This document shows positions 1 to 64,000 of a stretch of DNA of 64,000 nucleotides, one piece after another. Position 1 is the first letter of the stretch; each line of letters begins with the position of its first letter. Below the pieces are notes generated by a model that made no database searches, was not told the DNA's origin, and worked only from the letters and a program-made list of their open reading frames with translations. Source of the DNA: Thermodesulfobacteriota bacterium (GTDB lineage: Bacteria > Desulfobacterota_D > UBA1144 > Nemesobacterales > UBA2774); the NCBI GenBank assembly GCA_965216785.1, contig OZ244197.1, positions 2,912,001 through 2,976,000 of the forward strand, written 5' to 3'. The position numbers and the translations under genes were made by a program.

Positions 1-2235
1 GTGGGCTTCATCAAATACGGGCACGTCTTGTGAATCGGGAAATGAGCTAAGCACGATACTATCGGACTTTTCTCCGTCCGGAGTTTTTAACTCGACGCCG
101 AACTCCCTGAGTTTATTTGTAAGCTCTTCGGTTATAAACGGCGATATCGGGTGGAGCAGCTGAAGTGAGCTTGTGAGCACCTGTACGAGAACGCTCCTGG
201 TCTTTTGTTTCTGACTGTCGTCATCGCCGTAGAGCGCAGGCTTTACGGCTTCTATGTACCAGTCGCAGTACTCGGCCCAGAAGAATTGATATATAGCGCT
301 TGCCGCCTTGTCGAACTCGTATCCTTCAAAGGATTCCTCTACTACTTTAATCGTGCGGTTAAGCTCTGTCAGTATCCATTTATCGTATGTGGATAGCTCA
401 TCATCCAAGGGTGAGAAACCGGGATCATAACCGTCCAAGTTCATGATGAGAAACCTCGAAGCGTTCCAGAGCTTATTGATAAAATTCCTGTACCCCTGGA
501 TCACGGACATAGAGAGCTTCATGTCTCTTCCCTGAGTGCAGAGCGCAGCCAGAGTGAACCTTAGCGCGTCGGCCCCGTTTTCCTCTATGACACCGAGAGG
601 GTCTATGACATTACCCCTCGTTTTACTCATCTTAAGCCCTTTCTCGTCTCTAATAAGACCGTGAATGTATACGTCTTTAAACGGAACCTCGTCCATAAAT
701 TTGATGCCCTGCATGATCATGCGTGCCACCCAGAAAAAGATGATGTCGTAGGCTGTTACCAGTACGTCTGTAGGGTAATACTTTTTAAGCTCGGGCGTAT
801 CCTCGGGCCAGCCGAGAGTTGAAAAAGGCCAAAGCCCTGAAGAAAACCATGTGTCCAGCACATCTGAGTCTTGAGTAAGCTCTACGTCTTCTCCGTAGTG
901 CTCTTTTGCCGCTTTCAGAGCCTCTTGTTCTGAAAGCGCGACAAACACTTCATTGTCGGGCCCGTACCAGGCCGGAATCTGGTGTCCCCACCAAAGCTGG
1001 CGCGAGATGCACCAGGGCTCGATATTGCGGAGCCATTCAAAGTATGTGTTCTCCCAGTATTTCGGGACAAACTTTATATCTCCCTTCTCAACTGCTTTTA
1101 TCGCCGGGGCCGCCAGCTTCTTTGCATCCACGTACCACTGATCTGTAAGCCAGGGCTCGATAACCACTCCGGAGCGGTCTCCGTAGGGCACAGTGTGGTC
1201 CGTATCCTCTATGGTTTCAAGAAGCCCAAGCGCTTCCATGTCTTCTATTATGCGCTTTCTTGCTTCGAACCTTTCCATTCCCCTGTAAGCTTCGGGTACG
1301 TTTTCGTTTAAGTGCGCGGTGGAATCGAAAATATTTATGACGTCCAGCTTATTCCTAACGCCTACTTCAAAGTCGTTGAAGTCATGCGCTGGTGTGATTT
1401 TTACAGCACCGCTACCCTTCTCCGGGTCGCTGTACTCATCTGCAACTATAGGTATTTCACGCTCCACTAAAGGCAGTACTGCAAACTTACCTACCAGGTG
1501 TTTATACCTCTCATCATCCGGATGAACCGCCACAGCGGTGTCTCCGAGCATTGTTTCGGGTCTGGTGGTGGCAACCGTGATATATTGGCCATCTGATCCT
1601 GCTACAGGGTATTTAAAATGCCATAAATGACCTTTTGATTCTCTCTGCTCCACTTCGAGGTCCGACACGGCGGTCCTGAGCTTGGGGTCCCAGTTAACGA
1701 GGCGTTTGTCCTTGTATATTAGCTTCTGCTTGTAAAGCTCTACAAAAACTTGCCTGACCGCACGGGAGAGCCCATCATCCATGGTGAAGCGCTCTTTATC
1801 CCAATCAGGCATTGCGCCGAGTCGCCTGAGCTGAGTAGTTATCCTGCCCCCGGACTCATCTTTCCACTCCCAAACTCTTTTTAAGAACTTATCTCTACCC
1901 ATCTCTACCCGAGAAGCACCGTCTTTCTCGAGCTCGCGCTCAACAACCATCTGGGTCGCGATACCCGCGTGATCCGTACCCGGCACCCAAAGGGCGTCAA
2001 ACCCTTTCATACGCTTATACCTGATTAAAATGTCCTGTATCGTGTAATCAAGTGCGTGACCAATGTGGAGCGAGCCAGTCACGTTGGGAGGGGGTATGAC
2101 TATAGTGTAAGGAGTTTTGTCAGACTCTGTAGAGGCCTTGTAATAACCCTTTTCCATCCATTCCTCATACCACCTTTCTTCAACCTTCTTGGGGTTATAG
2201 GCCTTGTCCATGTCGGTTTTAATTTCGGAACTCAT
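1..2235 (-). CDS. valS: Valyl-tRNA synthetase (3' end runs off the window; absent from the ORF track)
   Basis: Hand translation from ATG at 2235: MSSEIKTDMDKAYNPKKVEERWY...IVIPPPNVTGSLHIGHAL (HIGH), WVPGTDHAGIATQMVVE, and KMSKTRGNVIDP (KMSKS variant) near 600-635. Confidence 0.97.
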   Translation of the reverse strand, partial: MSSEIKTDMDKAYNPKKVEERWYEEWMEKGYYKASTESDKTPYTIVIPPPNVTGSLHIGHALDYTIQDILIRYKRMKGFDALWVPGTDHAGIATQMVVERELEKDGASRVEMGRDKFLKRVWEWKDESGGRITTQLRRLGAMPDWDKERFTMDDGLSRAVRQVFVELYKQKLIYKDKRLVNWDPKLRTAVSDLEVEQRESKGHLWHFKYPVAGSDGQYITVATTRPETMLGDTAVAVHPDDERYKHLVGKFAVLPLVEREIPIVADEYSDPEKGSGAVKITPAHDFNDFEVGVRNKLDVINIFDSTAHLNENVPEAYRGMERFEARKRIIEDMEALGLLETIEDTDHTVPYGDRSGVVIEPWLTDQWYVDAKKLAAPAIKAVEKGDIKFVPKYWENTYFEWLRNIEPWCISRQLWWGHQIPAWYGPDNEVFVALSEQEALKAAKEHYGEDVELTQDSDVLDTWFSSGLWPFSTLGWPEDTPELKKYYPTDVLVTAYDIIFFWVARMIMQGIKFMDEVPFKDVYIHGLIRDEKGLKMSKTRGNVIDPLGVIEENGADALRFTLAALCTQGRDMKLSMSVIQGYRNFINKLWNASRFLIMNLDGYDPGFSPLDDELSTYDKWILTELNRTIKVVEESFEGYEFDKAASAIYQFFWAEYCDWYIEAVKPALYGDDDSQKQKTRSVLVQVLTSSLQLLHPISPFITEELTNKLREFGVELKTPDGEKSDSIVLSSFPDSQDVPVFDEAH

Positions 2236-2267
2236 GTCTGGATATGAGGTGCAGTGCTGAAAGTAAT

Positions 2268-2301
2268 GGGATTAGAACCCTAACACTATGGCTCTAATCC
2301 C
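2268..2301 (-). terminator. Stem-loop after rpoC, probable intrinsic terminator
   Basis: gggattagaacc-N10-ggctctaatccc inverted repeat 11 nt after the rpoC stop; the U-tract on the minus strand is weak. Confidence 0.6.
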
Positions 2302-2312
2302 GTGATTTTTTG

Positions 2313-5300
2313 TTATTCTTCATCCGCTGCAGCCGCGGTAGGAACAGGTACTTCAAGAACGGGCACTTCAACGTCGATGTTCCTGTATATCGGAAGCCCC
2401 GTACCCGCTGGTATCAGTCTGCCCATGATAACATTTTCCTTGAGTCCCCTGAGATTATCCGCTTTACCTTCGCATGCGGCCTCTGTCAGTACTCTGGTCG
2501 TTTCCTGGAATGACGCCGCTGAAAGCCAGCTGTCCGTGCTAAGAGAAGCTCTCGTTATACCTAAGAGAAGCGGCTCTGCTGATGCAGGTCTTCCGCCCTG
2601 AGCGAGAATCCTTTCATTCTCTTCAAAGAAGATATGCTTTTCAACAGCTTCTCCGACTAGAAGAATGGTATCCCCTGGGTCTTTAATCCTGACACGCTTG
2701 AGCATCTGCCTTACGATTGCCTCTATGTGTTTATCATTTATTTTTACGCCCTGTAACCTGTATACCTCCTGGATTTCATCAACCAGGTAACGGGTTAGCG
2801 CCCTTTCTCCCCTGATGCTTAGGATGTCATGGGGGTTAATGGAGCCGTCAACAAGCTGGTCGCCCGAGCTTACCTGCTCGCCCTCTCTTACGAGTACGTG
2901 CTTACCTCTTGGCGCTAGGTATTCTTTGGGCTCGCCGATCTCAGGGGTAACAACCACTCTCCTCTTCCCTTTAAGGTCTTTCCCGTAGCTTACAATACCG
3001 TCGATTTCCGTCACGACCGCTGGGTCTTTGGGCAACCTTGCCTCAAAGAGCTCCGCCACCCTGGGTAGTCCGCCCGTGATGTCCTTGGTCTTAGCCGTGG
3101 CTCTTGCAATTTTAGCTACAATATCTCCTGCGTTTACTGTGTCGCCTTCGTTCTTTTCGATAATTGCTCCGATCGGAAGAGAATACTGAATGTTCTTTCC
3201 GTCATTTGTTTTTATGACGATTCCGGGGTGCATTTCAAGGTTCTTAGTCTCTATAACTACTTTTTTATAAATACCGGTTACTTCGTCTACCTGCTCTTTA
3301 AGAGTGACTCCCTGCTCTAGATCTACGAAACCGATAGCGCCGTCAAATTCCGCGATGAACGGAGTTGTGTAAGGGTCCCATTCAGCCATCATTTGACCTT
3401 CTTTTACCTTATCACCCTCGGCAATCTTTAGCTTGGCGCCTAAAGCAAGTGGGTACCTTTCTCTTTCATATCCTTTATCATCTACAATAATCAGAGTTCC
3501 GGTACGGTTACTCACAATTTCGCCATCCTTACTGGACACCGTTTTTACGTTATGGAACTGAACAATGCCCTGATGAGAGCTCTCAAGAGTACTCTCGGCA
3601 GCTCTCTGTGAAGCCGCACCACCAATGTGGAAGGTTCTCATGGTAAGCTGGGTTCCGGGCTCTCCGATAGACTGAGCCGCAATGATTCCCACTGCCTCAC
3701 CGATGTTTACGAGCTTACCTGTGGCCAGGTTTCTACCGTAACAAAGCACGCAGACGCCGATCCTGGTCTCGCAGGTAAGAACAGAGCGGATTCTGATTTC
3801 CGTAATACCACCCGCTTCGTCAATTTTTGAAGCCGCCAGCTCATCAATCTCTTCATTCGTCCTTACAATTACATCTCCGCTCACTGGATCAATGATGTCA
3901 TCAAGCGTCACTCTGCCTAATACCCTCTCACCTACCCTTTCTATGATTTCTCCACCCTCAACCAGGTCGCTGACCGTGATCCCCTCTGTGGTGCCGCAGT
4001 CATACTCTTTTATCATGACATCCTGAGCAACGTCGATAAGTCTTCTTGTTAGGTAACCTGCGTTTGCGGTTTTAAGCGCCGTATCTGCCAAACCTTTTCT
4101 TGCTCCGTGAGTCGAAATAAAGTACTGAAGTACCGTAAGACCCTCACGGAAGTTTGATGTGATCGGGGTCTCAATGATCTCACCAGAAGGTTTGGCCATT
4201 AGTCCCCTCATACCGGCAAGCTGACGAACCTGGGTCTGGCTTCCCCTGGCGCCTGAATCGATCATCATATATATTGGATTTGAGCTGGTTCCTTTCTTGG
4301 TTTCACCCTCAGGGTCAATCATCTCTTCAAAAGAAATGTCTTTCATCATCTGCTGTGCTACATCGTCACTTGTTCTAGCCCAGATATCGATCACTTTGTT
4401 GTACCTTTCACCATCTGTAATTAGACCCTGGGAGTACTGGTTTTGCACCTTGACGACTTCATCCTGTGCTTTTTCCAGAAGATCCTTCTTCTTCTCAGGG
4501 ATACTCATGTCGTCGATCGAGATTGAGATTCCCGCTCTTGTTGAGTATTTAAATCCTAAGGTCCTCATGCGGTCTGCTAGAAGTACTGTGCTTTTGCCGC
4601 CGGCTACCCTGAAGCAGTTGTCTACAAGCTCTTCTATAGCCCTCTTTGTCATAACCCTGTTAACCAGGTCAAACGGTATATTTTTAGGCATTATCTCATA
4701 TAGGAACACTCTGCCTGGCGTGGTTTCATACATTTTTTCGTTGATACGTACTTTGATTTTGGCGTGTATGCCGATCTCGCCCGAATCATAAGCCATCTGA
4801 ACTTCATCCATGCTCGAGAATATCTTACCGTCGCCTTTCTCTACGGCCATGTCACGTGTCATGTAGTAGATTCCAAGCACAATATCCTGCGTCGGAAGGA
4901 TGATGGGTTTACCATGAGCAGGCGAAAGAATATTGTTAGTAGACATAACGAGCGCCCTGCACTCTGTCTGTGCCTCTATAGAGAGAGGAACATGAACAGC
5001 CATCTGGTCACCGTCAAAGTCCGCATTGTAAGCCGGGCAAACGAGCGGGTGAATTTGTATGGCCTTATCTTCAATTAATATAGGCTCAAAAGCTTGAATG
5101 CTGAGCCTGTGGAGTGTCGGAGCTCTGTTTAACAGAACCGGGTGCTCTTTGATTACCTCATCCAGTGCGTCCCAAACAATAGGGGCTTCCTGCTCTACCA
5201 GCTTCTTGGCTATCTTTATAGTCGCTGCAGCTCCCCAAAGCTCTAATTTTTGATATATGAACGGTCTGAAAAGCTCAAGACCCATCTGTTTTGGTATTCC

Positions 5301-6395
5301 GCACTGATGGAGCTTAAGCTCGGGGCCTACCGTAATAACGGAACGACCCGAGTAGTCGACCCTTTTACCAAGGAGATTCTGCCTGAACCTTCCCTGTTTA
5401 CCTTTTATTATATCGCTCAGACTCTTAAGAGGTCTGTGGTTATGACCGAGCACGGGTCTTCCCCTCCGGCCGTTTTCCAAAAGCGCGTCAACAGATTCCT
5501 GGAGCATACGTTTTTCGTTCCTTACGATAATATCAGGCGCTCCAAGCTCTAGTAGTTTTTTAAGACGATTATTTCTGTTTATTACACGGCGGTAAAGATC
5601 ATTTAAATCTGAGGTAGCAAAACGGCCTCCGTCCAGAGGAACAAGCGGCCTAAGATCTGGAGGTAGAACGGGGATCCTGGTAAGTATCATCCACTCGGGA
5701 CGATTCTTTGATTTTCTGAACGCTTCACCTATTCTGAGCCTCTTGGCTATTCTTGCTCTTTTGATGGGAGAGGTAGTGTTTTTCATCTCGTGGCGCAACT
5801 GCTCTGAGAGCTCTACGAGATCGATCTTCTTGAGCATTTCCCTTATAGTCTCGGCGCCCATACCAACTTTGAAGCTGTGTCCGTACTCCTCAACAGCCTT
5901 TCTATATCTATCCTCGCTCAGAACCTCAGCGAATTTAAGATCAGTGCCTCCCGGATCCAGCACCACGTATGATTCATAGTAAAGCACTTTTTCCAAGTCC
6001 TTAAGAGTCATATCGAGAAGCATACCGATCCTTGAAGGGATGCTTCTTAGGAACCAGATGTGCGCTACCGGAGATGAAAGCTCTATATGGGCCATTCTGT
6101 CGCGTCTGACTTTTGAAGATATTACTTCGACGCCGCACTTCTCACATGTAATTCCCCTGTGCTTTAGTCTCTTATATTTTCCGCAGGTACATTCGTAATC
6201 CTTTACCGGCCCGAATATCTTGGCGCAAAAAAGCCCGCTCCTTTCGGGTTTGAATGTCCTGTAGTTGATCGTTTCCGGCTTTCTTACTTCTCCGTGAGAC
6301 CAGTCTTTAATCTTCTCAGGCGAAGCAATCGATATTTTTACTGCCGAATACTCAGACGGATTTTTTGGCTTTTCAAATAAAGTATCTACGTCCAC
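2313..6395 (-). CDS. rpoC: RNA polymerase beta' subunit
   Basis: KPETINYRT, zinc-finger Cys residues, catalytic [25 protein letters not shown] at 6395 with an upstream GAGGGAGAG is preferred to the track TTG at 6413. Confidence 0.99.
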
Positions 6396-6422
6396 TTTTT
6401 CTCTCCCTCGCAAACTAGATTT

Positions 6423-9400
6423 TTAATCCGTTTCAACTTCCTCTTCTTCAAGAAGATCAATGTCCAGCGATAGCGCCTGGAGCTCTTTTTGAAGAACCTT
6501 AAAGGATTCGGGAAGCCCGGGCTCAAAATTCATATCGCCCTTTACGATCGAATCAAATATTCTCGTTCTTCCTATAACATCATCGGATTTTACAGTTAAA
6601 AATTCCTGCAGCGTATATGACGCACCGTATGCCTCAAGAGCCCATACCTCCATCTCTCCAAGCCTCTGGCCTCCGAAATGGGCTTTACCACCGAGAGGCT
6701 GCTGAGTCACGAGCGAATACGGCCCTATTGCTCTAGCGTGAATCTTTTCCTCAACGAGGTGGTGAAGCTTGAGCATGTACATAACACCAACAGTAACTTT
6801 CTGGTCAAATGGCTCGCCCGTCTCACCGTTAAACAAAATGGTTTTACCGTCTTCAGGCAGGCCCGTTTCCCTGAGCAATTCCTTTATCTCCGCCTCAGAA
6901 GCTCCGTCAAACACAGGAGACTTGACCGGGATACCGCTTCCGAGCCTTCTGGCAATGTCCAAAACCTCGTCATCGTCCAGATTGTCTATAAGCTTCTTTG
7001 GCGTAGCTTCTTTATATATAGCTTTTAGCTTATCCTTCAGCGCCTTGGGGCTAAACTCTCTTTCAATAAATTCATTTATTTGATTCCCAAGCTCTTTTGA
7101 AGCCCAACCCAGGTGTGTTTCGAGCACCTGACCTACATTCATTCGGGAAGGTACGCCGAGAGGATTCAGTATCATGTCTACAGGGCTTCCGTTTGGCAGA
7201 TAGGGCATATCCTCTTCTGAGAGAATCTTGGAAATAACACCTTTGTTCCCGTGGCGCCCCGCCATTTTGTCGCCTACCTGGAGCTTACGTTTAACAGCTA
7301 TGTTGACCTTAACCACCTTCAGCACTCCGGGCGGCAGCTCATCTGGTTTTGTGAGCTTGGATATTCTCTGATCGTAAACAACATTTGTTAAATCAATCTG
7401 TTCAAGCGTCCTCTCAATAAGACGCTTTATCTCGGCCTCTATCGCATCGCCCTTCTCTACACTCAGATCGGCGAACTTCTCAAAAGGCACAGTCTTAAGA
7501 ACTTCTTCAACGATTTTATCACCCTTTTTAAACACGGTTTTTCTGGAAACTGTGAGTTTCGCAGAAGCAGTCTTGTTTAACACTAGGGATTTAATACGCT
7601 CATAGGCGTCATCTTTCAGTATTTTTATTTCATCTTCCAGGTCCTGCTTGAGACGGGTTACTTCGAAGTCTTCGATGCTCTTTGCCCGCTCGTCCTTATC
7701 TACGACACGGGAGATAAGCATCTTTACGTCTATAACAGTGCCGTACACTCCGGGGGATGCCCTGAGCGAGGTGTCCTTTACGTCACCTGCTTTATCTCCG
7801 AATATAGCTCTTAGAAGCCTCTCTTCAGGGGACAGCTGCGTCTCGCCCTTGGGGGAGATCTTACCCACCAGGATGTCGCCCGATTTAACCTCGGCGCCTA
7901 CTCTAATTATACCGCTCTCGTCAAGGTTCCTGAGTGCGTCTTCGCTGACGTTTGGTATGTCTCGCGTAATTTCTTCACGTCCAAGCTTGGTCTCACGCGC
8001 AATACATTCAACTTCTTCTATATGTATGGATGTAAACCTGTCTTCTTTTACGAGCCTTTCGCTCATCAATATCGCATCTTCAAAGTTGTATCCGCCCCAG
8101 GGCATAAACGCCACAAGAACGTTCTGTCCGAGCGCAAGCTCGCCGAAATCGGTTGATGGTCCGTCCGCAATCACCTGACCCGAGCTGATCGGCTGTCCCT
8201 TAGATACGATTGGTTTCTGGTTCCAGCAGGTACTCTGATTGGATTTTTGAAATTTAAGCAGATTGTACATATCTACGCCCGCTTCTGTACCGCTTCCGTT
8301 TTCATTTGAGCTTACGACGATCCTCGAGGAATCAACGTATTCGATTACTCCGTCACGCTTCGCAATTACCGCAACCCCGGAGTCCTTGGCAACAGTGCTC
8401 TCAAGCCCTGTACCCACCAGAGGTGAGCTTGTGCGGATCAGCGGTACGGCCTGGCGTTGCATGTTAGAACCCATAAGCGCACGGTTCGCGTCGTCATGCT
8501 CTAAAAACGGAATGAGCGATGCCGACACAGATACGAGCTGAGCCGGGGATACGTCCATGAGGTCGAGCTTTTCGCGCTCTACCATCATAAACTCCCCTTC
8601 GTGTCTTGCCGAGACGAATTCTGAAGTGAAATTGTTTTTGTCGTCCAGAGGAGCGTTTGCCTGAGCAATAATATACTTCTCTTCGGCAAGCGCATTAAGC
8701 AGTACTATTTCATCTGTGACTCTAGCGTTTTTAACTACCCTGTAAGGGGTTTGAATAAATCCGAAATCATTGATCTTCCCAAAGGTGCTAAGGCTTGAAA
8801 TAAGACCGATGTTGGGACCTTCAGGGGTTTCGATCGGGCAGATTCTGCCGTAATGGGAAGAGTGAACGTCCCTTACTTCAAATCCGGCTCTCTCTCTTGT
8901 AAGACCACCGGGTCCAAGCGCGCTGAGTCTTCTCTTGTGCGTAATCTCAGAGAGCGGGTTTGTTTGATCCATAAACTGTGAAAGCTGTCCGGTAGCGAAA
9001 AACTCCTTAACTACGGCAATAACGGTTTTCGGTATTAAAAGCTCGCTCGGCATCAGGTTCTCAACAGCCTGATAACCCATTTTCTCCTTTACGGAGCGGG
9101 CGAGCCTTTCAAGTCCATGGTAAAAGCGGTCTTCTATGAGCTCACCTACCGTACGCACCCTTCTGTTACCCAGGTGGTCGATATCATCGGTGCTTCCCCT
9201 ACCGCCCCTTAAACCCAGGAGATAGCCCACTGTACCCGTGATATCTTCTTTTGTGAGTGTGTTTACTTCTTCTGAAATATCGTGATTGAGCTTGTAATTG
9301 ATCTTAAGACGCCCTACCTGAGAAAGTCTGTAGGTATCCGGGTTAAAAAACATGTTTTCGAAAAACGTTTCAGCCACACTTAACGTAGGAGGATCAGTCG

Positions 9401-10535
9401 GTCGGAATTTTTTGTAAATCTCCGTTATCGCCTCTTCCCGAGTGTTGACTTTATCGGCTAAAACAGTGCTTCTGAGAGACATTACGACGGATACGTTATC
9501 TATGTAAAAAGTTTTAAACTCCGTCACATCGCTCTTTAGGATTTCTTCTAGCTTATCTTCTGAAATAATTTCGTTAAAACCTACAATCACCTCTCCAGAA
9601 GAGGGATCCACAATATCGTCAGCCGCATATCTATCGATAAGCTCAGAGGGATCTATATCGATTCTTTCAAGTTTAGCCTGTTTTATTCTTTCAATAGTAT
9701 TTCTTACAAATCTTCTGCCCTTTTTGACTACGACATCACCTGTCTTTGGATCTTTTATGTCGGCAGTTGATTTTTGATAGGAAAGCACATCAAAGTTCAC
9801 ATCCTTTTGCACATTCTTTCCGTCTATATATACAGCTTCAACAGGATAGAAATAGGACATGATTTGCTTGTCATCATACCCAAGCGCTTTTAGAAGCACG
9901 GTGACAAGGAACTTTTTCTTTCTATCTATCCTCACATGAAGAAGGTCCTTAGAGTCAAATTCAAAATCGATCCACCTGCCGTCATGCGGGACAATCCTGG
10001 CGGAAAAAGAGCTTCTTCCCGCGCTGTTATCTTTATTTTTCACATGGTCAAAGAAAACTCCAGGCGAGCGGTGGAGCTGATTTACTATCACTCTCTCTGT
10101 GCCGTTTACAATAAAGGAGCCATTCGGAGTCATTAGAGGTATCTCCCCGAAATACACTTCCTGCTCTTTTACGTCTCTGATGGTCCGCTCATCACCTGAC
10201 TCCGTGTCCCATATTACAAGCCTGAAAGTAACGTACAGAGGCGCTACATACGTATAGCCTTTAAGCCTGCACTCGACAGCTTCGTACTTTGGCTTGTCTA
10301 AACGATAGCTTATGTACTCAAGTGACGCTTTCTCATTGTAATCTTCAATTGGGAATACGGTTTTAAATGCGTTATGGAGACCTACGTCCTGTCTCTCTTC
10401 TATAGCCGCATCGCTCTGAAGGAAGTCAAAGTAAGACTTGACCTGTACTTCGAGTAGATGAGGTATATCGAGAATAGATGGTAATTTAGAAAAACTCTTC
10501 CTCAGTTTATAAGATTCTAGACCGTCTAGGCTCAA
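6423..10535 (-). CDS. rpoB: RNA polymerase beta subunit
   Basis: [55 protein letters not shown]. Confidence 0.99.
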
Positions 10536-10710
10536 CTTAAGTTACCCCCGTATTTTGTTTTTCTATTTTCCAGTCAAATAATTTCATGCTGAAATTCTTT
10601 ACAATAATACGCAGAACGCACCCCTTAAAATATGGGTGCGCACAACTCAAAAATTATTTTTTAAGCAGTTTTGAGAAAAGATACATTTACACCTTATGGC
10701 GCAATATCAG

Positions 10711-10780
10711 TGACCCCGGCGTCAGCGGACCCCGCAATATAAAACAACCGCGGTTCTAAATGATCCGGCAACCTGGGTCA
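10711..10780 (-). other. Long GC-rich stem-loop in the rplL-rpoB spacer (possible attenuator or processing site)
   Basis: tgaccccgg...cctgggtca outer arms with an inner ccgc/gcgg helix; a second hairpin cgcaccc/gggtgcg lies at 10617-10640. Confidence 0.45.
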
Positions 10781-10794
10781 ACTATGTAAGAGGT

Positions 10795-11190
10795 CTACTT
10801 AACCTCTACTTCTGCGCCAGCTTCTTCAAGCTTTGCCTTTATGCTGTCAGCCTCTTCCTTGTCAATACCTTCTTTTATGGGCTTGGGTGCTCCTTCAACA
10901 AGCTCCTTTGCTTCCTTAAGCCCTAAGGATGTGACCTCTCTAACAGCTTTAATAACCTGTATCTTGTTGCTGCCGAAAGCCTTTAAAACAACGCTGACTT
11001 CCGAACTGTCGCCTGCATCCGCAGCAGCATCACCGCCTGCCCCGGCTCCGGGCGCGGCAGCTACAACCGCCTGAGGCGCAGCAGCTTTAACATCGAATTT
11101 ATCTTCGATCTCTTTTATCAGCTCTGAGATTTCAAGCATGCTAGCCTTCTCAAGATATGTTAATACATCAGTTCTTGTAACTTCGGGCAT
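10795..11190 (-). CDS. rplL: 50S ribosomal protein L7/L12
   Basis: [27 protein letters not shown]; Ala/Gly hinge; canonical position. Confidence 0.99.
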
Positions 11191-11260
11191 TTTATAAAAA
11201 CCTCCTTAACCTATATGAATCAATAATTTTATCTAAATCCTTACTATTTATTGTTTATCT

Positions 11261-12148
11261 CTATTTTTCTTCTTCACTCTCTTCTGAAGCTTCTTCGGCC
11301 TGTTCAGGCTCTGCCTCTGCTGCTTCTTTTGTTTCCTCTACCTCTTTGGTTGGCTCAGAAACCTCTTGCGGAGCTTCGGCCGCCGCATCTTTAGTGTCTT
11401 CTACGGCTTGCGCTTCATCGGACGATCCCTCAGCTTCCTGGGAAGCCTCTTTACTCTCGTCCTCTGCTTGCTCAGGTTCCTGTGCCGGCTCTTCTGATGC
11501 AGCCTGGTCTTCTTTAGTTTCCTCAGGGGCCTCTTTAGCCTCTGGAGATTCCTGAGCCGCCTCTTCCTTAGCTTCTTTGGCTTCTTTTGCCGGCTCAGCC
11601 GCGGCTTGTGTGGCTTCTTTTTCGGGTTCTTCTTCTTTTGTAGCCTTTAGAGCTTCAAGCGCATAAAGGAGCTTCGTTTGCATTTGACTCAGCACACCTA
11701 CTACATTTGACATAGGAGCCTTCAATAGCCCCATAAACTCGGCGATGAGCTCTGGTCTTGAAGGAAGCTTCGAAAGCTCTGAAATAGCACTTGCATCCAT
11801 GACGCTTCCGTCTACAAAACCGCCCTTTACCTTTAGCATCGGGGCGTCTTTAATCGTATCGACGAAAACCTTTGCAACCGCGGTGGCATCGCTCTCACAT
11901 ATCGCAACCGCCGTAGGTCCCTCAAATAACTCATCTATCTTCTCAATATCAGTATCTTTGGCAGCTATCTTGAGAAGCGTGTTTTTAACAACCTTAAGCT
12001 CGGCCTGGGCATCGCGAACATCTTTTCTGAGCTTTTCCATCTCGTTTACGGTAAGCCCTTTATACTCAACGACCATCACAGACGAACTGGCTTTGAACGC
12101 TGCATTAAATTCCTTAATCTGTTGATCTTTAGCTGCTCTCGTTAACAT
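11261..12148 (-). CDS. rplJ: 50S ribosomal protein L10 with a long acidic C-terminal extension
   Basis: EYKGLTV, KVVKNTL, GPTAVA, LSKLPSR motifs in the first ~170 aa, then an E/A-rich tail; lies between rplA and rplL. Confidence 0.97.
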   Translation of the reverse strand: MLTRAAKDQQIKEFNAAFKASSSVMVVEYKGLTVNEMEKLRKDVRDAQAELKVVKNTLLKIAAKDTDIEKIDELFEGPTAVAICESDATAVAKVFVDTIKDAPMLKVKGGFVDGSVMDASAISELSKLPSRPELIAEFMGLLKAPMSNVVGVLSQMQTKLLYALEALKATKEEEPEKEATQAAAEPAKEAKEAKEEAAQESPEAKEAPEETKEDQAASEEPAQEPEQAEDESKEASQEAEGSSDEAQAVEDTKDAAAEAPQEVSEPTKEVEETKEAAEAEPEQAEEASEESEEEK

Positions 12149-12203
12149 TACTATCTCCTTAATAAACCGATACTAAATAACCCGGGAAATCAAAATATAA
12201 TAC

Positions 12204-12929
12204 CTATGCTGCGATTTGGAACCCTTTGAGTATTTCACGTACGTCAGAATAATCTATCTTTATACCCGGACCCATCGTATTTGAAACAGTTATTTTCCTT
12301 ACAAAAGTTCCCTTTGAAGACGAGGGCTTCATTTTTACAAGCGAGTCCATGAATACAAGGAAATTTTCCCTTAATTTATCCGCACCGAAAGAAACTTTAC
12401 CAAGCGGAGCATGTATAACGCCGCCTTTATCATTTTTCACTTCGATCCTACCCGCTTTTGCCTCTTTGACTGCATTATCTATCTCAAAAGTAACCGTACC
12501 CACCTTGGGAGTCGGCATAAGCCCTCTTGGCCCAAGCACCTTACCAAGCTTTGCAACCGTGCTCATAACATCAGGGGTAGCTATCGAAACATCGAAGTCA
12601 AGCCAGTTCTCTTTTGAGATTTTATCTATTAATTCTTCAAATCCTACATGATCAGCCCCAGCCGCTTTGGCTTCCTCAGCCTTGTCGCCTTTTGCGAAGA
12701 CCAGCACCCTTATGTCTTTTCCGATACCGTGCGGCAACACCATTCCGGTCCTGATCTGCTGGTTTGCCTGCCTAGGGTCAATACCTAGCTTGACAGACAC
12801 TTCAACGGTCTCATCAAACTTGGCAGTTTTCGTCTCTTCGATAAGTTTAATGGCTTCTGCAAGCTTGTAACTAGCTTTAGCGTCGACTAAACCGACTACA
12901 TCGTTATATTTTTTCCCTTTCTTCGCCAC
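12204..12929 (-). CDS. rplA: 50S ribosomal protein L1
   Basis: [24 protein letters not shown]. Confidence 0.99.
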
Positions 12930-12972
12930 TTCTTATCTCCTTATTAGTGCAATCATAATTTCGTGATTCCAT

Positions 12973-13389
12973 TTAATTTACGTCAATTCCCATACTTCTG
13001 GCTGTTCCTTCAACGATCTTAGATGCAGCCTCAATACTGTCGGTATTCAGATCGGGGAGTTTGGTTTTGGCAATCTCCTCAACCTGAGACCTGGTAACTG
13101 CGCCCGCTTTCACTTTGGGCACCTCACCCGAGCCTTTTTGTATATTCGCAGCCTTTTTAAGTAAATAAGAAACCGGCGGCGTCTTAACAATAAAGGAAAA
13201 TGATTTGTCGACATAAACCGTTACCGTTACAGGCAAAAGCCCTTCCATCTTGGAGGTCTCAGCGTTAAACGCTTTACAGAACTCCATGATATTCACACCG
13301 CGCTGTCCGAGCGCAGGCCCTACGGGCGGGGAAGGAGTCGCTTTACCCGCATCTACCAGAAGTTTTATATATCCGTCTATCTTCTTCAT
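12973..13389 (-). CDS. rplK: 50S ribosomal protein L11
   Basis: [35 protein letters not shown]. Confidence 0.99.
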
Positions 13390-13390
13390 A

Positions 13391-13948
13391 CTAAATCTTC
13401 TCCACTTGATTGAAATCCAGCTCTATTGGCGTTGTTCTCCCGAATATGGTTACAAGCACCTGCACTTTTGCTTTATCAGGCCTCACTTCCTCTATCACTC
13501 CAGAGAAATTGGCAAACGGACCTTCAATGACTTTAACAGTCTCGCCTCTTTCAAAAGTGATCTTCGGTTTGGGCTTTAACGTGCCCTCTTCTATCTGCTT
13601 CTTTATCTTCTGTACTTCCTGCTCCTGTATATCGGGAACCGAGTCCGGATCTATAATGCCGTCCTTTATCTTTCCCCCTACAAAACCTATTACTTTAGGA
13701 ATATTTCTTATGAAGTGCCAACTTCTGTCGTTAAGCTCCATTTTTACCAATATATATCCCGGGAAGAACTTTCTTACAGACGTCTTTTTCTTCCCGCCCT
13801 TAATGGGTTCCACTATAGTTTCTGTCGGGACAAGCACTTCATATACCTGGTCCTGAAACCCCTCAGGAACCAACCTGTCCTCGATATATGACTTTACCCT
13901 GTCCTCAAAACCCGTATTCGTATGTACCACGTACCACCTGTCGGCCAT
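13391..13948 (-). CDS. nusG: Transcription termination/antitermination factor NusG
   Basis: [17 protein letters not shown] motif [18 protein letters not shown]. Confidence 0.98.
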
Positions 13949-13974
13949 AAATTTAAACTCTCTCCGTTTCTCGA

Positions 13975-14178
13975 TTAACCCAATATAAACCTAACTATGT
14001 ATGAAAAAGTGAAGTCTACAAGACCTAAAAAAGCTGCAAATACGCCTGATATAACGACTACGGCTAATGTTGACTTCACGGCTTCTGGCCTGGATGGCCA
14101 CGTTATGCGCTTGGCCTCAGTCTCAATATCCTTAGCGTATTGCGTAGTATACTCGGTAAGCTCACTTATTTTACTCAT
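13975..14178 (-). CDS. secE: Preprotein translocase subunit SecE
   Basis: EAKRITWPSR motif followed by one TM helix; between tRNA-Trp and nusG. Confidence 0.95.
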   Translation of the reverse strand: MSKISELTEYTTQYAKDIETEAKRITWPSRPEAVKSTLAVVVISGVFAAFLGLVDFTFSYIVRFILG

Positions 14179-14226
14179 AATGTATTTCCCAAGTTCACAA
14201 ATTTATCCCATGAATCTATTCATATA

Positions 14227-14300
14227 CAGGGCAGGAGGGAATCGAACCCCCAACCGCTGGTTTTGGAGACCAGTGCTCTACCTAATTGAGCTACTGCCCT
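14227..14300 (-). tRNA. tRNA-Trp (CCA); 3' CCA not encoded
   Basis: AGGGCAGTAGCTCAATTAGGTAGAGC-A-CTGGT-CTCCAAA-ACCAG...GGTTCGATTCC-CTCCTGCCCTG cloverleaf. Confidence 0.97.
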
Positions 14301-14315
14301 TCACTAATATTCCCG

Positions 14316-14474
14316 CTACTTCGTTTCCTTATGAAGTATATGGCGTCTGCACCATCTGCAATATTTTTTAAGCTCGATCTTCTCGCGGTGAGTCTGCTTA
14401 TTCTTTATAGTTGAATAGTTTCTTCTCTTGCACTCATCGCAAGCAAGCGTTACGACTACTGTATTATCGCCCAT
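14316..14474 (-). CDS. rpmG: 50S ribosomal protein L33, zinc-binding type (52 aa; absent from the ORF track)
   Basis: Hand translation [52 protein letters not shown] with two CxxC motifs. Confidence 0.97.
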
Positions 14475-14484
14475 ATCCTAATTT

Positions 14485-15669
14485 CTACTCCGTAATTTTA
14501 GTAACAACACCAGCGCCAACGGTTCTTCCGCCTTCGCGGATAGCGAAGCGAAGCTGCTCTTCCATCGCCACAGGCGCTATAAGCTCTACATCCATGTTTA
14601 TGTTATCCCCGGGCATTACCATCTCAACTCCCTCTGGAAGCACTATCGATCCCGTCACGTCCGTTGTCCTTAAGTAAAACTGCGGACGGTATCCAGGGAA
14701 AAACGGCGTATGCCTTCCACCCTCTTCTTTCTTAAGCACATAAACCTCTGCCTTAAACTTCGCATGAGGTGTAATGCTCCCGGGTTTTGACAGTACCTGC
14801 CCTCTTTCCACATCGTCTTTTCCCGTACCCCTCAGAAGCACTCCTACGTTGTCCCCGGCTATCGCGTCGTCAAGTATCTTCCTGAACATCTCAAGGCTCG
14901 TGGCAACCGTCTTCTGCGTCTCCCCAAAACCTACTATCTCCACCTCGTCTCCGCCTACGATCTTCCCTCTCTCAACTCTTCCCGTTACAACCGTTCCCCT
15001 ACCGGAGATAGTGAACACGTCCTCTATCGCCATCAAGAAAGGCTTGTCCATGTCCCTTACCGGCTCTGGAATGTAGCTGTCTACCGCGTTCATCAGCTCA
15101 AGTATCTGCTGCTCTGCGGCCGCGTCCTCTTCTAGAGCTTTAAGCGCGCTTACCCTTACTACAGGGATATCGTCCCCAGGGAAGCCGTACTGGCTAAGGA
15201 GGTCCCTTACCTCAAGCTCTACCAAATCTAGTAATTCTTCGTCGTCCATCATATCTACTTTATTAAGCGCTACAACTATATAAGGCACTCCAACCTGGCG
15301 TGCAAGAAGTATGTGCTCACGTGTCTGTGGCATCGGGCCGTCAGGGGCGCTTACCACCAATATCGCGCCGTCCATCTGCGCAGCTCCGGTGATCATGTTC
15401 TTTACATAGTCCGCGTGACCGGGGCAGTCTACGTGCGCGTAGTGCCGGGTCTCTGTCTCGTACTCTACGTGGGCGATGTTTATTGTGATTCCGCGCTCTT
15501 TCTCTTCAGGGGCTTTGTCTATGTCCGCAAACTCCACGAACGCCGCCTGTCCGGCTTTCTCCAAAACCTTTGTTATCGCTGCCGTGAGCGTCGTCTTCCC
15601 GTGGTCTACGTGACCTATCGTCCCTATGTTTAAGTGCGGCTTGCCCCGCTCAAATTTCTCTTTTGACAT
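14485..15669 (-). CDS. tuf: Elongation factor Tu
   Basis: [34 protein letters not shown]. Confidence 0.99.
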
Positions 15670-15731
15670 CGATTGCCTCCTTTATATTGCCTCCTGAGAG
15701 TATTTAGAAACAAACAATTTTTTGTAAAATA

Positions 15732-15807
15732 TGGAGCCCACGAGCGGACTTGAACCGCTGACCTCATCCTTACCAAGGATGTGCTCTACCGGCTGAGCTA
15801 CGTGGGC
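15732..15807 (-). tRNA. tRNA-Thr (GGT), CCA encoded
   Basis: GCCCACGTAGCTCAG...ATCCTTGGTAAGGAT...GGTTCAAGTCC...GTGGGCTCCA. Confidence 0.97.
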
Positions 15808-15820
15808 CAAGCTCTTTATG

Positions 15821-15894
15821 AGCGGGAGACGGGATTCGAACCCGCGACCCTCAGCTTGGAAGGCTGATGCTCTAGCCAACTGAGCTACTCCCGC
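15821..15894 (-). tRNA. tRNA-Gly (TCC); CCA not encoded
   Basis: GCGGGAGTAGCTCAGTTGGCTAGAGC...CAGCCTTCCAAGCTG...GGTTCGAATCC. Confidence 0.97.
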
Positions 15895-15988
15895 TAAAAC
15901 AGCATTAGCATTTCGAACCATCCAATAATATAGGTAAGACAAAGATCTCCAAGGCAAAGTAACCATAGCATTTCGTATCAAATTATTT

Positions 15989-16071
15989 TGGGGAGGGCAG
16001 GATTCGAACCTACGTAGGCTTGCACCGGCAGATTTACAGTCTGCTGCTTTTGACCACTCAGCCACCTCCCC
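15989..16071 (-). tRNA. tRNA-Tyr (GTA); CCA not encoded
   Basis: GGGGAGGTGGCTGAGTGG...GCAGACTGTAAATCTGC, long variable arm, GTAGGTTCGAATCCTGC. Confidence 0.96.
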
Positions 16072-16134
16072 TATAGGTACGTATGTTAATATTTGCATCT
16101 GATGCATTTTATATACCAGTGTAATTTATATAGC

Positions 16135-16209
16135 TGGAGCTGGCGAAGGGATTTGAACCCCCGGCCTGCTGATTACAAATCAGCTGCTCTACCACTGAGC
16201 TACGCCAGC
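16135..16209 (-). tRNA. tRNA-Thr (TGT), CCA encoded
   Basis: GCTGGCGTAGCTCAGTGGTAGAGC...CTGATTTGTAATCAG...GGTTCAAATCC...GCCAGCTCCA. Confidence 0.97.
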
Positions 16210-16291
16210 AATTTAAAATTTATTGATTATTTACTATGGAATCTCCATCTAATAAATTAGATATAACTCGACCGCATATTAGAAACTATCT

Positions 16292-16321
16292 ATTTTAACA
16301 CAGGTATTCCGATACTGTCAA
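16292..16321 (-). promoter_or_regulatory. Sigma70-type promoter of the tRNA-tuf operon
   Basis: TTGACA-N18-TAAAAT on the minus strand, ~80 nt upstream of tRNA-Thr(TGT). Confidence 0.7.
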
Positions 16322-16338
16322 TACTAGAAGCTGTAAAA

Positions 16339-16776
16339 TTAGTAAAGAGATACTATAATCTCGGCTTCCGCGGCCTTGTCATCATTTACAAAAGCCTCTG
16401 CACTAAATCTAATGATTCTAGAGCGCTTTCTTTGAATGCTTACATCCATTTTTATGAGATCTCCGGGCCTGACTACCTGTCTGAACCTAACTTTTTCAAG
16501 ACCTGCCAGATACGCCCCTGTAAGACCCTCAGCCTCAAGCTCCTCGGTGAACGAATAGTATACCAGAACGCCGCCTGTCTGAGCCAGCGCTTCTACAATT
16601 AATACTCCTGGAACTATCGGATTTCCGGGAAAATGACCCTTAAAGAACTCCTCTTCGGGCCCGAATGTTCTTTGGGCTACGATTCTTGATCCCTTCTCAA
16701 GCTCAATTACCTTGTCTACAAAGAGAAAGGGATCCCTGTGCGGAATATAGTTCTTTATTTCATCTCTTTCAATCAA
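16339..16776 (-). CDS. fabZ: 3-hydroxyacyl-ACP dehydratase
   Basis: IPHRDPFLFVD, FFKGHFPGNPIVPGVLIVEALAQ. Confidence 0.95.
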   Translation of the reverse strand: MIERDEIKNYIPHRDPFLFVDKVIELEKGSRIVAQRTFGPEEEFFKGHFPGNPIVPGVLIVEALAQTGGVLVYYSFTEELEAEGLTGAYLAGLEKVRFRQVVRPGDLIKMDVSIQRKRSRIIRFSAEAFVNDDKAAEAEIIVSLY

Positions 16777-16815
16777 CTTAACAAACCTCTTGTTGATAAT
16801 AACGGGCTATATGCG

Positions 16816-17322
16816 CTAATTTTTAGCATCATACGCCTGAATAACCTGCTGAGTTATATCAGCGCTCGGCTCTCCGTAAACAAGCGCATCAGAGCTGAGT
16901 ATAAGAGTATATCCACCGGCTTTCCCTATGGACTGGAGCACTGTTTCCAAATCCTTAACGATGCTTTGCATAAGCTCAAAATCCCTTTTCTGCAGATCAT
17001 CTCTGAAGTCAGCGCGCGTTCTGTTTAACTCCTTATCAAGTTTCTCAATTTGATCGGCTTTCTGGAGCCTTGTGGTTTCGTTCATAGCGGGACCTTGCTG
17101 AACAAAATCACTGCGGAGTCTCTCTAGCTGAGCACGCTTACTCTCTATAATCTGCTGCTTTCGCTGTATTTCGCTCTCAAAAGAAGCTTTAGCGGCTTTT
17201 CCAGCTTTAGAGTCCCTAATTACACGCTGAATGTCTATAAAAGCCAGCTTATTACCCTGCGCATAGGCAGAGCCTGAAACAAACAACAATAAACCCAATA
17301 TAATAAGTGATACTCGCATCAT
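16816..17322 (-). CDS. skp: Periplasmic chaperone Skp/OmpH
   Basis: Signal peptide, KLAFIDIQRVI, coiled coil, C-terminal DITQQVI; directly after bamA. Confidence 0.92.
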   Translation of the reverse strand: MMRVSLIILGLLLFVSGSAYAQGNKLAFIDIQRVIRDSKAGKAAKASFESEIQRKQQIIESKRAQLERLRSDFVQQGPAMNETTRLQKADQIEKLDKELNRTRADFRDDLQKRDFELMQSIVKDLETVLQSIGKAGGYTLILSSDALVYGEPSADITQQVIQAYDAKN

Positions 17323-17337
17323 AAACCTCCTTGATTT

Positions 17338-19737
17338 TTAGAATAATGTTCCTACAGTAAACTGAATTTCATACGACTTTTCACCTGGCAGTCTGTCACT
17401 GATCGGGAATCCGACTTCCAGCCTAAGCGGCCCCAGAGGAGATACCCACCTGACACCGAAACCAACGTCGGATCTTAGATCAGCCGGATTAATGGTCAAA
17501 TCCTCACCATCGTTAAACGCGTTACCCGTATCAAAAAACAAGACCCCCCTGAGCCCTGCTCTGGGAAGAATCGGGAATACGAAATCCGCTGTTACCAATA
17601 GCTCCTGAACACCACCGATGATAACGAAATCTCCGTCAGCAGTTGGCACTCTAGGCCCTACTCTCCTGAAACCGTAACCCCTTAGAGAATTAGGTCCTCC
17701 GAGAAAGAACCTTTCGCCCACGACCAGATCGTTACCGTTGTTCCTGAGATTAATCAACCCGTAACGGCCTCTGAAAGAGAACACGGTTCCCAGATAGAAC
17801 GGAACCCATTGTCTTGAGGAAATAGTATATTTAATAAAATCGGTATTTCCACCAAAGGGCGTGCCTGCAAATTCAAGATTGGTCCTTGTAAGGTTCCCAC
17901 GGGTCGGATCGAGTAGGTTATTTCTGGAATCCCATCTTAAACCAAAACCCAAGCTACTTATAGTTCGTTTCTCTTTCGTAAGAATAAGCCTTGCTTCGTC
18001 GTCTATGTCTCCAATATCAAGACTCTCAAGCCTGTAAGTTATTGTACCGTAGAGCTGTCTCCACAATCTACGTCCAACAGTCAGACTTCCACCGAAGGAT
18101 TTCCTATCGAAATCCCTGAATCTCCTATCTGTTCTGAATATAAGCGCGTCTAGAGTCCAGTCTGTGTCAAATAAGTGAGGGTCCTGATAATTTAAGAAGA
18201 ACAGCTGAGTCACACCCCCGATCTGGGCGTTAAAAGAGACTCTCTTTCCGGTTCCAAAAAGGTTGGCTTCCTGTATCTGCCCAGCAAAAATGAATGTTTC
18301 CACAGAGCTGAAACCTCCGGCGACGCTAAAGAACCCTGTAGATTTCTCCTCAACTCTGACTTTTAAATCCAGCTCGTCCTCATCACCCGGCACTCGCTCT
18401 GATACTACTTCAACATTTTCTTCAAAGAAGCCCAGCCTGGTAACCCTTGAGCGGATTGCATCTACCTGTGAAGCGTTAAAAAGCCGTTCCTCCTGAATAG
18501 GTATTTCTCTCCTGATAACCCCGTCCCGGGTTCTTGTGTTTCCTACAATATCAATATTTCTTATGTAAACCTCAGGTCCCTTTTCTACCGCAAACCTTAT
18601 ATCCACCGTGAGGTTCTCTCTGTCAAGATTAAAAGCGGGCTCGACGTTTGCGAACGCATACCCCTTATTGCCGTAAAATGTTGTGAGTCCCGAAATATCC
18701 TCGGCCAGGAAGCTGCCTCTGAATATCTTCCCGCTCTTTAGCTTTAATAGCGCTGTGAGCTCTTCTTCAGGCACGAGAAGATCTCCTGTAAACGAGAGGT
18801 CTTTTACAGTAAATTGATCACCCTCTTCAACCCTGAACGTAACTATGTATCCCTTTTTCTCATCGCTATATACGATCTCAGGCTTTGCAACTTTAGCGTC
18901 GAGAAAACCGTTATCGATATAGGTTGCCCTTATCCTTTCCGAATCGTTCTCAATTTCCCTCTGGTTATAAAGTCCCTTTCCTGAAAGAAATGAGAACATG
19001 CCTTTTGGTTTTGCGTACAGGCCCTCTCTCACAGTTTTAGTTTTAAGTTTTTCGTTGCCTAAAATATTGACTTGTTTTACGTAAGCTTTTTTCCCCTCTT
19101 TAATATTAAAGGTAACACTTACAGTGCCTTCTCCCTCGGGCTCGATATCATAGCTTACATCGGTGCCAACCAAGCCTTTTTCGGAATACAGGGTTTTTAT
19201 GATCTCAACGCTTTTCTGAACCTTGTTAAGATCAATTATCCTGCCCTCTTTAACTTCTATAACTTCGAGGATATCCGGGCTCTTTATATCTTTATTGCCC
19301 CTTATCCTAAGGTCTACGACCACGGGCTTTTCCTTGACGTTAAAAGTAAGGACCACCCCTGTTGGCGTTCTGTCTACTTCTGCTCTTACGTCCTCGAAAA
19401 ATCCTAATTTATAGATTTTCTTTATGTCTTCCCGAACCGAAGCCCCGCTTAGCGGCTGGCCTATCTGAGAAGATAGGTTCAGGGTTATAAGCTCTTTTTC
19501 CACCCTCACATTGCCTTTTACGTCGATATCAATTACCTTGACATCTTCACCCACATCTTGAATTTCGGAGGACCCATCCCCCTCTTCGGTAATTATTTCC
19601 TCACCGGGCTTCTGCACGACACTGTCTTCTTGTCCCAAGACCGAGACTGAGCCCGAGACCAAAACCATTATCAAAATTACCAATCCAAAAGATAGGTGTA
19701 TTTGAGCAATATTAATTCGCTTCAACAATTTTTCCAT
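17338..19737 (-). CDS. bamA: Outer membrane protein assembly factor BamA (start uncertain, overlaps lolD)
   Basis: Five POTRA-like repeats, LRGY loop motif, SPLGPLR, C-terminal Phe. Confidence 0.96.
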   Translation of the reverse strand: MEKLLKRINIAQIHLSFGLVILIMVLVSGSVSVLGQEDSVVQKPGEEIITEEGDGSSEIQDVGEDVKVIDIDVKGNVRVEKELITLNLSSQIGQPLSGASVREDIKKIYKLGFFEDVRAEVDRTPTGVVLTFNVKEKPVVVDLRIRGNKDIKSPDILEVIEVKEGRIIDLNKVQKSVEIIKTLYSEKGLVGTDVSYDIEPEGEGTVSVTFNIKEGKKAYVKQVNILGNEKLKTKTVREGLYAKPKGMFSFLSGKGLYNQREIENDSERIRATYIDNGFLDAKVAKPEIVYSDEKKGYIVTFRVEEGDQFTVKDLSFTGDLLVPEEELTALLKLKSGKIFRGSFLAEDISGLTTFYGNKGYAFANVEPAFNLDRENLTVDIRFAVEKGPEVYIRNIDIVGNTRTRDGVIRREIPIQEERLFNASQVDAIRSRVTRLGFFEENVEVVSERVPGDEDELDLKVRVEEKSTGFFSVAGGFSSVETFIFAGQIQEANLFGTGKRVSFNAQIGGVTQLFFLNYQDPHLFDTDWTLDALIFRTDRRFRDFDRKSFGGSLTVGRRLWRQLYGTITYRLESLDIGDIDDEARLILTKEKRTISSLGFGLRWDSRNNLLDPTRGNLTRTNLEFAGTPFGGNTDFIKYTISSRQWVPFYLGTVFSFRGRYGLINLRNNGNDLVVGERFFLGGPNSLRGYGFRRVGPRVPTADGDFVIIGGVQELLVTADFVFPILPRAGLRGVLFFDTGNAFNDGEDLTINPADLRSDVGFGVRWVSPLGPLRLEVGFPISDRLPGEKSYEIQFTVGTLF

Positions 19738-20386
19738 CAGAGAGTTTGATTCTCCTATTTAGCCTGTTGGCAATTTCCAGATTGTGTGTAACAAGGACAG
19801 ATGAAATTCCGTATTCGTTGTTTAGCATCATAAATAAATCAAGCACATGCGCCCCGGTTTCCATATCGAGATTACCCGTTGGCTCATCGGCTAAGATCAC
19901 TTTAGGCTTCATAACAACGGCTCTTGCAATGGCAACCCTTTGCTGCTCTCCTCCCGAAAGCTCTCCCGGGCGGTGCTCCAGCCTTTCTTTAAGTCCTACT
20001 TTAGTCAGCAGATCACGTGCCAAAGCCTCTGCTTCCTCTGTTACCACACCGTTTATAAGAGCTGGCATCATAACATTTTCTAACGCAGTGAACTCGGCTA
20101 GTAGATAGTGGAATTGAAATACAAAACCAATCTCCGTGTTTCTAAACACCGAAAGCTCGCTGTCAGATTTCTCAAAAATATTTTCATCCGCAAAAAATAT
20201 TTCGCCTTCCGTAGGTCTTTCCAAAGTACCCAGCAAATGTAAAAGCGTACTTTTCCCTGACCCCGAAACACCTACCACGGCAAGTGTTTCTTTATCCGCT
20301 ATATCAAGATCTATACCCCTTAGAGCCTCTACTTTGCCACCTACGGTCTCAAACACTTTCCATAAACCTCGTACTCGAATCTGCAT
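19712..20386 (-). CDS. lolD: Lipoprotein-releasing ABC transporter ATPase
   Basis: GVSGSGKST, LSGGEQQRVAIARA, LADEPTGNLD; follows a lolC/E-type gene. Confidence 0.92.
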   Translation of the reverse strand: MQIRVRGLWKVFETVGGKVEALRGIDLDIADKETLAVVGVSGSGKSTLLHLLGTLERPTEGEIFFADENIFEKSDSELSVFRNTEIGFVFQFHYLLAEFTALENVMMPALINGVVTEEAEALARDLLTKVGLKERLEHRPGELSGGEQQRVAIARAVVMKPKVILADEPTGNLDMETGAHVLDLFMMLNNEYGISSVLVTHNLEIANRLNRRIKLSDGKIVEAN

Positions 20387-20389
20387 TTG

Positions 20390-21694
20390 TTATTCGTACC
20401 TTAATGCCTCAATCGGATCTTTTCGAGACGCTTGATACGACGGATATAAAGTTGCCACAAAACATATCAATATGCTGAAGAATGCAACAAGTAAAAAATA
20501 AAACGGTTCAATTCTAACCGGAAACTCGGAAATAGGATAGACATTATTATCAAAAGGAATAAGTCCTCTTATAGTATCGTTGGTTTTTAAGAGATAGCAG
20601 AACCCGAATCCAGCGAGTGTTCCCAGAATTGTACCTATGGTTCCGATGATCATTCCGTCTATTATAAAAATCTTTAGAATCCCTTTTCTTGTAGCGCCCA
20701 TGGCGCGCAGTATAGCTATATCCTTTCCTTTTTCCATAACCACCATTGTCAGCGTGCTGACAATGTCTAGCGCAGCCACAAGTACAATAAACCCAAGAAA
20801 TATTCCTATTGCTATCCTCTCTAACCTAAGAGCTTTGAAAAGGCTCTGATTTACCTCTTCCCAGTTTCTTGCGTAATATGGGAAGCCCAATACCGAGGCA
20901 AGCTCCTGACCGAGAGTTTTAGCTGCATATATATCCTCAACCTTTATCTCCACTCCCGACACTTGCTCCTTCATATCGAAGAAATCCATAGCGTCCGGCA
21001 AGTTGATGTAAGAGATAGAAGAATCGTACTCTATCATACCGTAATTGAATATTCCTATAACTTCAAACTTTTTAACTTTAGCGGTGGGTCCAAAGGGACC
21101 CATTTTTCCGAACGGAGAAACCAGGCTCACCAAGTCACCTTCGACAATACCAAGTGTAGACGCAAGCTCCTTGCCGATTAATATCGGTGGTTTTTCACTC
21201 TGAGTTTCTTGAGAGAGTTTCCCCAGAATTTCCTTTCCAATCTCACTTAGCTGCTTATCTTTTATTCTCTCGCCGTCTTTGACTCCCAGAGCGCCCCTGC
21301 CCAGAGCCTGTTCGATATTGGTTACTGAGCCCGCGCTTTTCGTATCTATGCCCCTTATAACCGAGCCCGAAACACTCCTTTCGCTTCCGATCATTCCCTG
21401 GCCGTATATAAAGGGACTTGCTCCCAATACCCCTGGGAATTCGAGCGCGTCTTCTTTAACTTCCTCGTAATCACTCATCGGCCCTTCATAGCTAAGAATG
21501 ACAACATGGGAGCTGACTCCAAGGATTTTATCCCTGAGCTCATCCTCAAACCCGCCCATAACCGACAGCACGACGTTAAGAGCCATTACACCAATGAACA
21601 CACCGAGCACAGAAATAAAACCTATAATGGAGGTAAACTTCTGCTTTCTCCGCGAGCTCAGATATCTAAGTCCTATAAAAAATTCGTATTTCAT
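20390..21694 (-). CDS. Lipoprotein-releasing ABC transporter permease (LolC/E family)
   Basis: [23 protein letters not shown]...DPIEALRYE. Confidence 0.92.
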
Positions 21695-23154
21695 TCGGGC
21701 CTTAGGTGAGGGAAAAATATTACTTCCCTTATCGAAAGGGAATTCGTCAATAGCATTACAAGGCGGTCGATCCCTATTCCGGCTCCAGCCGCCGGAGGCA
21801 TGCCATGCTCAAGCGCGGTAACATAGTCCTCGTCCATCTGATGCGCCTCCTCGTCGCCCCTTTCTTTTAGTTCCAGCTGTTTTTGAAATCTCTCTTTTTG
21901 ATCTATTGGGTCATTGAGCTCTGAAAAAGCGTTTGCCATCTCGCGGCCCGCTATATATAGCTCGAACCGGTCAGTAATTTTAGGGTTCTCCTCGTTTTTT
22001 CGCGCCAACGGAGATACATCGAGAGGAAAGCCATAGACAAATGTAGGATCCATAAGATGATCACCGATAAGGGCTTCAAAAATTTCAGTTACAGCTTTCC
22101 CCCATACACCGTGATGCTCAAGACCCATAGAATCGGCCTTGGCAAATATTTTCGCTTCGTCGCTCAGTACTTCATCCCCCAGCTTTTCCCTAAGCGACTC
22201 AAGAATATTTATCCTCTTCCACGGACGAGCCATATCAATGCTCAAGTCTCCGTATTCAAACTTCAGTGAGCCTTTAATCTCTTCTGCAAGATAGCATAAA
22301 AGCTCTTCGATAAGCTCCATCAGATCTTCGTAAGTAGCATACGCTTCATATAATTCCATTATGGTAAATTCAGGGTTGTGCTGGGTCGATATACCCTCGT
22401 TCCTAAAGGTCCTTCCGATCTCGTAGACCCTCTCGATTCCACCTACGACCAACCTCTTTAAGAACAGCTCGGGGGCTATCCTTAGAAAAAGGTCCATGCT
22501 TAGAGCGTTGTGGAAAGTTTCAAAAGGTTTCGCAGCGGCACCGCCCGCTATTTGATTAAGTATAGGTGTTTCTACCTCTACATAATCCTTATTGTCCATG
22601 AACTCCCTGATTAGCTTTAGCACCCTGCTTCTGGTCAGAAAGATTTCCTTCACTTCGGGATTGGATATTAGATCCAGGTAGCGCTGTCGGTATCTGAGCT
22701 CAACGTCTTTAAGACCGTGCCACTTTTCAGGAAGCGGATGCAGGGATTTCGTGAGAAGGGAAAACTCGCTAACGTTAACAGTAAGCTCCCCTGTTCTGGT
22801 TTTAAATAGAGTGCCTTTTATGCCTACTATGTCGCCCAGATCTACGTACTTCTTAAAGAACTTAAGCTCATCTTCGCCTATAACATCTTTTTTTACATAA
22901 CCCTGAATACGGCCGGTTCTGTCGGAAATATGCATGAAGAGACTTTTTCCAAAATCCCTCACAGCCACGACTCTCCCGGCTAGAGAGAATACATCTTCTA
23001 AGCTTGAGAGCTCTTCCTCGCTCATCTCACCGTAACAGGATATAAGTTCCCTGGCTACGTGCGCTGGTTTAAAATTATTGGCGAAAGGGTTAACGCCTTG
23101 AGACCTAAGCTCATCAAGCTTATCCTTTCGTTGCTCAAATTGTTCGTTTTCCAT
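21691..23154 (-). CDS. lysS: Lysyl-tRNA synthetase, class II
   Basis: [37 protein letters not shown]. Confidence 0.98.
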
Positions 23155-23256
23155 TGTGAAGAATAAGGTTCTAACTCAAAATGACTACAGCGTCAAGAAA
23201 AAATGCATATTGAATAACATTTATGTATTAGGAATCCCGAGCGAGCGGCTTTTGAG

Positions 23257-23670
23257 TTAAAGTTTTCTATTTTCGTCAAGAATAATATACGTTGCTATAG
23301 CCTTTGCAACAAGTTTATTTTCATTAAATACTTCAACGTCTATAGGAATGATCCGTCCGCCCTTTAGAACACGGGCTTTGGCCTCAACTATACCCTCTTT
23401 GACAGGGGCAAGAAAATTAATTTTCATCTCTACCGTAACGAACTGCTTTGTACGCTCTGTAGTGCCGGCAAGGGCGTATGCGGCCGCGGCGTCGGCAATA
23501 GTAAATAATGAGCCTCCGTGGAGTACTCCGTAGGGCTGCTCCAGCTTTTCATGATAGGGCATTGTAAGAGTCGCGCGTCCGTTTTCGGCGAGATCTGTGA
23601 CCTCAATTCCCATTTTCTCGCAAAACGGAGGCATCTTAAACGGCAAGTCCAAGTTGTTATTATTACCCAT
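23257..23670 (-). CDS. PaaI-family hotdog-fold thioesterase
   Basis: GVLHGG...IAD and TVEMKINFLAP motifs. Confidence 0.88.
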   Translation of the reverse strand: MGNNNNLDLPFKMPPFCEKMGIEVTDLAENGRATLTMPYHEKLEQPYGVLHGGSLFTIADAAAAYALAGTTERTKQFVTVEMKINFLAPVKEGIVEAKARVLKGGRIIPIDVEVFNENKLVAKAIATYIILDENRKL

Positions 23671-23773
23671 ATGCGTTTTCTCCAGGCATCTATTATTTCT
23701 AAAATTTTACTCTAATTCCACGTTTTAAGACTATTGAATAATCCCGACTCCATAAACCATAGTCCCATAGCTA

Positions 23774-24961
23774 TTATCTTCCTCTGCCAATTAATGAGAA
23801 TACTATGGAACCCAGCAAACAAACTACCCCGCATGCCGCGAACATCAAATTAAAACCCCAAAGCTCTGCAACGACTCCGTATATGAATACCCCGAGCATG
23901 CCGCCGAACGTAAATGAAACGCTGCATATTGAAACGGCCTTACCCCTGTCCGCTTCTTGAGATAGATAAATGATTAGCGCATAAATCGCGGGATAAAAAA
24001 TACCCTGACCGAGCCCAAAGAAAACTCCTGACAATACCAGACTATATGCACCTGAGGCGAAGCTGAGGCTCAGTATGCTCAGTGAAAATAGAAGAAGCGC
24101 CGGTATCGAGACTTTTTTGTAACCGTATTTATCTGGCATCCAGCCACCGAATACTCGGACCACAATAACCGCGCCTGTGTATGCAAGAAAAAATAGCTCA
24201 AACGCCTCAACTTTTATCCGTGGGGCAAAAACCGGTATAAATGATATAACAGTTACAAATCCGCTTCCTGATATCATCAGCACTAAAGCCGCCTGGATAA
24301 CCCCGGTTCTCGTAAGAGCTTTAACAAAGCTTCCTCTTTTCTCATAGTGCTCTTTAAGAATCCCGGGCTCTCTAACAAAAACAGCCATTAGGAAAGCCAG
24401 AAGCCCAAACGCTCCATCGAACATAAAGAAGGTCTCAAATCCGTAACTCTCTAAAACTACCTTTCCCACGAGAGGGGCCAGAGCAAAATTCAAAATGCTG
24501 AACATTCCGAAAATACCCATAGCCTGTGATCTTCTTCTTGGAGTGGATACGTCCGCCACAAGAGTCCCTGCAGAAACAAAACAAAGGGATAGAGCGGCGC
24601 CCTGCAGGATTCTCAGTATTGGGAAGAGAAAACTTAAGGTATCAAGATATGCAAAAGGAATGGTTGTCATAGCCATCAACAGGCCGCCAAGGGCAAGAAA
24701 CCACTTTTTTCCCCACTTATCTATAAAAATCCCGACAGCGGGAGTTGTGAGTATCGTTGCCATCGCTGCCGCACCCATTATAAAGCCAATTACTGACTCT
24801 GAACCGCCAAGGTCTTCTATACGAATAGGCAGCAGCACAAAGGAATGAAAATTGAAGAAAAAGAAGAAAGAAGAGAGGGTAATTAGAATAAAATCCCTGT
24901 TAAATAGGGGCCTTTCTGAGTCGGTCTCTGTAAATTCCGGAGTGTCTAAGTGTTGAGCCAT
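23774..24961 (-). CDS. MFS transporter
   Basis: About 12 hydrophobic segments; G-x3-DKWGKK and DKYGYKK loop motifs. Confidence 0.9.
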   Translation of the reverse strand: MAQHLDTPEFTETDSERPLFNRDFILITLSSFFFFFNFHSFVLLPIRIEDLGGSESVIGFIMGAAAMATILTTPAVGIFIDKWGKKWFLALGGLLMAMTTIPFAYLDTLSFLFPILRILQGAALSLCFVSAGTLVADVSTPRRRSQAMGIFGMFSILNFALAPLVGKVVLESYGFETFFMFDGAFGLLAFLMAVFVREPGILKEHYEKRGSFVKALTRTGVIQAALVLMISGSGFVTVISFIPVFAPRIKVEAFELFFLAYTGAVIVVRVFGGWMPDKYGYKKVSIPALLLFSLSILSLSFASGAYSLVLSGVFFGLGQGIFYPAIYALIIYLSQEADRGKAVSICSVSFTFGGMLGVFIYGVVAELWGFNLMFAACGVVCLLGSIVFSLIGRGR

Positions 24962-25074
24962 TTACACCTTTTGATACAAAATAAACTTACACAACAAAAT
25001 CAAGAAGAAAAGCTGAGAATGAGACGTTATACTAAATATTCAGGTAAATACGCATTTAGGGAGAGAAGAAAAGA

Positions 25075-25554
25075 ATGATAAAAAACAGCTTAATTATAGT
25101 GCTTGCGCTTCTATTGGCAGCTTCCTCCTACCTTTTATATGAGAACAAAAATATCTCAATCTCTATAGATAACTCAGAACCTCCGGTCCCTGAGAAAGCA
25201 CCTGAGTATGAGGAATTTTACGAAAAGGAGGTCCTTGGCACACTCTCTTCAGAGGCGCCTGGCGATACGGACATAAAAGAAGATCCTGAATCACTGGATG
25301 CAGAAAATATCGAGCCCTATCTTGATCCTACCGTAAGGCTAACTATTAATGAAAACCGCGAGATAGTCACGGACTACAAGATAATAGGACCAAGAAAATT
25401 CGCTCTACTTACAGAGGATGATGAGCCTATGGTAGAGATAAACCTTGACACTGGTGAAGTTAAGATAAACCCGGATTACACACTTGATGAAGCGTCCGCC
25501 GAGTTCTGGAAAACCATCGGCAGAAAATACCCTGAAGTCTGTTTTGTGGAATAG
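25075..25554 (+). CDS. Hypothetical membrane-anchored acidic protein
   Basis: Only ORF filling the gap; purine-rich RBS; N-terminal hydrophobic helix; no family recognised. Confidence 0.7.
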   Translation: MIKNSLIIVLALLLAASSYLLYENKNISISIDNSEPPVPEKAPEYEEFYEKEVLGTLSSEAPGDTDIKEDPESLDAENIEPYLDPTVRLTINENREIVTDYKIIGPRKFALLTEDDEPMVEINLDTGEVKINPDYTLDEASAEFWKTIGRKYPEVCFVE

Positions 25555-25584
25555 TACTTAATAGAAGTTGAACAAGAAGCTTAG

Positions 25585-26868
25585 CTAAGCGGAATATACA
25601 ACCTTGCCGTTTACAATCGTGTAGTTTATTTCTCCCTTTAGCTCCCAGCCGTGAAAAGGGGTGTTTTTACCTTTTGAGTGAAAGCTCTCGCGGTCGATTG
25701 TGACTTTTTTCTTAGGATCGAAAATCACAACGTCCGCCGGCGCGCCCTTTTTCAGCGTTCCCCTATTTAGGTTCAGGATTTCCGAGGGTACGTCTGTAAG
25801 CTTGCTGACCATTTGATTTAATGTGAGAACCTTATCGTCAACAAGTTTGAGCGACAGGGGAAGAGCAGTCTCAAGACCGACTATTCCAAACGGCGCCAGG
25901 TTGAATTCAACCTTCTTCTCATCCTCACTGTGGGGCGCGTGGTCGGTTGCGATAACGTCAATTGTTCCGTCTTTAAGACCTTCTCTGCAGGCCTTCATAT
26001 CCGCTTTACCCCTTAAAGGCGGATTCATTTTCGCATTCGTATCGTAACGGTCAACCGCCTCATCCGTAAGAGTAAAGTGGTGCGGAGTGACTTCAGCTGT
26101 TACGCGTACGCCTCTTTTTTTTGCTGCCCTTATAAGCCTTACAGAGGCCTCTGAAGAAACGTGGCAAATGTGCAAATGGGCACCGGTAAGCTCGGCTACG
26201 TTTATATCGCGGGAAACCATAACGTCTTCTGAAGCACAGGGGATACCTTCGAGTCCCAGGCGCGTTGACATCTCGCCTTCGTTCATGACACCGTTCCCGG
26301 ATAGGTTCTTATCTTCGGCGTGTGATATGACAGGTATATCGAAAGCCTTTACGTACTCCATGGCGTGGCGCATGACTTTAGAATTCATAACAGGCATACC
26401 GTCATCCGATACCCCTACGCAGCCTGCCTCATACATCTCTCCGATCTGCGCAAGGCTCTCACCCTTTTCTCCCTTTGTTATAGCGCCTATCGGAAATACA
26501 TTCACTATGCCCTCTGTCCTTGCTTTAAGAAGTATGTACTCTGTCACAGAAGCGTTATCGTTTACGGGATTGGTGTTGGGCATACAAACTATGGTCGTAA
26601 ATCCCCCCGCGGCAGCCGACTCACACCCGGTTTTGATAGTCTCTTTATGCTCAAACCCCGGCTCCCTTAAATGGACGTGAATGTCTACAAACCCTGGGGA
26701 AACTATTTTCCCGCGGGCGTTGATTACCTTAGTTTTCGAACTTTTCTCAAACTTAGCTGTTGATCGGGGAAAAGATTTTATCATCCCGCCTTCAATAAGA
26801 ACGTTTGTTACTCTATCTATATCTTGGGAAGGGTCGATTACCCGTCCACCCTTAATTAATATGCTCAC
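25585..26868 (-). CDS. pyrC: Dihydroorotase
   Basis: [37 protein letters not shown]. Confidence 0.97.
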
Positions 26869-27794
26869 GAATTTCCCCCTCCGGATACAACAAGGTAAAA
26901 CATAGCCATTCTGACCGCGATTCCGTTAGATACCTGATCGAGTATTACAGAGCCCGCGTCGTCAGCGATGTCGGATGAAAGCTCAATCCCCCTATTGATA
27001 GGTCCCGGGTGCATTACTACTACGTCTTTTGCGGCGAACTCAAGTTTTTCTCTTTTTAGCCCGTAAAATCTAGCGTATTCCCTGAGTGATGGGAAGAACT
27101 CAGAATCCTGGCGCTCCATCTGTATCCTAAGCATTATTACAACGTCGACCCCTTTTACCGCTTCCTCTAGATTATAGTATGTTTTGACATTTATATTCTC
27201 AATATAAGGAGGGATAAGGGTCGGTGGGCCGGCTACTCTGACTTCGGCCCCGAGTTTAAGGAGTCCCCAGATATTTGAGCGCGCCACACGGCTGTGGAGT
27301 ATATCTCCGACTACTAGGACTTTGAGCCCCTTTATACTCCCCTTAATCTCCCTTATGGTGAATAGATCGAGCAGAGCCTGGCTCGGGTGCTCGTGCGAGC
27401 CGTCGCCGGCGTTAATGATCGATGAGTCAAGCTCTTTGGCTAATAGCCAAGGAGCACCTGACATGGGGTGTCTAATGACTATCACACCCGCTCCCATCGC
27501 TTCCAGGTTCCGGGCTGTATCGAGCAGGGTCTCCCCCTTAGAAACGCTGCTGTGAGAAAGGGTGAAATTGAGCACATCGGCGCTCAGGCGCTTCTCGGCA
27601 ATCTCAAATGAAGAGCGAGTCCTCGTGCTTGGCTCGTAAAATAAATTACAAACGGTAACCCCGCGGAGCGCGGGAACTTTTTTTACGTCACGCTCAGACA
27701 CCTCTTTCATTGAAACTGCTGTGTCGAGAATAAGTGTTATTTCCTCGGCTGAGAGCTCTTCGAGCCCCAAGATGTGTCTGCGGTTAAAATCCAT
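26865..27794 (-). CDS. pyrB: Aspartate carbamoyltransferase
   Basis: [32 protein letters not shown]. Confidence 0.98.
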
Positions 27795-27796
27795 TT

Positions 27797-28339
27797 CTAA
27801 CCCCGCTGTACCGTAACTTCATCATTCCCATCATTTTCCTTAAGATGTACTCTTACTTTTTCTTTGCTCAGTGTGTCTATTGTACACCCTGCATAATCAG
27901 GCTGTATCGGCAGCTCTCTGTGCCCCCGGTCAACCAAAACCGCTAGCTGAATAGAGGCGGGTCTGCCGAAGTCCATTATTTCCTCAAGTGCCGCCCTAGT
28001 TGTACGGCCAGTGTATATTACATCGTCGACCAGTATAACTACCTTATCTTCTACAGAAAATTTTATCTCGGTTTTCTTTACCTTTGGCCATTCGGTCTTG
28101 CGCCTGAGGTCGTCTCTGTATAGCGTTATATCGAGCGTTCCCAGAGGAGGCTCGACTCCTTCAAGCTTTTTGATCAGCTTTAATATCCTCTCTGCGAGAT
28201 ACACGCCCCTTGTTCTAACGCCGATTATAACCAATTCTGAGGCGCCCTTATTTCTTTCAAGTATTTCGTTTACAATACGCGACACCGTACGTTTAATGGC
28301 GCGCTGATCCATGACTACTCTGTCTTTTTTCTTATTCAT
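27797..28339 (-). CDS. pyrR: PyrR regulator / uracil phosphoribosyltransferase
   Basis: [29 protein letters not shown]. Confidence 0.97.
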
Positions 28340-28342
28340 GAT

Positions 28343-28696
28343 CTAGTGGTACACGCTTTTCAGCACTCCCTCGCACTGGTACTCAAACTCAAAATCCTTC
28401 ACGTAATAATCCTCAAAGTTTGCCCTATCGTGATAATAAATCGATATGTAAATGGCGTCTTTCCCCTTTGTTATACCGAACTGTCTCTTATCGGGCGGTA
28501 TACCCATATCTTCAAGTGATTCCGCAATGTTAGTAGTAATATACCCTTGTCCATACTTATGATATATATCGGCATTTTCCTGACAGACGGCTCGTATGCC
28601 TACTATGCCTCTATAGTATATGGGAACTACCTTAAAACCTACGTAAAAAATTATTACAAGGATCAGTAACCAGAATATAGAAGACCAGCTATTCAT
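28343..28696 (-). CDS. Small membrane protein, DUF4845-like
   Basis: N-terminal TM followed by GFKVVPIY; position directly after lepB is typical of DUF4845. Confidence 0.6.
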   Translation of the reverse strand: MNSWSSIFWLLILVIIFYVGFKVVPIYYRGIVGIRAVCQENADIYHKYGQGYITTNIAESLEDMGIPPDKRQFGITKGKDAIYISIYYHDRANFEDYYVKDFEFEYQCEGVLKSVYH

Positions 28697-28729
28697 AAAG
28701 CTAACCCTCCCGTTGCTATCACCGGCAGT

Positions 28730-29665
28730 TTAATCAATACCGGATAGTATCCTCTCCCACCTTACCTTATCCGCAAAACTGGGGTTATCAAAATCCCAGG
28801 ACCAGTGTATAACGAAAGCCTTTCCGGCAATATTCTCTATCGGCACAAACCCCCAATACCTTGAGTCCTGGCTGTTATCTCTGTTGTCGCCCATAACAAA
28901 AACATTTCCTTCCGGCACGTTAGTTACGGGTATGTAATTTCCTGTATTAGTGTTTTCCTTACCTTTGCGGAAAATCACCTTGTGGTCATCACCGTAAAGG
29001 TCTTCGTCATATTCGTCAAAAGCCTCGCCGTTTCGCGCGTCCTCATAAGTACCTACAAACTGCATAGGAACCTCTTGATCATTTATTAATAGTGAGCGGC
29101 CTTCAATATCTATTTGATCCCCGGGGAGTCCGACTACGCGTTTAATATAATATACACCTTTTTTCGATGGGTCTCTTTCAGAGTTAGGGTAAGTGAAAAC
29201 TATTACGTCTCCGCGCTCAATATCTTTTAATGGGAACACGACTTTATCGGTAAAAGGTATTTTCGTTCCGTATATAAATTTATTCACGAGCAGGTGATCC
29301 CCAACCAACAGGGTCGGGATCATTGAGCCCGAAGGTATCTTAAAAGGCTGAAAAACGAAAGTTCTTATAAGAAGAGCCAAAACGACTGCAAATACAAGCG
29401 CTTCAATATTCTGACGGAGCTTTGACTTCGTATACTTTGAGAGGTAATCGTGAGATGCGCCTTCAAGCGCGTCGGTCTCTATTAATATCTCTTTTGTGCT
29501 GCCCTCTGCGAGCGCTGCCTCGAGACTACCGATTCTCTGTTTAATAAGCGCCGCCGAGCCCGGATTTATTCTCGAAATATTCTTTTCTAAAACGGATTTT
29601 GTTTGAGAAAGTATCTGATTTGCTTTCTTTCTGACTTTCGCTTCTTTTGACCAAAAATTGAGCAT
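28730..29665 (-). CDS. lepB: Signal peptidase I with N-terminal extension
   Basis: FKIPSGSMIPTLLVGD (catalytic Ser), YIKRVVGLPGD (Lys), MGDNRDNSQDSRYWG. Confidence 0.97.
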   Translation of the reverse strand: MLNFWSKEAKVRKKANQILSQTKSVLEKNISRINPGSAALIKQRIGSLEAALAEGSTKEILIETDALEGASHDYLSKYTKSKLRQNIEALVFAVVLALLIRTFVFQPFKIPSGSMIPTLLVGDHLLVNKFIYGTKIPFTDKVVFPLKDIERGDVIVFTYPNSERDPSKKGVYYIKRVVGLPGDQIDIEGRSLLINDQEVPMQFVGTYEDARNGEAFDEYDEDLYGDDHKVIFRKGKENTNTGNYIPVTNVPEGNVFVMGDNRDNSQDSRYWGFVPIENIAGKAFVIHWSWDFDNPSFADKVRWERILSGID

Positions 29666-29677
29666 AATTGAGGTTTG

Positions 29678-29706
29678 AGTATATATGGTGAATTAATCCG
29701 TTTCAA
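29678..29706 (-). promoter_or_regulatory. Sigma70-type promoter of lepB
   Basis: TTGAAA-N17-TATACT ending 12 nt before the lepB ATG. Confidence 0.6.
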
Positions 29707-29766
29707 TACGAGGTCGCCAAGTAATATAAAACAAGTACACAAAACGACCCGGGAGCTAATCGAGAG

Positions 29767-31929
29767 TTAAACCCTCTCCCTCTCGTTTGAGCGCTCAACG
29801 GATTTTACACCTTTTACCTGTTTAATAGATTTCATGACATTTTCAAGCTGCGAGAGGTTCGAGATGATAACATCAAAGTTGCCCATGGCGCTTTCCACGT
29901 CGTCCGCATGCATTTCCGCTTTGGCGATATTAACGTCACATGCAGATATTGAGCTAGAGATATCGGAAAGCACGCCGGGGCGGTCTGAGCACATAACTAT
30001 TAATCTCACCGGTCTTAGCCCCTCGAAATTTTTATCCCATTCAACATCAATTCTCCTGGCGCTATCGACCTCGTGCAAGATAGGACAATCGTCTTTATGT
30101 ATAGTGATACCTTTACCCCTCGTTATATAACCTATAATATCCTCCCCTGGAAGAGGTGAGCAGCAGTTGGCAAAGCGTATCATCACGTCGTCGTATCCCC
30201 TCACCAGTATGCCGCTGTCAGAGGAGCGTGTAATGGTCTTTATTATCTTCTCGATACGCGATTCCTTTTCGGGAGGCGTTTCCATTTTATCGCTCGGCAG
30301 AATGCGTTTTAACAGATCGTTCGCCGACATCTTACCAAACCCAACGGCAAGGTAGAGATCCTTCACATCTTTAATCTTCAGCTCTGAGAGCGGTTTTTGA
30401 AGCTCGCCCTTTTTAAGGAGTTTATTAAAATCCAGTCCGTGCTGTTTGAATTTTCTTTCACAAATTGACTTACCAACAATCCCGGACTGTGTTCTTTCCT
30501 CGTTTCGGAGCCAGTTTCGTATTTTTGTTTTAGCGTTTGAGGTTACTACGAATTTAAGCCAGTCTCGGCTCGGATGACGGTCCTTGGCGGTTACAATTTC
30601 TATGGTATCGCCTGTCTTTAACTGGTGGTTGAGCGGCACGAGCTTGCCGTTTACCATAGCCCCCGTGCAAGTGTTGCCAACTTCCGTATGCACCGAGTAA
30701 GCAAAATCGATCGGAGTTGCCCCCGTAGGAAGCTCTCTCAGATCGCCCTTGGGTGTAAACACATATAGAACGTTTGTTATCAGCTCTCCTTTTATTGCCT
30801 CCATGTATTCTGTGGGGTCCTGAATATCCTTCCACTCTAGCAGCTGACGGAGTGTGGAATAGACCTCATAGGTACCTCCACCCTCGAGCTTGCCCTCTTT
30901 GTAAGTCCAGTGGGATGCTACTCCGTGCTCCGCTATTTCATGCATGGCGCGCGTACGTATTTGTATCTCCATTCTCTCGCCGAACGGACCGATCACAGTA
31001 GTATGAAGCGACTGGTAGCCGTTCCCCTTGGGAAGAGCTATATAGTCCTTAAAACGCCCCGGCACAGGCTTCCATGAGGAATGCACCGCACCTAGAGCTT
31101 CATAGCATTCTTTAAGAGAGCTAGTGATAATCCTAAACGCTATAACGTCGTATACGTTCTCGAATTCCAGGTTCTGAGCCTGCATCTTGCTGTATATACC
31201 GTGTATATGCTTGAATCTTCCCGTGACCTCTGAGCTTATATCAAATTCCATAAGCTTACTTTCAATAATCTTTTTTATGTCGTCTACATGCTTTTCCCAC
31301 TCGGATTTGCGCTCCGTAATCAGTTTTGACAGTCTCTCGTATTCCTCACGGTTTATATAGCTGAAAGCTAAATCTTCCAGATCGTTCGTGACCCAGTTTA
31401 TCCCCAGCCGGTGAGAGAGCGGAGCATATATATCCATAGTCTCTTTCGCTATTCTCTTCTGCCGTTCTTCTGAAAGGTGCTCGAGTGTGCGCATATTGTG
31501 GAGTCTGTCCGCAAGCTTTATAAGCACCACTCTAATATCCTTTGCTGTGGCCAGGATAAGCTTTCTGAAACTCTCCGCCTGACGCTCTTTTTTGGATGAG
31601 TAAGGAAGCTGACTAATCTTTGTAACACCGTCCACTAGATACGCAATCTCTTTTCCGAATATAGACTCGATCTCCTCAGTGGTCGCGAGCGTATCCTCCA
31701 CTGTGTCGTGCAAAAGCCCGGTGATAATAGATGAGAGATCAAGCTTCATATCTGAGATAATTCCGCTAACCTCAAGAGGGTGGCTGAGATAAGGCTCTCC
31801 GGAGCTCCGTTTCTGTCCGGAGTGGACTTTTGCAGAGTACACGTATGCCTTTTTAAGAAGCTCCACATCTCCTTCATTTAAAAAGAGATAGGAATTAACT
31901 TTGTCAATTATGTCGTTTAACCTTATCAT
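29767..31929 (-). CDS. spoT: Bifunctional (p)ppGpp synthetase/hydrolase (long RSH)
   Basis: HD hydrolase motif LLHDTVED, IKLADRLHNMRTL, NGYQSLHT, TGS and ACT domains. Confidence 0.95.
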   Translation of the reverse strand: MIRLNDIIDKVNSYLFLNEGDVELLKKAYVYSAKVHSGQKRSSGEPYLSHPLEVSGIISDMKLDLSSIITGLLHDTVEDTLATTEEIESIFGKEIAYLVDGVTKISQLPYSSKKERQAESFRKLILATAKDIRVVLIKLADRLHNMRTLEHLSEERQKRIAKETMDIYAPLSHRLGINWVTNDLEDLAFSYINREEYERLSKLITERKSEWEKHVDDIKKIIESKLMEFDISSEVTGRFKHIHGIYSKMQAQNLEFENVYDVIAFRIITSSLKECYEALGAVHSSWKPVPGRFKDYIALPKGNGYQSLHTTVIGPFGERMEIQIRTRAMHEIAEHGVASHWTYKEGKLEGGGTYEVYSTLRQLLEWKDIQDPTEYMEAIKGELITNVLYVFTPKGDLRELPTGATPIDFAYSVHTEVGNTCTGAMVNGKLVPLNHQLKTGDTIEIVTAKDRHPSRDWLKFVVTSNAKTKIRNWLRNEERTQSGIVGKSICERKFKQHGLDFNKLLKKGELQKPLSELKIKDVKDLYLAVGFGKMSANDLLKRILPSDKMETPPEKESRIEKIIKTITRSSDSGILVRGYDDVMIRFANCCSPLPGEDIIGYITRGKGITIHKDDCPILHEVDSARRIDVEWDKNFEGLRPVRLIVMCSDRPGVLSDISSSISACDVNIAKAEMHADDVESAMGNFDVIISNLSQLENVMKSIKQVKGVKSVERSNERERV

Positions 31930-31975
31930 GTCATGCTCTCAAGCCCTTTTTATCATTCCAGGAGGCATATTAATT

Positions 31976-32539
31976 CTACCTTCTTTTAGACTCTATAATT
32001 TCCTTAAGAGCGCTTACGGCCTCGTTTAAATCGTCGTTATATATAATATAATCATAGTGTTCTGTCTCTTCCATCTCCTTTTTCGCAACAGAAAGGCGCT
32101 TTTGTATTACCTTGCTCCCCTCACTGCCTCTAAGAGTAAGCCTTCTTTCAAGCTCCTCTATGCTTGATGGCGCCACAAAACAGAAAACCGCCTCAGAATA
32201 TTTCCCCCTAATCTGCTTTGCCCCCTGTACATCTATATCGAGAATCAGGTCAACGCCGCATTTTTTCGCCATCTCGAATTGATCTAGAGGAGTACCGTAT
32301 AAGTTGCCGTAAACATTTGCGTATTCAGCAAATTTGCCGTCCTTTGCCATATCATTAAATTCGGCCACCGAGATGAACCGATAGTCCTTGCCGTCCACTT
32401 CCCCTTCGCGGGGCTCCCTTGTGGTACAAGAGACGGAGAACCTGAGGTTATCAAGATCCGCCATTACTCTTTTTGTAAGAGTCGTTTTCCCACCCCCTGA
32501 CGGGCCTGAAATTATATAAATATTTCCCTCTCGCATCAT
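31976..32539 (-). CDS. gmk: Guanylate kinase
   Basis: SGPSGGGKTT, TTREPREGEVDGKDYRF, LDIDVQGA. Confidence 0.97.
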   Translation of the reverse strand: MMREGNIYIISGPSGGGKTTLTKRVMADLDNLRFSVSCTTREPREGEVDGKDYRFISVAEFNDMAKDGKFAEYANVYGNLYGTPLDQFEMAKKCGVDLILDIDVQGAKQIRGKYSEAVFCFVAPSSIEELERRLTLRGSEGSKVIQKRLSVAKKEMEETEHYDYIIYNDDLNEAVSALKEIIESKRR

Positions 32540-32629
32540 ATCAGCCTTTAATCCGGTTAAAAACTTTCCTTAGTTTATATGAATTCTAGGACAATTTTGA
32601 GAATTTTCAATTAATAAGGGAGACTTGGA

Positions 32630-33718
32630 TTAATCACTCTTCCCTAATTTCCCGAGCTCTTCCACTATTTTTTTAACGTCCTGTGAGTCTTCTTTATTCA
32701 ATACAAGCAAAGCGTCCTCGGTATCAACAACCACGAGGTCCGATACCCCGACAAGCGCCACTGTCCTGCCTCCACCGACGACCAAAGACGAGGAGGAATT
32801 AATCGATACTGCAGGCCCCAGCACCTGCTTTTCGTCTCCGTCTCCAATTAAATATTCATAGAGCGCTTTCCAGCTCCCTACGTCGCTCCAGGGAAACTCT
32901 ACCGGAATAACCAGAGTATTGCCCGAGCGCTCTAATATTAAATTATCTACTGAGCCGTTTTGTATATTCGAGTAAAAATCAGCGATAGATTTAGATTCTT
33001 CAGGCTTTCCCAAATTTTGAGACAAGGTATTAAAGTGTCTGTACCACTCCGGCAGGAATGAAGCAAAATCCCTCAATATGGACGAGGTCTTCCATATAAA
33101 CATACCGCTGTTCCAATAGTAATCGCCCTCGCTCAAAAACTCCTTTGCCCGATCATGATCTGGTTTCTCAGTGAATTTAATAGCCTTGTATGCCTTAAGC
33201 CCGTTTGATGATAGAACCTCATCGCGGCCTGCCTTTATATATCCATATCCCGTCTCGGGGGATGTGGGCTTTACACCCAAAGTAATCAGCGGCGCCTCAC
33301 CGTCTTCAAACTCGTGTCTTGAGGCTTCACAAGCAAACTCAAGCACCCCTCTGAATTCCTCTTCCTTACCTATGGCATGATCGGCAGGAAGCACAGCCAT
33401 AACCGACTCAGGATCTTCTGAGGCAATTCTGAGAGAACCGTAAGCTATGCACGGCGCCGTGTTCTTTCCCTCGGGCTCGAGGATAAGGTTTCCCGGAGGA
33501 AGCTCCGGTATATGTCTTAAAGTCTCCTCTGCATATGCCTTAACAGTAACGATAAACACCCTCTCGATAGGAATAAGCGGCACTATCCTGTCTACCGTTT
33601 GGCGAATGAGTGATTTATCACCCAGGAGTGAGAGAAACTGCTTTGGCTTATCTTTGGTGCTGAGAGGCCAGAACCTCTTCCCCTCGCCACCGGCCATAAT
33701 TAGCGCATATAAATTCAT
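32630..33718 (-). CDS. manC: Mannose-1-phosphate guanylyltransferase (no cupin domain)
   Basis: IMAGGEGKRFWPLS..PKQF, EPEGKNTAP, ETGYGYI, WNSGMF, WSDVGSW. Confidence 0.92.
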   Translation of the reverse strand: MNLYALIMAGGEGKRFWPLSTKDKPKQFLSLLGDKSLIRQTVDRIVPLIPIERVFIVTVKAYAEETLRHIPELPPGNLILEPEGKNTAPCIAYGSLRIASEDPESVMAVLPADHAIGKEEEFRGVLEFACEASRHEFEDGEAPLITLGVKPTSPETGYGYIKAGRDEVLSSNGLKAYKAIKFTEKPDHDRAKEFLSEGDYYWNSGMFIWKTSSILRDFASFLPEWYRHFNTLSQNLGKPEESKSIADFYSNIQNGSVDNLILERSGNTLVIPVEFPWSDVGSWKALYEYLIGDGDEKQVLGPAVSINSSSSLVVGGGRTVALVGVSDLVVVDTEDALLVLNKEDSQDVKKIVEELGKLGKSD

Positions 33719-33724
33719 AATTTA

Positions 33725-33753
33725 ATAGTAATAGGACTTTAAATATATCTCAA
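33725..33753 (-). promoter_or_regulatory. Sigma70-type promoter of manC, leaderless geometry
   Basis: TTGAGA-N17-TACTAT ending 6 nt before the ATG; no Shine-Dalgarno. Confidence 0.55.
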
Positions 33754-33758
33754 ATAGA

Positions 33759-34439
33759 TCAAAATAGCGCCTCTAGCTCATCCAGCCCGAGCTCTTCAAG
33801 GCTGTTTTTAATTAATTGAGCCTGAGAGAGCTTCTCCTCGGGGTAGGAGTTTGTTATAGCGAGACATTTCATGCCTGCCGCAATAGCGGCGTTAATACCC
33901 GCAAGTGAATCTTCAATCACAAGACAGTTTTCCGCGAAAATTGCTCCCGAATCGGGAAAGGCCAGATTAACCTGTGAGAGCGCTTCTATAAATACATCCG
34001 GTGCGGGTTTAGATCTCTCCACGTCCTCAGCGCTTACAATCACCTTAAAAAAGCTTTCCAGTCCCGCGTGTTTTAGAATTTGCCTTATCTCCCCCTCAAG
34101 TGCTCCGGAACCTATCGCGAGCGGGTACTTGCGAGCTACCTTCTTTATAAACTCCCCCGCACCGGGCAGCAGCTCAATATTCCCGCCTAACAGCTCATCG
34201 AAACTTACCGATTTAACTTTCATCATTTCGTCAATGTTAAGCTCTTTGGGCCCTATTTCCCTGTCTTTAAGCAGCTCGCGAAAGAAAGTCTTGTCATCAT
34301 AGGCGAGGTACTTAGAAAAATATTCCTCTTCCGTGATTTCCATGCCGTAGCCACCTAGAGTCACCTGAAACGCTTTTAGGTGCAGGGGCTCTGTATGAGC
34401 GATAATACCGTCGAAGTCAAATATAATTGCTTTTAACAT
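33759..34439 (-). CDS. HAD-family phosphatase (beta-PGM/CbbY-like)
   Basis: IFDFDGII, KPAPD, VIEDS..GI.AA..AGM. Confidence 0.9.
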   Translation of the reverse strand: MLKAIIFDFDGIIAHTEPLHLKAFQVTLGGYGMEITEEEYFSKYLAYDDKTFFRELLKDREIGPKELNIDEMMKVKSVSFDELLGGNIELLPGAGEFIKKVARKYPLAIGSGALEGEIRQILKHAGLESFFKVIVSAEDVERSKPAPDVFIEALSQVNLAFPDSGAIFAENCLVIEDSLAGINAAIAAGMKCLAITNSYPEEKLSQAQLIKNSLEELGLDELEALF

Positions 34440-34742
34440 TTCTATACTATTCCTAGAGCTTAAACTACCCTAAACACATTGGGTTAAACCTAAAATATTT
34501 ATCTTGTTAGAGGACTTAGCATACCATAATCAAGTAATTCAAGTAGATATATATGACTTTAGTGCTTACAAACCCAGCTAGAACCCGCCCTTAACTATTT
34601 ATCTGGTTTGACTAAACAGGTCTCATCTCATATCTTCATAGATATAAGGTTGAGGCTTAGCAATACTATGTAAATTATTAGTGTTTCGGTCATTTCCGAA
34701 ATTGACGCATCTTTTGAGATAAACAATCATCTAAATTTGGGT

Positions 34743-35078
34743 ATGCATAACGTCATGGATTCTACCAAATGCGCTAAGGTATTAAGAGCTCTCGGAGACG
34801 ATACACGGCTTAGAATTCTTGATTTTCTTTTTAGCGGAGAGTTTTCGGTCTCGGACATTTCAGAAGGCGTAGGAATAGAATACTCACAGGTATCACATCA
34901 CCTGAGCGTACTTCGAAACGCGGGGCTCGTATCAGACAGTAAAGAGGGTAAGTTCGTCATGTATAAATTGCACCCTGTTTTTTATGATGAGAATTCAGAT
35001 AAAAAGAATGTGCTCGACTTTGAGTGCTGCAGCATAAAATTCAACAATAAGGAATTTATCAAAGACAAAAACACTTAG
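34743..35078 (+). CDS. arsR: ArsR/SmtB-family repressor with a C-terminal Cys-Cys pair (start 34743 or 34755)
   Basis: LRALGDDTRLRIL, VSHHLSVLRNAGLV HTH; LDFECC tail; upstream of arsM. Confidence 0.88.
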   Translation: MHNVMDSTKCAKVLRALGDDTRLRILDFLFSGEFSVSDISEGVGIEYSQVSHHLSVLRNAGLVSDSKEGKFVMYKLHPVFYDENSDKKNVLDFECCSIKFNNKEFIKDKNT

Positions 35079-35232
35079 TTTTACTTTACATTCGGATATT
35101 AATACAAACATCGGAATGAGTTGTTTAAATATATTTCATTAGTAGCAATGTATTGCTTAACATTTATAAGTAGCACTGACTGTACACGAATAAAAATACG
35201 CTAAGCAATCACGAACAGGAGGCAGTAATTAA

Positions 35233-36207
35233 ATGCAGAAGAATGAAAGTACAAGAGAATTTGTAAAAGACTACTACGGTAAGGCCGCAAAGGAACCTAG
35301 AGACAACCTCTGCTGTCCTACGAGCTACCCTGAAGAAGATACAAGCCATATACCCTCTGAGGTCATAGAGCGTTTCTACGGGTGCGGAAGCCCGATGAGC
35401 ATTGCGGGGATAAGCCCCGGGGAAACAGTATTAGACCTTGGCTCAGGAGCGGGAATTGACTGCTTCATAGCGGCAAAGAAAACCGGGGCGGAGGGAGAAG
35501 TAATCGGAGTTGATATGACCGATGAAATGCTTAAAGTTGCAAATAGCTCAAAAACAAAAGTCGCGGGGAACCTCGGGTACGGTAACGTAGAATTCAGGAA
35601 AGGTTTTCTTGAAGAGATTCCAGTCGAAAACAAGTCTGTTGACCTCATTACTTCTAACTGCGTGATAAACCTATCGCCTGACAAAAGGAAAGTATTTTCC
35701 GAGATGAATAGAGCACTTAAGGACCACGGAAGGATTGTGGTGTCGGATATCGTTTCAGAGCGCGAAATACCAGAGAACCTAAGAACAAACGAGGAGCTTG
35801 TCGGCCAGTGCATTGCCGGAGCGCTAACAGAAACACAGTTCCTTTCCTACCTCGAGCAAACAGGGTTTTACGGGATTGAAGTACTGAGTAAAACCTATTG
35901 GAAGAGTGTAGAGAACTTGGACTTCTATTCAATATCAGTCAGGGGCTATAAATTTGAAAAAACAGCGGGTTGTATATTTGTTGGGCAGGAGGCAGTTTAC
36001 AAAGGCCCGTACAAATACATAATTGACGAAGAGGGCCATGTATTTCCCCGAAACCAGGCTGTGGAGGTATGCACAGATACGGCAAAGAAGCTCCAGGCGA
36101 AACCGTATACCGGCGCTTTCACTATAATAGAGCCGGCAGAAAACAGCGGCGCTTCGTTCTCCTGCACACCTAACAACAGCGCTAATGGTAACGGGAGCTG
36201 CTGTTAA
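35233..36207 (+). CDS. arsM: Arsenite S-adenosylmethionine methyltransferase
   Basis: LCCP, FYGCGSP, VLDLGSGAGID, SNCVINLSPDK, GQCIAGA (the Cys set of ArsM/AS3MT) plus a C-terminal domain ending in SCC. Confidence 0.88.
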   Translation: MQKNESTREFVKDYYGKAAKEPRDNLCCPTSYPEEDTSHIPSEVIERFYGCGSPMSIAGISPGETVLDLGSGAGIDCFIAAKKTGAEGEVIGVDMTDEMLKVANSSKTKVAGNLGYGNVEFRKGFLEEIPVENKSVDLITSNCVINLSPDKRKVFSEMNRALKDHGRIVVSDIVSEREIPENLRTNEELVGQCIAGALTETQFLSYLEQTGFYGIEVLSKTYWKSVENLDFYSISVRGYKFEKTAGCIFVGQEAVYKGPYKYIIDEEGHVFPRNQAVEVCTDTAKKLQAKPYTGAFTIIEPAENSGASFSCTPNNSANGNGSCC

Positions 36208-36236
36208 TCAGTCAATAATCTACAAGGGAGGGACAT

Positions 36237-36572
36237 ATGGATTATTACGATTCAAAAGACCTTAAACGCTTCTCAGAGGTAGGTAAATTCAGTGAAGAGC
36301 TTATGAAGAAGTTCTTCGATTACTATAATGCCGTTACGGGAGAAGACGGCGCGCTGACTAAAAGAGAGAAGTCTCTGATCGCTCTTGCCGTGTCGCACGC
36401 TAAGAAATGTCCTTATTGCATCGATGCCTATACCACCCAGTGTCTTGAGACTGGGGCCGATCCCGAGCAGATGACCGAAGCTGTTCATGTTGCAGCCTCA
36501 CTTGAGGCGGGCATCACTCTCATACACGGCATTCAGATGCATAACACGCTGGAAAAAAACGGAGCGCTCTAA
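36237..36572 (+). CDS. AhpD/CMD-family protein associated with arsenosugar radical SAM clusters
   Basis: GALTKREKSLIALAV...KCPYCIDAY, EQMTEAVHVAA; between arsM and arsS. Confidence 0.85.
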   Translation: MDYYDSKDLKRFSEVGKFSEELMKKFFDYYNAVTGEDGALTKREKSLIALAVSHAKKCPYCIDAYTTQCLETGADPEQMTEAVHVAASLEAGITLIHGIQMHNTLEKNGAL

Positions 36573-36638
36573 ATCTTCGTATATAGGTTAAAAAAGCAGT
36601 ATCGGTAAAGAGACCGCTATATTCAAGGAGTATTAATA

Positions 36639-37676
36639 ATGGCTCAAGTTACAGTGCTAAAAAGAGACTACGATAGCTACGAGAAGGATAACGACAACCG
36701 CTACGATTTCCACGAAGCGCTCAGGAATAACGGAATAGAGCTAACACCCACCGAGATCGAGACTCTACAGATAAATATCACTAAACTCTGCAATCAGACA
36801 TGTCTTCATTGCCATGTTGACTCATCGCCTAAGAGAACAGAGCAAATGGACCTACCCACGGTGGATCGCTGTCTGCAGATACTGGCCCGCCACGAGTCTA
36901 TAAAGAACCTCGACATTACAGGGGGCGCTCCGGAACTAAACCCCCATTTTGATTACATGGTAAAAAGCGCGCGTGAGTTAGGTAAGCACGTAATGGTAAG
37001 ACATAACCTCACGGTTACGATTGACGGACACCCCGTCACCGGGGAGAGTAAATGCTATCTACCCAAGTTCTATGCAGCTCAAGGAGTCGAAGTAATATCA
37101 TCACTCCCCTATTACCAGGAATACTTCACCGATAAGCAGCGCGGAAAGGGAGTTTTTGAAAAGAGCATAGAGTCCATACGAATGCTTAACAATTTAGGTT
37201 ACGGGAAAAAAGATACAGGGCTTGAGCTTAATTTCGTCTATAACCCCGTAGGCGCTTTTCTGCCCGCGTCGCAAGAGACGCTCGAGGCTGATTTTAAGCG
37301 CGAGCTCTCAAAAAAATTCGGAATCGTATTCAATAAGCTTTTCACGATAACTAACATGCCGATTAACCGTTTTAAGGATCAGCTCAAACGCCTTGGCGCT
37401 TATGAAGAATATATGGAGAAGCTCGTAAACGCATTTAATCCTAGCGCGGCTGAGGGCGTTATGTGCCGCTCGCTAATAAGTATTAGCCACGACGGCAGGG
37501 TATATGACTGTGATTTCAATCAGATGATGGATCTTCAGATCCACTCAAACCATAAGCCGCTTTCCGTCTTTGATTTTGACTACGAAGAGCTCACCCGGAG
37601 AAGAATCATCTTCGGCTCTCACTGTTTCGGCTGCACGGCAGGCACCGGAAGCAGCTGCGGCGGCTCGACCGCTTAG
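36639..37676 (+). CDS. arsS: Radical SAM protein with Cys-rich C-terminus, ArsS type
   Basis: CNQTCLHCH (CxxxCxxC), DITGGAPELNP, MCR, YDCDFNQM, HCFGCTAGTGSSCGG. Confidence 0.88.
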   Translation: MAQVTVLKRDYDSYEKDNDNRYDFHEALRNNGIELTPTEIETLQINITKLCNQTCLHCHVDSSPKRTEQMDLPTVDRCLQILARHESIKNLDITGGAPELNPHFDYMVKSARELGKHVMVRHNLTVTIDGHPVTGESKCYLPKFYAAQGVEVISSLPYYQEYFTDKQRGKGVFEKSIESIRMLNNLGYGKKDTGLELNFVYNPVGAFLPASQETLEADFKRELSKKFGIVFNKLFTITNMPINRFKDQLKRLGAYEEYMEKLVNAFNPSAAEGVMCRSLISISHDGRVYDCDFNQMMDLQIHSNHKPLSVFDFDYEELTRRRIIFGSHCFGCTAGTGSSCGGSTA

Positions 37677-37717
37677 GGCAATATTCCCCGTATTGTATAA
37701 TACAAACTCACCCGATT

Positions 37718-38374
37718 ATGCCAGATAAAGCAGAAAATAATACGCTTATAATCTTCGCTAAGCTTCCCGAACCCGGAAAGGTTAAGACCCGCTTAGCCCG
37801 GGACTTGGGTGATGAGAAAGCGGCTGAGGTATATTCTGATATAGCAAGGGATATCGTTTCACGCGTCTCAAATTCCTCAATATATGAAACAGTAATATTT
37901 TACGACCCGCCCGAGAAGAAGAAGGAAATTACCCATTGGCTCAAAGACTGCGCGAATACGGATAGCGAGCACCTGCTGCCCCAGAGAGGGGGTAAGCTAG
38001 GGGATAGGATATCGGGGGCATTCGAAAGGATTTTCTCCTTGGAGAATAAGAGAGCGGTTATCATCGGTACAGACTGTACCGATGTAAGCGCCCATATGAT
38101 TGAAGAAACATTTTTAGATCTCAAAAATTTTGACGCAGTGCTTGGCCCCGCAAAGGACGGTGGGTATTATTTGCTCGGGCTTAATCAATTTGTTCCGGAG
38201 CTATTTAAAGATATAGACTGGAGCACCGATCTTGTACTCGGACAAACGCTCTCACGTCTTGATAGGTTAGGCTATAATTATAAACTGCTTGAAACTTTAA
38301 GGGATATAGACAATCTAAATGACTTAAATAGCCTCTCTTATGATTTCAAACGCAGAAAAGATAAATCCTTTTGA
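37718..38374 (+). CDS. DUF2064/TIGR04282-type transferase (CofC-like fold)
   Basis: IFAKLPEPGKVKTRL, Q.G..LGDR, IIGTDC, VLGPAKDGGYYLLG, WST, DID. Confidence 0.88.
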   Translation: MPDKAENNTLIIFAKLPEPGKVKTRLARDLGDEKAAEVYSDIARDIVSRVSNSSIYETVIFYDPPEKKKEITHWLKDCANTDSEHLLPQRGGKLGDRISGAFERIFSLENKRAVIIGTDCTDVSAHMIEETFLDLKNFDAVLGPAKDGGYYLLGLNQFVPELFKDIDWSTDLVLGQTLSRLDRLGYNYKLLETLRDIDNLNDLNSLSYDFKRRKDKSF

Positions 38375-38452
38375 CGGGTACAGTTCGCTTATCTGAAAAA
38401 ATATGTCTATTATCAGCGAAATTCACAGTTAATATTATTAGACGGAGGAGAT

Positions 38453-38971
38453 ATGAGAACTAGTATATCGATAATCGCAATCCTTATGATCTTCACTCTA
38501 ATCACTGGTGTAGCAGCAATAGAGAGCACGCGCGCCGCAAGTGATCTGCCAGAGGCTAAAAAATTCACGCTCGGCACCCTTGACGGGAAAACACAAGTAT
38601 CGCTCGAAGATTACGCCGGTAAAGCGGTAGTGATAAATTTCTGGGCTACATGGTGCGGGCCCTGCAGAGAGGAAATGCCTCTTCTTCAAAGTGAATGGGA
38701 AAAATTTCAAAATGAAGATATCGAATTCATTGGTATTGACGTGATGGACGACAAGAACCTCGCGGCGGCTCTAATTAAAGAGATGGGAATAACTTACACA
38801 AACTTGCACGACGCTAGCGGTAAGACCTCAAACGAATATGGAGTAATAGCTCTTCCCGCAACATTTTTCATAAATAAAGAAGGCTTTATCGCAATAAAGA
38901 ATTACGGCCCTTTCTTGGGAAAAGAAGGCGAAAAGAAATTCAGGCTCTATGTCGAGGAGATTAGTGAATGA
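38453..38971 (+). CDS. TlpA/ResA-family thiol-disulfide oxidoreductase
   Basis: N-terminal TM/signal, INFWATWCGPCREEMP, LPATFFI. Confidence 0.92.
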   Translation: MRTSISIIAILMIFTLITGVAAIESTRAASDLPEAKKFTLGTLDGKTQVSLEDYAGKAVVINFWATWCGPCREEMPLLQSEWEKFQNEDIEFIGIDVMDDKNLAAALIKEMGITYTNLHDASGKTSNEYGVIALPATFFINKEGFIAIKNYGPFLGKEGEKKFRLYVEEISE

Positions 38972-39723
38972 ACCCCGCTGAGCTGCAAGTTAGCTGGGTA
39001 CTCGCATTTCTCGCAGGTGTAGTGTCCTTCCTCTCACCCTGCGTCCTTCCCCTGATACCAGGTTACGTCTCCCTTGTATCAAAGATGTCCTTTGAAGAGC
39101 TTACCGACGGTGAGACACAGGGTAAGGTAAATAAAATTTTCATACCGAGCCTCCTGTTTGTAATGGGTTTTGCTTTTGTATTTGTTACCCTCGGCGCATC
39201 TGCCTCATTCATAGGCACCTTCATTCAGGAAAACAAAGTGCTCCTGCTGAAGATCTCAGGAGTGATAATAATCTTATTCGGCCTATTCACTATGGATATT
39301 ATAAAAATTCCCCAGCTCTACAGAGAGAGACGGCTCAATGTACCTCAGGGCAACATGGGACTAGTGGGGATATTTCTTTTAGGTATTGCGTTTGGATTCG
39401 GATGGACACCTTGCGTGGGACCGATACTCGCCTCCATACTCCTGTACGCGAGCACCGCGGAAGGCGCGGGGAAAGGGGCTCTGCTCCTTTTAGTATATTC
39501 GCTTGGGCTCGGGCTCCCGTTTTTACTTACGGGCCTTGCCCTATCAAAAGCGCTTAGCGCGTTCGGATGGATAAAACGTCACTACGCGCTCTACAAGATA
39601 ATAGTAGGCGGTACACTGATCGCCGTTGGGATTCTCATGCTCTCAAATAACCTTTTCTATCTGAATATCTACGGCCAAAAAGCTCTTGACTGGGCCGGAA
39701 TTGACTTCTGGAAGACCTTCTGA
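38968..39723 (+). CDS. ccdA: CcdA/DsbD-type transmembrane electron transporter
   Basis: SFLSPCVLPLIPGY and GWTPCVGPIL; ATGA overlap with the TlpA gene. Confidence 0.93.
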   Translation: MNPAELQVSWVLAFLAGVVSFLSPCVLPLIPGYVSLVSKMSFEELTDGETQGKVNKIFIPSLLFVMGFAFVFVTLGASASFIGTFIQENKVLLLKISGVIIILFGLFTMDIIKIPQLYRERRLNVPQGNMGLVGIFLLGIAFGFGWTPCVGPILASILLYASTAEGAGKGALLLLVYSLGLGLPFLLTGLALSKALSAFGWIKRHYALYKIIVGGTLIAVGILMLSNNLFYLNIYGQKALDWAGIDFWKTF

Positions 39724-39817
39724 CTAAGGGTATAATTTCCCGCAGGCTTTCATATCCTCCCAGATCCTCTTGAAACACATTCCCAAAAGCTGATATCATT
39801 GAACATAGCTCACGCAT

Positions 39818-40528
39818 ATGCCGAAAATACCACTCACACAAAATGAGGTTCATATATGGAAACTCCACTTTTCCAAAGCGAGTCATGATCCTGAGGAATT
39901 TTACAGAGATTTTCTATCGCAAGATGAAAAAGAAAGGGCCGATAGGCTCAAGTTTCAGACAGACCGAAATAACTTTCTCCTGTCGCGAGGACATTTGAGA
40001 AGTTTGCTCAGCGCCTATCTGGGCAGGGAGCCTCAAGATATTGAGCTTCGCTATGGAAGTTACGGGAAACCGTATCTGAGTAAAGACTCCAACCCCGATA
40101 ATATTAGTTTTAATCTTTCACACTCACGCGGGGCATCGTACTACGCTCTGACAAAAGATAGGGAAATAGGGATAGATATAGAGTACTTAAGGCCTGTTAG
40201 TAGAGCACAGAAGATAATAGAGCGGTTTTTTTCCGAGGAAGAAAGAGCGCACTACCGAAATCAGCCGTCGGGGAAGAAATTGGAAACGTTCTTTATGCTC
40301 TGGTGCAGAAGAGAGGCTTACACTAAAGCCTTAGGTACAGGTTTCAACCTGCCTGAGAGTAAGATCGATATATCTTTTGTAACAGGCGAAAAGAAAAATA
40401 ATATAGATTTAAGAAAAAAAGACGCCCCAGCTCTAAGTATGATAGAAATAACGGCTGAGCAGGGATACGCCGCCTCTCTTGCAGTCTTTGGGATCGATGC
40501 CGAGATTTCATACCGTGATATAGACTGA
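39818..40528 (+). CDS. Sfp-type 4'-phosphopantetheinyl transferase
   Basis: YGKP, FNLSHS, IGIDIE, W..REAY.KALG.G. Confidence 0.9.
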   Translation: MPKIPLTQNEVHIWKLHFSKASHDPEEFYRDFLSQDEKERADRLKFQTDRNNFLLSRGHLRSLLSAYLGREPQDIELRYGSYGKPYLSKDSNPDNISFNLSHSRGASYYALTKDREIGIDIEYLRPVSRAQKIIERFFSEEERAHYRNQPSGKKLETFFMLWCRREAYTKALGTGFNLPESKIDISFVTGEKKNNIDLRKKDAPALSMIEITAEQGYAASLAVFGIDAEISYRDID

Positions 40529-40639
40529 ACGGGAACGTTGATATTTAAGCTATTCTTCACACACTGGCAGCTTTCCGTTATACTATTAAACCTTTAACTA
40601 ACTCGCGGGCATTTAAAAATAAATCGGGGCCTTCGCTCA

Positions 40640-40667
40640 TTGACTAGTCATTATATGATTTTATACT
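40640..40667 (+). promoter_or_regulatory. Sigma70-type promoter overlapped by palindromes
   Basis: TTGACT-N16-TATACT; perfect palindrome TGACTAGTCA at 40641-40650 overlaps the -35. Confidence 0.5.
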
Positions 40668-40773
40668 AGTTGCCAAGCACTAACGCAAAGTCTCGAGATT
40701 TTAAATTGCGAGAAAGCTAATATAGCTAGAAAGTAAATTTTGCAAGAATGTATGATTTGGAGGTCACCTCAGC

Positions 40774-40998
40774 GTGCCATTATTTGAATACAAGTGTAAG
40801 GACTGTGAACAGCAGTTCGAGACGCTAGTCCTCAACCCCGAAGATACCGTTACGTGCACGACATGTGACGGATCAAACCTTGAGAAGCAATTCTCCCCAT
40901 TCGGAATCAAGTCTGAAGACTCCCCGGATTCTTTTGACTCTCCCGGTGCCGGTTGTGGATGTACCCCGGTTAGCTGTGGATGCGGTGTGGGACACTAG
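40774..40998 (+). CDS. FmdB-family zinc-ribbon protein with a Cys/Gly-rich tail
   Basis: MPLFEYKCKDC...CTTCDG..LEKQFS; tail GCGCTPVSCGCGVGH; GGAGG RBS. Confidence 0.88.
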   Translation: MPLFEYKCKDCEQQFETLVLNPEDTVTCTTCDGSNLEKQFSPFGIKSEDSPDSFDSPGAGCGCTPVSCGCGVGH

Positions 40999-41067
40999 AC
41001 ACACAGGTTCTGAATGAACATCACGAATCCAATTAGTATTAGAGAAAAAACGGAGGATTGTAATTGA

Positions 41068-42378
41068 ATGTCAAAATCGGCTGATAAAGATAATGATATG
41101 AAAAAGGCCGCCCTTGAATACCACAGCATCGGTAGAAAGGGAAAAATTGAGGTAGTTCCGACTAAGCCCTGTCTTACTCAATGGGACCTTTCTCTAGCTT
41201 ATTCTCCCGGCGTGGCTGAGCCCTGTAATGAGATAGAGGATAACCCTGACCTCGCATATGAATATACCAACAAAGGTAACCTTGTTGGCGTGATTTCAAA
41301 CGGTACGGCTGTATTGGGGCTTGGAAATATAGGAGCCCTCGCGGGAAAGCCTGTAATGGAAGGAAAGAGCGTTCTCTTTAAGAGGTTTGCGGGTATAGAC
41401 GCTTTTGACATTGAGATCAATACAACCGATCCGGACGAGGTAATAAAAACCGTAAAGTACCTGGAGCCAACGTTCGGAGGGATTAATCTTGAAGACATTA
41501 AAGCCCCCGAGTGTTTTTATATTGAGGAAGAGCTAAAGAAACAAACGGATATACCTGTATTTCACGACGACCAGCACGGAACTGCGATAATCTCGGGAGC
41601 TGGCCTCCTGAACGCATGCGAGCTTGTCGGCAAAGACATAAGCGAGCTCACGATGGCGTTTAACGGAGCCGGGGCTTCGGCGATTGCGTGCGCCGAGTTT
41701 TTCATCAGCCTAGGAGCTAAGAGAGAAAACATAATTATGTGCGACAGCCGCGGGGTGATTTATAAAGGCAGAAAAGAGAATATGAACCCGCAAAAACAAA
41801 GGTTTGCTGTCAAGACAAAAGCAAGAACACTTAAAGACGCAATAAAAGGCGCAGACGCGTTCGTAGGGCTCTCAAACGGCGGAGCCGTGACAAAGGGCAT
41901 GGTCAAGAGTATGGCAAAGAAACCTATAATATTTGCTATGGCTAACCCCGATCCCGAAATCTCCTACCCTGACGCCGTAGCAGCCCGAAAAGACGTAATA
42001 ATGGCAACCGGGCGCTCAGACTACCCAAATCAGGTAAACAACGTGCTTGGTTTCCCGTTTATTTTCAGAGGGGCGCTAGACGTAAGAGCAAAGGCCATTA
42101 ACGAGGAAATGAAGGTCGCCGCGGCTTACGCTCTTGCGGACCTTGCCAAGACTGGAGCCGACGAGGAAGTTGCCAGAGCATACGGCGAAAAAAGCTTTGA
42201 GTTCGGACCTGAGTTTATAGTACCCAAACCCTTTGACCCAAGAGTGCTCGTATATGAATCCGTTGCGGTAGCGGAAGCGGCCATGCAGACCGGCGTTTCT
42301 AGAATTAAAATCAACATCGAAGACTACAGATCTAAACTTGAAAGAAAGGTAGATGAAAAGCTAAAGCGTTGGGGCTGA
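41068..42378 (+). CDS. NAD(P)-dependent malic enzyme (MaeB N-terminal part, no PTA domain)
   Basis: [46 protein letters not shown]. Confidence 0.94.
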
Positions 42379-42461
42379 TGCCAAGCTCTAGCAAGTTGAA
42401 TTTAGCTTTCCATCTTTCATATTAAGACTTAATCATACATCCGTAATTCTTAGCCAAGACA

Positions 42462-43361
42462 TTGCCAGAAAATACATTTGAAACAAATAGGCGCAAAAAA
42501 CTTAGATGCGCGCTAATCTCGATTGTGGCTTCAGTTGGCCTGATCGCGCTAAAACTCACATTCGGAATTATCACAAATTCAGTCAGCATACTGGCCTCTG
42601 CGGTAGACTCATTTCTCGATCTATCAGCTTCGAGCGTCAACTACTTCTCCATCCGAAAATCCGTTAAACCCGCCGACGCCGAACACAAATTCGGTCACGG
42701 AAAAGCAGAAGGTTTGGCAGGGCTCTTCCAATGCTTTATAATCGGGGTCTCATCACTCTATCTCATATACCTATCATTTGAAAGGATATTTGACGGCGCA
42801 GAGCTAAGATCGCTCGATATCGGTATTGCCGTAATCGGATTCTCTATTGCCGTTAGCCTCATACTTGCAAGATACATTCGGAAAGTAGCGAATGAAACCG
42901 ATAGCATCGCTCTTAAAGCGGATAGCCTCCACTTCAGGGTGGACGTATATGCGAATATCGGAATCGTGATCGGTCTTATAGTCATAAAAGTGACCGGAGC
43001 CGAGCTAATCGATCCGATTATATCCCTTGCGCTTGCAGGGCTCATACTTTGGACTGCAAAAGATATAGTCGTTCAGTCTGTGGATATATTAATGGACAGA
43101 GAGCTTCCCGAGCATATAGTCGCGGATATCGAAAAAGTTATATTCAAGTACCAACCGGAAGTTAAGAGCTATCACAAGATGAGAACCCGTAACGCGGGCT
43201 CGAAAAAATTTATAGAGTTTCACCTGGTTCTGGATCACACTCTCAGCTTTGTAAGATCGCACGAGATTGCTGAGGAGATAATAAAAGAAATTGAGACAAA
43301 AATTCCAGGCTCGGAACTGACGGTTCACGTAGACCCCGATCAGCACCCCGACTACTCATAA
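42462..43361 (+). CDS. Cation diffusion facilitator (FieF/YiiP-like)
   Basis: ASAVDSFLD, KPADAEHKFGHGKAE, ADSLHFRVD, VHVDP. Confidence 0.92.
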   Translation: MPENTFETNRRKKLRCALISIVASVGLIALKLTFGIITNSVSILASAVDSFLDLSASSVNYFSIRKSVKPADAEHKFGHGKAEGLAGLFQCFIIGVSSLYLIYLSFERIFDGAELRSLDIGIAVIGFSIAVSLILARYIRKVANETDSIALKADSLHFRVDVYANIGIVIGLIVIKVTGAELIDPIISLALAGLILWTAKDIVVQSVDILMDRELPEHIVADIEKVIFKYQPEVKSYHKMRTRNAGSKKFIEFHLVLDHTLSFVRSHEIAEEIIKEIETKIPGSELTVHVDPDQHPDYS

Positions 43362-43510
43362 CCACCTGAATACCACTTATAAAAACAATTGATATAAACC
43401 CAAGGATGTTGAATACTATGGGTAAGGCCAAAGATATACCGAAACATCTGCAACCTTTGATTTAATTTAGTGGTTTATATAGTTAAAACAGTTTTGCGGG
43501 GGAGCGAGAT

Positions 43511-44005
43511 ATGAAGAATCTATTAATTACCGCATTAGTTTTAACGGCTTTTATTATTTCTTTCCCGATGGTGAGTCAGGCCAAGAAGTACGGAGGCGGC
43601 CACGGCTATAAAGGCGGTCATGGCTACAAGGGGGGCTACGGGTACAAAGGCGGCGGTTATAAGGGTGGCCATGGGTATAAAGGCGGTCATGGCTACAGAG
43701 GCAGCCGCGGATACAAAGGCCATGGGTATAAGGGTAGTTATGGTTACAGAGGTAGCCGAAGCTATAAGGGCTATGGATACAAGGGCGGTTACGGCTACAG
43801 GGGCCATGGATATAAAGGCCACGGCTACAAAAGAGGCTACGGGCACGGATATAGGGGCGGACATTACTACGGTAGAGGCTACTACAGACCTTACTACTAC
43901 AGACCCTACTACCCCGTTTACTATGCTCCCTACTACTACAGACCCTACTACCCCGTTTATCCGGTATTCCCGTTCGCTATAAACTTCGGTTTCGTATTTC
44001 ATTAA
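43511..44005 (+). CDS. Secreted Gly/Tyr/His/Lys-rich repeat protein
   Basis: GGAG RBS, signal peptide ending SQA, GGHGYK-type repeats then YYRPYY repeats. Confidence 0.8.
   Translation: MKNLLITALVLTAFIISFPMVSQAKKYGGGHGYKGGHGYKGGYGYKGGGYKGGHGYKGGHGYRGSRGYKGHGYKGSYGYRGSRSYKGYGYKGGYGYRGHGYKGHGYKRGYGHGYRGGHYYGRGYYRPYYYRPYYPVYYAPYYYRPYYPVYPVFPFAINFGFVFH
43583..43966 (+). repeat. Degenerate coding tandem repeat (~15-18 bp unit)
   Basis: ggcggccacggctataaa / ggcggtcatggctacaag variants with synonymous third-position variation; later tactactacagaccc repeats. Confidence 0.8.
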
Positions 44006-44123
44006 TCCGGCCATTTGGCTAGGGCACATAAGTCTGTCGTAAAACCACTTTTGTTGAGTATGGCGCACAATCTGGTAGTCTGAATTGCTGATTTTATATA
44101 CCAAACGGCAACTCGGAACATTC

Positions 44124-44774
44124 ATGATAAAAGCGATAATATTCGACATGGACGGGGTGATGATTGACAGCGAGCCTCTGTGGGAAAAAACCGAAAGAAT
44201 TCTTCTTGCGCGCCGTGAGATAGAGTACAGCCCCGACTATAGAGACAAAATTGTAGGACTAAATCAAAACGACTCCGGAAGATTAATGATCTCTACTTTT
44301 AAGCTTTCCGAGAGTGTAGAAGAAATAATAGCGGAAAGGGTCGAAATCCTAACCTCAATATATAAAAATGAGCTCGAGACTGTCCAAGGCCTGGTCCCTC
44401 TCCTTGATGACCTTAATGAGCGCAACTATCCTCTTGCGGTTGCTTCAAGCTCACCTATGCGCGTTATCAATTTTGTATTGGACATGTTCGCTTTAAACGA
44501 ATATTTCTCTGTAGTCGTGTCCGGTGAGTGTACGGATAACGGGAAGCCTCACCCGGATATATACCTTGAGACCGCAAGGCTCCTCGGTGTAGAGCCTCAC
44601 GAGTGCGTTGCTATCGAAGATTCCATAAACGGGGTTTTATCTGCAAAAGCCGCGGGAATGACCTGTATTGCCGTACCCGACAAAAGACTAACTCCGGACA
44701 GGTTTGAGAGCGCAGATCACATATGTGAGAGCCTCGGCCAGATAAATCTCAATCTAATAAGAGACCTTAACTGA
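44124..44774 (+). CDS. HAD-family phosphatase
   Basis: MIKAIIFDMDGV, GKPHPDIY, IEDS..GV..AKAAGM; ATG at 44124 preferred. Confidence 0.9.
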   Translation: MIKAIIFDMDGVMIDSEPLWEKTERILLARREIEYSPDYRDKIVGLNQNDSGRLMISTFKLSESVEEIIAERVEILTSIYKNELETVQGLVPLLDDLNERNYPLAVASSSPMRVINFVLDMFALNEYFSVVVSGECTDNGKPHPDIYLETARLLGVEPHECVAIEDSINGVLSAKAAGMTCIAVPDKRLTPDRFESADHICESLGQINLNLIRDLN

Positions 44775-44789
44775 GCTCCAGCTCACTTT

Positions 44790-45116
44790 TTAATCGGCAA
44801 ATGCCAAATAGCCCGGAACAATTAAGCCGACCACAGGGATAATCCACACAATGCCCAGCCAGTTGGGTTTGCCCCTGAGCTCCGCGATCTTCATACCCAC
44901 TATAATGAATACGACTATATTTACGAGCGGTATGAGAAAGAGGATTATCCACCACCCGGGTTTGTCAGCTATTTTACACATGAGATAAAGATTAAGTATC
45001 GGCACCCATGCAAACCACGAGTTCTCAGTGCTCGTCTTTTCCGCTATTACCTGCAAGCTGTAGGCTAAATATACGTAGAAAGCTATAAATACAATTACGC
45101 TGAAAAGGTTATCCAT
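44790..45116 (-). CDS. Small membrane protein, DUF5684-like
   Basis: W.AWVPILNLY, KPGWWIIL.LIP.VN pattern; GGAGG RBS; TTGACA-N18-GATAAT at 45148-45177. Confidence 0.75.
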   Translation of the reverse strand: MDNLFSVIVFIAFYVYLAYSLQVIAEKTSTENSWFAWVPILNLYLMCKIADKPGWWIILFLIPLVNIVVFIIVGMKIAELRGKPNWLGIVWIIPVVGLIVPGYLAFAD

Positions 45117-45196
45117 CAGAATTACCCTCCATTAAGTTAGTTAACCAATTATCGCCCCAGTGTATGCTTACTGTCAACACATGAAATGTGTTGCGT

Positions 45197-46192
45197 CTAT
45201 TTCCTACCGCTTGTTGGAGGCGCCATAAACTCAGGCCCTACGGGGTCTTTTATTGTCTCCGTGAGTATTTTATCTATCTGAGCCAGGGCGTCCTGATCCA
45301 GCTCCCAGCCGAACATCTGCTCTATAGGGTCGAGTTGTGAGGGCCGCCTCGCGCCCCATAGCGCAATATGACCCCGGGCAGTGTCGAGCACCCAGCGCAT
45401 AGCCAGGTGAATTACCCTTTTACCGTAGTTTTCCTGTGCAAACTCATCTAATTTCTGAACAGCGCTTAAATACTGCTCAAACCTCGGCTGCTGGAATTTC
45501 GGGTCTACTTTTCTAATATCGTCCCCCTCAAACGTCGTATCAGCCCTCATCCTACCACTCAGGAGTCCCCTGCATATCGCGCCGTAAAGAAGCATAGTAA
45601 TACCGTGTGTGTTGCAGTAGGGCATTATCTCGTCCTCTATCTCTCTCTCGAACATGTTATATGGGGGCTGTGAGGTATGGAGCGGGGAGCTTGTGCGAAA
45701 GATATCTTTCTGCGCCCCGGTGTAGTTGCTCACGCCTATAGCCTTTATCTTACCTTCGTCGTGGAGCTCTTTCATCGCTTGAGCAGTCTCTTCAATGGGT
45801 GTTTCGTAATCTGGCCAATGTATCTGGTATATGTCTATATAATCCGTTCTGAGTCGTTTGAGCGAGTCTTCTACCTCTTTTCTTAATCGCTCACGCTCTG
45901 AGTTCCTGAACACTTTGCCCGAAGTCCAGTCAAGCCCGCCCTTAGTTGCAATAATTATCTTATCCCTCCCGCCGTGTTCCTCTACGGCCTTGCCCACTAT
46001 TTCCTCAGAGCGTCCGAAGCCGTATATGGCGGCCGTGTCTATTAAATTAATGCCGTGATCGAGCGCCGCGTGAATTGTATCTATAGACTCGCGCTCTTCG
46101 CTTCCGCCCCATAGCCAGCCACCGATTGCCCAGGCCCCCAGCCCTACCCTCGACGATTCTATATTGGTTCCTTTTATCTTTACAAATTCCAT
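45197..46192 (-). CDS. Aldo/keto reductase (AKR11/YhdN-like)
   Basis: IDTAAIYGFGRSE, ATKGG, DIYQIHWP, IGVSN. Confidence 0.93.
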   Translation of the reverse strand: MEFVKIKGTNIESSRVGLGAWAIGGWLWGGSEERESIDTIHAALDHGINLIDTAAIYGFGRSEEIVGKAVEEHGGRDKIIIATKGGLDWTSGKVFRNSERERLRKEVEDSLKRLRTDYIDIYQIHWPDYETPIEETAQAMKELHDEGKIKAIGVSNYTGAQKDIFRTSSPLHTSQPPYNMFEREIEDEIMPYCNTHGITMLLYGAICRGLLSGRMRADTTFEGDDIRKVDPKFQQPRFEQYLSAVQKLDEFAQENYGKRVIHLAMRWVLDTARGHIALWGARRPSQLDPIEQMFGWELDQDALAQIDKILTETIKDPVGPEFMAPPTSGRK

Positions 46193-46350
46193 TTCATACC
46201 TCCTGAGTGTAAAGAACGAGTTTCATTATCATTATACAGGTCATCAAAAATATACCATTTCGACTGTCCGAAGAAACGGTAAGTTCTGAGCTTCTAGAGT
46301 AAAAATTGTTTGACTTGGCTAATTTGAGCTATAATATATGAAAGGTAATC

Positions 46351-46740
46351 ATGAGATATTTACATCTATTCCTGATATTTAATATAATTGTCTGCTACGC
46401 TGGTGTATGCGGAGATACGGCCCATTCCGTAACACTTTCAGGCAGTGCTGCCGAGAGCTGCCATGGTACCGGCCACGAAATGACCGGGGCGGACGCTAAT
46501 GATATAGCTCTAAACGGCAGCGGGCGAGAAAGTGCACAAGACTCCCCATGCTGTCTTGATTACATTACGAGCTCATCTTCCGGCGAATATTCAAGCTCGG
46601 TATTCACAATTACAGAAATATTGCCTCTTATAGAGTTTCACTCAACCAACTTAGCCACAAAAGAAATAACACAGGATCAACTACTAAGAGGTCACGATCC
46701 GCCCGATTTACAAGTTACTTACTCGACCTTCCTTCTATAA
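46351..46740 (+). CDS. Hypothetical Cys/His-containing protein with N-terminal signal/TM and C-terminal PP motif, upstream of cusC
   Basis: AAGG RBS, TATAAT at 46330-46335; motifs SCHGTGHEM, PCC, RGHDPPDLQVTYSTFLL. Confidence 0.72.
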   Translation: MRYLHLFLIFNIIVCYAGVCGDTAHSVTLSGSAAESCHGTGHEMTGADANDIALNGSGRESAQDSPCCLDYITSSSSGEYSSSVFTITEILPLIEFHSTNLATKEITQDQLLRGHDPPDLQVTYSTFLL

Positions 46741-46865
46741 TAATCATTTCATAGACCGCTGATACCGCCTGATTCACTTTCCTCAGGCGGACGGTATTCC
46801 TTCGTCATAACAACCATTGTTTTAAAGTCATACAGGGAATAAATCCCTTTGACCGGAGGTAAGAA

Positions 46866-48185
46866 ATGAAAACTGTCACGTACGCACTTGCATTATTATT
46901 ACTTTTTTCTTTTAGTATCTGCGCTCAAGAGACCGAGAGCCTGAATTCGCTTATAGAGGAAGCGCTTTCGAATAATCCTCGGATAAAAGCTGCCAGGGCC
47001 GGGGCCGAATCGTCGGCGAACCGCCCCTCACAGGAGGGCTCTCTGCCTAACCCGATTATCGGGGGCAGGATTAAAAATGTGAGCTTTTCCGAATTCACAC
47101 TAGGAGAGGATCCGCGCTCAGACATTCAGGCTTTTATTGCGCAGGAAATACCGTTCCCCGGCAAGCTCAGGGCTAAAGAGAGGATCGCGACGGAGGAGGC
47201 CGAGTCAAGGAGGTGGCTATCTGACTCAGTATCCAGAAAGGTCGTAAGAGAGCTGAAGCAAGCCTACTATGAGTGGTCTTTTATCGAGCAATCGATAGAA
47301 ATAACTGAGAGGAATAAGGAGCTGCTTAAAAAATTCGTAAGGATAGCCGAGGCAAAATATGAGGTCGGCTCCGGCATCCAGCAGGACGTAATCAGGGCTC
47401 AGGTAGAGGTATCGGGGTTTATAGAGAGGCTCGAGCTTCTGAAACAGAAAAAAGAGATAATAGAAGCAAGGATAAAGAAGATACTGAACCGCCCTCAGGA
47501 CTCTCCGCTTAATAGACCCGAGGAGCTGTTAAAACCCGTTATTGGCGCTACACTCGAACAAATAACCGATGCGGCATCCCTTTATTCCCCCGATCTGAAA
47601 TCCTCCCAAGATTTAATAGAGAGTAGAAAGGAGGCCTTGAAGCTGGCAGAGAAGGAGTACCTGCCCGATTTTATACTCGGAGCTACATACTTTAACCGTG
47701 ACGGCGGCAGTGGTGACCTGGATGATATCTGGGAAGTTAGCCTCGGGCTCAGGGTTCCCCTTTATTTCTGGAGAAAAGAGAGGTTCGGCGTTCAGGAGGC
47801 GGCGCTCGATATTTCAGAGGCAAATGAGAACTACGAGGCTATCAAAAACGATGTGCTGTTTGCTATAAAGGACAGTTTCATTTCCGCCAGAACGGCAGAG
47901 AAGCTCACGGATCTGTATAGAGAGGGAATAATACCTCAATCAACACTTTCATTAGAGTCCGCTATATCCGCTTACCAGGTTGGAGAGGTGGATTTCCTTA
48001 CCCTCCTCAATAACCTGGTAACGCTCTTTAATTTCGAGCTTGAATACTTTGAGCAGCTAGCGGCACTCAATACTTCACTTGCCAGGATCGAGGAGGTTTC
48101 AGGGCTCGATTTAACAGGACAACGAACAATTGATCCTGATCAGAATATCGGCAGTACACAGGAAACAGGAGAGAAAAATGACTGA
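46866..48185 (+). CDS. TolC-family outer membrane efflux protein (CusC role)
   Basis: Signal peptide, ALSNNP, QEIPFPGKL, YQVGEVDFL.LL; first gene of the OMF-MFP-RND triad. Confidence 0.9.
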   Translation: MKTVTYALALLLLFSFSICAQETESLNSLIEEALSNNPRIKAARAGAESSANRPSQEGSLPNPIIGGRIKNVSFSEFTLGEDPRSDIQAFIAQEIPFPGKLRAKERIATEEAESRRWLSDSVSRKVVRELKQAYYEWSFIEQSIEITERNKELLKKFVRIAEAKYEVGSGIQQDVIRAQVEVSGFIERLELLKQKKEIIEARIKKILNRPQDSPLNRPEELLKPVIGATLEQITDAASLYSPDLKSSQDLIESRKEALKLAEKEYLPDFILGATYFNRDGGSGDLDDIWEVSLGLRVPLYFWRKERFGVQEAALDISEANENYEAIKNDVLFAIKDSFISARTAEKLTDLYREGIIPQSTLSLESAISAYQVGEVDFLTLLNNLVTLFNFELEYFEQLAALNTSLARIEEVSGLDLTGQRTIDPDQNIGSTQETGEKND

Positions 48186-49653
48186 GACAGAAAAGAAAAA
48201 TAGATACAGATGGGCGGGAATACTCGCCTTTCTAATAATCATTGTAATTGGTCTCTATAGATTCGGCCCAGATATTCCGCTTGTAAACAAGCTGCCGTTA
48301 TTTTCAGAGCCTCATGAGCATAGCTTAAGACCTGTGTTCGATGAGGAGGGGGACATAGAGTACTGGACCTGTACTATGCACCCCTCCGTGCGTATGAAAG
48401 ACCCCGGTAAGTGCCCGATCTGTGGTATGGAAACCGTACCGGTTAAGTCTGCGCCGTCAGAGGAGGAAGCTGCCGGTAATGATGATATGGCAGACATGGA
48501 AGGCCACGACCACTCGGCTATGGGTGTTAGAAAAGGCTCTCAAGGTGATAGCGGTAAGTCGGTTTTTCAGGTGAGCCCCGACCGCCAGCAATTAATCGGC
48601 GTAAAGACGTCCAAAGTTATAAAGAGAAACTTGGATAAGGAAATTAGGACTGTCGGTACGGTGGTGTTGGATGAGAGTAAGATCTATAACGTACAAACAA
48701 GGATTACCGGATGGATAGAGAAGGTATACGCGGATTTCACATGGCAGCACGTGAGAGCCGGGGACCCGCTTTTCTCAATTTACAGCCCGGAGCTGGTGTC
48801 AGCCCAGGAAGAGTATCTGCTCGCTCTAAAATCCGAGGACATACTGAGCGATAGCAGCTTCAGCGATATCTCCGGTGGAGCCCGCTCACTATTAAAAGCA
48901 TCACGCAAGAGACTAAAGCTATGGGGGGTAACAGACGCCCAGATAAGGGAGATAGAAAACAAAGGAGCGTCCATAGAGAGTTTAGTTATATATTCCCCCG
49001 TCACGGGTCACGTGGCTGAGAAAAACGCGTACGAAAATATGTTTGTCGAGCCCAATACGCTTCTCTATAAGATCGCCGATCACACGACTGCCTGGGTACA
49101 GGTAGATATCTATGAAAACGAGATATCCCAGGTAAAACTGGGACAGCCTGCAGTGATGACGCTTCAGTCTTATCCGGGCGAGGAATTTAAAGGTGAAGTC
49201 ACTTTTATCTGGCCCCACCTTGACCACGAGTCAAGGACAGTAAAGGTCAGGCTCGAGTTCCCTAACCCTGATCTCAAGCTCCTACCTCAGATGTATGCTA
49301 ACGTCGATCTTCTTATACCGCTCGGTGAAATGTTGACGGTTCCCGAGAGCGCTGTGCTCAGGACAGGCAAAAAAGACCTGGTCTTCGTTGATCTGGGGAA
49401 AGGGAACATAGAGATCAAAAGAGTACAGCTCGGACAGAAAGCGGGCGGTTATTATGAAGTGCTGAGGGGTCTTCGTGAAGGCGAAAAGGTAGTAACAAGA
49501 GCCAATTTCCTCATCGATTCCGAAAGCCAGGTCCAGGCGGCTGTTGCTACCTGGGGGGATGAAGACACAACGAAAAGAGAGGACCTCGAGCGTGAGTTAC
49601 CTCGTGAAAAGGAACCCGGAATTCAGGAACAAAATGAAGCTCAGACTAAATAA
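48178..49653 (+). CDS. cusB: CusB-type RND periplasmic adaptor with heavy-metal-binding domain
   Basis: YWTCTMHP...PGKCPICGM, MADMEGHDHSAM, YSPELVSAQEEYL, NFLIDSES; ATG at 48178 overlaps the upstream stop. Confidence 0.92.
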   Translation: MTETEKKNRYRWAGILAFLIIIVIGLYRFGPDIPLVNKLPLFSEPHEHSLRPVFDEEGDIEYWTCTMHPSVRMKDPGKCPICGMETVPVKSAPSEEEAAGNDDMADMEGHDHSAMGVRKGSQGDSGKSVFQVSPDRQQLIGVKTSKVIKRNLDKEIRTVGTVVLDESKIYNVQTRITGWIEKVYADFTWQHVRAGDPLFSIYSPELVSAQEEYLLALKSEDILSDSSFSDISGGARSLLKASRKRLKLWGVTDAQIREIENKGASIESLVIYSPVTGHVAEKNAYENMFVEPNTLLYKIADHTTAWVQVDIYENEISQVKLGQPAVMTLQSYPGEEFKGEVTFIWPHLDHESRTVKVRLEFPNPDLKLLPQMYANVDLLIPLGEMLTVPESAVLRTGKKDLVFVDLGKGNIEIKRVQLGQKAGGYYEVLRGLREGEKVVTRANFLIDSESQVQAAVATWGDEDTTKREDLERELPREKEPGIQEQNEAQTK

Positions 49654-49698
49654 ATCAAAATACTATGCGGACTGATCAGCTTAAAACCGGAGAACGGC

Positions 49699-52600
49699 AT
49701 GATAGAAAAAATAATTGAGTACAGTGCGAAAAATAAATTTCTGACGATAGCGCTTGTTCTGTTCCTGGCGGCTTGGGGGTTTTGGGCTATGAAAAATACC
49801 CCCCTTGACGCTATACCTGATCTCTCTGACGTTCAGGTTATAGTGTTCACCGATTGGCCCGGCAGAAGCCCCGACCTGGTGGAGGATCAGATCACCTACC
49901 CTATCGTTACAACCATGATCGCGGCCCCGAATGTAAAATTCGTCCGCGGCCAGTCTTTTTTCGGCCTCTCGTTCGTATACGTGATATTCGAGGACGGAAC
50001 CGACATCTATTGGGCAAGGAGCAGAATACTAGAGTACCTAAACGAGGTTTCGGGCAAGCTGCCAAAGGGAGTCACTCCCACTCTCGGGCCCGACGCGACC
50101 GGTGTAGGATGGGTATTTCAGTATGCGCTCGTAGATAAGTCCGGCAATAATGATCTTTCCGAGCTCAGAACGTTCCAGGACTGGTACCTTAGGTACTGGC
50201 TTGAATCTGTCCCTGGGGTTGCGGAAGTCGCTAGCGTAGGCGGGTTTGAGAAGCAGTACCAGGTGGAGATCGACCCCAATAAGCTCGTTGCCTATAACCT
50301 GGCTCTTCAAGATGTAATCAACGCTATAAGGAGGAGTAATAACGACGTTGGCGGAAGGGTCGTTGAGTTTGCGGCAACAGAGTATTTTGTCAGAGGAAAG
50401 GGATACATAAAATCCATAGAAGATATAGAGATGATCCCTGTTAATGCTACGAGTAACGGAACTCCCGTATACATAAGGGACATAGCCAACGTGCAGATCG
50501 GACCTGACATTAGGCGGGGACTAGCAGAGCTCGACGGACAGGGTGAAACAGTTGGCGGAATAGTTGTGATGCGCTACGGAGAAAACGCTCTAAAAGTAAT
50601 CGATGGGGTTAAGAAAAAGCTTGAAGAAATTAAGCCCTCACTTCCCGAGGGAGTTGAGATCGTAACGACATACGACCGCTCGGGTCTTATTCAGGATGCG
50701 ATCGGTACACTCAAACAAAAGCTTTTCGAAGAGGGATTGATCGTTAGTATTGTCATTATCATATTCCTATTTCATTTCAGAAGCGCGGTAACGCCGATAC
50801 TAACCATCCCGCTCGCCGTGCTTATGGCCTTTATTCCGCTCTATTACATGAATTTAAGCTCAAATATAATGTCTCTCGGGGGGATTGCTATCGCTATAGG
50901 CGTCATGGTAGACGCTTCAATCGTGCTTGTTGAAAACGTGCATAAGAGGCTTGAGAAGTGGCAGGACGGGGGAGAGGAAGGAAGCCGTTCAAACATAGTT
51001 ATAGAGGCGATGAAAGAAGTGGGAAAGCCTATATTCTTCGCCATTTTGGTAATAACCGTATCTTTTCTGCCGGTGTTTACGCTCGAGGCTCAGGAGGGGA
51101 GGCTCTTTAAACCCCTTGCCTATACCAAAACATTTTCCATGTTGTTTTCCGCGCTCCTTGCCGTAACCCTTACTCCCGCGCTGATAATGTTACTTGTAAG
51201 AGGCAGAGTTAGGGCAGAGGAAAAAAACCCTGTAAACCGTTTTCTGATAAAGCTCTATCACCCCTTTGTGGATTTCGCTCTTAAATACAAAAAGAGCGTT
51301 ATAGCCGGAGCGGCAGTAGTTCTCCTTGTAAGTATTATTCCCTTTTTGAGACTAGGCTCGGAATTTATGCCGCCACTAAACGAAGGCACAATACTATTTA
51401 TGCCTACCGCTGTTCCCGGTATTTCGATTACGGAGTCCGCCAAGATTCTGCATACGCAAGACAAAATGCTTAAAAAGTTCCCGGAAGTGGAAACCGTGTT
51501 CGGCAAGATCGGACGCTCCACTTCGGCTACAGATTCCGCCCCTCTCAGCATGGTCGAGACCGTCGTCACGCTAAAACCCAAGTCGGAGTGGCGTAAGGGA
51601 ATGACCTGGGAAAAGCTTATAGAGGAAATGAACCGGGAAATGAAGTTCCCCGGAATGTCTAATATTTTCTGGATGCCTATACAGACCAGAACCGAGATGC
51701 TTTCAACTGGATTCAGAAGCAATCTCGGAATAAAAGTATTCGGGCCCGATCTTGAGAAAATCGAAGAGCTGGGGTTGGAGATAGAAAAAGCTCTGTCGGA
51801 GCTTCCCGGCACCCGAAGCGCCTTCGCCGAGAGGGTCACGGGGGGCTATTTCCTGGATTTTGATATCGACCGCGCTCAAGCCGCGAGATACGGCCTTACG
51901 GTGGGAGACGTGGAAGACGTAATAGAGACCGCAATAGGAGGGAAAAACATTTCTCAAACCGTAGAGGGTCAGGAGCGCTTCCCCATAAACGTCAGGTATC
52001 AAAGGGGTCTCAGGGGGGATTTAGAGGAGCTGGAGCGGGTGCTCGTACCAACACCGGGCGGGGCCCAGGTTCCTATATCGCTTTTAGCTGACATAAGCTT
52101 TACAACCGGACCGCCCCAGATTAGAAACGAGAACGGACAAAAAGTGGGATACGTGTTCGTCGACGTACAGGGTAAGGACTATGAGGGTTATGTGAATAAA
52201 GCTAAAGAAGTTATCGGTGAACAGATAGATTTACCACCCGGTTATTTTCTAGAATGGGCCGGACAATATGAGTATCTACAGAGGGTCAAGGAACGATTGA
52301 AGATCATGGTCCCGTTGACGCTAGTACTGATATTTTTACTTCTTTACATGAATTTCAGATCCGTGACTGAGACTTTAATTATTCTTCTCTCGGTTCCATT
52401 TGCGCTAGTTGGAAGTGTATGGCTTCTGTATCTCCTGGGTTACAATCTGAGTATCGCCGTATGGGTGGGTATGATTGCGCTTGCGGGTCTGGCCGCGCAA
52501 ACAGGGGTAGTCATGATTATCTATCTGGACGAGGTACGAGACAGATGGATTTCTGAAGGAAAGCTTAAAAGTATTAAGGATCTAAAGGAAACCATCATTG

Positions 52601-52821
52601 AGGGCGCCGTTATGAGGGTAAGGCCTAAAATGATGACCGTAATGTCAACCACATTGGGACTCATGCCTCTAATGTGGAGTGTGGGCACGGGCTCGGATGT
52701 GATGAAAAGGATAGCAGCGCCAATGGTAGGGGGTCTTATCACCTCAACAATACTTACGCTTTTCATAATACCGGCAGTCTATTTTATATGGCAGGGACGC
52801 AAACTTGGAGACGAACGCTAA
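49699..52821 (+). CDS. cusA: CusA/SilA-type Cu(I)/Ag(I) RND efflux pump
   Basis: PLDAIPDLSDVQVI, LGPDATGVGWV, Met triad contexts LFMP / APLSMVET / TEMLSTG, RVRPKMMT. Confidence 0.96.
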   Translation: MIEKIIEYSAKNKFLTIALVLFLAAWGFWAMKNTPLDAIPDLSDVQVIVFTDWPGRSPDLVEDQITYPIVTTMIAAPNVKFVRGQSFFGLSFVYVIFEDGTDIYWARSRILEYLNEVSGKLPKGVTPTLGPDATGVGWVFQYALVDKSGNNDLSELRTFQDWYLRYWLESVPGVAEVASVGGFEKQYQVEIDPNKLVAYNLALQDVINAIRRSNNDVGGRVVEFAATEYFVRGKGYIKSIEDIEMIPVNATSNGTPVYIRDIANVQIGPDIRRGLAELDGQGETVGGIVVMRYGENALKVIDGVKKKLEEIKPSLPEGVEIVTTYDRSGLIQDAIGTLKQKLFEEGLIVSIVIIIFLFHFRSAVTPILTIPLAVLMAFIPLYYMNLSSNIMSLGGIAIAIGVMVDASIVLVENVHKRLEKWQDGGEEGSRSNIVIEAMKEVGKPIFFAILVITVSFLPVFTLEAQEGRLFKPLAYTKTFSMLFSALLAVTLTPALIMLLVRGRVRAEEKNPVNRFLIKLYHPFVDFALKYKKSVIAGAAVVLLVSIIPFLRLGSEFMPPLNEGTILFMPTAVPGISITESAKILHTQDKMLKKFPEVETVFGKIGRSTSATDSAPLSMVETVVTLKPKSEWRKGMTWEKLIEEMNREMKFPGMSNIFWMPIQTRTEMLSTGFRSNLGIKVFGPDLEKIEELGLEIEKALSELPGTRSAFAERVTGGYFLDFDIDRAQAARYGLTVGDVEDVIETAIGGKNISQTVEGQERFPINVRYQRGLRGDLEELERVLVPTPGGAQVPISLLADISFTTGPPQIRNENGQKVGYVFVDVQGKDYEGYVNKAKEVIGEQIDLPPGYFLEWAGQYEYLQRVKERLKIMVPLTLVLIFLLLYMNFRSVTETLIILLSVPFALVGSVWLLYLLGYNLSIAVWVGMIALAGLAAQTGVVMIIYLDEVRDRWISEGKLKSIKDLKETIIEGAVMRVRPKMMTVMSTTLGLMPLMWSVGTGSDVMKRIAAPMVGGLITSTILTLFIIPAVYFIWQGRKLGDER

Positions 52822-52913
52822 AATTTAGTAAATATTTAAGTTTATGCATTGCAATTTGACGCCATAATAGGCTATTGTAATAGTGAGAGCAGAATTTACA
52901 AGGAGGTGTGGAA

Positions 52914-53465
52914 ATGGGTTTTATTAGAACGCTTATATTCGTAATAATAATTCTAATAATCGGCGTTTTGGTCTTTATCTACTCGGGCACTTACAATGTA
53001 GCCGCTACGAATCCCGACCATTTTATCGTTGAATGGATACTAAAGACGACAAAGGATTACTCCGTAAAAAAACACTCGGAAAACATAGAGAGACCAAAGC
53101 TCAACGACGAGACCTTGGTGAAACAGGGTTATGATCACTATGAAGATATGTGCGTAGGCTGCCACGGGGCCCCGGGCAAAGACCCTGCCGAAGGATTTAA
53201 CCCGAGCCCTCCGCTGCTCTCAGATGCTGCGGAAGAGATGAGCTCCGCTGAGCTTTTTTGGATTACGAAGAACGGAATAAAAATGACCGCCATGCCGGCT
53301 TTCGGATTGTTTCACAGCGACGAAGAGATATGGTCCATAGTTGCGTTTATAAAAACTCTGCCCGATCTTACCCCAGAGACCTATGAAAAACCAAAACAAC
53401 AAAGTCAGCCTAGCTTAGAGGATTTCACTGAGGAAGATTTTACTGAAGAGGAGCATAAGCACTAA
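52914..53465 (+). CDS. Membrane-anchored monoheme cytochrome c
   Basis: CVGCHGAPG heme motif, FWITKNGIKMTAMP; AGGAGG 7 nt before ATG 52914. Confidence 0.88.
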   Translation: MGFIRTLIFVIIILIIGVLVFIYSGTYNVAATNPDHFIVEWILKTTKDYSVKKHSENIERPKLNDETLVKQGYDHYEDMCVGCHGAPGKDPAEGFNPSPPLLSDAAEEMSSAELFWITKNGIKMTAMPAFGLFHSDEEIWSIVAFIKTLPDLTPETYEKPKQQSQPSLEDFTEEDFTEEEHKH

Positions 53466-53519
53466 ATTTATGGCTCATTACGTGTGGTTGATCTTAATTG
53501 CTTAGGTATCATTAAAAAG

Positions 53520-55220
53520 TCAGGCAACCTCAATTCTGTCCCGCCCTTGTCTCTTTGCCCTGTAAAGCGCTTTGTCCGCAGACTCAAGAAGAGACTCAGC
53601 CGAGTTTCCGTGCTCTGAAAAAACAACAACACCCATAGATACGTTAACGGAATTGATTAAACTCCCGCGATGCCATATGCGGAGCTGTTTAATTTCTTCA
53701 CGTATCTGCTCTGCCCTGCGCCGGGTGTTTTCGAGTGATGATTCAGGCATAATGAGCACGAATTCCTCTCCCCCGTAGCGGCAGGCAATATCTTCACGCC
53801 TTACATGTTCCTTAAAAAACGAGCCCAGGCTTCTGAGAAGCGCATCTCCAGCGGCATGCCCGTAAGAATCGTTAAAGCGCTTAAAGTGATCTATATCAGC
53901 CATAATTAGCCCTAGAGGGTTCTTTTTACGAGTAACCCTGCTGAGCTCACGCTTTAATGTTTCCTCCATATAGCGTCTGTTAAAAAGACCTGTAAGAGAA
54001 TCATATACAGCCTGAGTGCCCAGTTTTTCTCGGTGTTTGAGGTTAGATATAGCAAGCCCCGAATGCTTGGCTATGGTTGAGAGTATGTACTGCTTATCTA
54101 AGCTTCCTAACTTTTCGTATTCCAATTCGTTCTTAGGCTCTCCCGCTTCTTGAATATATATGAGCCCAAGTGCTTTACTCCCCGCGGAAATAGGAGCGCA
54201 TAGATAGTTAAACGGATCTCCTTCCACTATATGTTGGCAATACAGCTCTTTACTAGAGCTAGTGCCTGAGTGTATCCTGCCCAGTCTCAACCCCCAGCAC
54301 ATCTCGGGACTAAAGGAATGCTCGCTCCTTTCCCCCTCCCCCCAGGTTACGACGTCTTGTAACAGATTAAGAGCTTCGTTTAATACAAAGAGTGCACCTG
54401 TGGTTTTGGGGAATAGTTTCAGGACGTAGTTTTTCATTATTGTATAGATGTCCTGGTCACTATTAGCGGCTTGAAGAAGCTCATCCATCTCACAGAGCAA
54501 GACAAGCTGCTTACTTTGAGTTTCTAATTTATTCACCCAGTCTGATAAATCTTTTTCGCCCAGAGACGTAGCTTGAACATACTCTTTTTCTATATCCTCT
54601 TCGATAACAGTTCTTACTGTATCTTCTGTCTCATCATGAGAAGTTTGAGGCTTACTCACAGGATCATGCTTAGTTAAGTCGATCACGGGAGCCTTAGGCT
54701 CTAGGCGGTCTTTTCTTTGCTCGAGCAGCACCATCACTTGCTTCGCTATTGTTTTAAGAAGAGAAAGCTGCTCAAAGCTAAGGTCTTTAGGCTTATACCC
54801 CAATACAGTAAGGCTTCCGATTTTACTCCCGTCTAAGTCAACTAACGGAACGCCCGCGTACAAATCTATATCGTTAATGGATCTGATTAAGGGGTTTACA
54901 CAAAGTATTTTGTCGCTTTTGGGACTGAAAACCGAAAGAAACTCCTCTGTTTCAGATACTAACAGTGAACCGAACGAGCTCTCAAGCGGAATATCCCTCT
55001 TGTTTATATCGATACCGACCGCTGACTTAATCCATTCTCTGTCTTTATCTATGAAAGTTATTAAAGCGATCGGAGTCTTGCAAACAAAAGCCGCTAGACG
55101 TGCAAGCTCATCGTATGCTTCTTCAGGCTCAGTGTCAAGAATCCTGAAGCTCAGTAAAGACCTTTCCCTATCAGTCTCCCTTCTTTCAATGTTCATATCT
55201 CTATTCTGCATACCAGTCAA
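53520..55220 (-). CDS. GAF-domain diguanylate cyclase
   Basis: N-terminal GAF (ILDTEPEEAYDEL), second GAF-like region (CWGLR), DSLTGLFNRR, RRED I-site and GGEEF. Confidence 0.93.
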   Translation of the reverse strand: MTGMQNRDMNIERRETDRERSLLSFRILDTEPEEAYDELARLAAFVCKTPIALITFIDKDREWIKSAVGIDINKRDIPLESSFGSLLVSETEEFLSVFSPKSDKILCVNPLIRSINDIDLYAGVPLVDLDGSKIGSLTVLGYKPKDLSFEQLSLLKTIAKQVMVLLEQRKDRLEPKAPVIDLTKHDPVSKPQTSHDETEDTVRTVIEEDIEKEYVQATSLGEKDLSDWVNKLETQSKQLVLLCEMDELLQAANSDQDIYTIMKNYVLKLFPKTTGALFVLNEALNLLQDVVTWGEGERSEHSFSPEMCWGLRLGRIHSGTSSSKELYCQHIVEGDPFNYLCAPISAGSKALGLIYIQEAGEPKNELEYEKLGSLDKQYILSTIAKHSGLAISNLKHREKLGTQAVYDSLTGLFNRRYMEETLKRELSRVTRKKNPLGLIMADIDHFKRFNDSYGHAAGDALLRSLGSFFKEHVRREDIACRYGGEEFVLIMPESSLENTRRRAEQIREEIKQLRIWHRGSLINSVNVSMGVVVFSEHGNSAESLLESADKALYRAKRQGRDRIEVA

Positions 55221-55394
55221 CGCTTAAAAAGAAGATTTACCCAGTCCCAACATGCTAGAGTTCTATTATATCATAACATTGCGGATTTTAGTCTAATATT
55301 TTAATCCCTCTTGAATCCTGACACATAAGATATGAAAGAGACGCATTATTAGATATAATATCTACAGTATATCTAAGCTTTTTACATATCTCTC

Positions 55395-55961
55395 ATGAAA
55401 TTTTTCCGCACCGCAAACAGCGTTATAGTATTCTTAATTATTTTAGTCTTTATCATTCTACTCGGATATTCCATATTCGGCAATAAGGAAGCGCCCAAAC
55501 CATCTCCGCTGATAGGAAAGGTAGCGCCTGATTTTACACTCAACTTATTTGACGGTACCGAGCTCGCACTATCGGAATTAAAGGGGAAAGCAGTGCTTGT
55601 AAATTTCTGGGCATCATGGTGCATGCCCTGCCGTCAGGAAGCCCGCGCGCTGGAGAATTCTTGGCAGAAATACAAAGACGACGGTGTTGTATTTATAGGA
55701 GTAAATGTTTGGGACGACAGCTCTAACGCCCGCAAGTATATGAATACATTCGGAGGCGCCTACCCTCACGGTGTTGACCCGGATGAAGAAATTCAGGTGG
55801 ATTACGGTGTCGGGGGCGTGCCTGAAACCTATTTTATCGATTCCTCCGGCTTCGTCAGAGATAAATTCACCGGGCCGCTTACAGAGCAAATAATAGATTA
55901 TTATGTTACAAGGACTAAAGAGCAAAGAGATAGCAATATTGAAAATGCAAATAAACAATAA
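55395..55961 (+). CDS. TlpA/CcmG(DsbE)-like thioredoxin
   Basis: TM anchor, SPLIGKVAPDF, VNFWASWCMPC, YGVGGVPETYFID. Confidence 0.9.
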   Translation: MKFFRTANSVIVFLIILVFIILLGYSIFGNKEAPKPSPLIGKVAPDFTLNLFDGTELALSELKGKAVLVNFWASWCMPCRQEARALENSWQKYKDDGVVFIGVNVWDDSSNARKYMNTFGGAYPHGVDPDEEIQVDYGVGGVPETYFIDSSGFVRDKFTGPLTEQIIDYYVTRTKEQRDSNIENANKQ

Positions 55962-55962
55962 T

Positions 55963-56442
55963 ATGAGATACTTTAGACTGATTATTACCTTGGCAATTTT
56001 TGGAAACCTAATAATCTTAGGGCCCTCGCACTCTCAGGAAAAGACTATTGACGATCAGGTGAACGAAATCGCAAACTCGCTATTGTGCCCGGTTTGCCAG
56101 GGTCAGAGCGTGGGGGAGAGTAATTCGAACCTTGCTAATGACATGAGGCAGGTGATCAGGAAAAAGCTACAGGAAGGACAGACTAAGGAAGAGATCATGG
56201 CATATTTCGTGAATACTTACGGCGAGACAATACTCGGATCGCCCCCGGCAAAGGGAGTGAATTGGTTTCTATGGATTTTACCGGGACTTGCAATAGTGCT
56301 TGGAATTTTCGGGATCGGAATTTTTCTTTACAAAGCAGGGTCAAACAAAGAAGAGAGCTCTATAGTTTCAGAAAAAAGCACTCTACAAAGCGACAGTGAA
56401 TACCTTGAAAAAATAGACGAAGAGCTTAAAAGCGATTCATAA
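55963..56442 (+). CDS. ccmH: Cytochrome c biogenesis protein CcmH/NrfF-like
   Basis: LLCPVCQGQSVGESN, YGETIL..PP, WILP; ATG at 55963 preferred. Confidence 0.9.
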   Translation: MRYFRLIITLAIFGNLIILGPSHSQEKTIDDQVNEIANSLLCPVCQGQSVGESNSNLANDMRQVIRKKLQEGQTKEEIMAYFVNTYGETILGSPPAKGVNWFLWILPGLAIVLGIFGIGIFLYKAGSNKEESSIVSEKSTLQSDSEYLEKIDEELKSDS

Positions 56443-56458
56443 GTTTAGTTAGCGTGAT

Positions 56459-57388
56459 CTAAGAGTTAAATTGCTCTTTCGCTAGGCTTATAATTTTATT
56501 CCTATCCTCAGGCAGTCTTACCCACTTTATTTCACTATCGTTTCTAAGCCAGGTCATCTGGCGCTTTGCAAACCTTTTAGTGTCACGTTTTATATGCTCT
56601 ATGGCTTGATCAAACGAAATGTCTCCGTCCAGATATTGATTTATCTGTTTATAGCCGATTGACTGCATGGGCTTAAGCTCGCTACTATAGCCCATATCCC
56701 TAATTCTCCGCACTTCCTCGACAAACCCTCGCTCGAGCATATAGTCAACCCGCTTGTCAATCTTTTCCCTGAGCTCTTCACGATCTATTGAAATTCCGAT
56801 TTTTATATAATCATAGCTGCTCTCGCTGAAACCATGGCGATCCTGGAGCTCTGAGATTCTCTGTCCGCTCTGATAATAAACCTCAAGCGCCCGCTCAATT
56901 CTTATATAATCGTTCGAGTGTATCTTTTCTGCAGCTTGGGGGTCAACTGACTTTAGCTTGCTGTATAGATGTTCAGTGCCTAAAGACGTGTTCTCTTTTT
57001 TAAGGTCTGCGCGAATGCTAGTGTCGGTGGGGATTGCTTCAATAAGCCCGGAAAGGAGTATTTTAACATACAGATAAGTGCCGCCGGAGACAATAATGTT
57101 CTGCCGCTTTTTTTGAAGCTCTCCGATTACAGCATCCGCATGCCCTTTAAACATACCCGCATTAAATTGCTCTGCAGGATCTACAATATCCAATAGATGG
57201 TGCTCTACACTCTCTTGGTCCTCTGCTGAGGGTTTAGCGGTACCAATGTCGAAATATCTGTAGACTTGAAGAGAGTCGGCGCTCAGAATCTGGGCTTTGA
57301 GCTCATGCGCTACGTCCATGGTGAGCGCGCTCTTCCCAGAAGCTGTAGGGCCGAGTATGACAAGTAATTTAGGCTTTTTCCCGTTCAC
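56459..57388 (-). CDS. miaA: tRNA dimethylallyltransferase
   Basis: GPTASGKS, SADSLQVY..DIGTAKP, IGYKQ, FAKRQMTW. Confidence 0.97.
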   Translation of the reverse strand: MNGKKPKLLVILGPTASGKSALTMDVAHELKAQILSADSLQVYRYFDIGTAKPSAEDQESVEHHLLDIVDPAEQFNAGMFKGHADAVIGELQKKRQNIIVSGGTYLYVKILLSGLIEAIPTDTSIRADLKKENTSLGTEHLYSKLKSVDPQAAEKIHSNDYIRIERALEVYYQSGQRISELQDRHGFSESSYDYIKIGISIDREELREKIDKRVDYMLERGFVEEVRRIRDMGYSSELKPMQSIGYKQINQYLDGDISFDQAIEHIKRDTKRFAKRQMTWLRNDSEIKWVRLPEDRNKIISLAKEQFNS

Positions 57389-57411
57389 AATTGGCTTAAA
57401 CAGGAAGGTAA

Positions 57412-57439
57412 GCCCTTGTGCGTGAAAGCGCTCAAGGGC
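57412..57439 (-). terminator. Stem-loop after pnp
   Basis: gcccttg-t-gcg-loop-cgc-t-caagggc immediately after the pnp stop. Confidence 0.6.
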
Positions 57440-57446
57440 CTTTTAA

Positions 57447-59582
57447 TTAAGATCCTGTGTTGTCTCTATAATTATCTATATCTTCGTCCAGCGCCTGTTT
57501 TCTGCTGAGCCTAACTTTGCCGTCATGCTCTTTTCCAATGCACTTAACAAGCACTTCATCTTTCTCGTTTAGGATATCCGTTACTTTGTTCACCCTGTTG
57601 GGCGCAAGCTCTGAAATATGTACAAGGCCGTCTTTACCACCGCCGAGTCCGCTTCCAAGCTCGACTATTGCGCCGAAATCAAGGATCTTCTTCACGCGGC
57701 CCAGATAAATCTTTCCGACCTCGAGCTCTGAAACAATGTCCTCAACAATAGCTTGGGCTTTAGCGCAAGCCTCTGAATCAGGTGATGCGATATTAACAGT
57801 TCCGGCATCATCTATATCTATCTGCACACCGGTTAATTCCACAATCTTCTTAATGGTCTTACCACCAGAGCCGATAACGTCTTTTATCTTATTCTGGTCT
57901 ATCTGAAGCGATATGATTCTAGGTGCGTATTTAGATATATCCTCTCTTGGTGTAGACATAATTTTGTTCATTTCTTCAAGCACGTGCAGCCTGGCGCCGT
58001 TTGCCTGATCAAGAGCTTTTGTCAGTATTTCCTTGGTGACACCCGTGACTTTGATATCCATTTGAAGAGCGGTTATACCGTCTTTTGTGCCGGCTACTTT
58101 AAAATCCATATCCCCCAAATGGTCTTCGTCCCCCAGGATATCCGAGAGGATAACAAAATCATCGCCCTCTTTAATGAGCCCCATTGCAATGCCGCTTACA
58201 GGAGCTGAAATCGGCACTCCAGCGTCAAGAAGTGAGAGAGTACCTCCGCATATCGTAGCCATTGAGGACGAGCCGTTTGACTCTAGAACTTCAGAGACTA
58301 TACGTATCGTATAGGGGAAGTCTTCCCTGTCAGGCAGAACAGCCTTGATTGCCCTTTCCGCAAGGGCCCCGTGTCCTATCTCCCTTCTTCCCGGCCCCAG
58401 TCTGAAACTGGTTTCACCCACAGAGTACGGCGGGAAGTTATAGTGAAGCATGAAAGTCTTTGTGATATCACCTTCGAGCGAGTCTATCCTCTGCTGATCA
58501 AACTTGGTCCCTAGGGTTGCGGTAACAGCCGCCTGAGTTTCACCTCTGGTGAATACTGAGGAGCCATGAACCCTGGGAAGAAAACCTACTTCACCGCTTA
58601 TATCTCTTATGTCTGTGTAGCCCCTTTCATCGAGCCTTCTCTTGTCATTTACTATCATTCCCCTGACTGAATTTTTGACAAGCTCCTCGAACGGTTTTGA
58701 GATATCTATTTCTTCTCTATCAGGATACTCAGAGCTCATATATTCCTGAGTCTCTGTAAAAACATTTTTGATACGTTCTTTTCTTTCGGTTTTAGAAGCG
58801 ATGACTATCGATTCCTCGAGTTTGTCTTTTGCGAACGAGACGACTTTAGCATTAAATTCCTCATCTACTTCCGGGGGAGTCAACACTCTTTTTTCTATAT
58901 TTAAGCCGCTGATCAAATCTTCCTGAACTTTAATGAACTCCTGAATGCAGGAGTGTGCGAACATCAGGGCGTCTACGACATCATTTTCAGGAACTTCCTG
59001 CGCCCCGCCTTCAACCATTACTATGGCTTCCTTAGTCCCCGCTACGATAATATTCATATCGCTCTCTTCAAGCTCAGCTTTTGTAGGATTGCAAATGAAT
59101 TCTCCAGCGATTCTGGCCACTCTTACGGCGGCTAGAGGACCTTCGAATGGAACGTCTGAGAGCATGAGCGCTGCTGAAGCTGCTGTTACGGAAAGGACAT
59201 CAGGATCGTGGTCCGCGTCCGCAGAGAATACCGTTACAATAATCTGCGTCTGGTATGTAAAGTCTTTTGTTATAAGCGGCCTGATGGGTCTGTCAATAAG
59301 CCTTGAGGTTAAAACCTCTTTTTCATTCGGCCTTCCTTCCCTTTTGAAGAAACCGCCGGGTATTTTCCCCGCGGCAGCCGATTTTTCCTGGTAATTAACT
59401 GTAAGAGGCAGAAAATCCTCTCCTTCCGCTTTCTCAGAGGCAGCAACTACAGTTGCCAAAACCACAGTGTCTTCGTAACGGGCTAATACCGCACCATTGG
59501 CTTGTTTAGCTAGTGTTCCGGTTTCAAGCCCAAAATTTTTATTGTAAATTTGAGCTTCAACCTTTTTAGGTTGATTAATCAA
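57447..59582 (-). CDS. pnp: Polyribonucleotide nucleotidyltransferase
   Basis: GKIPGGFFKREGRP, RREIGHG, ESNGSSSMA, GDMDFKVAGT, KH and S1 domains. Confidence 0.99.
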   Translation of the reverse strand: MINQPKKVEAQIYNKNFGLETGTLAKQANGAVLARYEDTVVLATVVAASEKAEGEDFLPLTVNYQEKSAAAGKIPGGFFKREGRPNEKEVLTSRLIDRPIRPLITKDFTYQTQIIVTVFSADADHDPDVLSVTAASAALMLSDVPFEGPLAAVRVARIAGEFICNPTKAELEESDMNIIVAGTKEAIVMVEGGAQEVPENDVVDALMFAHSCIQEFIKVQEDLISGLNIEKRVLTPPEVDEEFNAKVVSFAKDKLEESIVIASKTERKERIKNVFTETQEYMSSEYPDREEIDISKPFEELVKNSVRGMIVNDKRRLDERGYTDIRDISGEVGFLPRVHGSSVFTRGETQAAVTATLGTKFDQQRIDSLEGDITKTFMLHYNFPPYSVGETSFRLGPGRREIGHGALAERAIKAVLPDREDFPYTIRIVSEVLESNGSSSMATICGGTLSLLDAGVPISAPVSGIAMGLIKEGDDFVILSDILGDEDHLGDMDFKVAGTKDGITALQMDIKVTGVTKEILTKALDQANGARLHVLEEMNKIMSTPREDISKYAPRIISLQIDQNKIKDVIGSGGKTIKKIVELTGVQIDIDDAGTVNIASPDSEACAKAQAIVEDIVSELEVGKIYLGRVKKILDFGAIVELGSGLGGGKDGLVHISELAPNRVNKVTDILNEKDEVLVKCIGKEHDGKVRLSRKQALDEDIDNYRDNTGS

Positions 59583-59601
59583 TACAATTCCTCCTTAAAC
59601 C

Positions 59602-59871
59602 CTACTTTCTAAGTCCGAGTTTTTGAATTAGGTCCGGATATGTCTCCGGCTTATTTCTTTTAATGTAATTTAATAGTCTCCTTCGCTTAGCAACCATAGA
59701 TACAAGACCCCTTCTTGAATGTACGTCTTTCGGGGCTTGCTCCATGTGCACGGAGAGATCCTTAATTCGGCGGGACAATACCGCCACCTGTACTTCAGCA
59801 GAGCCTACGTCCTTATCATGATTTGCGTACTCACTCATAAGCTCTGATTTTTCTTCTTTATCAAGTACCAT
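59602..59871 (-). CDS. rpsO: 30S ribosomal protein S15
   Basis: DVGSAEVQVA, KDVHSRRGL, LGLRK. Confidence 0.98.
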   Translation of the reverse strand: MVLDKEEKSELMSEYANHDKDVGSAEVQVAVLSRRIKDLSVHMEQAPKDVHSRRGLVSMVAKRRRLLNYIKRNKPETYPDLIQKLGLRK

Positions 59872-59922
59872 TGTAAAGCCTCCTTCGACTTCCGTAAAAA
59901 GTTATATTTTCCATTATTCTCT

Positions 59923-60834
59923 TCAGTTAAATACTCTTAAAAGCTTTAGTAAAACCATTTCTCCATCAAGAGAGTTTACCTCAGTAGAATCCGCTTGTGC
60001 TTCTGTTATAGAAACCAAGTCCTGACCGGTATATATCTTAACACGGTCACCCACCTTAAAATGCGGCAACTCATCTCTATACAGATGAGACACTGTAATT
60101 TGCTTGCCGTCCCTTATTTCCTTGGCCAACGTATCCGTAATATTTAAACGAGGCAAGTGCGGTAGAGCTTCATTTATATCCCTGAAATGCCCTGAGCCTG
60201 TTTCAAGCTCTTCGAACGTGACCGCGTCATCTATAGTAAAACCTTCGCTCTTTGTCCTTCTGAGCTCTTTTAAATGACCGCCGCATCCAAGCTCTTCCGC
60301 TATGTCGGAAGCGAGCACTCTAATATAAGTGCCACGGGAACATTCTACCATAAATTTCAAATAAGGTGGACTGAACTCTAATAGCTCAATCTCTTTTACA
60401 ACTACAGTCCTCGATTTTCTTTCTACTTCTATTCCTTTACGCGCGTACTCATACAGCCTTACGCCGTCCTTCTTAATAGCTGAGTACATCGGAGGAACCT
60501 GGTTTATTTTACCCTTATATTTAGAAAATACAGCAGTAACCGTATTTTTATCTATATCCGGGACTTCGGATTCTCCAGTCACTTCGCCTGTAGCATCGAG
60601 TGTATCGGTAGAAATACCCAGCTCCAAAACACCTTCGTATTTCTTAAATCCGCCGTACATAAAGGGTATAATTTTAGTCGCCTGGTTTATGCAGATGGGC
60701 AGCACCCCGGTTGCAAAAGGATCAAGCGTGCCAGTATGGCCTGATTTCGCGATTTTCAAGATCCTGTTCACAGTACTTACAGCCTGCTGTGAAGTAATAC
60801 CCTTTGGCTTATCTAAAACAATAACACCGTTCAT
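59923..60834 (-). CDS. truB: tRNA pseudouridine(55) synthase
   Basis: GHTGTLDPFATGVL, PPMYSAIK, CSRGTYIR. Confidence 0.97.
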   Translation of the reverse strand: MNGVIVLDKPKGITSQQAVSTVNRILKIAKSGHTGTLDPFATGVLPICINQATKIIPFMYGGFKKYEGVLELGISTDTLDATGEVTGESEVPDIDKNTVTAVFSKYKGKINQVPPMYSAIKKDGVRLYEYARKGIEVERKSRTVVVKEIELLEFSPPYLKFMVECSRGTYIRVLASDIAEELGCGGHLKELRRTKSEGFTIDDAVTFEELETGSGHFRDINEALPHLPRLNITDTLAKEIRDGKQITVSHLYRDELPHFKVGDRVKIYTGQDLVSITEAQADSTEVNSLDGEMVLLKLLRVFN

Positions 60835-61817
60835 CCGAGCGCCTCATTTACATAGTCATATACTTTTCTAATTACGTCACTAAGCTCGCCCGACACATTA
60901 CATCCGGCCGCTTTTTTGTGTCCGCCTCCTCCGAAGTGCTCTGCGATCCTGGATACGTCCACATCTCCTTTGGATCTGAGACTCACCTTCCACGAGGGGG
61001 CCAGGTTACTATTTTCCTGTCTGAATAATAGAGCAACCTCAATACCCTTAATACTGCGTGGGATGTTTACCATACCCTCGGTATCTTCCCTGTCTGTTCC
61101 GGTCATCTCATACATTGAACGGTCAACATAGACCGAAGCTACACGATTATCGTTTGCCACATGCAGAGTGGGTAATACGAGCCCCAAGAGTTTAAGCTTT
61201 TTAAGAGGCTCACTTTCATACAGGGCCTGGGATATACTCTCGGGCTCAGCGCCCGCATGGACTAGCTCGGCCGCAATCCCAAAGGTTTCTGAATTAGTGT
61301 TTGAATATCTAAATGACCCGGTGTCGCCTACAATTGTGGTGTAAAGATTCTCCGCAATTGAGGAATCTATCTCTACACCGATATCTTTCAGTATGAAATA
61401 GATCAACACACCTGTTGATGAAGCATCTGGATCAAGCAGACTCAAATGCTCTTCTGAGCCTGTAGTCTGATGATGGTCTATTATTACAACTTTTGAGCAT
61501 CTCCCTGTAGAAAGAAACTCTTGAAACTCCCTGCCCGCTCTATCTGTAGTCGGACAATCGACAACAAAGCACAAATCAAAGCTGCCCTCTATTTCATCTA
61601 TTGAGCTTATGATGGAATCAGAATGCGGCAGGAACGTTAGGACATCGGATACACCGTCTTTATTGTATAAAACTACTTCTTTACCTAATTTTTTTAAACC
61701 CAGCCCGAGTGAAAGCATTGATCCCAGTGCATCGCCATCAGGATTCTCATGTGATGTTATTAATAACCTCTGAGCCCCTCTAATCGCCTCGGCAATTTCT
61801 TTTATTTTATTCCTCAC
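60831..61817 (-). CDS. DHH-family phosphoesterase (NrnA-like)
   Basis: HENPDGDALGS, IDHH, DTGSF, GGGGHKKAAG. Confidence 0.93.
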   Translation of the reverse strand: MRNKIKEIAEAIRGAQRLLITSHENPDGDALGSMLSLGLGLKKLGKEVVLYNKDGVSDVLTFLPHSDSIISSIDEIEGSFDLCFVVDCPTTDRAGREFQEFLSTGRCSKVVIIDHHQTTGSEEHLSLLDPDASSTGVLIYFILKDIGVEIDSSIAENLYTTIVGDTGSFRYSNTNSETFGIAAELVHAGAEPESISQALYESEPLKKLKLLGLVLPTLHVANDNRVASVYVDRSMYEMTGTDREDTEGMVNIPRSIKGIEVALLFRQENSNLAPSWKVSLRSKGDVDVSRIAEHFGGGGHKKAAGCNVSGELSDVIRKVYDYVNEALG

Positions 61818-62163
61818 TACTTATACCTCTTAGTATTTCATCCACTTTGTAGCCCTCTACCAGGGCGCTGTCGAAGCTGAATTTAAGCTCCGGTATCCGT
61901 CTCATTTTGAGTCTTTTCGCAAGTCTCCCTTTAATAAAACCTTTTGCGCTCTGAAGTCCTTTAAGAGCCTCATCTTTATCACCTGTATCCTCCATGACTG
62001 TAAAAAAAATCTCCGCAAGGCTGAGGTTATCCACAACTTTAATCCCCGTGATAAAAACAGAGCTTAACCTCGGGTCTTTAATCTCTCCCTTTACAATCAT
62101 CTGAGACACTTCTTTAACAATAGAATCCGCGACTCTTTCAGAGCGTTTATAGCCTGTCGTCAA
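61807..62163 (-). CDS. rbfA: Ribosome-binding factor A
   Basis: RSERVA, IKDPRL, MRRIPELKF.FD. Confidence 0.95.
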   Translation of the reverse strand: MTTGYKRSERVADSIVKEVSQMIVKGEIKDPRLSSVFITGIKVVDNLSLAEIFFTVMEDTGDKDEALKGLQSAKGFIKGRLAKRLKMRRIPELKFSFDSALVEGYKVDEILRGISSEE

Positions 62164-62462
62164 TTACTACTCCTAAAATGAATAATTTCAAAATCCCTCT
62201 CCCCCAGTCTTACAAGACCTGTTGAGTCTATAAACCCGGTTACCTGATCAAGGATAGAATTCACGTAAGCTGTCTCATTGCTTACAAAAGATATACCTAT
62301 TGTTGCCTTTTGCCAAAGATCGAGTGAATCTACCTCAGAGATTGAAACGTTATTGTATCTTGATTTGACTCGCTGGATTAAACCTTTAAGGATTTGTCTT
62401 TTGTCTTTCAGGGATCTGGTTCCCGTCAGATATAGCTCAATTCTTAGTATTCCTATCACCAT
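62160..62462 (-). CDS. DUF503 (YlxP-like) protein
   Basis: SLKDKRQIL, NVSISEV...DLWQ; between infB and rbfA. Confidence 0.9.
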   Translation of the reverse strand: MVIGILRIELYLTGTRSLKDKRQILKGLIQRVKSRYNNVSISEVDSLDLWQKATIGISFVSNETAYVNSILDQVTGFIDSTGLVRLGERDFEIIHFRSSN

Positions 62463-62470
62463 TTAACAAC

Positions 62471-64000
62471 TTAAAGCTCTTGTTTAAACTCCTCGTGTAC
62501 ATAGAATTCAAAGGTATCACCTACCTTTATGTCATTAAACTTCTCAATACCAATTCCGCATTCATAACCTGCGTTAACTTCCTTCACATCATCTTTAAAT
62601 CTTCTGAGGGAATCAAGCTTTCCATCGTACACAACCACGCCGTCGCGGATCACCCGCACGCTGCTGTCCCGAACGACATTTCCGTCATTTACCATACAGC
62701 CTGCAATGGTTCCGATCCTGGATATATGAAAGGTCTCTCTTACTTCCGCGTGTCCTGTAATTTTCTCTTTGACTATTGGATCAAGCAGACCTTCCATCGC
62801 ACTTCTGACCCTATCTATCAGGTTATAGATGATAGTGTGAAGCTCAAGCGAGACTCCTTCTCTCTCTGACGCATCAAGGGCTTTTGAGTCAGGTCTGACG
62901 TTAAACCCTACGATGATGGCTTGAGAAGCGCTCGCGAGAATAACATCCGTCTCGTTCACGCCGCCAACTCCTGTGTGTACCACTTTCACCTGACATTTTT
63001 CAGTACTTAGTTTTTCTATGGATTCCCGTACAGCTTCGACAGAGCCCTGTGTGTCGGCTTTTATAATTAGAGGAAGCTCTTTTATATCGTCTTCTTCAAG
63101 CGATTCGAACAGATTCTCAAGTGAAAGCGTAGGCTTGAGCTCCTTTGCTGCCGCGGTTTCTCTGCGCTTTGTTTCCCTGTGGCCGACTACTTCTTTAGCC
63201 GCCTTCTCGTCCTTTACAACGTAAAACCGCTCACCTGCTTCAGGCACCCCGGAAAGACCCATTATTTCAGCCGGGTCCGAAGGTCCCGCTTCTTTAATCC
63301 GGTTTCCTTTATCGTCCTGCAGTGCTCTCACTTTACCGTAGGTCGTTCCCGCTACCACAAGGTCCCCGACCTTGAGAGTGCCCTCGCTCACGATTACCGT
63401 TGCAACCGGGCCCCTGCCCTTATCAAGTACCGCTTCAATCACGAATCCGTTCGCCCTCTTCTCTTTATCACTCTTGAGCTCAAGCAGATCTGCTTGAAGT
63501 AAAACGAGCTCCAGCAGCTCTTTAATTCCCTTTGATTGCTTTGCAGAAACCTCTGCAAAAAGCGTATCTCCGCCCCACTCCTCGGAGAGAAGACCTATCT
63601 CTGAGAGCTGGCGTTTTATCTTTTCTACATCCGCGTTGTCTTTATCAACTTTATTTATCGCGACAATTATCGGCACTTCCGCAGCGCGCGCATGATTAAC
63701 AGCCTCTTCGGTCTGCGGCATTACGCCATCATCAGCTGCGACTACAAGAATTACAATATCAGTTACCTTAGCGCCCCGGGCTCTCATCGCTGTAAAGGCC
63801 TCATGACCCGGCGTGTCAACGAACGCTACCTTGCGCCCGTCTAAATCAACCGAATAGGCACCAATGTGCTGCGTAATACCTCCCGCCTCTCCTTCTACTA
63901 CATTTGTTTTTCTTATCGAGTCAAGGAGCGTCGTCTTACCATGATCCACATGGCCCATAACGGTCACAACAGGTGGTCTAGGTGTTAGCTCGCCGCCGCT
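62471..64000 (-). CDS. infB: Translation initiation factor IF-2 (5' end outside the window)
   Basis: [35 protein letters not shown]; the frame stays open to position 64000. Confidence 0.99.

Follow-up and report, generated by a model that had tools for sequence, protein, structure and literature searches.

The closest described counterpart of the locus reported here is the ArsM and ArsS pair of Synechocystis sp. PCC 6803 (Xue 2019; Cheng 2021), as recounted in the accessible parts of PMC8552651, PMC13598754 and PMC12159101. According to the portions of PMC8552651 and PMC13598754 available to us, the conversion of DMA(III) to dimethylarsinoyl-adenosine (DDMAA) has been demonstrated for the cyanobacterial ArsS. 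NCBIfam holds an arsenosugar set composed of TIGR04167, TIGR04169, TIGR04282 and TIGR04283, and the arsinothricin cluster arsQML likewise joins a radical SAM enzyme (the noncanonical ArsL) with an ArsM for the formation of C-As bonds.

The window, which is the whole 64,000 nt stretch of DNA analysed, belongs to a genome of Ca. Dadabacteria (G000) that consists of one contig and is 92% complete. As the initial annotation had described, arsR, a methyltransferase gene, an AhpD-like gene, arsS and a DUF2064 gene are contiguous and co-oriented, with intergenic gaps of 154, 29, 66 and 41 nt in that order. The features are as follows (scores against curated cut-offs in bits).

33759..34439, - strand: HAD phosphatase; left marker of the chromosomal slot, a conserved neighbour for which no pathway role is claimed
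34704..34735, + strand: bipartite element TG(A/C)A(A/T)CTTTT-N12-CATCTAA, a putative ECF-type promoter (-35 core from 34707, -10 core from 34728)
34743..35078, + strand: arsR, ATG start (alternative TTG at 34737)
35233..36207, + strand: three-domain ArsM-type methyltransferase, putative ArsM
36237..36572, + strand: AhpD/CMD-like CxxC protein, TIGR04169 (163/120)
36639..37676, + strand: ArsS radical SAM protein, TIGR04167 (423/300), DUF3641 C-terminal domain, Cys form
37718..38374, + strand: DUF2064/TIGR04282 CofC-like putative transferase (197/134)
38453..39723, + strand: resA-like and ccdA-like genes; right marker of the slot, conserved neighbours for which no pathway role is claimed

The locus is read here as a cassette of the known arsenosugar kind, built around ArsM and ArsS, which sits at a single chromosomal position throughout Ca. 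Dadabacteria, would convert arsenite to an arsenic-riboside, is likely served by an ECF-type stress-sigma promoter and carries ArsR as an optional add-on; we give this sequence-based reading a probability of roughly 0.6. The HMM check proposed in the initial annotation came out in its favour, as TIGR04167, TIGR04169 and TIGR04282 all scored above their cut-offs, and the kind of cassette is therefore already known. ArsR likewise passed NF033788 (ArsR/SmtB; 86/55). The first three members of the NCBIfam set are thus contiguous, while the TIGR04283 match is unlinked in G000 (G000:C1:69825-70559) and scores 181.8 against 182 bits. The same annotation had pointed to a non-cyanobacterial lineage; the host is indeed one, but this is ordinary, with 496 GTDB matches across many phyla. 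Taken alone, the cassette does not stand out within this named gene set.

The methyltransferase displays the three-domain layout and four conserved Cys of ArsM. Its residues 5-316 and 5-289 could be aligned to solved arsenite methyltransferases (E 3e-45 and 1e-42), and C27/C28, C51, C143 and C193, invariant in 42/42 clade members, match Cys positions of solved algal enzymes, which we take to be the catalytic Cys of ArsM. The name arsM given initially stands in this respect, but no curated ArsM cut-off was reached (PRK11873 253/263, NF038099 177/400, NF040538 201/500); the protein would work like ArsM though it is not filed in the NCBIfam ArsM models. It shares 60-70% identity with the C-terminal half of radical-SAM/SPASM-ArsM fusions and only about 30-39% with ArsMs adjoining ArsS in other phyla. 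There were 2362 longer homologues, and the best 120 of these all combine radical-SAM and methyltransferase domains. Compared with Synechocystis, the cassette is alike in its ArsS family, its three-domain ArsM-type partner and the predicted adenosylation of DMA(III), and differs in a methyltransferase of another clade tied to these fusions (NF038099 177/400), in the optional ArsR head and conserved ECF-type upstream element, and in its host. Compared with arsQML, the radical enzyme is ArsS and not ArsL, the methyltransferase fails NF040538, and there is no ArsQ.

The radical SAM protein was confirmed as a true member of the ArsS family. It carries a CxxxCxxC motif (C51/C55/C58), matches PF12345 (E 4.5e-55) and has a Cys-rich DUF3641 domain (C276, C291, C329, C332 and C340). 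The ArsS C-terminus is GSS-C, not Sec, in 27/27 readable relatives. The ArsS tree was poorly resolved near KSB1/Ignavibacteria. The AhpD-like gene was present in 78 of the best 80 ArsS loci from GTDB, among which the cassette gene order was found again in other Dadabacteria, and the order is thus not due to chance. The same gene was found in none of 80 fusion loci, which are metagenome loci and in many cases short. Since the AhpD-like gene tracks ArsS and persists where ArsM is lost, its product is more likely a partner of ArsS than a reductant of ArsM thiols, the role suggested for it earlier; one genome (G008) has ArsS without ahpD. DUF2064 is common to both cassette types (37/80 ArsS loci; 27/80 of those often short fusion loci), and its nearest structure is 3CGX, a putative NDP-sugar transferase (E 9e-28).

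The ArsR protein contains Cys only at positions 10, 95 and 96; among 33 sequences C95 and C96 never vary, and conservation of C10 reaches at least 90%. It shares the winged-helix fold of ArsR types 1-3 (R773, AfArsR and CgArsR), with fold matches spanning only about 70-80 of its 111 residues, and a vicinal C-terminal Cys pair with AfArsR/SpArsR. However, the CxCxxC motif, the Cys15/16/55 pattern and the third C-terminal Cys are missing, so that it has none of the three As(III) three-Cys sites as defined in the accessible part of PMC11868830. The predicted model (pLDDT 85) places strands at 90-92 and 97-99 and C95-C96 in a beta-hairpin without an alpha5 helix, whereas the AfArsR site lies on a C-terminal helix. 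RexT was rejected as the type of this ArsR, given that its active pair Cys40/Cys41 on helix 3 is absent. No plasmid match to the ArsR was obtained at 1e-12. The ATG start at 34743 is favoured over the TTG at 34737, based on the position of the -10 element. An arsR orthologue was found in 14/101 genomes of the order, in which ArsS is near-core (77/101), and in all 11 further same-family genomes examined arsR was missing from the head of the cassette and the upstream motif retained. The arsR gene is an optional part of the cassette.

The upstream motif consists of conserved -35/-10-like elements that keep a constant distance from each other and lie shortly before start codons. It is present upstream of 15/15 arsR loci and lies 72-240 nt upstream of the methyltransferase in the 11/11 same-family genomes without an arsR head; it is non-palindromic and persists where arsR is lost. 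When the matrix was made without this genus, the site at 34704..34735 ranked first in G000, where 9/2664 ORFs score at least 15. The motif is kept before orthologues of a FAD-oxidoreductase/4Fe-4S operon (6/6), before a DUF3179 gene (3/3 close orthologues) and before an unnamed 312-aa gene (10/12 same-family loci with upstream DNA, score at least 11.6), and only partly before the TIGR04283 gene (2/14 relatives above 12). Homologues of these genes or their operon partners occurred in 15/80 ArsS loci for the FAD-oxidoreductase/4Fe-4S operon, 7/80 fusion loci for DUF3179 and 1/80 ArsS loci for the 312-aa gene. Canonical short arsM genes, including one close to arsC, have the motif ahead of them as well, and in G030 and G047 it lies between sigZ and such an arsM. 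It is weak or absent ahead of the cassette in families f2, f3, f6 and f8, and no copy was detected upstream of ahpD in 22 non-Dadabacteria loci. A copy at about 38288, ahead of resA, was rejected since only 2/15 relatives have it. A sigma-70 promoter/terminator scan gave counts within the shuffle range (15 vs 11.4 +/- 3.0; 5 vs 6.2).

The motif resembles the published ECF consensus forms TGCATCTT, TGAAACTTT and CGTCTAAT/CTCTAAT in the accessible part of the PMC7826278 supplement, forms which belong to other ECF groups (ECF18/30/116). The same part of the supplement describes ECF238, the group of SigZ and CorE2, as having promoters that are not conserved and as not autoregulated. Of the 12 ECF-sized sigmas of G000, the one at C1:2233173-2233781 passes the SigZ cut-off and has a Cys-rich tail; such a SigZ-like sigma is one candidate reader of the motif, and the sigma encoded at C1:2458296 is a second-choice candidate. 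Judged from sequence, expression of the cassette probably depends on a stress sigma factor more than on the arsenic repressor. The earlier description of the cluster as ArsR-led and arsenic-inducible appears weak or wrong, considering the loss of the arsR head in the 11 relatives and the lack of an As(III) site of the kinds given in the part of PMC11868830 available.

The HAD phosphatase borders cassettes of the ArsS, fusion and ArsM-less types throughout the order, and the resA-like/ccdA-like genes come after DUF2064 in ArsS-type and fusion-type genomes; the latter genes are absent from most non-Dadabacteria ArsS loci. The sister families f5 and f7 have at this slot a protein that joins an RRE-like/radical-SAM/SPASM domain to the same methyltransferase, and neither ArsS nor AhpD accompanies it. 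The fusion lies ahead of DUF2064-resA-ccdA in G028, G030, G036, G041 and G042; two of these, G030 and G041, also have the HAD marker on its upstream side. It occurs in 11/101 genomes, none of which has ArsS; this exclusion runs along clades and so reflects few independent events. The slot of G043 holds arsR, a stand-alone methyltransferase and ahpD; the closest branch to this methyltransferase in the tree, as its sister, is the fused one from G042, a member of the same genus (support 94). A distant ArsS type is found elsewhere in the genome in G049 (f7) and in f4. The RpoB tree, from which G031 was left out and in which f6 joined f2/f8 only with outgroups dropped, places f5 and f7 as successive outgroups of the families with ArsS at the slot (supports 85-95) and thereby favours an ancestral fusion. 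Two quick methyltransferase trees root among long stand-alone branches, and both roots survived an AU test of 19 rows (p 0.13 vs 0.87). In genus g14, ArsS was present in 36/36 genomes with no ArsM-like match at 1e-30 and no TIGR04283 match at 1e-35, and ahpD-arsS-DUF2064 was kept in the three loci inspected.

The initial annotation had also noted an absence of resistance genes. A tblastn search of the window with one ArsC and one Acr3 query gave no match, and the whole G000 genome contained no Acr3 (only a PanS/BASS transporter), ArsB, ArsP, ArsH or ArsK over cut-off; Acr3 exceeded the cut-off in 6/101 genomes of the order. The claim holds for classical As(III) efflux, in this genome and most of the order, but overlooked, elsewhere in the genome, an LMWPc/Trx-type arsC-like gene between pstB and phoU (TIGR02691 137/174, below cut-off). 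G000 also has two aquaporin-motif genes. Genes for DUF547, a GT2 and a 793-aa FAD/4Fe-4S protein, which neighbour ArsS in 14-18 of 61 non-Dadabacteria loci, are grouped in a cluster of their own in G000.

In the proposed pathway, arsenate would enter via the Pst transporters and be reduced by the product of the arsC-like gene of the pst operon. The methyltransferase, as its conserved Cys and fold suggest, would form DMA(III), on which ArsS, as its family membership suggests, would place the 5'-deoxyadenosyl radical of SAM to give DDMAA. Co-occurrence points to the AhpD-like CxxC protein as likely keeping DMA, or the ArsS C-terminal Cys, reduced for ArsS, and lineages without ArsM would draw on outside DMA. 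DUF2064 and the distant TIGR04283 glycosyltransferase are putative late enzymes that likely process the riboside into an arsenosugar or arsenolipid. The radical step may be modular: in f5 and f7 the radical domain of the fusion is predicted to do the equivalent C-As step, because it shares the slot and the methyltransferase where ArsS and AhpD are missing. It has only 22% identity to ArsS over 158 aa, and the two unrelated radical enzymes would be natural substitutes.

It is doubtful, though worth weighing, that the fusion is instead an RRE-dependent peptide or cofactor maturase that carries an ArsM domain, which would leave the cassette a plain standard ArsS cassette. Some fusions have a PqqD-like (PF05402) N-terminus, which along with the SPASM domain is typical of peptide maturases, and their best HMM matches are of the NirJ2, AhbD and mycofactocin types, all below cut-off. 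On the other hand, the fusion shares the slot and the DUF2064 neighbour, never occurs with ArsS in the same genome among the 101, and in the 80 often short metagenome loci it is accompanied by a TIGR04283-like gene in 13 as well as by DUF2064 at the frequency given above. It is unlikely that the locus is a classical detoxification operon, repressed by ArsR and induced by As(III), with methylation and adenosylation taking the place of efflux. Such an operon would suit the position of arsR at the head of ArsS-type and fusion-type cassettes alike, the three conserved Cys that could bind As(III), the lack of an efflux pump in G000, a Nevskiales locus where the same ArsR subtype occurs with arsM-arsS-pstSCAB, and the statement, in the part of PMC11868830 available, that As(III) sensing is possible for ArsRs whose Cys sites are unusual. 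It conflicts with the rarity of arsR relative to ArsS, with an upstream element that lacks a palindrome and outlasts arsR, and with the predicted beta C-terminus in place of the AfArsR-site helix; the sole palindrome (34627-34648) is unconserved in relatives and was rejected as an operator, and the aligned upstream regions of 15 arsR loci showed no other.

Quite improbable, in our view, is a thiol/oxidant-stress or selenium-related module whose natural substrate is not arsenic, the action of ArsS on DMA(III) being a side or lineage-specific use. The ArsM-less genus g14 fits such a job too, among the genes predicted from the motif to be co-regulated are those for an FAD oxidoreductase and for a membrane protein of the 4Fe-4S type, and TIGR04167 stands on a list of selenoprotein families in the accessible part of PMC13188914. 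Yet the methyltransferase keeps all ArsM catalytic Cys, canonical short arsM genes also have the motif upstream, a search of G000 for a SelA motif (a weak test) gave no match, and DMA(III) is the substrate of the only demonstrated ArsS reaction found in the literature as far as the sources were accessible. In titles and abstracts found, with most subscription journals outside the coverage, the fusion, the regulon and the Dadabacteria cassette did not appear.

Beyond the arsenosugar-type cassette favoured here, a more speculative and rather unlikely picture is that arsenic is substrate and not waste in Ca. Dadabacteria. A Cys-tailed SigZ/ECF238-type sigma would sense As(III) and turn on a scattered regulon (the cassette, the FAD/4Fe-4S pair, DUF3179, the 312-aa protein and the TIGR04283 transferase) that would name the missing late arsenosugar/arsenolipid steps. 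The widespread fusion would be a second arsenic-adenosylating enzyme, marked by its in-place swap for ArsS and AhpD, and ArsM-less small-genome lineages would scavenge environmental DMA. The lineage presents three natural versions at one orthologous site, namely fusion and DUF2064; ArsM, AhpD, ArsS and DUF2064; and AhpD, ArsS and DUF2064, which allow direct tests of the role of AhpD, of the fusion as an ArsS analogue and of outside DMA as a feed. The shared promoter-like motif provides a short list of candidate late-step genes.

The cassette of the window could be confirmed as the five contiguous, co-oriented genes of the initial annotation, all of them closely spaced. The features of the window were as follows:

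34704–34735, upstream of the cassette: bipartite sequence motif
34743–38374, + strand: arsR, three-domain ArsM-type methyltransferase, AhpD-like gene (ahpD), arsS and DUF2064 gene
43511–44005, + strand: 164-aa secreted-looking protein with Gly/Tyr/Lys/His repeats (GGHGYKGG...)

The NCBIfam profiles suggested in that annotation all scored over cut-off: TIGR04169 for the AhpD-like gene (163 bits, cut-off 120), TIGR04167 for ArsS (423 bits, cut-off 300) and TIGR04282 for DUF2064 (197 bits, cut-off 134). The names of all three already include 'arsenosugar biosynthesis'. The methyltransferase remained below the cut-off of every ArsM model scored; solved arsenite methyltransferases aligned to it over almost the full length, with the Cys positions kept. 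The G+C content of the cassette genes (0.40–0.48) was close to the average of the Ca. Dadabacteria genome carrying the window, G000 (0.46). The cassette is real and of an already known kind. The first steps of arsenosugar synthesis in Synechocystis are carried out by ArsS together with ArsM (PMC8552651), and ArsS adenosylates DMA(III) to dimethylarsinoyl-adenosine (PMC13598754; bioRxiv 2024.02.01.577332). In GTDB, the closest ArsS loci were those of Ca. Dadabacteria (85–90% identity), and next came those of KSB1, Ignavibacteria, Nitrospirota and proteobacteria. The host is indeed non-cyanobacterial, as initially proposed, but it is not special in this respect, since ArsS relatives were encoded in 496 GTDB stretches from many phyla and non-cyanobacterial ArsS cassettes are thus common.

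Three versions of the cassette were found at one chromosomal slot, bordered throughout by a HAD phosphatase on one side and resA-ccdA on the other. The window type (methyltransferase-ahpD-arsS-DUF2064) occurred in families f1 and f3 and in single members of f2 and f8. The fusion type encoded an 830–870-aa protein with radical-SAM, SPASM and C-terminal methyltransferase domains, in some members with a PqqD-like N-terminal domain, followed by DUF2064. Its methyltransferase was 65–70% identical to that of the window, while ArsS and the radical domain of the fusion shared 22% identity across 158 residues. The fusion was present in 11 of the 101 genomes of the order (f7, 10/15; f5, 1/2), and none of these 11 had an ArsS match; this mutual exclusion represents few events, because kin are not independent. 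Homologous proteins longer than the window methyltransferase numbered 2362, the best 120 of which included named fusions from Scalindua, Nitrospinota and Zixibacteria. Among the best 80 of 552 metagenome fusion loci, many on short contigs, 27 contained DUF2064 and 13 a TIGR04283-like gene, and none had ahpD or a true ArsS. The third, ArsM-less version was found in small genomes, as ahpD-arsS-DUF2064 (G025, G029, G031, G032, G035, G037, G055, G064) or arsS-DUF2064 (G008); G029 carried a distant arsM elsewhere. All 36 genomes of genus g14 had ArsS, with no ArsM-like gene (1e-30) and no TIGR04283 match (1e-35) in any of them. Since ahpD was present in 78 of the best 80 GTDB ArsS loci and was kept in the ArsM-less type, AhpD tracks ArsS and not ArsM.

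In the RpoB tree, f5 and f7 fell outside the families with ArsS at the slot, which suggests that the fusion is ancestral and that the window methyltransferase is its freed C-terminal half. Methyltransferase trees with distant ArsM outgroups placed the root among stand-alone forms, against this order, and the AU test rejected neither root. One fusion-to-split switch is well indicated: G043 carried arsR, a stand-alone methyltransferase and ahpD up to the contig end, and this methyltransferase was sister to the fused one of its genus mate G042 (support 94).

Orthologues of the window ArsR were found in 14 of 101 genomes; that of G019 was upstream of a pstSCAB operon and not of the cassette. C10, C95 and C96 were conserved, a beta-hairpin was predicted in place of helix 5 of typical ArsRs, and the three As(III) sites that PMC11868830 describes were all absent. 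A gene cluster divergent from arsR-pstSCAB in G019 (C18:74800–79900) encoded a pyridine-nucleotide oxidoreductase, DedA, a TIGR04283 glycosyltransferase, a methyltransferase and a DUF3179-like protein, and a similar gene set adjoined the fusion in G041 and G046. A Nevskiales locus (L084:2955–11419) contained, in one run, DUF547-like, ahpD, redoxin, arsM, arsS, pstSCAB, a CC-type ArsR of the window type and glutathione peroxidase-like genes. G000 also carried a second, stand-alone pstSCAB-like ABC importer (C1:2806189–2809575), 65–76% identical to the importer inside the G030 cassette. Its relatives (G030, G005, G007, G019, G046, L084) lay in or beside the cassette or adjoined the window ArsR subtype, and it may serve specifically to import phosphate/arsenate.

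Alignment of upstream regions revealed TG(A/C)A(A/T)CTTTT-N12-CATCTAA in 15/15 arsR loci, on which alone the motif matrix was trained. The motif also occurred 72–240 nt before the methyltransferase in 11/11 same-family genomes without arsR at the head (scores 16–27), and weakly, in 1/3 genomes, in f2/f3/f8. Scores of at least 15 preceded only 9 of 2664 G000 ORFs; after local shuffling of the genome, scores of up to 19.4 were seen on one strand. The next-best sites in G000 lay upstream of an FAD-oxidoreductase/4Fe-4S operon and of three genes, encoding DUF3179, a 91-aa protein and an unnamed 312-aa protein. Sites were kept in same-family orthologues of the operon (6/6), the DUF3179 gene (3/3) and the 312-aa gene (10/12), fading beyond the family; the site before the TIGR04283 gene scored >12 in 2/14 relatives. 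In other bacteria, homologues of the 4Fe-4S partner and the 312-aa gene were found in 15/80 and 1/80 ArsS loci, respectively, and of DUF3179 in 7/80 fusion loci. The motif is probably an ECF promoter because it resembles the published forms of ECF18 (TGCATCTT), ECF30 (TGAAACTTT/CTCTAAT) and ECF116 (TGAAAC/CGTCTAAT) in the PMC7826278 supplement. A separate G000 cluster (C1:1641823–1646129) contained DUF547, a 793-aa FAD/4Fe-4S membrane protein and GT2, with two ECF sigma genes upstream and no motif copy found; its homologues lay beside ArsS in 14–18 of 61 non-Dadabacteria loci.

Given an ECF promoter, the sigma factor could possibly be SigZ, at slightly under even odds. G000 encoded a SigZ-type ECF sigma over cut-off (C1:2233173–2233781) with a Cys-rich CC...CxxC tail, and metal sensing through such tails has been proposed for ECF238 members (PMC7826278; PMC8999054). 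Among ten relatives tested, a SigZ-like gene was present in 8/8 with the motif before the cassette (six over cut-off) and in 0/2 without it (G008, G031), a co-loss confounded by both being small genomes. A motif variant was upstream of sigZ in 7/7 family genomes, with a spacer one base shorter in two; in G030 and G047 it lay between sigZ and a short arsM, which sigZ directly preceded. Against SigZ, the PMC7826278 supplement describes ECF238 as not autoregulated, and two other G000 ECF genes had sites of similar score (13.9 and 14.1). The 3.1-Mb G000 genome had 25 sigma-70-family matches over the TIGR02937 cut-off, about a dozen of them in frames of 300–450 aa; long alternative sigmas are unusually numerous here.

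The initial annotation noted a lack of resistance genes in the window; genome-wide, no Acr3, ArsB, ArsP, ArsH or ArsK was over cut-off in G000 (92% complete, one contig). Elsewhere in this genome, an arsC-like LMWPc gene was embedded between pstB and phoU (C1:965389–965811). An As(III) pump was not found in G000; two aquaporin-motif genes were present. Acr3 was over cut-off in 6/101 genomes of the order (8 at E 1e-40), compared to ArsS in 77/101 (73 over cut-off), thus the missing efflux is a lineage trait. In genus g5, which belongs to the same family (G006, G011, G014, G017, G020, G023, G100), ArsS, fusion and TIGR04283 matches were absent (0/7) and a short canonical ArsM was found in 6/7, an apparent cassette loss. 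The variant traits of the cassette are the fusion-clade methyltransferase, in-place module exchange, optional ArsR and a promoter-like regulon motif, its chemistry and regulation being predicted throughout. The cassette behaves as a core-inherited element and not as a resistance island.
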